From: Perna viridis
Taxonomy: Eukaryota
Assembly (NCBI GenBank): GCA_037379345.1
Contig: CM074515.1
Location: 10,602,001-10,666,000 of the forward strand
DNA length: 64,000 nt
Reading direction: 5' to 3'
Part shown: piece after piece, positions 1 through 64,000 of the stretch
Position numbering within the stretch: position 1 is the stretch's first letter
Layout: each line of letters starts with the position of its first letter
Notes under the pieces: generated by a model
What the model saw: only the letters and a program-made list of their open reading frames with translations
Databases searched by the model: none
Told to the model about the DNA's origin: nothing
Position numbers and translations under genes: made by a program

Positions 1-653
1 CATTTTTCAACATCACAAACGTCAACATTGACGTTAATACAATCTAACATTTTATCAATTGCTTCATAATCAGTTTGTACACAAGAAAATAGCCTTTTAT
101 AAAAACTATAAATAACATCTAAAATTTCAGCAGTTTCACTGACAACATTACCATCACAATTTTTTAAACCATTTATCATATTTCTATTCTGTCTATGTTT
201 CTCTAAATTCAAAAAATAGGCTGTATTTTTATCACTTTCTAATGAATATTGACATTTGGATCTTATAACAGCACCATTACAGCTATGTTTTTCTAAACCT
301 TCAAGTTCCTCTTTCAACTCTAAATATTTGACATGATCTATATCATTACCACAAGCAGCCTTTATTGACAATTCTTGTAACTTATTCTGTATTCTATAAT
401 AATCTCTATATAACTCTCTCTGTTTTTCTTTACCATAGAGTTGACTTGTTTTCTTGATTTTATATTTCAAATTATCCCACCAAATTAATGGATGTGAAAA
501 ATAAAAATCTGAACCAATTTCATCAAGTAAGATATTTCTAATTTTTTCAACAAAAAAATCATCACTCAATAAGGACTTGTTAAAAATCCAAACACCAGGT
601 CCTTTTTCAACTTCAGAAAAATCTAATTTCATACTAACAATAGAATGATCACT
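1..653 (-). mobile_element. Tx1/L1-clade non-LTR retrotransposon, 5'-truncated ORF2 (end of APE endonuclease plus linker), running off the window
   Basis: Manual translation of 653->3 is open with no stop: SDHSIVSMKLDFSEVEKGPGVWIFNKSLL...WWDNLKYKIK...GAVIRSKCQYSLESDKNTAYFLNLEK...FYKRLFS. SDH, GPGxWxFN, WDxxK and GAxIRSx...ExxTxYFxxLEK are typical of L1/Tx1 ORF2. It joins directly to tRNA-array spacer at about 653. Confidence 0.92.
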
Positions 654-892
654 GCAATTTGTCGATTATAATACTTTTCTATTTCACCCTTATCGCCCGT
701 CCACTGGATTCATTCTAAGGTGTGTTAAGAAAATAATCAACTTTGGATTTTGTTCATGGTCGGACTCTGTAAAATCTTGAACTTACCAAGATGTTACGAA
801 TTAAGAAGCGCACGATCGACAACTTAGAAGTCAACGCTATATAAACGGACGAACTATGGAAAAGAAATGTGCAGCGCTCATCTCATGCCGTC

Positions 893-897
893 AAAAA
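893..897 (-). terminator. RNA Pol III T5 terminator of tRNA-Ile (equivalent at 1350-1354)
   Basis: TTATTTTT immediately 3' of the tRNA on the minus strand. Confidence 0.75.
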
Positions 898-900
898 TAA

Positions 901-974
901 TGGCCAGTGTGGGGATCGAACCCACGACATTCGCGTTATTAGCACGACGCTCTAACCAACTGAGCTAACCGGCC
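901..974 (-). tRNA. trnI-AAU: tRNA-Ile(AAT), intact, 74 nt
   Basis: Reverse complement GGCCGGTTAGCTCAGTTGGTTAGAGCGTCGTGCTAATAACGCGAATGTCGTGGGTTCGATCCCCACACTGGCCA folds as a cloverleaf: acceptor GGCCGGT/ACTGGCC, D stem GCTC/GAGC, anticodon stem TCGTG/CGCGA with loop CT-AAT-AA, T arm GTGGG-TTCGATC-CCCAC. A and B boxes are canonical. Confidence 0.97.
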
Positions 975-1357
975 CTTGACTTAAAGTAATGAAAATATTG
1001 GTTCTTATTACTCGGGTGTCTTTTATCCGTTAGTAACGTCAAAAAATTGCACAGCCGAATAGCTACTCACTTATTCTACAACAGTTTCTTTGAATTATAT
1101 CAGAGCTTATGCAATTTGTCGATTATAATACTTTTCTATTTCACCCTTATCGCCCGTCCACTGGATTCATTCTAAGGTGTGTTAAGAAAATAATCAACTT
1201 TGGATTTTGTTCATGGTCGGACTCTGTAAAATCTTGAACTTACCAAGATGTTACGAATTAAGAAGCGCACGATCGACAACTTAGAAGTCAACGCTATATA
1301 AACGGACGAACTATGGAAAAGAAATGTGCAGCGCTCATCTCATGCCGTCAAAAATAA

Positions 1358-1410
1358 TGGCCAGTGTGGGGATCGAACCCACGACATTCGCGTTATTAGC
1401 ACGACGCTCT
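1358..1410 (-). pseudogene. 3' part (nt 22-74) of a tRNA-Ile(AAT) gene split by the Tx1 insertion
   Basis: Identical to 901-953, then breaks into the retrotransposon 3' end at 1411. Confidence 0.93.
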
Positions 1411-2869
1411 TTTGTTATCTTGATAAAATTTTATTCACAGTAAAACATCGTATAAAAGAATTATTGGGCTAGTCTCCCAATAATTCACATATCACAGATC
1501 ACAAATTTTCCTTAAATTACATTGACAGTATATATTTGAATAAGTATATTTAAAAGTCTATCACAACATTATCATCAGAGATGCGCAGAACAGGATTGTC
1601 ATTCAAGTAATATTTCTGAAACAAAGAAAAGTTCTTTTTCTGTATATAATACATGTAAGCATAATTAACATGCTTTTGAAGAACAGATTTAAAATAAGAA
1701 ATAATGTGCAAAACTTTCTCATCTTTCATGACTAAATTTCTTCTCTTTACAACACAAAACCTTCTAACAGATAAAGCAGTATTAACAAAATAAAAGTTAA
1801 CTTTTTTATCTTTCTTGAGTAGATCGAAATAACATAGAAAATTAAAGTCTAACATATTGATAAAGCTAGCTGAACTATTACACAATATATTATGTAAAAA
1901 GTCTTTAAAAAAGTCATTGAATCGAGTCAAACATCTACACGAAATTATAAGATGTTCTAAGTCCTCATGCATATCATCACAAACTGGACACAATGAATCA
2001 TCAGTAATGCGACATCTCAATAACCTCAATAGCTACTCACTTATTCTACAACAGTTTCTTTGAATTATATCAGAGCTTATGCAATTTGTCGATTATAATA
2101 CTTTTTCTTTAGAAACTGGACACAATGAATCATCAGTAATGCGACATCTCAATAACCTCTCCTTGGTAAATAAAACTCTATGAAATATTTTAAATGATAA
2201 CTCAATCCAATCACTTGGTAAAAATGGCAAGTTCAAAATTGTTTGGGCTTTTTGAGTATTAAATCAGAAAACATCTCACACCAATATTTGACAGCATTCG
2301 GTTCTTTTGATAATGATTTCAACAACATAGAATAAAAAAACTTTGTTGTACTAGGAAAAGAGTATTTTCTATTACTAACATTACATTCTATATTCAAACT
2401 GAGATTTCTACGAACATTTTCATTATTTTCTACTAAAATTTTACATTCATCAGGAATACATTGTTTTATACATTGTACTACCTTAATACTCTTAGCAGCA
2501 GATACCTGTGGAAACTTTTCAGAAACAATATCTTGAACAAACTCATCTCTCATAAATCCCTTTTTACATTCAAATGCTAAATCTTTCACTTTAATAATGC
2601 CTGCATCTATAAAAGTCTTGATATACAGCATATTACCATTATTAGTAATCAAAGGATTATTGAACAAAGGCAGGTCAAATACATTATTCAAATTGATATC
2701 AATTTCAATATAATCACGTATCTTTCCCCAAGCAAACAGCATACATTTATAAAAATCAGGTAAACTCTCCAACTGTCTCTGCTTAAATTCACAGAACAAA
2801 ATCTCAATACCAAGTTTCATTTCTTGTACTTTGGAAAAGAAATAAGTACAAAGATGCTTCCAAATCCAC
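1411..2869 (-). mobile_element. 5'-truncated Tx1/L1-clade retrotransposon inserted in tRNA-Ile with a 14-bp TSD
   Basis: TAGCACGACGCTCT occurs at 1397-1410 and 2870-2883. ORF2 C-terminal pieces: 2233-2820 (LPDFYKCMLFAW...PLFNNPLI), 2113-2212 (ELSFKIFHRVLFTKERL) and 1550-2027 (CPVCDDMHEDLEHLIISC, a CCHC zinc knuckle). Stop at 1550, 3' UTR of about 140 nt, AATAAA at 1435-1430, short A-rich end. Confidence 0.93.
1550..2869 (-). pseudogene. Disrupted ORF2 C-terminal region (post-RT region and zinc knuckle) of the Tx1-like element
   Basis: Track ORFs 2233..2820 and 1550..2029. Frameshift near 2230-2260 and interruption at 2028-2112. Confidence 0.85.
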
Positions 2870-2904
2870 TAGCACGACGCTCTAACCAACTGAGCTAACC
2901 GGCC
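2870..2904 (-). pseudogene. 5' part (nt 1-35, including A box) of the split tRNA-Ile(AAT)
   Basis: TAGCACGACGCTCTAACCAACTGAGCTAACCGGCC is identical to 940-974 and is followed by the array's upstream flank. Confidence 0.93.
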
Positions 2905-5811
2905 CTTGACTTAAAGTGATGAAAATATTGGTTTTTGTTTAAATTTTTCATATTCAGCATGCGGTCGATAAAGATTCTGAATCAATGTTCAACTTGTATG
3001 TGCGTCCTAACAATATTAATAACTTTTCCTGAAAAGTAAAACGTAGCATCTCATAAGGCGATGCGGCTTTGACTTACAATGAACCGTTGGTATTTGTCTC
3101 GGACTATTTTGCATTTAAATGGACTACTTTCTAGTATGTTCAGGGACTTTCCCTTTTTAATGTACTCAGTATATGATAATATATCCTTTAACTACTTTTT
3201 CACAAAAATTGAAGAGGTTGAATTATTCGAGTTAAAGTAATGATCATTTGGCGAATGTTATGGTGTCTATTTCTTGTCTCTTTCTCAATTAGTATACCGA
3301 ACAATTAATTCTGTAAAAAAGGGGGAAAAACAAACATTATCTTTACCAGAATGGTAAAGATTTTTAATATTGACGTGCCTTGGAATGATCAGTAAGTATT
3401 CTGGTATTGAAAATGTATTCTTGCAAGAATAAAAAACAAGTATTTTTAAATTCAATATTAACTCCAGAAAACCGTTAATTGTAAAGATTTTTATTCAGAT
3501 GATGGTGGTATTGATAGGTCAATTAAAGTCTGTTTGATGTGCATTGAACATATTCATTGGAGACGTGAACTGTATTTGTTCGTTTATTTTCGGTTCGATA
3601 TTACAACAATGTATCAGATCCAAATCTTTTTTGATTTTGCTTCATTTTCAGCATGTAGGTTCCAAGTTCCCATTACAATTAATAAACTATAATTAACTAT
3701 TCTTGAATGGTTAGACCACTGATTTTTATATTAGACAACTGGGTTAGACACTTTCGAGATATTCACTATTTGAAACGAATTCGCTATGATGTGTAATTTG
3801 ACATAGCTATCTACTCGGCAAAAGTTACTTGGATAATGATTTATGCATCGAACTAAATTGACGTGATAATTTAGTATCAGAAAATTACTGAGCTCATTTG
3901 CGTAAGTTTTTTTTTTATAGTATGGCATTTTTTTCTAATTGGTCATTTTAATTACTTTAATATTCTTGAAGCTTTGAAACAAACAGATGCTAAGCTTATG
4001 AAATTGTTTTCCAGATTCCTTCTACATGTTATTAGAGATCGAGGAAATACTGCTCTAGTTCATCTATGGACATAGCATCATCAAGTACATGTAGAATTTT
4101 TGTAGAATAAGGGACATGAACTGGTTGTAGTATTCAAGTGTGCAAAATCTTGTGCAAATACAACGTACTCAACAGGGTCCAGTTAGAGTCCCGGATGTAC
4201 ATGACAGGGATACATATGTGGTGAAGCGGATGAGTGATTAGATTCAGCTAAACTTTTTTCGGGGGTGGTTTGAATGATCACCGAAGTCCTGATTTTACAA
4301 TTAAGTGATTGATAAGCCTGCAATGTGTGTAACGGAATAAATAATCCTAGGTGACTCCCATCCAGTGGGCGAAAAATTCCATCGCGTCTTCTTTGCCTTC
4401 CTGCCAATACTTGAGGTGTTCTGGATTACACTCTCAGCGTTAGATACACCATACCTGTTCACCAGGAATGGATACAGTGGCCGAATAGAACATCAAGAGA
4501 TGAATAGATAGCAATGATAACCGACACAGGTTTGAGCTAAGTATCATCGCTTAATAACATTTGCATTTTCATTAAAGGCATACAAAATGCAGAAACTTTC
4601 ATGGCGGTTGAATCATCACACAGTCCACTTTTGTAGGTAGTAGAGTTATCGTTCTTTCTACTGTAATTCAAGTATATATTAATGTCGTACATATGTACTC
4701 AATTGAGAACATTTTTGTCAGTTTTCAGTTTAAAAAATGGAAAATCCATTCTGAAAACATAGATCTTTGGTTGTTTTGTACGAAAGCCCAAGGAGCTTAT
4801 TTTCGTAAACTAAAACTAAAACTGAAAATAAATATAATCAATGAAACGTTTGTCTTGTTTGTAGATGTAAAAGAAGAAACGTATAATTAGTCCGCCCTGT
4901 ATTTTTCCAATGCAACTTTCTATTTTATTATTTTTTTTTTTCGTTTTTTTTTTGTTTAAGGTCAAATGGGGAGATTTAAAACTGCTTTCTTCTTAATATT
5001 AAGTAGTACTTATGTTTTGTTTGGTCAAACGAAGTCATTTTTGAAACTTTTTATATCAAGAATGAACATGGGACGAAAAAAAATCAAACGAAACAAAGCA
5101 AAAACAAAAAAACAAATCCAAACAAAAAAACAGAATGTAGGAGTAAAAAGTCATGACCCTAAAATGCAAACGACAACAGAAAAGTATTTCATGACAGGAA
5201 TGTTTCAAGATCAGATAGCTAAACCAACCTAATCGTCAACGTTTGTAGGATCGCAGGAGCTATGAAAACAAAATTGTGTCAAATTTTGTGACGTTATAAC
5301 TTATTTTTGGTTTTTTTTTTATAGTTCTGTTTTTGTTTTTCATTCTTTACGTTTTTGTGTGTACTTTTTTACACTCATATTTTAGGAGTTTTTACCATAA
5401 AGTTTCTTAAAAATCGATTAGGTCAGTTACAATGTTTAATTTACATCCCCTTAAAAATTACATTTTTCAAATGGTCAAACAACCAAAATGTGTACTGGAT
5501 TCTGGGTGGGGTGGGGGAGGGGGAAACCATGATGAATTTAATTGCGTTTTCACAAATTTTCCTCTTCTGTGTCCGCCTTTGGGTACAACTTTTATAGATA
5601 CAATGTATATTTTATTGTTGGTGCTTATGATTTTCTTTACCAGGCAACATGTACATGTACATGTACAACCATATAAAGTACAGTGTAGTTTGTCTTATAT
5701 AAGTTTGACGGATCGAAATTATAATTTTTTTCTAGTTTGTATAGTTAATCATAGATCAATAGAAGTCTGTGTAATAGTCTAACAAGTAGTATTTGACGTG
5801 AATTTATTACA

Positions 5812-6005
5812 ATATTTTAGCATCCTATTAAAGAAAACATTGTTTTTATAGAGATAAGAACTGTACAAGTATTTATTTATTTATTTACTTATTTATTGTA
5901 TTTGATATTTTATTTTAGCATCCTATTAAAAAACATTGTTTTTATAGAGATAAGAACTGTACACGTATTTATTTATTTATTTATTGTATTTGATATTTTA
6001 TATTT
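5812..6005. repeat. Tandem duplication, about 97-bp unit x2, containing (ATTT)n
   Basis: TATTTTAGCATCCTATTAAA...GAGATAAGAACTGTACA...TTGATATTTT is present twice. Confidence 0.85.
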
Positions 6006-6522
6006 TGAACAGCGTTATCTATTAGTCAGGCTGATTTAAACTAACCCTATCTGTGGTATTCACGGAAAATATATTGTATGCTGATCAGGAGAATTAATTG
6101 GTATAGTGGATCAAAGCAAGGATCAAAGAATTTTTACCAGTGACCAATGATTCATAGCAACAAATGTCAATTTAGAATTATTAATGAAATTCGAGAATAA
6201 TTGTCGTGGCGTGACATCTATCAAACTTGTAGGAAATTCAAATAATTGGTGACAACTGCTTATTTTATTGTCTCATTAATACACTTTCATCTTCATTGCA
6301 GACTAACAATATATGCTTTAGGGATAAAGTTATCAATATCCAATAGTATAAATTCCTTGGAAGAATATTTCAGAGAAAAGCTAAGCTCCCCGTGTGAGAC
6401 TTGTAAGGGTAAAAACCATCACCGTGAAACTTGCAAGGGTAGTCAATGACAATAAACACAACCCATGTGAAACTAACCTGGAAGCCCGGGTAATGTTTTC
6501 GTTCAAAGGTTTCTCTCAAATA

Positions 6523-6790
6523 TAACCCCGGGTCACCAGTGACGTCTTTTCTCTTTTTATTGTCTGAGCGAATTTGAGTTGAATCCTATTTACTTTTATA
6601 CGTTCTAATATTCAAATTAAAAAAAAAAATACGCTTAAATTTTTTTTTCAAATTACCTATATCATCTTCCGATATAAGTGCACAATTATAAAGTTAATTC
6701 AAATAATCGAATCTTTGTTTTTATTTTATTCTATAAGCGGCATTATACTCATATATATTATTCAAATCCGTCGCTGGTGACCTGAGTCTA
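6523..6790. mobile_element. Possible MITE with imperfect 22-bp TIRs
   Basis: TAACCCCGGGTCACCAGTGACG versus the reverse complement of the right end, TAGACTCAGGTCACCAGCGACG (17/22). No clear TSD. Confidence 0.4.
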
Positions 6791-7314
6791 GATGTAAAAC
6801 CACTATTAAAAGTCCCATTACTTTCTATGTTGAATTAAGCAATTTTCAAGGTTCCAATCTTTTTTAAAGTTTGTTAAAATGAACTTTAACAGGTTTTATC
6901 ATAGAGGGGACCCTTTAAAGACTCTTTTATAAAATTTGCAGCATACCTTTAATGGCTTCTAAGAAAGAACGGTGAAGTGAAAGTAGACAGGTACTAAAAA
7001 TACTACTTTCCTTTTGGAAATTTGACAAATAAATGGGCTCAAGATCTAAACTCTAACAAATTATTCTCTACATCAGAGTTCAAAACTGTTGTATTCAGTG
7101 TGTACCTGAAATGATAAGCTTTCAAATGATACCCAGTTTTCATATAATGGCTAAATCACAAAAATATACAATGCATCCTAGGAACTACTTTGTTTTTTAC
7201 GGACTACTATCTGGTATGTGCAGGCGACTGGTTCCCCATAATAGTGGTGTTATACCTCTATATTTGTAGCGATCCTAGGGTCGCTTATGATATTGACCAG
7301 AGAACCAGATTACT

Positions 7315-7432
7315 GTGAAACTTCCAATGGTAGTCAACGACATTAAAACCACCCCAGTGAAACTTCCAATGGTACTCAACGACGTTAAAGCCACCCCAGT
7401 GAAACTTGCAATGGTTGTCAAAGACGTTGAAA
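7315..7432. repeat. 42-bp minisatellite, about 2.8 units; related degenerate units at 6392-6475
   Basis: GTGAAACTT(C/G)CAATGGT starts at 7315, 7357 and 7399. Confidence 0.8.
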
Positions 7433-7604
7433 CACTAGTCTGAGACTTCAAAGATAAGTCAAGGACATTGAAGAATATCCTCAGTGCAGGCAAATGTATG
7501 GATTTGTGCGTCATCAAAAACAATCGGCACGTGACCAGATAGTATATGGTATAAAAAAATTAAAAACTTACCTGAGGACTGCGAGTTTCGACTTTTGTGA
7601 TTTT

Positions 7605-8146
7605 TAAGCTTACCAGGCTATCTCCTAGCGTCGTCGTCGTCCTCGTCGTAATCTGTGAACTTTTCTATAAACATTTTCTTTTCTGAGACTAATCGACAGA
7701 TTTTAATTAAAGTTCACATGAATGTTTTTAAAGGTATCCTGCACAAACTTTGCGTTTGGATTTTTGATCCGTTGCCGCCATGTCTATTTATAGAACATAG
7801 GTAAAGCCACTTATATCAAAATATAACTAAAAAAATATGATGGGAAGAAAAAAAATGAAGATGACCTCTCTTCTTCGGCTTAAAGAGTTCTACTAAAGTC
7901 TCCATCGAAGTTGTGGGACGACTCCTGATAGTGTTATTGCCCTTGGAAGGCGAAAAATGGCATTTTCTGCAGTTTTTAGCCAATATCTTGGTAGAAAAAA
8001 CTTTCAGTTGATGAAATGAACCTTATAAAAAGGCCTACGAAAGTCTCGATTAGCTCAAAATTGTTGGATGACTCCTTGTTAGAGTATTACCATTGTTAGA
8101 CGAAAAATGAACCAGATGAGCAATCTATGATCCTAGGAGTCTCTAG
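7605..8146 (+). mobile_element. Degenerate non-autonomous Helentron/HINE-type element
   Basis: (GTC)n-like tract near the 5' end, TTATTGCCCTTG(G/A)AAGGCGAAAAA internal motif, and 3' ACCAGATGAGCAAT with a degenerate hairpin ending in a T run. Homologous to 18561-19470. Confidence 0.7.
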
Positions 8147-8571
8147 TTTTATTTCACCATTACAACCCATAGGTTCTTTGTTATTTGGAATAATATCATA
8201 GGCATGATATAAACCTTTTGTTAACGGTCATGCCACTAACTACAGGTGTATATATCCGTCATGCCGTGACGGAATAACATATGGATCAAAGTGTACGTAC
8301 TTTGTAGGGAAAGACTCTAAATCACTATCGAAATTCTAATCAATACTGCTTCCAAAATTTTATTTCTTCGCACTCGATGACATATTAATTTTGTTTTTTG
8401 AGATAAGCCGGCATGTTTTTCGAGCAAGATCCCCACTTGCCACTTTAAATATTGTGCCCCGCACTTACATTGCCCTCGATTATGTGATTATCCCCATCTT
8501 ATGATTTTCTTTTAGCCTATTTGAAGTTTCAAACATACATATCCGATAACAATAACATCTCAATTACATAA

Positions 8572-9404
8572 AGGGCAGCTGGACAATTTATCTTAGTAAA
8601 TAGTTTTTTCTTCTTATATTAAGCAAATAAAAAATTTCGATCAATGATCGGGTTGGAATATCCTTATCCTTGTTTCTGACACCAGCGTAGCAATTCTGCT
8701 CTAAAATCAGTAGGTAAGATATTCGATAAAAATTATAAAGTTGAAATGAAACATTATCTTCATCTCTGTGATCTTGTCTATAACTGAGAGCCATTTCTCT
8801 ATAGTAATGTTATGAATGTTCTAATAAATCGCTCCATTTGTTTTTCCCAGACAAATTTGATGTGTAAGTTGAATTATTTGTCCTTCCGGTAAACCCAAAA
8901 GTTATTATTGTTTATCTAACTTTCTACTCTTTTTCCGTTAATGTTATTAGTAAAAATCGTAGTACTATAAGATAAGAATACCGAAAGTCGCATTATTTTC
9001 CCATTTTTCCATTAGCCAAACTATTAACTCAAATCGACCGAAAACTTCTCTCTAACCAACCTTAAGATCTAATAGTTTTGAAGATGAGATTTCGATCTGA
9101 AAGGGTCTTTTTTTTCAAAATTGTCTTTTCTAAAACAGATTTCTGAGAAATTAGATGATATCATCTGTAAAAATGTTATTTCTTATATATGTTCCACTAG
9201 AATTTATTCGGAAAAAAACAAATCACAAAACCTACCAGAAATGCTTATAAACAATCATTCAATGAACCAATACAAAACAAAAAAAAAACTGTTTTCTCTA
9301 TGATTTTATTTGGAAAAAAAGAATTGTTCCAAATAATAATTCTGTAACAGATAAATTTATGTCAGTCTATTTAGGCATTTGAACAAGCAAATTGAAGTTG
9401 CCCT
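8572..9404. mobile_element. Possible non-autonomous Kolobok-like element
   Basis: Ends ATAA|AGGGCAGCT ... AGTTGCCCT|TTAA give a short TIR with TTAA-like flanks. Short enough to be chance. Confidence 0.3.
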
Positions 9405-10399
9405 TTAAGAAAACATTTTTTTTAATCCTAATATTGTGGAGATTATGAAACTAATAAATTTATTTCTAAATATTGCTATTAAAATTTGTTCTCGTGGTAA
9501 AAAAAGTGGGAATATAAGTTTTCTGGACAAGTTTTAGGTACTTTATAAACTAACGACCATGCAAAAATAAGGTTTTCTACATTATCAAGTATGTTTAAAA
9601 TCAAATACACATAATATCAACAAGTTACTGTTGGAAACAATGATTCTATATTTTCCCAGTATCCTAGCAACGCATGCAGATTTTCAAAAAAATAAATGAT
9701 TGATTTGGTTCCTGCTAAATATCAATAAAAAAAAATGCGCTTGCACGAAAAAGAAATTTCTTATCCGACATCAACCCCCATCCCCCAAACTTCAGGATGA
9801 AAATGGTCGATGCCTTACAATAATATGGTGAAAATGGTAATACACTAGCTCTTTAACTTTTGATGTATAAAAATGTTCACAGCGTAATACAACTATGAAA
9901 ACATGACGTAATGACATAACTTTTTTCAAATCTCTTTTGGTAGTATTAAAATTATTCAGGCACTACAAGGAAAACAGTTTTCATTTGGCCATACATACTC
10001 CTAAACTCTGACTTGAGCGCAATATAACTCTTTTTGTGAGAAAAAGTGTAGAAGCAGTTGACAAATTTGCAAAATGATAACATTATAAATGTCCTTAACA
10101 CAAGTTAACGTATGGAAAACTTAATCTCCTACATTACAAGATAAACTTCAACATGTCTTATTGAAGAAAATTGATTAGAAGGCGTTGTGTAACATCACCA
10201 AGTTTTATGTCTTTTAATTCCAGAAATCTACTCTGAAACAAATGAGATTTCTAAATTAAATCCAAAATAATTCTAACCTATGATATGGATCACTAAGCTC
10301 TCTCGGAAAATCCGACATTGACAGATCGGTACTGATGAAGTTTCTACTTAGAGAACTAATACTGAATACTTATAAAATGTAGTGAAGTATTACAAAAGC

Positions 10400-10590
10400 T
10401 AGCCACAGTCGTCATGTGGTTCCGTTTCTCTTATATAGTATAGCCATATTCGTCATGTGGCTCCGGTCCTCTTTTGGTCGTCATGAGATTCTGTATCTCC
10501 TATATAGTTTAGCCATAGTCGTCATGTGGTTCCATTTATATTTCAAAGTTTAGCTATGGTTGTCATGTGGTTTAGTATCTGATATATTGT
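10400..10590. repeat. About 41-bp minisatellite, about 5 degenerate units
   Basis: Recurring TAGCCATAGTCGTCATGTGGTTCC core. Confidence 0.8.
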
Positions 10591-13500
10591 TACGTTTCTT
10601 TTTGTTTATTAGTTGAATTGTGTCAATGTTACCTTGAACTATCATATGCTGAAGTAAAAACGTACCTAGTTTCGAAAGTTTAGAAAGTCAATTCAAACAA
10701 GCACTTTAGAAGACATACAAAACCATGCTTCCTTTACTATATTTTGGACGGAGCTGTAAACGGTAGTATAAAACTTACATTTATTGTATCTTTTATCGGT
10801 ACTGAAAACAAAATTATGCAAACATTTTTTTCTCAGTCAGATCAAAAGAACTCCAAACAGAAGGGAGAAGGAACCTTATAAGTCCCACCTCCCGATTCTC
10901 TTTTCCTCAAATGATTCATATACCCACAATTGCGATTTCGAGTACTTTTATTGTCATTTTCAGTTACGATTTTATTGATTTTGTTTTGTTTATTTGTCAG
11001 TTTAGTGCTTATATTTAAGATTCTCTCTCAGCGAAGATTGGTTTAGAATATTTTCACCCTTTAAACTAAGAATACAAACATGGAAGTATATAAAACCAGG
11101 GAAGTGCAAGTAGGTGGGAAATATCCCTGTTGCAACTGAAATTAAAGCACATACCAGTGGTAAAAACAATATCGTTTAATGGGGAAAGAACAATGCTTCG
11201 TTTCCCAGGCGCGGATTTATAGGGGCAAACCCAGTGTACGTCTACTATTTTTTTTCACGAAATCTTGATTTTTGTTTGTCTTGCTTTGCTTCGCTCGGCC
11301 CATACACGACCCAAGCCTGACATCGTGGATCCGACCCTGTAATTTCTACATCAATTGCTCAAAAAGCAGAAACGATTTGACTGAAATTTAAAAAAAAAAA
11401 AATAACGCTGTATATAAGTAGATATAAATTTATTGGCATTTAGAACAGCTATGCTATCAAATTAGTTCAAACTTTATACTTTAATATCAATTTTCTTCTG
11501 TCTTTCACATTGATTCAGACGTCACTCATTATGACGAATTACGATAAAGGTCACTAATGTTTTGGCTGAATCCGATGTTTTTGTCTTATACTTATTTCCA
11601 TCAGACTTCATGGATAGCTGTTATCTTCGAAAACGTCATTCAAGACGTGTTCATCTGTCGAAGATAAGACCTAAAACCACAAATGAAAATTCTAACGACA
11701 TTAGCACAGGCATGAACCAGACTGGAAACATGTCGGTACAGAAACCAAGTCTTTGAAGTGAAATGTATTATACACGTAGATGAACATTTATAAAATGTGC
11801 ATTGCTTGAGATATAGACTGATACATATCTATGACCCTGACTGAAGAATGCCACAACCGATTGATGGATTGATTGACTGATTTATCACTCTAATTGGGTG
11901 CTAGTGTGTCTGAAAAAAATATATGTCTTAAAATTTGTATTAGATTGTGTCGTTTTATGGTAAAATGGTCCCAGCATCTGTTATTAACTGTATATTAGTA
12001 AGAAAAGGCGTTTTGTGGCAATATTGAGGGTATTAGTTATACTATCAACATCTCTCTTTGTTGCAATATTGGTATCTAATATAAAGTGTTGATTAAGTTA
12101 TTTATGTTTCTCAGACTGTGATTATCGAGGTATATTACCTTGTTAGTTGTTCTTTGTCTGTCCGGTGCCTTCTGACTAAAGGTCAAAAATCGAAAATGGG
12201 AAAATATCCTACGCTTCGTTCGGTTCCTGGAAAATTAAATGCCTTTTTAATAATAATTCAGACAGAAATTACCACTTGATTGTTAGATATGAGATGTGTT
12301 TTTCTCCTTGGATAGGCAAGTTTGTAAATAGAGTTTCCAATTTCCATAGTGTAAATACCTCCAAGATGCAATTAAATAGTAATATCTCCATTGGAAAGAA
12401 GACGAAAATTCAATAAAATACTTCGGAATAATGTTTACACTGTTAAGAAGAGAATCTAAAATCTCATTTCTTACAACAAAGAACAATTTTCTAATATTTT
12501 CTGGTTTAAATCTGGTTTCATGTTATTTTCTATTTCTGAATCTTGCTCGTCCTCTGGGACACTAAAAACGGACCTTAAAACTTTATTCAGAACGCTGCAC
12601 TGAACCTAATTACGAGAAAGAAAGTCAAAATCATGCAGGAGGGTAAAATGTAGTTCCTATATGTTCATTCTTTCTACTTCGAGTGAAAAAAATCACTTAG
12701 TGATCGTGCAAACCTAACACTATGTGAAGAAGAAACCAAAGGAGTTTCGATTCGTGTGGTAATCAAAAATGTTGAATATTTTTCCGACGCAGTCGGTATA
12801 GTTTCGCTTTTTACCCTTTGACCTTAAAGATGCTCTTCCATGGAAACGCAAGTCACCTGATCAAAATTCTGTTTCCAGATTGGCCAAATACTGATAACTT
12901 AGTGGGGTTCGAAAAAGGAAATTGAAATTGCGTGCCATGCGTTATTTCCTGATGAAAATTTTAAGTAAAAAGAACAAATTTTACTGCGTCGGCTATCTTT
13001 TTTTTAAATAGTACTTGTTTATATATATAATCAATAATGACTCTTCTTGTTTGATAAATGAGAGTTGTTTCCCGTTGAAAGATAATGATAATGCATGCCA
13101 TTATTGAAAAGATTATAAAAAGTATGAAACAGTTGTTGAACTTCAGGACTGAAGCTCTCTTTACAGCATATTAAAAATAAAAATATTTGATCCATGAATC
13201 AGTCTCTGCGCGATTAACAGATGGACGGCTATTGAAGGTATATAATATAACAATGCTGCCAGCTTATAAGGAGTCAAAGTTGCATTATTATTATGATTAT
13301 CTTTCTTTTATTTACTTCGTCATTTTACATCCACATTATTTGTTGTTTTATGCAATAGTGACGTACATGTATTCACATATAGTATGTTTAGTGTATATAC
13401 TTATATTTTGAAAGTCCTGTCGAATCTAATCTAGTGACTTATTCAAAGTATATATAATACTTCAAACGATTAGTTATTCTGTAAACACTCTTCAGTTGGT

Positions 13501-14842
13501 GTACCTCTAAAACGACTTGAGCAGTCGTCACTAGAAGGGCATACGTACGCTAGTCAGGTATCCCGAAGTCTGGACTACCCACCAACAAAAGTGTCTTTTA
13601 ACTACCACCAACTGCTAACAGAATTCTCGTAACAGAGACCCAAAGAGTAGTCAAGACCGCAAACCCCACAATCATCATATTCTATAACAGTAAATGGTAC
13701 CTTAACCCTGATCTGATTGATTCATTTATCTACTTATACTAAATATGGAAACATTTGTTTATTATCTTCAAAAAGCCATTTTATGTTTATCTACAATCAC
13801 TGTAAATCATATACTCATTTTGATTAAAGACTATCTTTCTTAAAATCAAATCTCTATACGTTGGCCACATGCAGAACGGATGTCGCCTTGATTAGAACTG
13901 ACACTTTAATCAAAAATTAGAAGAAATATTAGTTATTAATAGAAGAATTCAATGACCACAGCTTTTACATTTCTGCTTGGATAAGTTCTTTCAAAACATG
14001 CAATTTATTTAATTACAAAAATTGTCAAATTCTTATGGTCGGGTGGTCGGATACTGGGCTGATAGGAAGGGCAAAGATGATAGATGGCTAATGGCCGCAG
14101 TTCGGCCAGTGAAAATTGAAGCCCTTTTAACCTCTTTTGTTTGGCTAGCGTCTGTAAAACATAAACTTATTCATAAAAGAAATGGGCCATGAATTGATAC
14201 AAAGAAATTAATGATCCTTTAATTAACTTTAGGCTTTCCATGACCAACCCTCCTGTCCCGTCTGTTGGTTTTATATTTTAATACACACCTAATTAACTTA
14301 ATGAACCTCGATGTTTATTAGCTCATTTTTTCCTGCTGAAAAAAAAAATGTCTGTGACATCATCACCTGCTTTGTATAACAATCTAGAAGAATCTCAATT
14401 GGAAGGCATGGCTTCTTTCAGAGATATGATGCAAGTAGAAATGCAACAATGTTGTCAAATATTACAACCACCATATTCTTGTCAGATTTGTATGAGATTA
14501 TGTTTGTCGTTGAAAACAAAATAAGTCTGAGAGATAAAATTATAAATGTGGGAATGTTTAATAACGACCTGATCTCGAATGATCGGTTTTAAATGTTAGT
14601 AAAACAAACATTTGTTGGTGGCGGAGACCAGCCTTCGGGGTAACTGGCAAAAGAACTCAGTCATAGTCCTAACAGCGGCTGGGCTGCTCTGTTCTGGTTG
14701 ATTCCCAGACCCACTAACCGCCTGGAGGTACGCCAACTGAACAGTTAAAAATGCGAACTGATGGAAGGGGCGGGCCCCAGATATGTTATTGTATGTTTTG
14801 ACATGGAAAAAACACCCTCGATTAAAATACAATTAGATAATC

Positions 14843-14931
14843 ATTTGACCTAGTTATTTACTAAATCCTATTTGACCTAGTTACTTAGTAAATCCTATTT
14901 GACCTAGTTATTTACTAAATCCTATTTGACC
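14843..14931. repeat. 27-bp minisatellite, about 3.3 units
   Basis: ATTTGACCTAGTTATTTACTAAATCCT repeated. Confidence 0.9.
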
Positions 14932-16388
14932 ACTTATTTTTCGTCACATCTCTGGATCCGCCATAGAAGTTACACGTTCGACAAAGATGCTTTAACTCAA
15001 CACTAAATTAATGGACACCCTTTTAGACATGTTGATTTCTATTTTACGATGTAGTTGCAAAATGACATCATCACTTTAGACATGTTTACAACATAAATGT
15101 ACGGTAAAATACTCCTCGGTCATTCTTCTTGAAAAAAAATCGGAATCGAAGAAAGGCTGGACAGCATAATATTCACATTTCGACATTTTTATTATCGATA
15201 CAGACATCGCCTTGAACACTTTTTTGTCTTTAAAACCGTCCTAATTATCACTTTTGGTCCTTTTTATTACAACTGTCAGATGATTTTGCTCGCTGTAACT
15301 TTTTTATTTGCATTACATTAAAGACAAATGCCATTTAGTGAAAAATTAACTTTCAATATTTTCGCGTTTTCGCCATCAACTTACAATTTAAAGACTGTAA
15401 ATCTCTCGAAATCACCAAAATATTTTTTTCTATCCCTAAGATAATTTCCCTTTTCATATATACATATGTCAATAAACAAGTCATGTATACAGGGAAAAAA
15501 TAGCTGTTTGTCCAACAGAAAAAGTGGTTACGGTCGAATCATGCATGCAGTCAAAACAAACGATGTTCATGCATGTGTTTATATCGAGGAACTAAGCACA
15601 ATGTTTTAGTGATTTTACAATACAATAAAAATATTATACATATTTATCTATGAATAACTTAAGTATTAGGTACGGAATATCTGTCCTAATTCTAACTCCT
15701 TGTCCTATTAAGTTTATAATGCATACAGGCCATCAATTTTTGTTTATATGTTTTAAACAGTCACTATGGAATGTAGGAAAAAAAGTCACAGAAAAATAGT
15801 CACGGATAAAAAGTCACAGAAAAAATCACAAGAAAAAAAGTCACAGGAAAAAAAGTCACAATATATCTTTTGTTAGGAATAATGGTCACATATATAGGGA
15901 AAAAGTTATAAATTTAATTTTGTTTTTTAATATCTTTATCATACATGTATTTAGGATTAATTTGTTATATAGATATATAAAATGTCATTTTACGGATAAT
16001 TATTTTTTTGTGGTAAATATAATTTAAATGCCTTAATATATATTTTGTTTATACTGTAGTTAATTCTTCCTGGATAGAAACCCAGTTGTTTACTTAGTAC
16101 ATGAATTTAATTTATAAATGACTCAGAAACCCTAATGATTGAAATTGAAAGGGGTGGTTTATAAAAAGAAGCCACTTGCTTGCTATTGTCATAAATGTCT
16201 ATACACTGACATACTTTATTAATTGTAGGGTCATATTTAGTAGTTAAGAATACAATTGTGAAAGAAATTGTTGAACATCAACATATGGAGAAACCATACC
16301 TGGTAAATCCGATGCCAGAGCAAAATGTATGGTTTCCTTCACTTTTCCTATAAAAAGAAAAGTTAACTTTCACTATCAATAAACCAAA

Positions 16389-17270
16389 ATGGAAATTATA
16401 CCAAGCAACAGAGGTGGTTCCAAACTATGTTACCAGGGGTACATGTATACCAAACATGCTACCAGAAAGACCAGTCAGTGGTAGAAGTGTGTTAAGCGGT
16501 CCAGTACAGGATGCAGAGGAAGCCTTAGTACTACACTGCAGAATGAAAATCCAGTTCCAGGGAAGTCACACAATCACGCTCCCAGTGATACAAGTATCAA
16601 GTACACAAAAGCCAGAAATGCCATGAAAGACCTAGCAACCAACACCGGAGACAAACCCAGCCAGATCTTTGCCCAGGTTGTGTCCCAGTGTGATGACAAT
16701 GTTCAAGCCTTGCTGCCTCGTGAAGAAAACTGCAAACGCACAATTCGCTACCAGCGTCCTACTCCTCCAGTTCCAGCCACTCATGCAGATGACAGATTGC
16801 CTGAAGAGTACACAACAACTACCAACAACCAACAGTTCCTGCAATATGACAACGGCCAGAATGCAGAAAACAGAATGTTAGTCTTCTACTCACCAGATAG
16901 TTTGGAAAGATTAGCCGATGCTCAGACCTTCTTCATGGACGGTACCTTCTCTGTAGCTCCACATCTATTCAAACAGCTGTACACCATCCGGGTTCCATTC
17001 AAAGATGTAACAGTCACTGCAGTATATGCCTTCCTGCCAAATAAATCCCAAGACACGTACAGAGAGCTGTTCCAGTCTATTGTTGACAACTGCCAAGCCA
17101 GCAACCTACAACTCAATGTCCAGGCTATCATCACCGACTTTGAAGATGCAGTCCTTCGTGCAGTTACAGCTGTATTTGGTCGCCACATCAACCACCAGGG
17201 ATGCTTCCACCACCTGACTCAAGCATCATGGCGAAAGGTACATGGTTCTCATTTATCAAGGTCTCTATAA
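16389..17270 (+). pseudogene. FLYWCH plus MULE DDE transposase pseudogene
   Basis: ATG at 16389 is in frame with ORF 16623..17270: MEIIPSNRGGSKLCYQGYMYTKH...QW*KCVKR..GCRG...HNH (FLYWCH-like, TAG at 16482). Then FFMDGTF, QLYTI, YAFLPNKSQDTY, IITDFE and GCFHHLTQASWRKV (D, D, CxxH). Truncated at about 17240, before the catalytic E. Confidence 0.92.
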
Positions 17271-17347
17271 GTCCCTTATATTTAGAAGGAGTTGTGATTG
17301 AAGACATAGCAATGAGACAATCGAATTTGATTTTCAATCAAGTCTTG

Positions 17348-17540
17348 AAACAAAACAAACAAAACAAAAACAAAAACAAAAAAATAAAACAAACAAACAA
17401 ACAAAAAAATCACAAAACTTTAAAAACAAAACAAACATACATACAAAGAAAAAAGTCACAAAACTTTAAAAACAAACAAAAAAAACAACAAAAAAACAAC
17501 AAAAAACACCAAAAAAAACCAAAACCAAAAACAAACAAAT
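17348..17540 (+). repeat. A-rich (AAAAC/AAAC)n low-complexity tract inside the MULE
   Basis: Direct inspection. Confidence 0.9.
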
Positions 17541-18560
17541 CATATATATTGTGACTTTTTTTCCTGTGACTTTTTTCCCACATATTTTGTGACTTTCTAT
17601 CCTGTGACTTTTTTTCTTGTGACTTTTTTTTCCCGTTTACCGTCACTATGAAACAAAGAAACCCGTTATTAATTTAACATGTGAAATAATCTAAAGACTA
17701 GTGTCGATAATAATGGCCAATTGCATAACTGAGATAGCGATCTAACGAGGATCCCGTTATAACATGAAAAGAGGCTGATCACAATGATTACCAAATTAAG
17801 GTTGTATCTAACGAAGTATGACATTGTGTGTCATCATCTGAAGGGTCCACTCGATTCCTCCATTGTGAAATTAGAAATCTTAATTGCGATTCTATTTAGT
17901 CTCCGTAAGAGTTGATTACGGAAAATGTCGAATGCGGAGGAAATTAAACACAATTGAATTTTGTTCCTATTTGTAAAATTGCAAATATTTCTTCAAACTC
18001 CGTTGAAGTGGACCTAATTAATTCAAGGAATGGAACGCTGCATTAGCTTTCTCATTCCACAATTCCAACCTTTTTAAAAAGGGTCAGTGGCGCCATCTGT
18101 CATATTGTTTCTCCTTTAAGAGCTCAATATGCAACTATTGTGTCTCCAAGAAGTCCAAACAAAACATGTTGATGGTTTTATCTGAGGCTTATTGGAGCCG
18201 TCGTTTTCTGCGAATCAGTTACAGAATTAACAATTTCTCAACTGCATTAGTCCCCCTAAACAACCATTATGTGTTGCTTCCATGTAATATATGAATTGTA
18301 ATATGGTGTTTAAGATGTATATATACAATGTTAATTGATAACTCTTACAATCAAAATTGATTCCACTTGAAAATATAGGACTATTTTTTTACTTTAGATA
18401 TGAAATCATTTAATTTATTGAGAAATACAAATGTCCGTACAAAAGCCAGCCTCTGCTATCCACTGTTGTTTATAGAATAGTAAGGGCTGCACGGCTTCAG
18501 TCTGGCTACGAATTTTACAATGTGACACATAGACATACTATTAAAGACAAAACATGAAAA

Positions 18561-19470
18561 CAAGAGGCTCTCAAGAGCCTAAATCGCTCACCTGATTGAA
18601 TTTTGCCTTTCAAAGGCAACAAATTTAACAAGTTGTCCAACAATTTTGACTCAAGAAGACTTTGGTAGGACTTATCATATGGATTATTTCAGAAATGAAA
18701 GTTTCTGTCCATCTATCGTATTTTTCAAGATAATGGCTGAAAACTGCAAAAAAAAAAGAAAACGTCATTTTCTCCTTTCAAGGGCAATAACTCTTACAAG
18801 GAGTCATCTGACAACTTTTATCCCTGAAGACTTTTGTAGTCCTAATAATAAAATCAATTCAGCCATTGAAATAATTTAGCTTAAACCTAACGGTTTTGGG
18901 GATATATGCGAAAAACTACTGTCTGATCTCTATGTTCTATTTTTAGTAACAGCAGCCATATTTTTCGACAAATCAAAAATCCTCACATTAGTTCTATGCA
19001 GGATACCCCAAGGGACATTCATACCAAGTTTGGTTCCAATTGGTCAAGTAGTGTCAGAGGAGAAGATTTACATTTAGATTAACATTAAAAAGAGCAAAAA
19101 AAGTCGAATAACTCCAACATTACTTAACAGATTAAAATGAAAATTTGACAACAGATAGATCTCATCTTGCAGAATACTTTTACCCGCGTCAGAATTTGGC
19201 TAAACTTAAAGGTTTTGGAGATATAAGCGAAAAACTAATGTCTGACCCCTATGTTCTATTTTTAGTAACGGCGGCCATATTTTTCGACGGATAAAAAATC
19301 CCCATATTTGGTTCTATGCAGGATACCCCAAAGAATATTCAAACTAGGTTTGGTTCCAATTGGTCCTAGGAGAAGATTTTCAAAAATTGTTACCGGCGAC
19401 GGACGACGACGGACGACGACGGGCGTCAAGTGATAGCAGTAGCTCACGTGGCCTCTGGCCAGGTGAGCTA
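18561..19470 (-). mobile_element. Complete non-autonomous Helentron/HINE-type element with internal repeats of about 300 bp
   Basis: On the minus strand: 5' TTTTAGCTCACCTGGCCAGAGGCCACGTGAGCT stem, (GTC/GTCC)n tract, two internal units, 3' sub-TIR CAGGTGAGCGAT plus hairpin AGGCTC-TTGA-GAGCCT. T-rich flanks and no TSD. Confidence 0.85.
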
Positions 19471-19500
19471 AAATGAATCTTTAAAAATAATCATGATATA

Positions 19501-19651
19501 CCACGCATAACACACTACCACGAAGTAACCACGCATAACACACTACCACGAAGTAGAGAATTATACATAGAGGTGTGCTAGTTAAGGAACTGTGGTATAA
19601 TTCTGTTTTCGTAGAGGTGTGCTAGTTAAGGAACTGTGGTATAATTCTGTT
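19501..19651. repeat. Two adjacent short tandem duplications (about 28 bp x2; about 45 bp x2)
   Basis: CCACGCATAACACACTACCACGAAGTA x2; TAGAGGTGTGCTAGTTAAGGAACTGTGGTATAATTCTGTT x2. Confidence 0.85.
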
Positions 19652-22600
19652 GGATCTCAACGGTCATTCATAAGCATTTTCAGTCAACATGTGCTATTTG
19701 TCAAATACACAGTGTAACATTTTAAAACAGAAACAATGTTGTTTACATAGTGTCATTTGCTGCTTCATATGGTATAAACTGTACAAAATGGACTGAATAT
19801 TGACCGATTGACAAATTAAAAATCAAACCTGCTGACAGCTGTAAATGTAGACTCCAGACAAAGAACAGTTGCATAGCTAAGCAAATTTCCTTCTCTACTG
19901 AATCAGTATCTACTATCCTATGATAATTATTTGAAGTAACGGTGTGTGATTTTCTGTCATATCTAAGTACAGTAATTTTTGTTTGCTGCGGAAACTTTCG
20001 GTAATTCTCGGTAAGTTTTGCGGCGAAAACAAACAACGCACCGGAAGCAGAGGCAACGAATGTGATTATATCATGAAAACGTTTCAATAATTTCATTACA
20101 TTTATTAGACAACAAATAGTTTTAGACAAAACAATTGCTTCATACCAACACTTAATTGTTAAATCTAAACGTAATCGCTTTCAGTAATTGGTACAGAAAC
20201 GATGTGAAATTATTTAAGGTTCCGGATACCTGCCACTTTTCATGTCTGATACAAGGAATATTATCGGACCGGAAACAAAGTTTAGAGATCAAAATTTGCC
20301 ATGAAACGTCTTTTCTTCTTTGATATTTTTAATTAGTGTCTCCTTTTTGCTGAATGGATAAATAGTAAGAATATTACTATATATTACCAATATTATCAAC
20401 ATACAAACCAATTAAGGAAATAGCAACCTATTCTAATTGCAAAAGTCTGCGTGTAATATTTTAATTGAATCGTAATATCAGGATGATAAATAATAAGTGC
20501 TTCTCAAGCAACGTCAGCTGTTTTGTGTTGTTGTCTTTTATTGTTTTATTTTAAATGAAAATATATGAAAAGACCACAGTGATTACTTCTTTTGTTGTAT
20601 GAAGGTGTTTTTATTCACTACTTTAGGTATTTGAGTGTACATGCGTGGGTGCGCTTGAGAAGTATTGTCTCGTATGTCCATCACAACAAATCATTGCATT
20701 GTGCCGCATCACACAGTCATCCCAATTCTGCGTCATCGCAAAAAATCATCCCAAAATTATCAGGTCATATTAAAACTGCGGCGTTATCATAAATCATCTC
20801 AATTCAAGGATTAATTCTAGCACCACAAAAACTCTTCAGTTAACACATGTATATATAGTGTTTATTAGTAGGAGAGATAGGTAAAAAAATATCAGTGCAT
20901 AGCCTCATACTATTTTTCAAATCTTAATATCACATTTTTCATTTTTCCTGTATTAGATTTGTCTGGAAAAACTTGATTAACAGCGAAGACCTTTCATACA
21001 AATCATACTTCATGATGCGCATTTCTAAGACGTTGCCAAAATTGTGGAATATTTATGACGGAACGATACCCATTAAGTTGTTCTGGTTATGTTTAGTTTT
21101 TATACAACTGTCAAACTTGGTCTGACAACATTCATCATAACACTATTCTATCAATAAAGGGTCACTCGTTACTTTTACTGTATTAAGCACAACCGAAGTT
21201 ATGTGCATTGATGGTAAGGCACAACACCGTTTTCTTCTCGGGGTTGGGGAGGGTGGGCTGGGGTTTTATGTTGAGTTAAAAAGGGGTTCGATTACTGGTA
21301 ATTGATAGTGCTTCCCCGCATAAATGGAAACTAGCGCCTTCAGCGGTCAAAGATAGAATACAGATGCATGTTTAATAAATGATCAGTGTGTACTTCAGAA
21401 TATCCTGCGCGGTATTAAATTCTATAACATATCCAACATATTGAGAGATTAATCCCGTCAGCCGGTTTGAAAAAAAAAATAGTAAATTGCACCGCGTCAT
21501 TTTAAAGAGTTCGCGGATTTTTACAAAAGTAGTGTGGATGCCTTGAGTAAATTTTTACATTATGTATAGCAGAGCTAATATGATGAAGTAATGCTGTGTA
21601 CTAATTATTGGCCTGCGAAGGAGATTAGGAATTACAATGCTTTCCGTTTTGGACGTACAGTGTTCTGGTCCCCTGCTGTAGTTACAGGGTGAATACAATA
21701 TAACCTTCTTGTAAGTTTCTACAATGAAAAAAGATTGACTTTGGTACATTACATGTTTCTTAAAACTCTGTAATGCGAGGGCACTGCAAGATAACTTTTA
21801 ATTTCACCTTTTATGGTCTCAATTCTAATTCAGTGGACGAATTTGCAGGATTAAACATTTTGCGACAAGTTTTACTACGGCTTTAATGTTTTTCATGGTT
21901 TTAATTAGTCGACTCTCGTGTTTCTCCAATAGTTTATGGTAGAATTTTTCAATTTTATGCGGAGTAATTTAACATTGGAGTAACAAGTTACCATTATCCT
22001 GTGATTCTTTTTCACGTAACGATGCTAGGCATAATATTTGCTGACACCTAAAATCAAAAGTCATTACTCGTCACAGCAGCGCTCCTTACTCAGATTTTTC
22101 AATTTCACTTCCATTAAGACAGTTCCTTCTAAGGTCATCAATAAATTACCATCATTTAATTTTATTTTGATTATTTCATTACAAAAACCAGTGACGGTAC
22201 GGCTCTTATAAATCTGAATTAATGCTTCAGGTTTAACGACGCTGTTGCAAAATTACCATGCGTTGGTATTAGTCCTCGGGAGATTGCAGTTTTTGAATTA
22301 TTTCGTTGAAAGTGTCGTAAATTCTTTTAAGGCTCGTTACATGAAATTAAGTATAGGAATTTAAGCTCTCCGACTCCAATAAATTCAATGTTAGTCGGTT
22401 CAAATAATCAACAGTTGTTTTCCTTATTCACGTACGGACATTTACTAATGCGGAAATGGACTTCCTTTACTGTTTAAATTGTATTTTAAGTCATTGCTTC
22501 GTCATATAAATTACCGCTTTAAAACTTACAAATAGTTAGTCCGTCTTTATTATTTGTAGACAGTTTAATGTATATTCTGGTAGAAATAACATGTTTACAA

Positions 22601-22833
22601 TAATTGAATCAAATACGATGTATTTGCATTAGTCTGGCAACCAAGGGACTCCTAGTTCATTTCTATATGTTTTTCTTTGTATATTTGTGACAAAGTACCT
22701 AGTTTAAATGTGTTTTTTTAAGTTACGAAAGCAATGCATGACTTCTACCATGATGTGTCATGGCACCTAAAATAGACGACCGTCGTTTCTCTGTAACCTA
22801 TCATTGAAGTCTGGGTTACATTATGATTTTATT

Positions 22834-23038
22834 AAAAGCAGAGGACGCTTACCCTACCGGTGCACCTGGTCCATGCTCCCAGTTTTTAGTGGAGTCCGAG
22901 TTGCTCATTTGCTTTTGTTACTTTGTATGTATTTTAGTTACTTTATGTTCTTTGTTGTGTATGTCTGTTTTCCATGTCTGGTCCCTGGACTACAGTCTTT
23001 TGATTACCGCTATAACCTTGGTTCCCTTGATCACTCTT
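22834..23038 (+). mobile_element. 3' tail fragment of the Penelope-like family
   Basis: AAAAGCAGAGGACGCTTACCCTACC...GGTTCCCTTGATCACTCT is nearly identical to 62140-62346 and homologous to the tail following RT sequence at 30260-30490. Confidence 0.8.
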
Positions 23039-24399
23039 TATTGAATCATCGTATCTTTGTCTACCAATTGAACTTCAATTTCATTTATTGTTACTGAGTT
23101 CTTATAAAATATTAGTGGAAACAATTTCTTATTCATCATTTCGACAAAGCTATAAATCAAAAATTATATATGACTATGCATATGGCAAATATAGGTACTA
23201 AGTAAACGGGTTTATAATTGTTACAAGAGAAATAATTTCCTGGTCCACCAACATACAAGTTTATTGGGTTCATACAGATGATGAACAAAGCACAGAAAAA
23301 TTTTAGAGTTATAAACGAAATGAAATTATCACAAAAATTAATGATAAAGACAGCATTTAAAACCAAATAAATCAGCCTTAATATATTGTGTTTTGTGATT
23401 ATTTTCAGTCAGTTTTAAAGTTCATGTGTTTGATGCAAACTATGGCGTATAATACTAGGATTATATAGCTTGCGTACAACCGAAAAATTGTTGTTATAGT
23501 TTTCTTCGTGCTTTCTTTCCTTAAATAGGAATATAACATTCGCTTGGGTTTCCACCATCACTTGTTATTATCACCCAACTGTTTGTGGAAGGATAAACGC
23601 AATAAATCTTGGTTCATCTTCCTGGGAAAGTGGACAGGAATTATAAATAGTGCATTGGTCAATGTATGACAGGTTTATTTCATTAACTTTTTATATGTAC
23701 GGTCAATTAATATCCATAATCCCATCCAAACATAAAAGGCCAATATACGATCATTATGAGATTAGAGATTTATGATGGTACCATTTTAACGGTCGTGCCC
23801 TGGTAGTAACATTCACACGCTGTTAAGGTTTTAATTTTGATCAATATAACTTTTTCCTGAACTTTCATCTTCTCCCTATGCCTTTTGATGACTCAAGTTT
23901 TTGCAATCGACCATTTCTTGAATAAGACGTATTTATTTCCTCCTTGAATGTGGACATAGCTGTCTATAAGCTCGGAGAATTGATACCTAAAGTAGCCTGA
24001 TCATAGACAAGGACGGATTATGTTGCAGTGCAGATGATGGAGTGTTAACTCTGACTAAGACAACAGGTGAATGTCATTGTCGATAGTGGTAAAAACTTAG
24101 CAATGGCTCGCTTACTAGGCACAGACCATTTTCTTCTAATATGTCAAGTTAGGTGTCACATACGGGAAATGTGTATACCAGATTGTCGTCGAATTATAGC
24201 ATTAACTTCCAAGCGCATTAACATCAACACTGTACATATATGCATTGGATTAAAAAAAATGTACCAATTTGACTTAGTGTATTATATGACACACGCAAAT
24301 TTAATAGTGTTTTAACTGAGTTGACAGCAAACATTACTATGTTCTGACTTGTAGGAAACACACTCTTCACTTTCGTTTAAAATGTCCTCTGAAAAATTC

Positions 24400-24520
24400 C
24401 TAACGATGTTAGAACTGACAAATTTGCGATGCAAATTTTTGATCGTTCCCTCCGTGAGACTCGAACTCGTATCGCTGTGACATCTATGTCAACACCGCCT
24501 GCACAAAGTCCAGCGCCCTA
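24400..24520 (-). mobile_element. tRNA-derived SINE, missing its 5' A box
   Basis: The reverse complement has a B-box-like GAGTTCGAGTCTC. Homologous to 24524-24637 and 61610-61720. Confidence 0.75.
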
Positions 24521-24523
24521 TAT

Positions 24524-24637
24524 AGCCTAGCTGGCCGAGTGGTCTAGGGCGCTGGACTTTGTGCAGGCGATGTTGCCATAGATGTCACAGCGGTACGAGT
24601 TCGAGGGAAACGACCAAAAATTTGCATCGCAAATTTG
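24524..24637 (+). mobile_element. tRNA-derived SINE head (Ser/Leu-like A box), with a deletion after the B-box core
   Basis: AGCCTAGCTGGCCGAGTGGTCTAGGGCGCTGGAC...GAGTTCGAG. No valid cloverleaf; dispersed homologue at 61.6 kb. Confidence 0.75.
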
Positions 24638-27600
24638 ACCTTTATATATATATATATATATATTAGCAGGGCCCCGATGTCTTTAAATATTCATTGCCAA
24701 TTGTTTATTCTGGTTCCTAATCTGGTTCCCTGGCCAATATCATATATTAAGCGATCCAAAGATCGCTAAAACGTATCATACTCATGTCTGTGTTTTTTTT
24801 TAATTTTTTTAATTTTTTGCTTGTATGACAACAGGGAGTTAAAAGATGAAATGATCGGTTAGTAGTGAATTTATGTAATATTACCCAGTTTCCGATTCAA
24901 ACGCAGGGGCTAGTTACAGCTGACTTACTATATAGGTCATATACATTATCAGGGCACCGATATGTAGCCATTGCTAGTTGTTTAATTTGGTTCCTAGTTG
25001 TTTTGATTGAAAGCATTCGGGTCATCACGGTTATGAAAGAGTAATCATATCAAGGGAACCAAGATTCTTACAGAAGTCACTCAATATCGCATTCGTGCCA
25101 TTTCGGATGTTGAAAGTAAGCCAAAATCAGTGGCAGAGAATATTTGACTATTAGCGACTTTGAAGACTCTTTGATTTTCATTAGGCCTGGATATGCTTGA
25201 TTTGCAGTTTACACACACTTCAGTCCTCTGTTTCTTTAGTTCCATTTTCATAAATATGTGTACTTTGGGAAAGACTCGACAAGTTTATCTAACCAGTACC
25301 AAATCTCACTTATATTTTTGCTGTTCAAATATGTTCAAACTAACACATACAGTTTTCTGTTGACTTTCTGTTATTTGTCGTACAAAAAAATCATGTGTTT
25401 TAATATTTATGGAATATGACACATCAGCTGAGTTCATCCAGTAAGTCTGGTTAAAAGTACTTTAGATTTGCACTTCCTAATGAATGCATACTGCAATGTC
25501 TTTTAGATCGCATTTCTGTTGTTAATATAATAGTGTTTTCTTTTATCCCGGATATTAGCTGACTAGTTGTGACAAAAGGACCTGATTTACTGCTGGATGA
25601 CCGGTCCGCAGTTAATATGCCTCGGTCGTTATTGAAATTGTCAAGGGGATACAAATGTCTAGTTTGTAAAGAACAATTGTTCCATCACGCTGACACAAAA
25701 AGCCTACAAAATTACTATATCAAATTAGTTTTGGGTGTTAATGATTCTTTGTTGCACGTGTTCTATATGCAATTATTGTAGCTCTTTATGGATTCACAAT
25801 GAAAATCCTGGTCTATGTAAGGAGTGACTAAGTATAAATGTCTGACGGCCACTAACAACTGCATTTAATTGATGTTTGGTGTGAGTTAAGTTTCAAATGA
25901 TATGTTTTGCACAAACAGAACACGGGGAATAAACCGCATATCAATCAAACTTCTGTAATTTTCTCCGATAAGATAAAATACGAAAAAGTGATGCACAAGA
26001 TTAGCATAATCACATAGTGGTACTTAAATATATGTCAGTGTTTTAAGGCAGTACTAAAAAACTCCCAAAATATTGGTGTCAAACACTAAAACATCTCTAA
26101 AATTTATCTATACTATTTTTACGGACTAATTTTGGATTGCTTTTAAATAAGATACGTAGTATTCTTGTTTGTTTTAGTTTTTTTTTACAAATTTCAGTTA
26201 ATATTCCACAACATAGGACCAATACTTTCATTCGTATTTACAGGTTGACGGACATTTTCCACGTTATTCATTCAGTCATTATTGCATCATTCCGAGACTG
26301 AAATAGTAGCAGTGGCGGATCCAGAAATTTTGCAAAGGAATGGGCTAAAATGATTTACTGTATATTTCTGTATAATCAACCAAACCTTTGGAGCACACGG
26401 GCTCCATGACTTCCCCCTATCCACCTTTGAGTAGAGTTGCACTCTACAGGAATGCTTAAAATGCTGAAATAGTTTCTGAACCGATTAATATGGAAGAGGA
26501 AAATAGGTTTTATTTCAATCGGTTTTCTAATCTTGGAAATCAATGGCTTGGAAGTTTTTAAATGAAAATTTTGACATGATGTGTTAGAGAATAATTTTCT
26601 ATTGGTCTTTGTTTTGTTATGAATCCAAGCAGTAAATTAAATTTTGAAATAGAACCTTTTGTTTTAGGAACAAAGCAGTTACATAAATATTGACGATATA
26701 TTAGTATTTTTTCATGCCCATATGTTGCCCTATTGCCAAGAAGGGAAAACAAAACAAAATGTAATCTAGTGGATTAATTCCACCGTGAAATAATGTTATC
26801 AAAAACTCATGACTGTAGAATAAATCATTTCCAATGTTTTTTCCTCATCAAGGAACTGTCTGTTGGAAATGAAATATTTGTTTAAATAAACACTCACAAG
26901 TATCAAACAAAGGGACATTATTTTCCAGTTTCCAGAAACATAACAAAATATATCAACATATGGTTTCATAGAATGTCATTATTTTATCATATATGGACCT
27001 CGTATATGTCAAAATATCGATTAGCATCTCGAGTAGTTTGACAGAGATTCCAAGAAAACAATGCTATACAAGCATACCAAGATGACCACGCAAATAAACC
27101 ATACAAAGTACATTCTGGTAAAATTTCCTTCCATCAATTATTACATGAGGTACAAAAAATCGAAATACAATAACCCGGATGTGCTTTGATTGTCTTTTCT
27201 ATAGGAATTTTGAGTCAACTTTTTTAAGGTAGAGTTATCGATGGAATTAAAGTTATGTTGTGTTAGAAAAGGAATATGACGGGCATTGTGAGCCTGACTG
27301 TTGCCCACAAGTAAAGATGACAACCACTATGACCTCTAGAGGTGACCTGTACGGGCATCTAATCAGCATTTTATCAGAGGAAAATCCCAATTAAATAACC
27401 CAAATTAGATAGACATTAGATAATTGTATTATACAACAATACTTTATTGAAAATGTCCGGTGCTTGTCACTCATTTTGAAATTTTGAATCAATTTTTCGC
27501 GTGACCTTTCAACTTTATCAATCTTGCCTGACAACCGAAACACGGAACAAAGAGTCATGTCTGAGATGTAAATTACGCAATAAGCGTGATTGCTTAATGA

Positions 27601-28129
27601 AAGAGCACATGAAATGTGACCCTGCCAAAATTAGAAACCACAAAGCGGGAATGATTTAGATAGAAATATTAAAAAAATTGTTTAAAAACAAATGCATAAT
27701 TCAACTCCACCAGTAACGTTGGTTCTGGCATAATCCTAACAGTTTATAACTACACATAGTTTACATGTAATCCTTGTTGGTTTCCTTTTGAGAAACTGGA
27801 ATTGAGAATTCGGACCATATGCTCATCAAACTGACAAGTGTATTTTGATGACGGTTCATAGGTTATCCTCGATTCGGCTTATTTTGATGCCTTCATTAAG
27901 TATGAAAATGACATGCTAATGATTAATCAAAATTGTAGCGTCAATCTGTGGTCTGTTTTGAAACGAATGCAATGCTAACAAGAGGAAGACATTTGTGTTA
28001 TAGAGTTTCTTTTTACTTTTGGCTCTTTGAGATAAATTAGTTTCCTTTTTGTTTTCTTCTTGTACGCACGATGTTGTCGGAGGTGGATGTAGTAAATAAT
28101 AGCAGTAACAAGACATACTGCTATCACAC

Positions 28130-28345
28130 TCTCCTTTGAAGAGATAGTGGAAAATCCGTTCTACCCTCGTTTGGTCTCTTCACAAAAGACGATGATGGTT
28201 ATCTACTACCCATGTATTGGATTCCAAAACTCCACAAGAATTAATTCAAACAAGGATTCTTAGCTGGATCTGCGATATATTCTACAAGCCTCTTTCGAAA
28301 CTAGTAACTTCAATATTTCCAGTTGTAAAAGAGGGTCTTCAGTGG
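28130..28345 (+). mobile_element. Degenerate Penelope-like RT fragment
   Basis: Frameshifted MYWIPKLHK...FLAGS...KPLSKLVTSIFPVVKEGLQ, homologous to the 29164..29388 peptide. Confidence 0.7.
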
Positions 28346-28527
28346 TTTCAATTAAGTTTGAATCCTGAAATGTTGGAAAGATCGCCTGGAAAACCTCCCT
28401 TGCTAGATTATTATTGGAATATACATGTATGTAATAGCATTAAAGATGTTATAAAGATGACCTGTTGTCCTTAAACAATCATAGGTTGGGGTTTTTTTAT
28501 ACATTGCATCTATCACAAAGTATGAGA

Positions 28528-29730
28528 GAGAGTAATCAAAGGAACCAAGATTCTAATGGAAATAAAAAAGAATGTAATCCAGGGACAAAGACCAAACATG
28601 GAAAACAGAAACACACAACAAAGAATATACAATAAGAAAAATACTACATACAAAGTATCAAAAGTGAATAAGCAAATCGGACTCCACTAAAAACATCCTT
28701 TGTCTCAAGTTCTTTCGGGTAGATGCGATGTATAAAACCCCGAAACATGTATTTTTAAATATAATATCGTTCATCTATATAGCGAAAACTGAGAATAAAG
28801 GATCGATTTTCCTTCTTTTGGATCAGATCAGCTGTAAAGTCAGCCTAACAAGAGTGAAGGAATAGGTCAGCAATTATAGGAGCACAATTTGTTCCCATTG
28901 GAATGCCAACTATTTGTTGAAAAACGCGTCCACCACACTGGACAAATATGACTTGTTGTCAATAAAAAAATGAACATTTTGAAAACATTTTCTTCAGTAT
29001 ATTTGGAAGATGATTTGAAAAATTGTTTTTAACGAAGTATGTGGAACCTCTACCAAGAACTACATATTTGTAGCTAGGTGTACCGTCTTTCTCGGAGTAA
29101 TAGCAATGTATATGATTCTAAGTCGAGATTTTAAGTGAGTATGGAGAATAGAAGAATAGGGAATTAAAAAAAATGATAAATTTTAATTCTATTGTGTTCT
29201 GATAATAACCTGAAATTTAGGGTTTCCGTAAGAACTTTCGAATTTTTCAGGATCCACATTGAAATGACACCACTACAGGAGTAACAAGTGTCGTGGTAGG
29301 ACTGGAGACCCTCTCTGACAGACGTGAGTAAATAAGTCAAAAGTGTTGAAAGAGGTTTGGTGGTACATTTTGCGGATCCAGCTATCATGGATGTAATACG
29401 TTTTGCAGAAAAAAAAACAATGTTGTTTTGGGTTTTGTCTGCTGGTACAACATATTTGTCATGTATAGTACATAATGTTTTGCTACATCATGGTCTTTGA
29501 AAACTGATGTAGCATTGACAGTATTGACATATTTCAGCCTTGCATACGTTTCGAAGATAAAAACCTCACAGCCTGTACCCACTCAGATAGTGAATCAATA
29601 TCTACTTGTTCTCGTTTTATCCATTCTCTTGCGTAGTCCCCCACAGCATCCAAAACTTTAAAGTTATAATTCTATCTATGGAGCGTGATTTACGGTACTT
29701 GGGCCTTTAGAAAGGATCTTATAGAGAGAT
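28528..29730 (-). mobile_element. Degenerate Penelope-like (Naiad/Chlamys-type) retroelement: N-terminal region, RT core and 3' tail
   Basis: Frameshifted minus-strand motifs in order: LSKGP (about 29700), SLSEWVQAVR, VPADKTQNNIV (about 29430), IAGSAKCTTKPLSTLLT...MWILKNSK, IFVQCGGRVFQQIVGIPMGTNCAPIIADLFL (about 28860-28950), FRYID (about 28775). Tail at 28528-28695. Clade assignment is from remembered motif similarity. Confidence 0.85.
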
Positions 29731-29834
29731 TCGTGACAAAAAGGACACCAGAGAAACTATGTAGTCAGCCTCATATCTTAACCTTTTTTTAGAGATCGAT
29801 GGAAAGGAAAGCTCATGAACAAACTGTACAACAA

Positions 29835-30490
29835 AGGCTGTGAATTCTTTATCTTCGAAACGTATGAAAGGCTGAAATATGTCAATACTGTCAATACTGT
29901 CAATGCTACATTAGTTTTCAAAGACCATGATGTAGCAAAACATAATGTACTATACATGACAAATATGTTGTCAACTTTCTTTTCAAACTACATATTTTCA
30001 GCACCTGCGTATGAAATTTTCATATCACAACTCATACGTCATGCCATAGCTGGCCTAAATTACGCGGACTTTTTTTATATTTACAATTAGGTTTCTGGGA
30101 CAGGGTTATGTTTCTACAAGACTAAAGAAGTTTTATGATCGTCATCATGACTCGTGTATCGTTATGGTATTTCAATCTGCACGTGGGAACCGATTTGTTC
30201 ACCGTGTCATAGTTTACCTAATAACTTATTTCGTCTTTCCCAGATGTTACATTTTATGAGCAAATCGGCGGGTGTTTCTAGAAAAGAAGATGAAGCTTAA
30301 CCTATTGGTGCATCTGATCTATGATCCCAGTTTTTAGTGGCGCTCGGGTTGCTTACTTACTTTTGTTTCTTAGTACTTGCTATTTTTTTGTGTTCTTTGT
30401 TGTGTATGTGTATTTTTCCTGCCTAGTTTTTATCCTTGGAATATATTCTTTTGATTACCACTCGAATCTATGTTCCCTTGATTACTCGCT
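29835..30490 (+). mobile_element. Inverted, internally deleted copy of the same Penelope-like element (N-terminal piece, thumb region, 3' tail)
   Basis: 29835-29970 is the inverted copy of 29448-29574. It is followed by SAPAYEIFISQLIRHA...YADF (PLE thumb-like) and the family tail. Confidence 0.8.
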
Positions 30491-32559
30491 AACACTTGAA
30501 TTCTGCATAATTCAGATTTTATAAAAAAGGAAGTTATTCTAAATCTCATGATTTAATGTATAAACAAAACATTGAGCAGAATATCAGACAAAATGGTTCC
30601 ACTTGTTGCCTTTCTTGCGATTACAAATCCACACTGTTAAATGAGACAAGTGCCTAAGTTTGTGTCTGTGGGAATGTTCTCATGATACAATATGCTTGTT
30701 TTAAGGTCGATAGTTCACCGGTGTTAACAAGTGAATTACTAAAACAAAACGGATTGATCCTTCATTTGTCAAAGCTGACATATTGGTTTATGAAGAACGT
30801 GGTCCAATTATGCTATTGTCCTACCACTGCAGCCAAATCCTGTTAGAGAAGGCAAACATATTACACTCGTTTGGTCGGCTTTAATAACATACCATGCAAC
30901 AGTACAGGAAAGGTTAATTGAAAAGACAGTAGGGTTAAGACTAGATTAGTGGGACCTGGAAATAAATATGGCGTTATGCACTTGTCGCTGACGCTACCAA
31001 TCCCTTGGCAATCTGTTATCAACAGATAACACGATAAAATGACACGACGCAATCCGAATGACAAATCATTTCCGAACATCATGACCGATCTTGTTACTTA
31101 ACATGCGATTGAAAATGTAGGTTGATTCATGTCAAAAGTTTTGTCTGTACTATAGTTAAATTGGAAATATGCAGATGACCCCACCATCCATAAAATCAAA
31201 GGGACATTGTACAGGAAGTGGATGTTGCACTGAGCTAAACATTTCACTTAAAACCATGCAATCAAACTGAAACTTCAAACCAAATAAAAAAAAAAAAACT
31301 AGATATGGCACAAACAATTGCATACGAAATTTCCCATCAAAAGTAACCGAAACCTTTTTGTGTTGCGGCGCCTATTTGCGAAATCCTGAAAAGAAAAAAA
31401 ACAATGGAAAGGTTTACGTCACGGCAAGCAGGAATTTAAAAAGATTGTCAGTGAGTGCTTAATATACACGTTATACAAACCTTCAGCTGAAGCTGCAAAC
31501 CAAATTTCAAATATTCCCATGACAGCTGCTTATCTAACAAGGAAGTGCCTAAATAGGACAAAGTGACATAAATTTGAACATTATGATTATCGGAATTCGA
31601 AATTCTATGGGCGGGGGAGAGAAATCAAAGACAGAAACGGAAACTAAAAAGAAATTACAGACCCTTGGACACTAGTGTTTAGTTTTTAGGGTAGATGCTT
31701 CATGTCGACAATTAGGTGATGTTTTTCTTTTCACCGTCAACTTCCTTGTTATTGAAATAACATTCCATTCTTGCAACAAAACTAATGTCTATTTTCATTC
31801 TTTTGAAATTCTTTATTTTCTAGACTTGTATTTTCGCATACTAGAATTTGTTTGCTTTAGACTTAAAATATGCCAAACGTATTGGTTCTCTTTTATGTTT
31901 TTTTAATTTCAATGTTTCAAAGAGAATCGATGTAAGATATGCTAAATCTTGTTTATACCTCCTGTCACGTCTCGTAAGTCATTATAAATATCCCAACTTT
32001 CATAGCCAGTGTTTGAAGTGGCACACGCCGTTTTTTACCCATTACCGCCAGTTTCTTAGGAAATAGAGAATTAACTCCATATCATTACAAGGATTATTAT
32101 TTTTACAGAAAAGATAGATTTTGTATAACCCTACATGAAATTTCATTATTTTGATTGATCAGCTAATTTTAAATGCACGTGCTTTATCTTAGGATGCTGT
32201 GAACACATTCATCATGTCTTAATCAATAGCGACGTAAACGTCATTCCGACAGTCTACTGTTGCAGGAACCACTTCTCTGCTGCAACTACATGTTGACAAG
32301 AAAAAGACAGTTTGAAATTACAAGCAAGATAGCAGATGACGGTTTGATCCTTGAACAGACAAAAAAATTGACTGATTATTATATATTTTACTGTGCTGGG
32401 ACATGACACATTATTATACTGTTTATTTAAGTTAAGTTGTCGTGGCGACACAATGGAAAGCTATATCATTACTTTAAATAGTGGAGGGGTTATGTGTTGA
32501 CCCCAACTTCTCGTTATGCTGTGCCGTGAAACCCTAAACAGACCACTCCCTGTACAGAC

Positions 32560-32730
32560 CAAACAAGGACAGTTATACAAGACATCCGCTACTCTTCTAG
32601 ATACTCTTGTAATTCAGTTGTATTTCTTTGTTCAAGTTCGTTGATGCTGTTGTAATGTAATTTTATCTGAAAGGGCCTATGATCATTGGCTAATAAAAAT
32701 ACTCATTTCTATTCTATTTTATTCTATTCT
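32560..32730 (+). mobile_element. Possible 3' end of a LINE with an (ATTCT)n tail
   Basis: AATAAA at 32692-32697 followed by an ATTCT-like microsatellite at 32706-32730. No coding remnant recognised. Confidence 0.35.
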
Positions 32731-35700
32731 TTTCTGTATAAAACTAATTGGAATACATTTAAAAAGAAACTTAAGTTCACTTCAGTTTGGTTCACAAAAA
32801 AAATAGAAAAAAAATAGAAAAAAAAATGCATACATTTCAGAAATCTTTCAGTACAGTCACAGGATCGTAAAATCCAAGGACTTCATACTGCACTGCAAAA
32901 TCTAAGGTCTATTAAATGTACGTGGTTGCACTATCCGCCACAGCTCCCACTACAGGTTATCAGCTTTATCTATATTTCCCGCCATTTGTCATCCTACAGA
33001 ATCTTACTACCTGGCCTGCAGTTAAGTGGGTTCCAAATGATTTTATTTAAAAAATGAAACATGCGACTACCGCTATTTTGATCCGTTTTTGGTGTGTTTT
33101 CCAGTACTTATGGTGATCAAATTCCTTTCGCTCTCCCAGGGTTGTCAAGATCGGGTTCATCAATGTTACCTTTCAACAAATATTGCCCATGTCCCTCGGA
33201 CTACAGAGGCTTGCTCCCACCATAAAAAATTCAGCCGATCTAGTATATAAACATGAGAAGGGTGACAGAAGTTCAGCACAGAAAAACAACTTACATGTAT
33301 GTGCTGTTTAAATTAAATTGGCTCTTGCATAATCCATTAAATTAAGCAGTGAAGCGATAACTGAAAGAATGTTGAAGACAATAGAATATTCACAATTTAG
33401 AATGACAAATTGAAAAAAAAATTTGTCATATGCAATTGCTTGGTCTTGATTCCTCAATGTATGTCTAAATACCAGATACAATGTATGCTTGATAGTGTCT
33501 GTAGTGGCATTTATTTCGAGGATTTGAGTTAGATGTGATGTAGGAAATTGCTTAATTTAGGATAATTTTTTGAAAAAAAACATCACCTAAGTTCAAACTG
33601 GAAATGAAGGACCTGGCTAAATGTTGCTCTTTCTTTTGAACAAAATAAACTATTTCAATTCTGCCTAAAAGGAGTGGAGGAACGAATTGTCAAATAAAAG
33701 GCCACAATTCATTCAATGTGGAATAACCTCTAGATCTGTAATATGTTGTCCATAAGAAAATAATTTATTAAGTTGATATTTCATGGTTCACTGCATTTGG
33801 ACCTTTAGGGGGACATTGAGAAGAGAGGTGCTATCTACAACACTTGAACTCTCCCAAAATCACAGTCTGAATTGAAAATTATGACAAGGACATTTTGGTC
33901 ATTAAGCTTGGTCAATCCTTTACTTATGTAATTAACTTTGAAGGGATTTCACTGGGCACATATTTATAATAAAGGTTATAAGCTACAAGTAAATTAATTA
34001 TATCAATTCATTGATTGGCAAAAAGTGACCATTTCTCTTCCTAACCATTCAGACCTATTAGTTTGGATAAAGAGTAACAGTTGTTATTGGTTTATATAGT
34101 CTGTCTCAAAAGATGAGTCCTTTTTATATAATGTTTGCAAACTCATGCAAATGAACTTGGTTTACTATTTTATACCATATCCATGTAGAATATGGAGGAT
34201 GAAAACTGAGATTTTAAAAGCTATTGATGATATACATCTACAAATTGTATTCATCAAGTTATTGATGAAAAGAGTTTTTTGGGATATAACATTTATGGCA
34301 TAATCTGTTGTGTCAAATCTGTTAGTCATTATACTGTTTATTTCTTCTCTACAGTATAATAGACAGTGAAGGAAACTAATGCATATTAGGACTTTTGAGT
34401 TAATGACATTAACTTAATAGGGATTCTTAGTCATTACTGCTATGTAACTCAGTTAGAGTTTAATTTTGTCAGGGAAGTAAATTTAAAGTGAAGAAATCAA
34501 CGTTAACGTTGAAAAAGCCGAAGGGTAAAAATTCTTGTCTTTAACCATTACTCTTTAATTTGAAATTATGTGAGGGACTTTTTTGATGATAAGAAAATTA
34601 GTAATTTGAGTTATCCATTTAGTGATTTTTTTGGAAAGATTTATCTGAATTTAACGAAATGATAATCTTGCTTTTGGAACTCCATATAGCTAATGAGTTT
34701 CCATTAAATCTTATTAAGAAGACAGGCCTGGGCCATTCTCCAGGGTGAATTTTATACATTGTACTTGTGTTGATTTTTATCAAATGTTCAAGAATTGAAA
34801 TTATCCAAAAGGGGGATGGGGATGACTCCCCATACAAAATTTTAAAATATGATTTAATGTTAAAACATAGTAATAAATTATCAATAAAATTGATGATCTA
34901 ATATTGTATTTTCAACAGAAATGAATATGATTCATATTTTGGCACCATACAAGTAGCCCTGTCTGGTGTTTTAGTAATACTAGCCAAGTTGATTTCCTGT
35001 CATATGATGGGTCCCTGTGGATGATGCCATTTGTAACTTGTCAGGCTGTATTGAATCAAAGTACTGAAGTACTGAGTCAATGAAGCCTTTATATTTTGCT
35101 CTGTTTCATACTGCACAATCACATTTCTAATCATAAAAAAAGGATTGTAATATTTTGAACTAGGGAAAGTAATATTTTTACCATTCTTTCTTTTGGAAGA
35201 ATTTCTTTTTCAAAGACCGTTTATTAGCTGAGCAGCCATGGCTTCACGAGTTGACAAGACTCACAACCTTTTCTTACTTTTCACACACACAGATTTGACG
35301 GTACATATTTAAAAATATACATGTTAATTCACTCTTCCATGTTTTTTTTTTTGCTTTTTTAAAACACCTAACTACATAGCTTTTGCTTTTACTTATCATA
35401 GAATGGAAGCAAATATTTATACAGCTCCAAGTTCTTCCTTGGTCATGCATGGACAAAGACTCTTTAGTTAAACCACTGTTGAATCCTATGTTTCTGTGTC
35501 AAAGCATGTAAATTTGCCATTTTTGGTGTCTAATTACTTTCAAAATGAATTATTACCATACAATCAGACCAAATCTTCAACATAGTAATTCACCCAAAAC
35601 CAAGGATCTTTCACCTCTACTAAATAGAGTTACTAACAGAGCCTTAAAATGGATCAGTCCTGCGAGACGCAAAAAGGGTATTCAATACTGTGATAGGAAC

Positions 35701-37340
35701 AATCTGTGTTTTCATGTCATTCAAACAACTTGTATCTTTCAGTACTAATGGACCCCATATATTTGTTTAATGGCTAAATCAGATAACTAGCAAGGCCCAT
35801 CCCTATTAAATGCAATGCTGTCAAAATATTCTAAATAAACAGGAACTGAAAACTTCTGGTAAATAACATTTTTACTATCTATTCTAAACTTAGACAAAAA
35901 CAGGTACATTACTCAGTTTTCAACATGTGTTGTTAATTGTAAATATGTGTATATGTATTAAGATGACAAGCAATGATATGAATACATCAATTGAAACCAG
36001 GTTTTTGTACTGTTTACAAGTAACACATTGTAAAGAAGTCGAAAAAAAAAAAAAAAAGCCAACACAGTAAAATTTATTCTTTTTACTTATAATTTTCTGC
36101 ATTTCATTCTGGAAATAAATGCGTCAGAAAAATAATACATGTTACAAATACCTGTACTTTAGCTGTTCTTGCATAATTATAAATTGATTAAAAAAGTTCA
36201 AACCTTCTTAAGTTTGTAACGTGAATATAATCATACGTTACACTGCAAAAAGGGTAAATTATCAGGACTATGAGATCATGATAGATGCATACCTATTTAT
36301 CATAAACTAACAGAGTACAAAGAACATTTTACAAATATTGTATATCAGTGCTATAAAAAAATTAAACAGGATTAATACATGATAATTGTCTGTTGAGATG
36401 CATGCAGGGTGACGTGAAAGTACTGTACTAACAGGTTGACTTGTGGAAAAAAAAAGGATTCATTTTTCCTTCAATATTAAAATATATGAAACGTAATCCT
36501 CAAAAAATATTTTTAGCTGTTTTAAGTCTACATCTAAAAATTGTCAGGCAAATTAAAGAATATATTTAGATTTGTCATGATGCTCAACTAGAGAAATCCA
36601 AGATGGCGGGGTGACGCGAGGGTACTAACGGGGTCTACAGATACAGAGAAAAATATCCATTCTTTCCCTCAAGATAATCAAAACTTGTTCGCAAATAGTA
36701 TCTGCAATGAAAGAATTGTGTCTACATTAGGGAGTGCTTTCGTGCAGTAACCCACCTTATGTAATCAAACTATTTCCTGTTTGGTGTCCCCTTCAGCTTC
36801 AGAAACTTTTCTTCTAAAGTCACGCGAGATATTCATATGCATGAGATGGCCGGTCACTAACAATTTTTCACCACATGATCAACAGTCGGAAGAAACAAGT
36901 CATTAAATAGTTTGTAAATATTACACGGATTTCTAAATAAAATGGAAAATGCGAAATTTCCCTTGCATGCTGTTTGATTAACTATCAATTTCATGGTTAT
37001 TTTTACTCCTTTCCATTTTACATTTCACTCTTTTCTATTTGCAATGTTATTGATCGCGGATGCATGTGAGTGCAACCACAAATTATGATATTTAGCAAGA
37101 TTTTCATGTGATGCCTAGGTCAATTTCAGCCACTGTCATGGCTTCATTGACAGATATGGAAGGAGTACACATGTATACATCACCATAATTTTTTTTGCAA
37201 GTATTCGAGCTCAAAACTTGTTACTTGTTATATTGTGTGCTTTGCACTAATCTGTTTTATCTGATAATCATATTGCACAGTTTGTTTTTTTTTCCCTCTA
37301 AAATTCAGCTACGTGTGTATGAGGAGTTGATTTTTCATAC

Positions 37341-37562
37341 TTTAAAGGTGGTTTCAGGGGCCTTAAAATCCATTTTTATATACTTTATAGCATGGTTTCA
37401 GGGATCTTAAAATCTGTTTTTATATATTTTAGAGCGAGCAAGGTTTCAGGGGTCTTAAAATCTGTTTTTATATATTTTAGAGGAAGGTTTCTGGGGGTCT
37501 TAAAATCTGTTTTTATGTGTTTTAGAGCAATATTTCAGGGGTCTTAAAATCTGTTTTTATAT
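37341..37562. repeat. About 45-bp minisatellite, about 5 units; orphan units near 42110-42170
   Basis: GGTTTCAGGGGTCTTAAAATCTGTTTTTATATATTTTAGAG repeated. Confidence 0.88.
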
Positions 37563-37952
37563 GGTCGCAAAAAAAAATTGTCATTGTCAGAGACACTCGG
37601 TTTTTGTGTGATAACTTGAGTATTGGTTGATCTATATAAAATTTTATAACAAGTTTCAAACTATAACAGAAAGGTTGGTATTGATTTTTGGGGTTATAGC
37701 CCCAACCATTTTAGATTTAGAAGCCTAAAATAAGCATTTCATAGAATTTCCTGTTAAAGTGTAGGAATGTCAATAATATTGTTTCACAGTATTCTACACC
37801 ACATTGGTCAGACTGATTCTTTTGGGGTGAAGTTCAAGTTGATTCTTTTGGGTGAAGACTTGAACTTTTCATAAATTAGGGGCTAAAAAGGGAGCCAGAA
37901 ACCTGCATATTCCTGATGTCAAGACAATAACTTCATTTTTGGTCTGATTTTT

Positions 37953-39170
37953 AGAGGCCAGGTGAGCATTTGCCGTCACTTGGCCTCTGTCATTGTTCGT
38001 CGTTGTCCATCGTCTGTTGTTGTTTACTATTTTTCAAAACGTGAAAAAAAACTTGACCAATTAAAACCAAACTTGGTATGAATGTTTTTTAGGGTATTCT
38101 GCATAGAACTGATTTGTGGCTTTTTGATATGTAAAAAATATGGCTGCCATTACTAAAATTTGAACATAGGGGTCAGACAGAGCTTTTTCACATATATCAT
38201 ACTGTTCAGCATGATGAGATCTATCAGCAGTCAAAATTTCGTTTTAATCTGCTTAGCCATGTTTCAGTTATTGCCCTTTTTCGACGTATTTTCCCCTATT
38301 TTTATTGTTATTTCTTTAAAAAATTATTCTCTTCTTAAATTACTCGACCAATCAGAACCAAACTTGGTATGAATGTTTCTTAGGGTGTTCTGCATAAAAC
38401 TGATGTGTGGATCTTTGATCTGCCAGAAAACATGGCCACCATTACTAAAAATAGAATATAGGGGTCAGACAGAAGTTTTTCCATATATCTCCAAAGCTGT
38501 TAGTTTGATATGGGGGTAAAAGTATTTAGCATGATGAGATCTATCTGTGGTCAAATTTTTGTTTTATTCTGTTAAGCCATGTTCCCCCTTTTTGATGTTT
38601 TTTTCCCTATTTTTAATGTTATTTCTTTCAAAAATCTTTTCCTCTGAAACGTCTTGACCAATCAGAACCAAACTTGGTATGAATTTTCCTCAGGGTGTTC
38701 TGCATAGAGCTGTTGTGGGGATTTTTTTATCTGTTGAAAAACGTAGATGTCATTATTAAAAATAGAACATAGGAGTTACACGTAGGTTTTTTGCATATAT
38801 CTCCAAAACCAAAAAGCTACACCAAATTGTATTCATTGTCGCAATAATCTTCATTTTGTGGTTTACAAGAGCCTGCATTGGGTCAAAGATTCCTTGTTAG
38901 AGTTTTACCCTTGAAAGGTGAAAAATATTGTTTTTTTTACATGTTTATTCAATAACTTGAAAAGTTAGATAGATAGAAAGCAACTTTCAATTGATGAAAT
39001 GAACCTTATGATCAAGCTTATATTAGTGAGTGGAGATCCAAGTTGTCGGACGACTTCTTGTTAGAAAAATTGCCCTTGAAAGGCGAAAAATGATGTTTTT
39101 AGCAGTTTTCAGCCAATATCTTGAAAACTATAATAGATAAAAAGAAACTTTCAATATATGATATGGTCCT
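37953..39170 (+). mobile_element. Helentron/HINE-type element, 5' part with 3 internal units of about 290-310 bp
   Basis: Starts AGAGGCCAGGTGAGCATTTGCCGTCACTTGG. AACCAAACTTGGTATGAAT recurs at about 38065, 38356 and 38666. Reverse-complement homologue of 18561-19470. Confidence 0.85.
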
Positions 39171-39224
39171 TTTTTAAAAGTAGCAGTCCACCTAAGAATC
39201 ATGCAGTGGGTGATTTATCGATGC

Positions 39225-39720
39225 AGAATAGGCCTGCAGCAGCGCTAAGCTTGTCGTAAAAGGCGACTAAATAGTGCTCAGAACCCTAGCCGGGGGCTAG
39301 GGCACTCTGCCCACAGAGCAACTGGGATGTGTGCTCCAGGTGGTGGAATGGGGTACCCCTGGTGTGTTACATGCTGGGGTTGTCAGGCTATAATACGGAA
39401 AACCTGACCGCTAACCATAGTGGTGCACTGTGTTGGGAAAAATGCCACGTTCCTCGCACGTTAAAGAACCCTACTGTGGTATTCTCCCAGAGTAGGAACC
39501 ATAGGGCCCCCCCACAGGAGGTTAAATTGCCCGACCCTACCCACCTCTCCCTATTTCCAGTGGCAATCAAAATTGGCCGACCCCACATTGTCCTTGTGTC
39601 CCATCCCTTTTTTCATTTCATCATTTCATGTTCATTTTATCATCCACTTCATGTTCATCATCTGAATATAGCTGAAATATTGCTGCTCGGACGTTAAAAC
39701 CCAACAAACAAACAAACAAA
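39225..39720 (+). mobile_element. SINE-like non-autonomous retroposon with (CAAA)n tail
   Basis: Homologous to 46185-46605. Contains GCACGTTAAAGAACCC and a 3' GCTGAAATATTGCTG...GTTAAA tail plus microsatellite, as in molluscan SINEs. Confidence 0.8.
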
Positions 39721-40306
39721 CATGAATTTTTTTGTATCTAATGGTGGAAATTTGTCAAACTACATAATTATATTAATGAAGTATGTCTTATGAAAAACAA
39801 TTTACAATAAAGTACAAAGCAATCAGATTGGTTTAGATCTGGTTACCATAGCAACCAAAATTCTTAATTTTTGACAATTTGAAATGTACGAAAATAGGCT
39901 ATGTTCAGACCTGTTTTGCTAACAAGAGCAAGAAGATATTAATTAAATGTATGCATGGATGTGTAGTAGGTGCTCTCCATTGAAACATATAAAAAATAAA
40001 AATATGTTGCATGTCTTTGTTTTTTGCTCATCTGCACCCAAATCACCCCCTGTAAGGACTTTTCTTCTTCTTAACGTTTTTCATACAAAATTTGTCCATA
40101 CCATAACGCTTTTTGTCTTTTTGACCTAGACTTCTAATATTTAGTATGTTGGTATATCCTCTCAAGGTGGAGTGTTGTGTACCAGAATAGATGAAATTTT
40201 ACCGGAATTTAACCTGTTAACCACATGGTCAAATAAGATACACATTTTGGCAAAATACCACCAAACCTGTGCCATAACTTTTTTGCCTTTTTACTAAGAT
40301 ATCTGA

Positions 40307-40490
40307 CAGGTGCGTAGCTGCCGGTAGGCAAAAAAGCTTTTGCCTGCACTTAATTTTGCCAATTTTTCTTTTTTTGGGAGATAAAACGCTATCTCCGTGT
40401 AGCTTTGAAGGGAGGGGGGGGGGCTTCGCCCTCCTGGACCCCCTGCCATAATTTTGCCTACACTTCAATTTGGCCTCAGCTATGCGCCTG
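40307..40490. mobile_element. 184-bp MITE with 14-bp TIRs and a 5-bp TSD
   Basis: TCTGA|CAGGTGCGTAGCTG ... CAGCTATGCGCCTG|TCTGA (TSD at 40302-40306 and 40491-40495). Confidence 0.85.
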
Positions 40491-40787
40491 TCTGACATTT
40501 GGTATATGTGTATTTCATGCCAAGGTTGAGTGTGATGTACCAATTAAGGTGTGTGACTTTTGAACATGACCTTTGACCTTATGGTCAAATGACTTACACA
40601 AATTTGGCTTAAGTTCATGACTGATTTCATGCAATATTTCACCTCGCAGTATGTCGTAAATGTAAAGAATCACTTGCCCTTTATCACCTGATTGTGCGCA
40701 ACTCCAGTAGCAGTACTAATCTTTTACATCTGTTATGGAATATGGGTTCTCTTAGTTTCAAAGGAGAAGAACTCTGAGCTTAAATAA

Positions 40788-41030
40788 TTATACCCCACGC
40801 AATGCAGTTGTGCAGGGTAAAATGTGTTTGACCCGTCCGTCTGACCGTCAGTCCATCAGTCCATCTTAAGTTTTCCAGACTTTTTTTTTAAACACTTGCA
40901 GATATTGAAATATTTTTTTGGTTAATAAGTTCACCATGATAAGTTAAAGGACAAGTATACTTTTCGATAATTTTTCCCAAAATTACGGGCTCTGTAATCA
41001 TTAAATTCACAGAAATAAGCGTTTTCCTGA
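40788..41030 (+). mobile_element. 5' fragment of a second Helentron/DINE-1-like family
   Basis: TTATACCCCACGCAATGCAGTTGTGCAGGGTA stem followed by a (CCGT/CTGA)n-like tract. Confidence 0.55.
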
Positions 41031-41170
41031 CATAAAGTAAGTCCTAACAAAGTCAGAATTGAAGTATTCTTTGAGTCAAAATTGTTGGACAAATCCTTGT
41101 TTGCATTATTGCCCTTGAAAGGCAAAAATTTAACCAGGTGAGCGATTCAGGCTCCTAGGGGCCCCTTGTT
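41030..41170 (+). mobile_element. 3' end of a Helentron/HINE-type element (probably belongs to 37953-39170)
   Basis: TTATTGCCCTTGAAAGGCAAAAATTTAACCAGGTGAGCGATTCAGGCTCCTAGGGGCCCCTTGTTTT. Confidence 0.8.
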
Positions 41171-44100
41171 TTTTATTGGATTCCATATGAAAATCACTAC
41201 CTACTGTTTATCAATCAAATTTTTGATATCTCTTACGGTTTTAGAGTTATAGCAGATAAATGGACCACACTCTCAAAAATTGACTTTTTAATTTTTCCGG
41301 CCCATAAGAAAATTCCTGTCTACAGTTGTCAGTCAGACCAGATATGCCTGATTATTTTCAAGTTACCATATTTTGGTGTGTACAATATGCATTTATGTAT
41401 TGTATGCAGTGCAGTTTTGAAGGTCAAGATGTGTGAAAATTTTTTTTTAAAATTTAGTAATTTAGTAAAATTTTGAAAGACAAAAGATTGATATTTTGCG
41501 CTTGATCAGTCAATTTATTTACCTTGATGTGGTAATTCAATACTTAAAGATGTATTTGATGATTAGATAATCTTTCTTCCAGTAAAATTTCACTTCCAGT
41601 TTGTTTGTTTACATAACGCAATGTCTTTTCTTGTACGAAAATGTTTTATCTCATGGCCAATTCTTATAAATTGATGCATAATACACACCTCCATGCTCTG
41701 GAAATGATTTCCATGTAAAAATGTGTGCATGATACTCACCAAAATATGGTATAAGGGCTTAAATGGGCCACATCCCAAAAAAATGACTTCTTTATTTTTG
41801 GTATGATTTTGAAATTTTTTTTATTGGATTCCTTGAAAATCGCTGACTGCATTTGTCATTCAGATTTCAGATATCTTGTAAGGTTTTTGAGTTATAAGGG
41901 GTCAAATAGGCCACACCTGGAAAAAATTGATATTTTTTGTCAAATTTGTGCTATATTGTGTCCAAACCTGATGTGTCCATTAGGAATGCAAGTCCCTATG
42001 GTTAAGTGTGTCAGAAACTAAAATATTGTGTCCACACTTGCCGTAACTGTTCAGAGTTTGGCCACTGCAGTCATATCATGCTGTGCTTGGCAGAGCTTTT
42101 TATGATATACTTTCAGGGGTCTTAAAATTCATTTTTATATACTTTAGAGGATGTTTTTAGAGCTCTTAATTCCACCTACTGTTATCGCTTAGTGTCTGTT
42201 CTCTTAGAAGTACAATGTTTCCAGGCTCTCTAGAGCCTCTAGTTAGATTACAGCATACAAATGGGAGAAAATGTTAGAAAAAGTATGATATTGTGTAGTT
42301 CATGTAAATGTGTAATTATATATCTATTATAGTAACACTCAGATCAACATAATTCATTGGTTCAGATATTGATTGATTCATGTACTACATGTACATGTAA
42401 ATCGTAGGACTTAATTTGGTAAGTAAAAAATGTACTAAATATTTCAGTAGTAAGAAGCTTGTCCTTCCATCCAGGAAAAAAACTCGCTAAATATTTGTCT
42501 TCCTTTCCTTGACTTACAATCAAAAGAGAAGTTCATATGAACCTTTTTACTTCTCTCATGTATCTATTTTAAACAGGAAGTGCTGCTTTCAAGGTCAATG
42601 AACAAAAATGCTTCAAATTTTCTAGAAGGTTACTTTGAATGATTTAAATGCATCAATTGTAGAATTTGTGTCTAAAAAAAATGTATATATTAACAAAACA
42701 AGTCTTGCCAGCATAAGATTGGCTGCATATCTCAGACAGTGATTTCGTATATTGCGCAATAGGAGTTTTCCAAGTCACTGAGGACATGCATGAAGTTGAA
42801 GCATTGATTCTATACATCATTGAAGGAGAATTGATAGCATGATATGTTAAAAATGAACAAATTGAACATGTACTGCTGTTATTTCCCTATTTAAGCAAAC
42901 TGAATAGGAAATAAAAATTTTCATTAGGAATCTAATCTTTGTAATTGCAAAAAACAGGACGAGGTAGAATTAACTTGTTGGTTCTCACGCCATTCTCGTC
43001 AGATTCCGATACATCTTTCTTTCCAAGATAAAACCTAATTAATAAAATTTTCAATATGATCAGTTCCATTTATGTACTTTGTACCCAGGAATATGACGAT
43101 CTCTATAGAATTAATCAATTTGACACATTCTATTATATATGTTCCATGTGAGTAATCGCCTTTTTGATTACAGCGTCCAAATTGAAATGATAGCATCTTC
43201 ATGTGCGATCTTGCCACCACAAAATAACCTTCTATAAATATACATCATTTTTTGTGTTAATCTGGCCAACTAAAGGGCATTTCTTCCAGTTTCTCATTTA
43301 GACAGCTAATTTATAATTTCCACTTGTTTAGATGATTATATTGGTGCATTAAGTTGGATTTATCTGTGTTTTCTACAAATTTCATCAGATGATAAGTAGG
43401 TGATTGATTAAAAATCAATGGCTACATGTCCGGGACACTGTTGATTAATCTGAAGGACAGTATGTCTGATCAAATAGCAAGTTTAGTTGTTGAATGAGTA
43501 TCATTTTTAAAAATTTTTTTTTCTTTGTAATGATTTGACAGATGTGTTGAATGCTGGATTTTCTTACTATTATTGATGGTCCTTATTTTCGGTTTATAGA
43601 TTAGATTTGGTATTCAATATCACTTTTGGTTTGAATTGGTCTTCCTTCCTGGTCATCCTTGTATTGTCGCTTAATTAGGTTATGTTGACTGGGATGGTAT
43701 AACAAAAGGACTGTCAATCGTTGACCAGTATTGTGACATTTGCTTTCAATTCATTGGTATATAACTTTTATGAATGGGGCAATTTGATGAACACACACTG
43801 GGATATAGAACTAGGTTTTGTCTATCTGTTCATAGTATATCACTTGGACTACAGTTATTGTAGCTCCAAGACTTTTCATAATAATACCTTTCCTGAAGGC
43901 CATCGCTGTTCATTGTAGATTGTTAATGATTAGTCATCCCAGGAGAGATTGAATTGAACTCATTCCTCTATGATTGATTAATAATCAAGTTAAGTAATGA
44001 TATATGATTCTATCTTCCTTGAATAGGAGAAATACAGAATACATTTGTTGCAGTACAGAATATAGTGTTTTGGTACAGAGAAATATTCTGATGAAGAAGT

Positions 44101-44494
44101 CAATATTGGTTTAGAGAACATTGTAAATAGAAATTGTTTGAGTCTGCCTTTCTCCTCTTCTTTTGTGCATTCTTAAACTCCATATCTTGTGTCTGATTAT
44201 TTTACTATCATCTGAAGAAAGTATTCGTCTTAGCTTTATTTTAGTGATGTAGGTGTGATCATGAAAATAAAATTGTCGTAAGATTTCCTTTACGGTCAAG
44301 ATTGCATTGAACTGTTTTTTGTTCATACACAAATGTACAAGTTGTTTTGTAAAGTTAGAAATTCAAGATAAAATATTAATCATTTCAATTTTTATTTTGT
44401 CAAGGACAGTTTTAAACTCTTAACTTTAAGTTTTTAGTATTTTTCACCGGAGTCCATACTTGGGGGTTTCCCAATGAATTTCAATGTACCTGTT

Positions 44495-44682
44495 CGATAG
44501 ACTAATCAAGATTACCAAGATTCTAGCAGAAATCAAAAGAATGTAATCCAGGGACAAAGACCAGTCATGGAAAACAGACACACACAACAAGGAACATAAA
44601 ATAACCAAAATTACTAAGTAACAAAAGTAAATGACCAACTCAGATTCCACTAAAAACTGGACCATAGACCAGGTGCACCAGT
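44495..44682 (-). mobile_element. 3' tail fragment of the Penelope-like family
   Basis: Reverse-complement homologue of 22860-23038. Confidence 0.8.
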
Positions 44683-46159
44683 AAACAAATAGTTTGAAAG
44701 GGATTTAAAGCTAATTCTGGCATTTAAAGTACATTTGCGACAAACATTGTTTCCAATTTTCCTTTACAGGCCGGAAAGGTTCATCTTAATTGCTGAGGGG
44801 CACGGTGTTCAGGTCCACAACCAGAGGATGAGTAATAGTATTATAATTACATGTATCCCTCCTTGGAAGCTAAGAAGATTAAAAACTACTTAAATTTAGT
44901 TAAGGACTGTTCAAATTAGGAAAATGTTGCCATATTAACTCCCCTTTAAAAAATTGCTGTCTTTTGGCCAGATATCCCCCTATTTCAGGTTAGCTGGGAC
45001 ACTGATTATTTTATTGGTGTGTAAGATGTTGTGGGAATTTTCTTCTTGCTTAATTCCATATCTGTACACAGTCTACTGATTCTGTAGCTTTAAGTCCTGT
45101 TTATAATGATTGATTTTTCTATTGCATGTTGTAGTTAGTCAATTTGAAATACTTTTATTTGCAGTTTGAATTTTTGTTTGCAGTTGAGCTTTCCTCTGAA
45201 CTAATCCCTATATCTCAGATTTGAAATGTATTAAGCTAAAAGGGTAAATGCAGAGTTGTGAATTAGTTTCTGTGATTTAAACAGATAACACTGTGTCATA
45301 AAGCCATTATTTCTATCAATTCACAGTATCATTATGTGCAAACAAAATAGAATCATTTTCTATGTGAATGTCGGAGTTAATAATAAAAAATGCATATTTT
45401 CCCAAAACAGAACTTTGTAATTAGATTTTCTGTATAGGAATTTCATAGACTGTAAAGTTTTGGTGTGTTTTCACATGGGGTAGCTAAACAAATATCTCCA
45501 GTATGGATACGATCTGTAATGAAATTAAAAGTCATCTACAGGTTTGCTATCGTATCATTCTATTCCCTAAAGAACCCTACTTGCCATGACAATGTCATCA
45601 ATGTAGTAATTGACTATTTATAATTATCTCCTTTCCATATCTTAACCATATTTGTGTAGTGCTACAATCATTCATCAAAATTGGTAATCAAAATTTATAT
45701 GTTTTTAGAAGAAGAGCATTGACAAGAGATTGAGATCACCAACATACTGTATTTTTATCAGAATTATGTTAGGTTTCTCACTGATCTACATTTCTGAAAA
45801 TGTCATCTAGATCTGAGTCATAATGTGAAGGAGGGATTTTTTTTACCCTAATCCATCACTGACGTCAAGATGCAGATGCATGTGACTTTTTTGTGTGTCA
45901 AATTTGCAGCGTGAAATACCAATTTTATGAAATATATTCCTATTGGAATATTTTGATATAACATGACTGTCTAAAAAAATGTCTTAAAGTTCTTACTACT
46001 AGGATAATTTATTTGAAAGTGTGAATAACCAAAATATTATCACTAGTGCTGAAGAATGCCCAGATTTAACAAATGTGAGAAACTTGTTCCATGCACGAGT
46101 TCAGTCTTAATGCATTCTTGGCACAAGTGATCATATTTTAGTTATTTACAATAACCAAT

Positions 46160-46605
46160 GCCCCGTGCACGTCCGGATGTCAAAAGAATAGACCTGCAGC
46201 AGCGCTAACTGGGGTGTGTGCCCCAGGTGGTGGAATGTGGTAACCTTGGCATGTTACATGCTTGGGTTGTCAGGCTATAATACGAAAAACCTGACTGCAA
46301 ATCATAGTGGTTCTCCATGTTGGGAAAGATGCTACGTTCCTAGCACGTTAAAGAACCCTGCTGTGGTATTTGATAGGAGTACGAACCTTTGCGCTCTGCC
46401 ACAGGAGGCTAAATTGCCCGACCCTACCTGCCTCCCTCTGTTAACAGTGGCAGTCAGAGTTTTTCGACCCCGTTGTCCTTGTGTCCCATCCCATTTTTCA
46501 TTTCATCATCGTTTCATGATCATTTTATCATCCATTTCATGTTCATTGCCTGAATATAGCTGAAATATTGCTGCTCGAGTGTTAAACCCCAAAAATCAAT
46601 CAATC
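46160..46605 (+). mobile_element. SINE-like retroposon with a 12-bp TSD and (CAAT)n tail
   Basis: ACAATAACCAAT at 46148-46159 and 46606-46617. Homologous to 39225-39720. Confidence 0.88.
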
Positions 46606-48777
46606 ACAATAACCAATTGATTATCCTGTTTATTATGTATATTTCCTCCATTATTCCAATATTAAATTTTAAATTATTATTACGGTGGATTGATATTCAT
46701 GTTATAATGTTTAGGCTGGAGAAAGTCCAAGAGTAAAATTTATAGAATTTATTTCACAGTATGAATTTTCAAATTTTTTTACACAGGGTAAATTTGGTAA
46801 ATCACTGCTTTTTATATGATAATTAGATTGAACACACACTGTATCATCTATTGACAAACAATTTTAGACAGTTAACATACTTGAAAAAAAATGTCATATG
46901 ACAGTCAGAAACCTATTAGCTTCTGTATTTTTGGATGCTAGAGAACATGATAGCCCATAGGCTTCTAGCAATGAAAAATATGACACCATAACCAAGTTTA
47001 GTTTTTGCAGATTTCGTTGGATAGATATATATATATATATTGGTATTTTTTGTTGGATGAAATGTTTTTTTGTATCAATGATTTTTGTTGATACTATTGT
47101 ATACTGTTTTTGCACTTTTACGTCAACTTTTATAGGAAAGTTAGAAAATCCAAAAAATATATTACATTTATACACATACATGCATGTAACTTTTATTATT
47201 ACAGATCTGTCTTAGTAATTCAGTGATAAGTATGAAAATTTGAAGAATGTGTTAACTTAATGTTTAACGTAATGCTGGATTGGGCTGGTCATGGAGGGCT
47301 TTGTGGATTTTTATGAATTGATTTTTTATAATCTACTTACAGCAGAACTGAGAAATGTTTTTTAAGACATCTGCTTGATTGAATGGGTCATATTTACTTT
47401 CCGATTAAAAATTCTTAAAAAATTGTAATAGGATTTCTTATAAAAGGATCTGATGTGTTGGGTTGAATGTGTTGTAATGAGGTCCTGAATGGTTATTGTC
47501 AAAAGCAACATTAATAAAGCGAGAAATGTAATGAACAAAAAAAGATTTAATTTTGTGTAACAATTGCAAGGCTTGAGAGGTTGTCGCTTGCTGCCGGCGG
47601 GAGATTTATCAAGTTATTGTATGCCTCTAAGGTTTCTAAGCCAAAAATTGTGTTTGTTTAATATTTTGGACATGTGTTACATTTTGAGTCACATGCCGTT
47701 ATGGGTTTTCACAAAAAATGATAAATGTTGTGCTTTTTAAGGGCATACTGTGTGCACTTAATCCAGACAAGATATTAATCACTGTGCATTAAACTTCATC
47801 TTTATTATGGTTGGGGTCCTATCTTTAGACCAAACAGCAGCACAATTATTTACGTTTTTAAGTATATTTTAATCAAGGTAACACTGAACAGAAAGTAATC
47901 TAGTAGGTAGGACTTGCATTTATATGTTTTCAAATACATGTACATATAAGACTGTACATGTAGTTTTTACTTTTTATATCCCACAAACAGTTTTACATGC
48001 AGATTTTAATGAGCTGCATATCTCTCTTCAAAGATATTCTTTGAATTTTAAGGCCATCAGGATTAATTGTACAGAATTGAAAGTTCTGCTAAATTGTACT
48101 TCATACATTGTATAGACCAGTTGTAGCTAGCATGAAGAATAAGTCACTTCTCTGTTCTAACCTCTTTACATATATAACTGTTTATACAGCAGATCTTTGA
48201 TATTTTCAAGTTAAAATGTAAATTCCAGCTGGAGAAGTATTGAATATCTTCTGGTTCTCCTTGACTTAGTACTCAGTAGGACATGGTAATGTTTCAGTCA
48301 AGTAAAAGACCCCAATCCACCACGCTACCTATGTGGTAGAGAAAACGAGTTGTTACAAGATTTTAAATCTTTTGATCTTTTTTCATACTTGGCTACATTT
48401 TGTATTGATTCTAAGAAAATCTGGATACCAAACTGGAAATTTGATCGTTTCCCATTGTGAAGATCTTGGTATTCCACAACATGCAACACTCTGTAAAGAT
48501 ATTAATTGGCTAGCAAATGAACTGTGCTCGTTTAATGCAGGAAATGTGAAAATGGATTTTAGTTAAGTGAACATTTATATTAAAGAAGCAAGAGCGACAC
48601 AGAGTGAATGATGATTCTTTCAGTTTATTGATGTGGAACCAGCTTAACACTGGCAATCTTTTCTGCCTTTCTTAGAAAGTTGTGGACACCTCTTGTGCAT
48701 TTAAATTGATATTTTAGTGTTAAAATAGATTGGTTGGGGTTGAATTGGTGATGAATTGTCTTGTTGTCAAAATGAAT

Positions 48778-49178
48778 TGACTTGATTCTCTACCCAGTAG
48801 AATACAACTGACTTGATTCTCCACCCAGTGGAATACAACTGACTTGATTCTCTACCAAATAGAATGTGACTGACTTGATTCTCTACCTAGTAGAATGTGA
48901 CTGACTTGATTCACTGCCCAATAGATTATGACTGACGACTCTCCACCCAGTATATTACGACTGACATGATTCTCTATCCAGTAGAATATGACTGACATGA
49001 TTCTCTACCCCAGTAGAATACAACTGACTTGATTCTCTACCAAATAGAATATGACTGACTTGATTCTCTACCCAGCAGAATACGACTGACTTGACTCTCC
49101 ACCCATTAGATTACGATTGACATGATAATCTACCCAGCAGAATATGACTTGACATGATTCTCTACCCAGTAGAATACT
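48778..49178. repeat. 31-bp minisatellite, about 13 units
   Basis: TGACTTGATTCTCTACCCAGTAGAATA(C/T)GAC repeated. Confidence 0.95.
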
Positions 49179-49799
49179 ACTCTCTGTTCACTAGTTTGTT
49201 TGATATCTTCCCTTTTACAAGACCTTTTAAGCAGTGATAAATTTATCAAGGTGTTCAGTGATCATTTTAAGATTTCTGGAAAATCCTTCATTTGCTCTTC
49301 TCTTCTATTAAGCTGTTTATTCCATTCTTTTTGATGTTATGTACAAAATTGTTTCAGGAACTAAACTAAATATATTTTAATGATACGGTCTTTACTGACA
49401 AGAACATTTTACTAAATGCTAATTACAAACTGAAGGATTTTAGAATTCCTGTTTACCTTCACCCATGGAAAGGTAGATTAAGGTCATGGAAAGCTATATT
49501 TGAAAGTTTTTATTGGTTGAAAAGTGAATTTTCATGTCAAACCAACCCACTAAATTTGCATTTAAAAGAGTTGTGACTATCTTGTCAAAAATGAAGCATG
49601 ATTTAAACAAAAATGCAGGAGCACTTTGTTCACATGATGATTTGAAAATACTACTAATTCTTTAGTAATTCTTTAGAAATTTGATAAAATTGTACTACTG
49701 TATACCTACAATGTAGTTTTTGTTATTCATTGATAACAGATAATGCCAGTGTGAATTTTATCATTATAAATTGACTGTACATTACATGTTAGCTATAGA

Positions 49800-50340
49800 T
49801 TCATATAGTGCACTGCATTGGTAGCTGTATAAACATACATGTAGTGTACTGAAATGAAAGTTTTATAAACATACTTGTAGTATACTGCATTGGGAGCTGT
49901 TGAACATACATGTAGTGTACTGAAATAAAAGTTTTGTAAACATACATGTAATGTACTGAAATGCAAGTTTTATAAATGTACATTTAGTGTACTGAAATGA
50001 AAGTTTTATAACATACATGTACTGAAATGAAAGTTTTATAACATACATGTAGTGTACTGAAATGAAAGTTCTATAGCATTCATATAGTGTACTGCATTGG
50101 GAGCTGTATGAACATACATGTAGTGTACTGAAATGAAAGTTATATACATATATGTAGTGTACTGAATTGAAAATTTTATAAATATACATGTAGTGGACTG
50201 CATTGTTAGCTAAATAAACTTGCATGTAGTGGACAGCAGTGTTAGCTAAATAAACTTGCATGTAGTGGACTGTAGTGTTGGCGAAATGAACTTGCACGTA
50301 GTGGACGGCAGTGTTAGCTGAATAAACTTGAATATAGTGT
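49800..50340. repeat. About 36-bp minisatellite, about 15 units with three variant types
   Basis: Core CATGTAGTG(T/G)ACTG followed by either CATTGGGAGCTG, AAATGAAAGTTTTA or CAGTGTTAGCTAAA. Confidence 0.92.
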
Positions 50341-53205
50341 TGGGTAGGTTCGGGCTATTATTGGTGAATTATAAGAGGGGCAGAACCAACCACTGAAATC
50401 CCTGGAAACATCCAGGAAATTCAGTTATTATCAGATATTGAAAACATATAGAAATTAGTATTAGAATTCTTTGTCATGTTTTCCAATGCTTAGAACTTCC
50501 TCATGTGAAAAATCAAGTTAAGGTTTAGTGAGAGAAAAAAAAAACTGCCTGGTACCACCATAATTCTCCATTATGTAAATTCTTACAGTGATTCATTCAA
50601 GAGAAATAATCCTTTAAATTTTCACCCAGGAAATCTATTGAAATGTTGAACACAGATTGACAGCGATCTCATAATATTTTTGCAATAATGTCATATTTTG
50701 TCTGAAAGTGACTTTAAAAGCAAAGATATAATTCTGATTATTTCTATCACTAGCCCTTCTATCACTCATAGTTAATTAATATTTTACAAAAAATTGATGA
50801 AACATTATATTTTAGTCACATGCAGCTGTATAATATTGATTGATTGAAAGGAATCTATTGTGGCATGTTTTGAATGTGAATTTATTTGTATTGAATGATA
50901 CAGTTTAAACGGATATAAGGTCAATTTTTGTTTCCAGAGATGAATGGATATTCTATTATAGTAAGATTTAATACCACGTAGGGTTTTGTAATAAGGCAAG
51001 TGATATTGTTATGGTCTCTGTCAGTTCTGTATTTACCTGCTTGGGTGGTAGAATATGTTGACAGTTTGAGTGATGAGTTAATTACTCCTGGATTTCTAAG
51101 TCAATTTACCCAGTTGAAGTCTACTTTAAAAAGTACCAGTATGATGATGATGTCAAACTCATAAATACAAGTACTGATGGGCAGCCCACCTTGTACATTT
51201 TTGGAAAATGGGAATTCTGTAGAATTATAAGTTCTGGGTGACACGAAGAAGTTCAGTACTTACATTTATATTCTACAGTGCAAAAAAAACCCATAACCTT
51301 ATAGGTGTATAGGTACATGCTTAAAACAAAATTGTGGTATGGCTCACCATAAACTGGCTGCTAAATTGGCAATGTTTTATTTACTGTAAAACATGAATTT
51401 CTTTATGGCAGTTGAATTTTCACTATTTTCACAGATAAATAAAATAATTTTGATTTGAGATTTCAAAACTGTGCACAATTATATTGATAGCTTATACTGC
51501 AAAAAATTTCCCTTTTTTTCAGCAAGCAATTGATCTCCACATGGTTTTACATGTACATGTATGTGTCTCTTGGAATGTTTATACTTACTTATACAAATAA
51601 ACTTAATGAAACCATTTAGATCATTGAAAATTCTATTTTAATGGTGGATACTATATTTCATAAGTGCTTGTTATGTCACAAACTTTCTCATTTACATTTT
51701 GTATTTTTGTCAAGACAAAATGATGTATTATGCTGCATTTTTTCTAGCTTTTGATAGAGAGTACCTGGCTATACAAAATGATTTGATACATGTATGTAGG
51801 TTTACTTGTATAGAAAATTAAAAGAAAGATTCTAACAAGGACAACAAAGGCTTCAGATATCCTCAGAAGGTACAGAGAAATCTGAAACACCTGCCTCTTT
51901 ATTTTCATGTCTTCTGTCCTGTAACCTTCAAGGTCAAACTTAAACAATTGATTCCTTCAAAAAAGTTGTAAATTGTTGCATGTGAGTAAAAATGGTGGAA
52001 ATTTCTTGTGATGGAAAGATGCAAGCATTCAATTGAGTATTGATCAAAGGCAATCTAGAATAGGAAGCTGGCGATTGATGCACCACCGCATCAGGCTGAG
52101 TTATGTGTAGCCATTTACGGAACTTAATTAATTTTCACCTCCAAATTGGTTAAAAAAATTGATAGGGCTTGGACAGCAGTGAAAAAACAACTGTAAGTTG
52201 ATTTAATTTTACAATTTTATGAGCTTTTATCCTTTTATAGATGATAATTTGGTTTTTGTGGCTGTTTTTATTGTGCATCTGATGCCTGCTGGTAATTGTC
52301 AATAAATTTATCAAGTTTTGTCACGGTTCACATAGCAAGAAAGACTTTTGTGTACTGATCATAAAGGTTGAAATACCTTCTACATTAACACAGATGCTTT
52401 ATTTCTAAACAAATTGTATTCATTGTCATTGTTTATAGGCTTTAAGCTGTTTCAGAGAAGATTATGATAGTAAGAATAGCTTTATAATGCTATCATCTGA
52501 ACGTTTATTGCATATATATTGTATAATATGAAAATAGATACTCAGCATTGTGTTAGGAGTAAGATGGGGACAAATACTAGTAGTATGCTTTGTATGAATT
52601 GTTTCATTTTCACTTCCAGTTTACTCTTATGTTGTTGGAGTACATTGGGGCAACTATTTTGCTGCACTTGTGTATAATATTCTTTCCATGCCAACTACAG
52701 CCTGCCCTGTGGTATGAGGGTTTCCTCCTCATTCAATGAAGACCCATCGGTGGCCTAAAGCTGACATTTTTCATCCTGTTAGGGTTGTTGTCACTTTGAC
52801 ATGATCACCATATCAATTCTAATTATATTTGTTACAATAAGGCTTCAGAGTTGGATACTTTTGTGTTCTGTTACAGTATGAGGTGTGTCACTCTATTCAT
52901 CTTCAAATCAAAGTTGGTTTTAAAATAGAAAAGTTTTTGTCTTCAAAGGGTAAAGACTAAACAAGAGTGGAGCATATAGGTAAAAGAAGAAATAGTCAAT
53001 TTCTGAATTATACTGTTAGTCAATGTACTACTTTTAGTGAAGGAACATGCATGTACAGTTACTCATGATTAATGTTTTAAATTCAAGTGTCTTTCCTTAG
53101 TTATTTTTGATTTGGATTGAAAACTTAGATGTTAACTAAAACATGGTGGTATGTCAATCTTGCTGGTTAAACAAAATATACATATAGGTAAACTGGTTAC
53201 AATCA

Positions 53206-53326
53206 TACCATCCACTCACTACAGAGGGGGTCTACAACACTCTGTTTATCTGTTAATACCCTGCCACTCACTACAGAGGAGCTAGACAACATTATCTGTT
53301 TATACCCCCACTCACTACAGAGGGGC
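53206..53326. repeat. Degenerate tandem repeat, about 45-52 bp x2.5
   Basis: CCACTCACTACAGAGG x3 with related intervening sequence. Confidence 0.8.
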
Positions 53327-53605
53327 TGTTCATTTGTCTCTTTTGGTACAAATTAATTTATGTGGTATTTTTCCAAAGAGCAGAATGGTTTTTTATTTAG
53401 AAGAGTATATGGATTGATGTGAGTGGTGCATGATCTTTGATATTTCATAAAATATTTACTCTATGTTGTACTTGGAGCACAACTTTGCATTTGCCAATAT
53501 TAGCAATACGAAAATTAGAAAGATCAAACTTTTATATTATTAGGTTTGTCAAGACTAATTATTCGTGGTCTTTTTCAGTTCTATCAAACCCCAATTTCCA
53601 CTTTT

Positions 53606-54000
53606 TAGCAGCTATTGCTATCATTTAGCTTCTATCCTAGTCTGTGTCATCTGTTGTTCTTAACCACTGGGGGTAAATCACTATTTTTGACTTATATCTC
53701 AAAAACTATAAGAGATATGTTACTTCTTCAGCTCTACAAAAGTATACATTCAGTCAAATTCTTCGGATAACTCTTTATTACAGTTATTGCCCTTGAAAAG
53801 TGAAACTTGAGGTTTTAGCCAATATCATGATAACTATAATAGGTAGAAAACTACTATCAATTGATGAAATCTATGAATTGATGAAGCCTACTAAAGTCTA
53901 TATTGGGTCAAAGTTGTCAGAGAACTTCTCGTTAGAGTCACTGCCTTAGAAGGGCAAAAAATATACCAGGTGAGCAATTCAAACTCCTGGAAGTCTTTAG
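53606..54000 (+). mobile_element. Degenerate, deleted Helentron/HINE-type element
   Basis: GTTATTGCCCTTGAAAAG motif and 3' ACCAGGTGAGCAATTC end. Confidence 0.7.
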
Positions 54001-57000
54001 TTTTAGCTTCCTTAGCACAGCATCGTTTTCAACTTCTTGTTTGTTTTTACCATAACCAATGAAAACTGTAGAAGACAAAAACATTTAAATGATGAATAAT
54101 GTCAAAGCCACCCTTATAAACTACCAGTACCTTGACTTGAGTTACATGTGAGCATTGTCATAATAAAGATCAGTGAGGGATCCAGAAAGGTTGGAGGGGA
54201 GGTTTACTTCCTCTATAATTGTGAAATGATTTTTTTAAAGCAAGATTTCTTTTCCCCCAAAAAAAATTTGTTTGCCCCCCACTCGGCATTTAACTCTATT
54301 TACACCCTGTAACCTGAAATCCTTGATCCTCCCCTGCAGATCTGTTGTCATTATTTGCTATTGTTTGTTATAAACTTATTCCCCTAAAACTATCACATGA
54401 ATTGTAGTCCAATTATAGTTAAAATTTAACTTCTATTTCCATAACCAGAATAAAAGAGACCTTCCTTTTGACCTGCAAAAATTATAGATTTGATGGAGGA
54501 TGTACATGTATAATGTCTCATTTATGAAAGAACTGCCATTAAGTAATAAACAGTTATTTCCAGGAATTTCCAGATGAGCAAGTCTGGCTCTATAGGAGCC
54601 TATTGTTAACTTTATTCAGTACAAGTATATTCTGTAAGCTTATACATTTGTATTTCAAATATTAGAATTGCATTAAGCTCTAAACTACTAATACTGTGAT
54701 GATAAATTGCCTTGATAATATGTAAGTATACTGTTAGTCTATATTGTGGTAATAATGTCTAAAATAGTTTAAACTTTCCAAAAATAACTTTTTATCATTG
54801 ACAGAAATTTCTCATTTAAAGAATAACAATGTATTGAATTGTTGAGAGAGACCCGTTTGTCTCATTTTGAATGTCATTGTTAGAACAACTTTGTCGGCTC
54901 CAGAAAGCTTTTAAAAGTTTTTAGATTGGAGAAATTTAGCTTAGTCGAACAAATGAATTTCTCGTTTTAATTTAGCAGTAAACCCTCAAGAGAGACCAAC
55001 GATTTTAATCTAGCTTTTCTTTGACATGTCTAATTTGAGTAAAGACATTTAGTTGTATCTTAAAATTGTATTCGTGCTTTGAATGTTGTAATGAAATACC
55101 ATTATAAGATTTAAAAAGACAATAAAATAGAGATAAAGTTATATTGTTGACGTCTCTATCTACAGCACTGCGATAGTGACAAGTCCAACAAAGGCCAATA
55201 ACTCCGTAGCTTATTGAATTTCTGTTAAAAATTGATCACAGGCATCCATTTCCAATTTAACTCTGTACTTTCTCATAAATTCTCTGACATGATAAGAAGG
55301 TATTTTGCATATCTTTGAATTAACTGCACTTATCATGTGTTGTAGACCATAAAAGAATTAGGTCTTATAAGATACTGCTCTGTTTTTCCTGATGTCTGAA
55401 CATGGCTGGTTGATTGTTGCCCAGGAATGTATTTGTTGATTACTCCATCATAGCTCTGTCAAGATCTGAAATGATTTGGATTAACTTATATGGATTCTTG
55501 GCTTGATAGAAAAGTTTCAAAATCTGCCTTGTTGTATTGAGAGTTGGTAGAAATGGTGACAGGCTGATGCATGAAAAATAAATTTTTAAGAAAAAGTAGA
55601 AAAGATATTTATTTACAATAAATGCAAGTCCCTAATTAGTCATTGAACCACAATGAACTTTGTACTGTGAAATAGGTCTGTCAGATAATTCTGTGATAAT
55701 CTGACATTTCTTTTTTGATGTGTGATATCACCATTCAATTCCCCCTATCAGTTCCAGTTGTTAACATGACTGTTGAGTTTCCCTGCCCGGTTACATAGTA
55801 ATTAGATTGACATGAAGGAGGGGATATTCTTGCTGTTTGAATTGTCCTTACACTGCGGTGACAGGAAAAATTTTTGGCGGTAAGAGATAATTGAAAGTGT
55901 CAAATATTGTCAGGGATTGGAAGTATGATTGAGAATTACAATGCAAATAGTGGTTTTATGAGAAAGTAGGGTTAATTAACAGTATCTGCCTGCAAAGAAA
56001 GCTGACTAATTCCGATTCAGATTTTTTCCTAAGCTGGGTAATGAATCTAATGATGTATCACTCTGTCAATTTTTTCTGTTGATTGCAAAAATTCCTGTTA
56101 ATTTTTTAAGGGTTTGATATTGGCTTCATTTACAGGCCTTTCAATGTTTAAGCTGGAGAAGATGATTGTTGCTTTGACATGAGTTGAATCACTACCTAAT
56201 GGGAAATTGTGTAAAAACCTAGTTCTTTTAATGTTTCCTTTCCATTAACTCCCATCATGTGAAGTGATTTTAGTTGGTGTTTGCAAAGCTTGCTTGTATT
56301 GATAGATAATACAGCATTGGGGTGCTAGTATAATAGGGAACTAATGTGATGTAATAAAAATTAAAGAATATTTTTATTGTTTTTTTTTTTCGAAATTAAA
56401 TTATTAGAAAATTTTATGAGAAAATTCATTTAAAATTTCAATTTCTGAAATTTTTCAACATAAAGAATTTTATTTCAAGGCTCTAATGAATAAGTCTAAG
56501 TCTTACTGTAAAATAATTGTAGCTCTGTTCTAAAATTACCATAGCAAGCTTATTTTTTTTTTTTGCTGGAAAGTTTTCCTCTCTTTGCAGATTGTCACAT
56601 TTATCCAGGATCTCCATATCACTCAGTCTCTTTAATCAAAGTCACAAGCTATATTGTAGTGCCATTTAGTAATTTTGAGCATTTTACAAGTACTGATTGT
56701 GACTGAACTTATCATTTTGACAGTGAGAAAATGCAAACTTTTAGTTGTAGGAGACTGGAAGAAACGAAATAAAGAAAAAAAATGAATTTCTGAAGGAGAC
56801 TTTTAATCATAGATTTTTATTGAACCTTTTATTGAACACTTTCTAAACTTAAGATTTAGTTATAGCACTAATTATAATCATTAACCCTTTATAACCTTTG
56901 CTCTCTGGTGAACCCAATTTAAACACTGTTCATGGCTAAATATCAGAGATAATTCCACACCTTCATCCATTTATTAATTTACCCCACTTCCTTGGTAAAA

Positions 57001-57617
57001 TAGGATTACAGTAGTCTGTCCATGGCTGATCACCTAATGCACTAGTTATCCACTTTAAATAGATTTTTCTCTTCCGGACATGGACATAGTAAAAATGCAT
57101 GTTATGTTACGATAATTGTCCATTTCCATCTGAGCCAATCAATGAGCATTACACTGAGTTTGACAGGGTAGTAATTATCCTGACCAGAGTTGGTGAGAAA
57201 GTTTACATGATCCCTTCATCTCACAATCAATACAATATCAACATGTTGACATGGACAATTGTTTTATCTTGGCAATGAGACTGGGTATATGAAGCATTAT
57301 TTTAAAAGAATTGAGTTATTCTGGTATTTGTGTTTCTTAAGTGAATATTTCATAACAATAAACTATGAATCAAGTAGTTCAAGTAAAATATGGACTAGAA
57401 GCCGAGTGGTTCATTTCATAAACAAAGCTTTAGCTTTCTGTATTTCCTTACAGTTGCTTTTTTTTAAATCCCTATCCTGTTTTCTTCCCATTCAGTTTTA
57501 TTTATATATGAATTGATCTTATCCAGATAAATTACTTATTAAAGAATGGCAAACTGTTTAGTTTTTACTGAGTTGAACTTAATGTTGAAGGTAAGATTGT
57601 GTCTCTTGTATTTTTAT

Positions 57618-58470
57618 CATATCACAGAATATCATATGATTGTTGTATCCTGGACACTTTCCCTATATCACAGAATATCATATGATTGTTGTATCCTAGA
57701 CAGTATCCCTATATCACTGCATACCATGTAATTTTTGTATCCTGGACAGTATCCATATATCACAGATTACCATATGATTGTTGTATCCTGGACAGTATCC
57801 ATATATCACAGCATGCCATATGATTGTTGTATCTTAGACAGTATCCCTATATCACTGCATATCGTATAATTTTTGTATCCTGGACAGTATCCATATATCA
57901 CAGCATGCCATATGATTGTTGCATCCTAGACAGTATCCCTATATCACAGCATACCATATTATTGGTGTATCCTGACAGCATCTCTTTATCACAGCATACC
58001 ATATGATTGCTGTATCCTGACAGTATCCCTATATCACAGCATACCATATGACTATTGTATCCTGGAGAGTATCCATATATCACTGCATACCATATGATTG
58101 TTGTATCCTGGACAGTATCCCTAAATCACAGTAATATATGATTGTTGTATCCTGACAGTATCCCTATATCTTGGGGTACCCTATAATTGTTGTATCCTAG
58201 ACAGTTTTGCCATATCCCGGGGGACCATATGATTGTTGTATCCTGGACATTTTTGCTATATCTCAAGGTACCATATGATTGTTGTATCCTGGACATTTTT
58301 GCTATATCTCAGGGTACTGTATGATGGTTGTATCCTGGATGGTTTTGCTATATCTCAGGGTACTGTATGATGGTTGTATCCTGGATGGTTTTGCTATATC
58401 TCAGGGTACTGTATGATGGTTGTATCCTGGATGGTTTTGCTATATCTCAGGGTACTGTATGATTGTTGTA
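57618..58470. repeat. 46-bp minisatellite, about 18 units, two sub-arrays
   Basis: TATCACAGCATACCATATGATTGTTGTATCCTGGACAGTATCCCTA grading into TATCTCAGGGTACTGTATGATGGTTGTATCCTGGATGGTTTTGCTA. Confidence 0.95.
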
Positions 58471-59976
58471 GAGTATGATTAATGGAACCTCACTGTTATA
58501 GAGTTGTCTCAGCACTGAAGGACTTTTACGATGGTTTTAATTTAATCCCATTTAAACATTATTTTCAAAGTGTTAATACATACATATTTAGAGGTGAAAT
58601 ACTGTGAAAATTTGGTTTGATTTGATTACATGTGTTTTTAAAGTATGATGAATGTGAAGACTTCTTCATGTGTTTGGAATTGCCATGCCCAACTTGTTCA
58701 ACATTCTGAGTTGTAATTAAATTTTGAGTGACAATTATTACTGTTCCTTGTCTATGCTAGTTGGGGATAACAATTTGAAGGTTTTTTGGCAGACACATTG
58801 ATGCATTAATTGAAATACAAATTATTTGGATAATAATAACCATTATCAGTAAAATACAGATTTGTCTTAATAAAATATGATAATGGCTTCCTTTGTCTAA
58901 TGGTACTTCCTCCACACACAGAAACAGGGGAGGAAGCTATTATTTTTATGCAATTTATTACTTTCTGGAATTGAATTTCTTTGTTTTCATGTCTAATATT
59001 ATTTTGCTTTGGTGGTGAAATAAATGAAATTCAATTCAATGAGTTTTTGTTTACTAATTATAAAAAATAAACAAAGTTGTTTTCGTTTGAAATTCCTTCT
59101 TTCCATTATCAGTGGAGAAAGTAATTCTTTCTCTGATTTTATGATTACATTTCAATGCATCGACAAATTACCAATTATTGCACTTTGTTATCTAATTGTT
59201 AGTCGACAACAACACTTGTTTATTTTCTGAACTGATACAAAACTCGCTATTTATTGTGCAATGGTGAATACAATGTTGGTATTTAATCTGCATAAAATTC
59301 ACATTGAGTTGGCATCTAAATGCAAGATTTTAATTTGGTATTAATTTGTTGCAGTTAAACTCAGTCAGGACCTTAATTGTTGGTTAGGAGTTAATTGGCT
59401 GATTTGACATCCTAATTGCAAATCGATTTTCATTTCAAAAATGACATTGCTAGTTGAAATTTGTATGACTTGTTATAATTATCACCATGACTTTAGATAA
59501 TTGTGTCTTTCACTATTCATATTGCATCCTTTAGTAGAGTAGAGGCATTCTGTTTCAGGTTATTCAGTAAAATGTTCTGTATGAGAACCAATACTGTTAA
59601 CCATATTGGAATGTTTCTTACCCACAGAGACCTATATCTTTGATGAAAAAAAAAATGGCAAAGATTAAAATGTATAGTGTTTGATATAATTTTGTTTATT
59701 ATCTATATATTCTAGCCTCATACTAATGAAAAGAAAACTGAAGTATTACATTGCAATACCGATAGTCAGTTTTAAATTGTTCAGTGTCTCTGCTTGATTC
59801 TAGCATTCAGTGCTGTTTGGGTTTGGGTGTAAAGAATAAGTAGTATTATTGAACTTGTTTCACAGGTAGTTATTAGGATCCACATCAGTGACATTTTCCT
59901 TCATGGTTATAGCCTAATTTTGACATTTTTGCATGTAGATATTTTATCATTTGTCTCATATACTAAGAATTGGTTA

Positions 59977-60585
59977 TTAACTCCCCTGTACCAAATGTCT
60001 ATATGAGCTAGTGCCATCGCATGGTTCAAGTGGTCCATCAGTCCTCAACTGTAAACTTTAAAATAAATCTTCTCCACATATCTCTTAAACCACAGATTTG
60101 GTAATAATTTTTTTGTTGCCATCTTCCTAAGAGCGTTCGAATGACCACCATAGCTTAAAAAAGGACATAGATATGAATCTCTTTATCTGAAGTCATATCT
60201 TAATAACCCAGATTGATAAATATCTTTCTTTTCTGGGCTTGAAGAGTTCTATTAAGTTTTTTGATGATCAAAGTTGTAGGATAATACCGTATTACCCTTG
60301 TAATGTAATACATTAACCTTTTGTAGTTTATTTTATATCTTGAAAATCATAATGGATTGAAAATACATTTCATTTATGAAATAATCCTTATGATATGAAG
60401 TCCTAGGACAACTCATTGAAAGAGTTGATGCCCTTGAAAAGCTAAAAATGATACATGATACTTTTTTGCATTTTTTAACCAATATCTTGGAACAGTTGAT
60501 GGAATGATCTTAATGATAAGACCTACAATAGTCATATTGAGTCAAAGTTGAAGGATGATGCCTTGTAAGAGTTATTGCCCTTACT
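59977..60585 (+). mobile_element. Old degenerate Helentron/HINE-type element
   Basis: Family motifs GAGTCAAAGTTG, GAGTTATTGCCCTT and CCAATATCTTG(G/A)AA are recognisable. Confidence 0.55.
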
Positions 60586-61269
60586 ATTATTTGTAAAAAC
60601 ATTCATATAAATATAAAAACATACCAATGGTCTATCAATGCTGATTTAACTTAATTTGTTAATGCAACTTTGTATTGTATTTCTCTGAAGAGTTCATTCA
60701 CACTATATGTCATTCTTTGAAATGTTTGAAAGAGGGAGTTATCCCATTTGAGTTTTCAAAAAGTAAACAGGTGTAATATAGAAAGAAACTTTCAATGATA
60801 TTCTTATAATAAAACCTCCTGTACAAAAATGGTCTTGATTAGGTCTAAGTTGTATGCTTGGTTCTTTGATGAATTGCTGTCTGTGAAAGGTGAAAAATGC
60901 TGGTCCGAGTTTGACTTTATCATTAGAAATTGCTTACTTCCTACAAAGTTTTGTTATTTCGTGGATCTTTTTTCATTCGATTGGTGAAGATCATGTTGAC
61001 TTAATGGCATTAAAAATGTTGTGTTTGCTTTTAAAAATTTTCAGAGTTTGAGTTCCTTAGTCAGTAATTTGTTTTCATCTGATTTTCTTTGATGATTTCA
61101 TCATGCCGACTTCGGAACATTCTCGAACTTCAATCAGTACTAGTTAAGATCAAAACTATCTAATTAGTGATGACTTAAATTTTACCTGTAATTAACTAAA
61201 ATGCCATTGATTAATGATAGGGTTTCAGTTTTTCACACCTTTTATTACCCAAGCTGACAAAATGGCTGA

Positions 61270-61475
61270 GGAATTTGAGTTAGTGAGCGTTATTTTCCAA
61301 GATTTATTACCGAACGGACCGACTAGTCCGTTCAAGTGTTTGAGAAATCTAAGTACGAGAAATCCAAGGTTATTTATATTCATTATATAGGGGGAAATTT
61401 TGGTACTTTCAAATTGTGTTTGAGAAATCCGGGTGTTCGAGCCATCCGAGTTCGAGCGAGTGAAGTTCGATTGTA
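61270..61475. mobile_element. Right end of a pogo/Tigger-like MITE
   Basis: Repeated GTTCGAG/GTTTGAG subterminal motifs ending GAAGTTCGATTG|TA (reverse complement TA|CAATCGAAC, close to CAGTCGAAC-type TIRs). Confidence 0.5.
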
Positions 61476-61609
61476 TCTTCTACTCGGATACACTTTTTTG
61501 ATCTTTGTGGGTGGCTGCTTCCACTTTCCATTCCATTAACCCTTACCATGCAGGAACCATATATATATATATTTAAAATCAAGTCTAAACTACACCCCAA
61601 CTCTAGAAT

Positions 61610-61720
61610 TGATGCAAGGCTCCCTCAGCGGAATTTGAACCCCTTCTCTTCTCTGACATCTATGGCAATACCGCCTGCACTAAGTCCAATGTTCTAGACT
61701 ACTCGGCCAACTTGGCTATA
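61610..61720 (-). mobile_element. Decayed copy of the tRNA-derived SINE
   Basis: TGACATCTATGGCAATACCGCCTGCACTAAGTCCA...CTAGACTACTCGGCCAACTTGGCT matches the 24.5-kb SINE. Confidence 0.75.
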
Positions 61721-61840
61721 TAATATAGCTTTCGTTAACTGAGCAGTACTTCCTTGTAAGTAAAATTTCAGCAGATGTTTGTGTCAGTCTTTTACCTGCC
61801 TAGATCGAGAATAAACTTTAAAAAAACCTATTTGTAGTTA

Positions 61841-62494
61841 CACTACTGTCAACACAAAGTTTAATTTCTCCACTCTCCACAGTGGAGATATTTTGAGTGG
61901 AGTCACATTGCCTCCACTCTCCACAGTGGAGTCACCATTTCCAAAATTGTCTGTAATTAACTTCTTCTGTCTTTATGCCAAGATATATTTTATGGTTCTA
62001 GTAGTTAAATACCATTTCTCGTTATGGTGTATCCCTCAGCATCATGAAAACTGATTTATTCAACGGGTCATAGTTTTCCTTCCCTCGTTTGTCTACCCTG
62101 GACTTGACTTTTTATGAGCAACGCGGTGGGTGTTTCTAGAAAAGCAGAGGACGCTTACCCTACCAGTGCACCTGGTCCATGCTCCCAGTTTTTAGTGGAG
62201 TCCGAGTTGCTCATTTACTTTTGTTACTTTGTATGTATGATTGTAGTTACTTTATGTTCTTAGTTGTGTATGTCTGTTTTCCATGTCTGGTCTTTGTTTT
62301 ACATTCTTTTGATTACCGCTATAACCTTGGTTCCCTTGATTACTCTGTAAAGGGTAGAAAAAAATATTGAAAACTATTGAAATTTGGCAATTTTATCCTG
62401 GTTTCTACTTTGGTGGAGTCACAGTGGAGTCACAGTATAGGACATGACTCCACTGTGAAGAGTGGAGAAATTAAAATTTTGGTTGATAGTAGTG
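61841..62494. mobile_element. Non-autonomous CACTA/EnSpm-like element with a 2-bp (TA) TSD
   Basis: TA|CACTACTGTCAAC..AAAGTTTAATTTCTCCACTCTCCACAGTGGAG at the left; CTCCACTGTGAAGAGTGGAGAAATTAAAATTTTGGTTGATAGTAGTG|TA at the right. Imperfect TIRs of about 45 bp and repeated (A)GTGGAG subterminal motifs. Confidence 0.8.
62015..62346 (+). mobile_element. Penelope-like 3' fragment nested in the CACTA-like element
   Basis: Homologous to 30160-30490 and 22834-23038. Confidence 0.82.
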
Positions 62495-64000
62495 TATTTA
62501 AAGATAAATATTGGAATTTGTGTTATTCCATCACATACTCTGTCTTTTACAAAATATCTGAACATGTGAACCAGTATATTGATTTGAATGGGTTGTTGAC
62601 TTTTGTATTGAAAAGATTCAATCGATGAATTAATAATAACAAACTACGACTGATCCATAGTTTCAACAGCACCATGTGCTTTCATTACCATTGAATGATT
62701 GGCGGGATAATGGATTTGTCAATCTTTTTCTTATTTAAATTAAGTAATAAATGTATGAAAATTCTGCGAGTCATTTCATTTAATTCATATACACAATGGT
62801 GCTGCACGTGTAGCGTTAATTTAATTATGCAATCAACCAATCAGTTACAGGTAAAATTGCAGTCACGGGTGGCTGCACATTGGCTAATTGACGTACACCT
62901 GTCAAATAATTTTCAATAAACAATTAGGAGACAGGTAGCCAGGATGTTTATAAAGTAATAAAACCATGCTGACTGTAATTTATAAGGGTTGACTTTTTTT
63001 TTATGTCCGATATTGGAAAATGGTTGTCGGACATTTGCAAAATTTGTCAGTCAATGACTGGCATTTTTTACCATTTCCAGACCCTTGATATACGGTCATG
63101 GGCTGTTTTTTTGATTTTTGGGTTCTGGCAATTTTATTTTTAGCTTTGGAAACCACAGTATGATTTCATATGCAAGTAGAGTGAATGTGCTTTAAAATGA
63201 GGCTTAAACAGAATTTTATCAAAAATATGGACTTGACAGCTGAAGAAGAGGTCATGAGTTAAGAAGGCCACAAAAAGTTTTTAAGGGTAGGGCTCAATTC
63301 TTGGCCTCTAACAACAGCAGAATGGATCCTAGTGCTTCATTTTACCTGGTTTCTAAAGAATAATGATGTCTCTCACCACTCTCACAATGTCAACCCCATA
63401 TACTAACCACTCCAGGTTTTAGGCCAATCTGAAGCCAAAAATTGCAAAATATTCTCATTTTTTCTCATGAATGACCCCTCTTGGGACCCCTGACCTTTCA
63501 CTTGTGACAGTAATGAACAATGTTTGTCTTGCTGTGGAAACTTTGGACACTGTCTTACCCCTGGTGAGCACCACATCTGGTGAAAAATGACCAAAATTGC
63601 CGAATATGAACATTTTCAGGCAACAGACCCATTTTCCTGTGCATGCACACCCACTCTCCCTTACACCACCTCCTCACCATATTCATCCCACTCTATGATC
63701 ATGTATCTTTAACTTATATAAAACAATCGGCATCAGCACCATGATGCAACTAATTTGCATATAATTTGCAAAAGTTTGTAAAATATCGAAATCTAGACAT
63801 TTTTTCTAACAATTCAGCATGGTGAGTGTTAAAATGCAGCAGGATTCTAGGATATCAAATTTTGGTCCATATCTCTGCTTAAAAATGAATTGATAGTAAC
63901 CAACTGTGGCTTAATCAATAAAATGGGACCTTATTAGACATCATTAACTTAAGTTCTGTTTGATTGAAAAAATAATCCACTGAAGGCTGTTGAAGGTTCT

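What the first reader, a model, noticed from the sequence alone, without database searches (positions are those of the whole stretch)
1358..2904. Tx1-like retrotransposon inserted inside a tRNA-Ile(AAT) gene with a perfect 14-bp TSD: candidate tRNA-Ile-specific element
Seen: the tRNA is split into nt 1-35 (2904-2870) and nt 22-74 (1410-1358). Nt 22-35 (AGAGCGTCGTGCTA, from the D-stem 3' strand to the first anticodon base) are duplicated around a co-oriented, 5'-truncated ORF2 fragment that has a CCHC knuckle, AATAAA and a short A-rich end. A second Tx1-like copy (1-653) lies in the same array and orientation. Known: several Tx1-clade APE elements are sequence-specific for multicopy RNA genes or their spacers (Keno in U2 snRNA, Mutsu in 5S rRNA, Dewa in tRNA tandem arrays). 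Inference: this family nicks tRNA-Ile between nt 21 and 22 and uses the redundant array as a safe harbour. tRNA-targeting Tx1 families have precedent, so novelty depends on the family and the exact site.
Basis: partly seen in the sequence, partly recalled or inferred. Interest (0 to 1): 0.85.

Follow-up and report, generated by a model that had tools for sequence, protein, structure and literature searches.

The report
LINE inserting inside any tRNA gene
The split tRNA-Ile gene is real, but the jumping gene inside it is not Ile-specific: it belongs to a young mussel-type LINE family that lands at one fixed spot inside almost any tRNA gene and inside 5S rRNA genes, a way of choosing targets I found described nowhere in the papers I could search.

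Summary
A tRNA-Ile(AAT) gene is split at 1358-1410 and 2870-2904 by a co-oriented, 5'-truncated LINE copy (1411-2869) with a perfect 14-bp target-site duplication. A second copy of the same family occupies 1-652.

The family is 5.9 kb long and has about 230-290 copies, 0.75% divergent among the sampled best matches. All 31 sampled 3' flanks are the 3' part of an RNA polymerase III gene, in sense orientation. Genome-wide I read about 27 different tRNA anticodon classes, 5S rRNA (nt 27/28) and an A-box/B-box tRNA-like gene. None of 242 neighbouring U6 genes showed an insertion in the stretch searched.

The nick wanders over nt 20-24 and follows the 5' (A-box/start-site) side of the gene. Duplications are 12-15 bp, or 41-133 bp. 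Relatives with 43-73% protein identity in Mytilus coruscus, M. edulis and three other assemblies also sit in tRNA genes in sense orientation, four of five at this site.

Most likely the element is guided by the TFIIIC/TFIIIB/Pol III complex rather than by DNA sequence. Known Pol III-targeting retrotransposons insert beside genes, not inside them. Earlier notes of this scan reached the same reading on other DNA of this genome.

The parts
1..652 (-). Copy 1 of the LINE family. It is 5'-truncated and corresponds to reference positions 2586-3239 (ORF2 residues about 245-459, the linker after the endonuclease). It runs off the window start.
   Evidence: BLAST to the full-length copy L031 gives 99.5% identity. 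The frame is open and 69% identical to P0001 residues 245-459.
653..1109 (-). One complete 457-bp unit of the tRNA-Ile(AAT) tandem array. The 5' junction of copy 1 lies at 652/653, in the spacer 248 nt downstream of the tRNA.
   Evidence: Direct repeat D1, 653-952 = 1110-1409 at 100%. The array has a 457-bp period and 60 intact genes at C5:10543004-10602964.
901..974 (-). Intact tRNA-Ile(AAT) gene, the last intact unit of the array.
   Evidence: ARAGORN. Rfam RF00005, 66.6 bits.
1358..1410 (-). 3' part of the split tRNA-Ile gene (nt 22-74). It abuts the A-rich 3' end of the element.
   Evidence: row L001.
1397..1410 (-). Target-site duplication, 3'-side copy (AGAGCGTCGTGCTA on the minus strand).
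   Evidence: (family D3).
1411..2027 (-). Copy 2, 3' segment: reference positions 5283-5899. It holds the end of ORF2 with the CCHC motif, the 3' UTR with AATAAA, and the tail ...CAAGATAACAAA.
   Evidence: 99.0% identical to L031. Pfam zf-RVT, and 58% identical to P0001 residues 1143-1300.
2028..2112 (-). Foreign piece inside copy 2. 78 bp are identical to array spacer 1058-1135, and 7 further bases follow. It is flanked by a duplicated 47-bp element segment (reference 5283-5329).
   Evidence: Repeat families D2 and D5. BLAST overlap. Junction letters.
2113..2869 (-). Copy 2, 5' segment: reference positions 4577-5329 (ORF2 C-terminal region). The 5'-truncation point is at 2864, followed by 5 filler bases (GTGGA) next to the tRNA.
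   Evidence: 97.2% identical to L031. Junction letters.
2870..2904 (-). 5' part of the split tRNA-Ile gene (nt 1-35). The 5'-side copy of the target-site duplication is at 2870-2883.

Best explanation
The window shows two 5'-truncated copies of a young, probably still active, 5.9-kb L1/Tx1-type LINE at the distal end of the genome's single tRNA-Ile(AAT) array. ORF1 carries a CCHC knuckle. ORF2 carries an AP-endonuclease, a reverse transcriptase and a CCHC zinc motif.

The family is a generalist for genes that RNA polymerase III transcribes from internal promoters. Its endonuclease nicks the template strand just 3' of the A box. In tRNA genes of any kind this is linear nt 20-24, most often 22/23. 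In 5S rRNA genes it is nt 27/28. The element is then copied in by target-primed reverse transcription, always in the gene's orientation. The second strand is usually cut 12-15 bp further on, in the anticodon loop. That produces the 14-bp duplication seen here. Sometimes the second cut is 41-133 bp further on.

These points are shown: the site, the orientation, the breadth of targets, the youth of the family and its conservation in other mussels.

This part is inferred. The site is set by distance from the 5' promoter or start-site side of a TFIIIC-dependent Pol III transcription complex, through contact of an element protein with TFIIIC, TFIIIB or Pol III. It is not read from the DNA sequence. 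A tRNA nick at nt 20-24 plus a 5' leader of a few bases, which I did not measure, falls close to +27 in 5S.

Insertion destroys the hit gene. Large tandem arrays buffer the loss, and unequal crossing-over co-amplifies element-plus-gene units.
For: Breadth of targets: all 31 sampled 3' flanks are sense-strand 3' parts of tRNA genes, a tRNA-like gene or 5S rRNA. The 3'-terminal 25-mer occurs 275 times against 3 for the control. 121 element ends are followed 20-50 nt later by GTTCRA, against 0 for the control. About 27 anticodon classes for 15 amino acids can be read in those rows.

5S rRNA: 7 element ends in three genomic regions, 6 at nt 27/28 and one a base further on.

Position rather than sequence:
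- The same tRNA species is nicked at points 2-4 nt apart (Lys-CTT, Phe, Tyr, Leu-AAG, Ile-TAT).
- The first unambiguous flank base is linear nt 20-24 in ten reconstructed sites.
- The point stays on the 5' side in tRNAs with introns or long variable arms (Tyr, Ile-TAT, Leu, Ser).
- 5S shares no evident motif at the nick.

Dependence on an internal-promoter gene:
- In the 690-bp U6 array unit, at least 8 insertions hit the A-box/B-box tRNA-like gene at TAGCTGAGGGGAA|AGATG.
- The search found no insertion in the stretch of up to 60 bp before nt 60 of the 242 U6 genes about 250 bp away.
- No element end abuts the 5' end of another copy through a leftover tRNA 5' half, although about 14% of Ile units are occupied.

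TPRT hallmarks: poly(A) tails of variable length, variable 5' truncation, and 1-8 extra G at full-length 5' ends. Duplications are 12-15 bp, or 41, 49, about 57, about 62, about 80, about 100 and 133 bp.

Own transcription: 32 runs of five or more T in the sense strand exclude Pol III co-transcription.

Youth: 0.75% mean divergence, and 22 of 26 copies keep the last 656 ORF2 codons open. Trace sense-strand RNA reads were seen.

Conservation: relatives in M. coruscus (tRNA-Phe nt 21, four junctions), M. edulis (tRNA-His) and three other assemblies (Lys-CTT, Gly-GCC, Asn-GTT, Leu-CAG).

Analogy: TRE5-A, Ty1 and Tj1, which are tethered to Pol III factors, likewise hit both tRNA and 5S genes (PMC5911963).
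Against: No protein contact with TFIIIC, TFIIIB or Pol III was tested or could be tested here. Start sites of the tRNA genes are unknown, so the +27 ruler rests on a typical leader length that I did not measure.

5S has a weak A-box-like GCTGA 5 nt before the nick, so direct reading of a degenerate motif is not excluded. One event (L011/L012) lies in the anticodon loop of Leu-AAG at a sequence that mimics the D-arm site (TTTA|AGGCACC against TCTA|AGGCGCT). This hints at some local sequence preference. His genes are nicked further upstream, at nt 14/15 here and 9/10 in M. edulis.

Many copies are tandem co-amplifications, so there are fewer independent events than copies. The U6 and nested-insertion tests used exact patterns and rough expectations. 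Anticodons were read by eye.
Confidence: 0.6

Rival explanations
1. Direct but degenerate DNA reading. The endonuclease, or another ORF2 or ORF1 domain, recognises the conserved A-box/D-arm DNA of tRNA genes (TRGCNNAGTGG followed by an A-rich end of the D loop) and cuts a few bases downstream. 5S and the tRNA-like gene are hit because they carry A-box-like stretches.
For: All tRNA targets share the A box directly 5' of the nick. The tRNA-like gene has TAGCTGAGGGG before the nick. 5S has ACGCTGAAAGCA before the nick. The anticodon-loop event in Leu-AAG mimics the D-arm sequence. Endonucleases of Tx1L and R1 are known to carry sequence specificity (cited in PMC8869645).
Against: The 5S stretch matches only about 5 of 8 specified A-box positions, and the spacing differs. 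The nick moves 2-6 nt within one tRNA species. Leftover 5' halves, which keep the A box and the nick site, were never re-hit (0, with about 14% occupancy). No SINE head or scattered A-box-like site appeared among more than 150 flanks read.
Confidence: 0.3
2. One reading: a tRNA-Ile-specific family that recognises the sequence AGAGCGTCGTGCTAAT.
For: The window copy and at least 9 other copies sit at this sequence in the Ile array.
Against: Copies 98-99% identical to the window copy sit in about 27 other tRNA classes and in 5S.
Confidence: 0.01
3. There is no insertion preference. Insertions are random, and only those in redundant tRNA arrays survive selection and are then multiplied by array homogenisation.
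For: Element-plus-unit tandem repeats exist, with periods of 7032, about 3392 and 2212 bp and identical flanks and tails.
Against: Selection cannot produce a nucleotide-level site, a single orientation and matching target-site duplications in about 27 unrelated gene families, 5S genes and other species. Spacers of the same arrays would be equally safe, yet the 3' junctions are in the genes.
Confidence: 0.03
4. The structures are chimeric retrocopies, made by template switching between LINE RNA and tRNA or 5S RNA, or they are assembly artefacts. They are not insertions into genes.
For: Fillers of 40-46 nt, an antisense 5S piece at some 5' junctions, and the 78-bp spacer piece in the window copy show that template switching does occur.
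Against: The flanks continue into native leaders, terminators and array spacers identical to the neighbouring intact units. The 5' and 3' halves overlap as duplications. The window stretch 2700-6500, which holds the 5' junction, is held by contigs of runs from 4 studies. Independent assemblies of other species show the same structure.
Confidence: 0.01

Closest known systems
TRE5-A and TRE3 (Dictyostelium L1-type LINEs), and Ty3, Ty1 and Tj1 (LTR elements) that are tethered to the Pol III machinery
   Same: They hit many different tRNA genes regardless of sequence, and also 5S genes. Position is measured from the transcription complex. TRE3 is oriented with the gene. The domain order ORF1, then APE-RT-zinc finger, matches the TRE elements (PMC5911963).
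   Different: All of them insert outside the gene (1-4 bp to about 1 kb upstream, or 8-150 bp downstream) and leave it intact. This family inserts inside the coding region, between the A and B boxes, and destroys the gene. It lives in a large animal genome, not a compact one. The host partner is unknown.
Sequence-specific Tx1-clade LINEs of zebrafish: Mutsu (5S rRNA), Keno (U2 snRNA), Dewa (spacer of tRNA-Leu arrays)
   Same: APE-type LINEs of the same broad group. ORF2 is 35% identical over 96% of its length to the zebrafish pol-like protein BAC82613.1. They occupy a fixed point in multicopy small-RNA gene arrays and follow a safe-harbour logic (PMC3706591).
   Different: Each of those families has one target sequence. 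Here one family, with copies 0.75% apart, uses about 27 tRNA classes plus 5S, and the nick point wanders by a few bases. Dewa sits in a spacer, not in the tRNA.
Dada DNA transposons (tRNA, U6 and U1 gene-specific)
   Same: They insert inside tRNA genes, some within the A box (TAGCTC), and rely on high gene copy number (PMC3706591).
   Different: They are DDE transposases with 6-7 bp duplications. Each family is specific for one tRNA species. The mechanism is unrelated.
R1 and R2 in rDNA
   Same: TPRT elements that inactivate units of a tandem multigene family and are turned over by unequal crossing-over.
   Different: They use a single 28S sequence as target, and R2 has a restriction-like endonuclease. 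This is stated from general knowledge and was not tested here.

Membership tests
L1/Tx1-group non-LTR retrotransposon | ORF2 with an N-terminal AP-type endonuclease, a central reverse transcriptase and a C-terminal CCHC zinc motif | tested here: met
   Pfam Exo_endo_phos, RVT_1 and zf-RVT in the L031 pieces and in the intact relative P0001. The best solved relative is human LINE-1 ORF2p, E 8.7e-81, over residues 18-884.
L1/Tx1-group non-LTR retrotransposon | ORF1 with CCHC zinc knuckle(s), the Tx1 or plant-L1 type of ORF1 | tested here: met
   zf-CCHC at residues 208-224 of the 609-aa ORF1 of the relative L063, E 1e-4, above the Pfam cut-off. The same motif is visible in L031, there interrupted by a stop. 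An RRM fold in the N-terminal part was not tested.
L1/Tx1-group non-LTR retrotransposon | TPRT footprints: poly(A) tail, variable 5' truncation, target-site duplications | tested here: met
Tx1 clade in the strict sense | RT phylogeny groups it with reference Tx1 elements rather than with L1 | not testable with these tools
   No Repbase or Dfam reference set is at hand. The only indirect evidence is 35% identity over 96% of ORF2 to the zebrafish pol-like protein BAC82613.1. I could not verify which named element that is.
Sequence-specific RNA-gene LINEs (Mutsu, Keno, Dewa type) | One family has one conserved target sequence, cut at one phosphodiester bond | tested here: not met
   About 27 tRNA classes, 5S and a tRNA-like gene are used. 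The nick varies over linear nt 20-24, and within single tRNA species.
Pol III-complex-tethered retrotransposons (TRE5-A, TRE3, Ty3 type) | Targets Pol III genes of many sequences, including 5S, at a set distance | tested here: met
   U6 (external promoter) showed no insertion in the stretch searched, among 242 copies.
Pol III-complex-tethered retrotransposons (TRE5-A, TRE3, Ty3 type) | Insertion beside the gene, which stays intact | tested here: not met
   Every junction lies inside the transcribed region, between the A and B boxes. All known members insert up- or downstream (PMC5911963 Table 1).
Pol III-complex-tethered retrotransposons (TRE5-A, TRE3, Ty3 type) | Physical contact of an element protein with TFIIIB, TFIIIC or Pol III, and loss of targeting when the promoter is mutated | tested here: inconclusive
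   Only indirect evidence exists. No leftover 5' half was re-hit, and U6 was spared next to a heavily hit A/B-box gene. No binding or mutation data are available.
   Only 2 of the 31 sampled flanks are Ile-AAT. About 9 of the 100 listed rows are.

The most novel reading that the evidence does not exclude
A clade of mussel LINEs reads the geometry of the TFIIIC-dependent Pol III pre-initiation complex. It nicks the template strand about 27 bp downstream of the start site of any such gene, whether tRNA, 5S or tRNA-like. That would be a third mode of LINE targeting: neither sequence-specific nor beside the gene, but inside Pol III genes and measured by a ruler.
Probability: 0.5. Interest if true: 0.85.

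Novelty: new variant of a known kind. Interest (0 to 1): 0.78.

Why it matters
The papers I read divide target choice by retrotransposons into two classes (PMC3706591). One reads a DNA sequence at a fixed point inside a repeated gene. The other is tethered to host proteins and lands beside a gene. This family combines the fixed internal point of the first class with the indifference to sequence of the second.

It is young and abundant. It is conserved across mussel genera and comes with diverged sister families, so the determinants of targeting can be compared and tested.

It also shows a cost-bearing strategy. Every insertion kills a tRNA or 5S gene; about 14% of the tRNA-Ile array is occupied. 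That makes tRNA arrays of bivalves behave like rDNA with R1 and R2.

A LINE that integrates at a predictable point of hundreds of redundant genes is also of practical interest as a model for safe-harbour insertion.

Tried and rejected
After that I used only pattern counts, and did not try to get more letters another way.

2. The 3' end of window copy 1 could not be reached. The stretch where it was expected (L032) turned out to be the endonuclease region of a different family, about 70% identical. Whether copy 1 ends at a tRNA nucleotide stays open. Its 5' junction in the spacer would fit a long duplication of about 301 bp, or a recombination.

3. My first Pfam call used wrong frames. I redid it.

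4. Two patterns were over the 35-place limit. I shortened them.

5. ARAGORN does not call the U6-linked tRNA-like gene. I name it tRNA-like from its A box, B box and T13 terminator only.

6. The idea that 5S is hit because AAAGCACCGG mimics the Arg-CCT site AAGGCACCGG was rejected. The nick is not at the aligned position.

7. The idea that the conserved 3' end AAGATAAAA pairs with the target primer was rejected. The primer is the complement of the sequence downstream of the nick.

8. The Patella relative (37% identity) is not next to a tRNA, so the trait was not shown beyond bivalve-type relatives.

9. RNA reads gave only 5-31 reads per run. That is too few to map a transcript start.

10. Literature searches found no description of LINEs inside tRNA genes. 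Repbase and Dfam could not be consulted.

11. No structure or complex prediction was run. Host TFIIIB and TFIIIC sequences could not be fetched.
Full report
**1. What is in the window**

ARAGORN and Rfam find one intact tRNA-Ile(AAT) at 901-974 on the minus strand. It lies in a 457-bp repeat unit (653-1109). The next unit (1110 onward) is 100% identical for 300 bp and stops exactly at tRNA nt 22, position 1410.

From 1411 to 2869 runs a minus-strand retroelement fragment. At 2870-2904 come tRNA nt 1-35 and then the upstream flank, 96% identical to that of the intact unit. The 14 bases AGAGCGTCGTGCTA (minus strand) stand on both sides.

The insert ends ...AATAAAATTTTATCAAGATAACAAA. It encodes the C-terminus of ORF2 with a CPVC...H...C motif. 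The stretch 1-652 is a second fragment of the same family, in the same orientation.

- Copy 2 contains an 85-bp foreign piece (2028-2112). 78 bp of it are identical to array spacer 1058-1135. It is bracketed by a 47-bp duplication of element sequence. This is most simply a template switch during reverse transcription.
- The 5' junction of copy 1 lies in the spacer (652/653), 248 nt behind the tRNA.

**2. The family**

A search of the window's own genome (723 Mb, 46 contigs) with the last 617 bases of copy 2 gave 292 candidates. All 39 other full-length matches among the 40 places scored were 98-99% identical to the query.

A full-length copy (L031) is 5,899 bp long. It has an ORF1 region, then Exo_endo_phos, RVT_1 and zf-RVT domains. 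That copy has stops.

The closest intact relative in public data is P0001 on locus L063, 70% identical. It shows a 609-aa ORF1 and a 1,300-aa ORF2. ORF1 has an N-terminal domain, a CCHC knuckle, a long Gly/Asp-rich stretch and a basic tail.

The best solved relative is human LINE-1 ORF2p. A zebrafish pol-like protein, BAC82613.1, is 35% identical over 96% of ORF2. Named close relatives are all from Mytilus species, so the host is probably a mytilid mussel. Run and organism names were coded.

Among 26 long copies the mean pairwise divergence over the last 2.1 kb is 0.75%. 22 of them keep the last 656 codons of ORF2 open. The sample is biased towards the best matches. RNA-seq raw reads give only 5-31 reads per run, with a direction that fits sense transcripts in a standard stranded library.

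**3. Where the copies sit**

Of the 31 copies in the first 30 loci, all 31 have a 3' flank that is the sense-strand 3' part of a Pol III gene. The targets are:
- Ile-AAT, Ile-TAT, Arg-CCT, Ser-TGA and Thr-AGT
- Glu-TTC, Glu-CTC, Gly-GCC, His and Leu-CAG
- Leu-AAG, Val-TAC, Lys-CTT, Cys, Tyr, Ala-AGC and Phe
- a tRNA-like gene
- 5S rRNA (three copies)

Genome-wide counts:
- The terminal 25-mer occurs 275 times, against 3 for the reversed control.
- A 20-mer anchor occurs 230 times, against 6 for the control.
- 121 anchors are followed 20-50 nt later by the T-loop motif GTTCRA, against 0 for the control.

The rows add Pro-TGG, Pro-AGG, Thr-TGT, Thr-CGT, Arg-TCT, Leu-TAA, Ser-GCT, Val-AAC, Gly-TCC, Gly-CCC and a TCA-anticodon tRNA. 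I read these anticodons by eye. Together this makes about 27 anticodon classes for 15 amino acids.

Seven element ends abut 5S rRNA in three genomic regions. Six are at GAAAGCA|CCGGTTC, nt 27/28, and one is a base further on. The family is therefore not Ile-specific.

**4. The site**

Reconstructed empty sites for ten paired junctions put the first unambiguous base of the 3' flank at linear nt 20 (Ile-TAT), 22 (Leu-CAG, Ala), 23 (Ser, Thr, Tyr, Glu, Ile-AAT) or 24 (Phe, twice). There are 0-2 ambiguous A before it.

Within one tRNA species, independent events differ by 2-4 nt. Examples are GGTA|GAGC and GGTAGA|GC in Lys-CTT, Phe and Tyr, and GGTC|TAAGGC and TCTAA|GGC in Leu-AAG.

The point does not move in tRNAs with introns or long variable arms, so it is set from the 5' side. 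In long D loops it falls inside the loop rather than at the loop/stem border. This fits a distance better than a structure.

There are three outliers. His is nicked at about nt 14/15. One Ile-TAT event lies at about nt 24/25. One Leu-AAG event lies in the anticodon loop, at a sequence resembling the D-arm site.

**5. The other junction**

Full-length copies begin (G)1-8 GTCGGTTTTTGGATGC. Extra G at the 5' end is what capped transcripts give. The sense strand has 32 runs of five or more T, one of them at positions 9-13. The element therefore cannot be a Pol III co-transcript.

Target-site duplications are 12-15 bp in Ser, Tyr, Ile, Ile-TAT and Thr, and by reading the flanks in Arg. They are 41 and about 62 bp (Phe), 49 and about 100 bp (5S), about 57 bp (Glu), about 80 bp (Ala) and 133 bp (Leu-CAG). 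One case is a 50-bp target deletion. Some 5' junctions carry 40-46 nt of filler or an antisense 5S piece. One copy has Lys-TTT on one side and Lys-CTT on the other.

The first nick is therefore precise to a few bases, and the second is loose. This is usual for APE-type LINEs.

**6. What is and is not a target**

The odd target of L025 proved to be a gene with an A box (TAGCTGAGGGG), a B box (GGTTCAAATCT) and a T13 terminator. It lies about 250 bp upstream of each U6 gene in a 690-bp tandem unit. U6 occurs 242 times there.

At least 8 element ends lie in the tRNA-like gene, at ...GGGGAA|AGATG, right behind its A box. None was found in U6. That was an exact pattern covering insertions up to 60 bp before U6 nt 60.

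No element end is followed within 5-35 nt by the 5' end of another copy. Leftover 5' halves keep the A box and the nick site but have lost the B box, and they are not re-used. This holds although the Ile array alone has 60 intact units and at least 9 element ends within it, with a tenth about 6 kb beyond.

With rough assumptions I would have expected several such nestings if the local sequence sufficed. The test is suggestive, not decisive.

**7. Other species and sister families**

| Locus | Relative and ORF2 identity | Source | What flanks it |
|---|---|---|---|
| L064 | P0010, up to 73% locally | Mytilus coruscus | tRNA-Phe array; four 3' gene parts start at nt 21 and five 5' parts end at nt 28-43, including two minimal insertions of 16 bp |
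| L065 | P0033, 43% | M. edulis | splits a tRNA-His with a 17-bp duplication (nt 10-26) inside a His array |
| L069 | P0005, 58% | other assembly | 3' flank Leu-CAG |
| L070 | P0007, 44% | other assembly | 3' flank Asn-GTT at A\|GCGCG |
| L071 | P0028, 43% | other assembly | 3' flank Lys-CTT at A\|GAGCATG; 5' flank Gly-GCC nt 1-35 |
| L068 | P0093, 37% | Patella | not next to a tRNA |

In this genome, families only 70-85% identical in DNA sit in the same clusters. One of them is at tRNA-Ser(CGA). The trait is therefore old within a bivalve-type clade.

**8. How it most likely works**

The data fit a protein-guided ruler. An element protein docks on the complex that TFIIIC-dependent genes share: TFIIIC, TFIIIB and Pol III, the same for tRNA and 5S genes but different for U6. 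It places the endonuclease on the template strand about 27 bp from the start site. In tRNA genes that point is just behind the A box. A mild local preference then picks the exact bond.

This is inference. Its main support is the breadth of targets, the wandering nick, the shared tRNA-plus-5S range with TRE5-A, Ty1 and Tj1 (PMC5911963), the spared U6 genes and the unused 5' halves.

The main rival is direct reading of a degenerate A-box-like motif. I cannot exclude it. 5S has GCTGA five bases before the nick, and one anticodon-loop event mimics the D-arm sequence. I put the two at about 0.6 and 0.3.

**9. Comparison with the known**

The 2018 review of Pol III-targeting retrotransposons lists only insertions upstream or downstream of genes (PMC5911963 Table 1). 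The zebrafish Tx1-clade elements each have one target: Mutsu in 5S, Keno in U2, and Dewa in the spacer of tRNA-Leu (PMC3706591).

That paper explicitly contrasts sequence-reading elements inside targets with protein-tethered elements near targets. The present family crosses this divide. Dada DNA transposons do sit inside tRNA genes, but each in one species of tRNA.

Seven literature searches found no description of such LINEs. Repbase and Dfam could not be checked, so an existing database entry is possible.

**10. Earlier notes of this scan**

Earlier notes report the same phenomenon on other pieces of this genome: s1-755822, s1-755810 and s1-766528. They also report non-autonomous protein-coding retroposons at the same site: s1-753411 and s1-771648. 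They are not independent evidence.

I reached the reading before seeing them, and I re-tested the main claims here. I did not test the non-autonomous elements.

**11. Limits and things left out**

Later evidence consists of pattern counts.

Many copies are tandem co-amplifications with identical flanks and tails, so there are dozens of independent events, not hundreds.

Noticed in passing
G000:C2:52.186-52.28 Mb; loci L025 (3' flank) and L061 (5' flank): U6 snRNA genes form a tandem array of at least 242 copies with a 690-bp period. Each unit also carries a tRNA-like gene (A box TAGCTGAGGGG, B box GGTTCAAATCT, T13 terminator) about 250 bp upstream of U6. ARAGORN does not call it. Its role is unknown.
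   Followed up: partly
window 2028-2112, flanked by 1981-2027 and 2113-2159: Inside the window's LINE copy, 78 bp of the array's own spacer plus 7 bases are bracketed by a 47-bp duplication of element sequence. This looks like a double template switch during reverse transcription. The origin of the template is unexplained.
   Followed up: partly
G000:C6:43.42-43.43 Mb, C1:28.31-28.32 Mb, C5:37.788-37.793 Mb (coordinates): Element-plus-tRNA units are themselves tandemly repeated, with periods of 7032, about 3392 and 2212 bp and identical flanks and poly(A) lengths. Unequal crossing-over therefore amplifies inserted units, as with R1/R2 in rDNA. Copy number overstates the number of insertion events.
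   Followed up: partly
L020/L021 5' junction; L042; L033/L034; L037 against L028: There are irregular 5' junctions. Some have 40-46 nt fillers, and one resembles an antisense tRNA T-arm. Two full-length copies whose 3' flank is Arg-CCT have an antisense 5S rRNA 3' part abutting the 5' end. One copy has Lys-TTT on the 5' side and Lys-CTT on the 3' side.
   Followed up: no
L032 (G000:C5:10598900-10599500), about 2.5-3 kb upstream of the window: A different LINE family, only about 70% identical in DNA, lies where the rest of window copy 1 was expected. A 3'-end variant TAATAAAATTTTATCAAGATAAAAA marks another subfamily that is common in the Ile and Pro arrays.
   Followed up: partly
3' ends of L065, L069, L070, L071 and of the family here: The last bases before the poly(A) tail (…AAAGATAAAA, …CAAGATAAAA or …CAAGAGAAAA) are kept among families whose ORF2 proteins are only 43% identical. 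This is possibly the 3' recognition element of the reverse transcriptase.
   Followed up: no
reference copy L031, element positions 9-13 (all 5' ends): Every full-length copy starts with GTCGGTTTTTGG. The T5 run a few bases after the retained tRNA 5' half would stop Pol III transcripts that start at the disrupted gene.
   Followed up: no
G000:C5:10543004-10602964: All 60 exact tRNA-Ile(AAT) genes of the genome lie in one array, on one strand. The window holds its last intact unit, so this isoacceptor depends on a single locus that the LINEs are eroding.
   Followed up: partly
L031 6260-6570 (minus strand): An older, more diverged and heavily truncated copy of about 230 bp splits another tRNA-Arg(CCT), with a 16-bp duplication GGCACCGGCCTCCTAA.
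   Followed up: no
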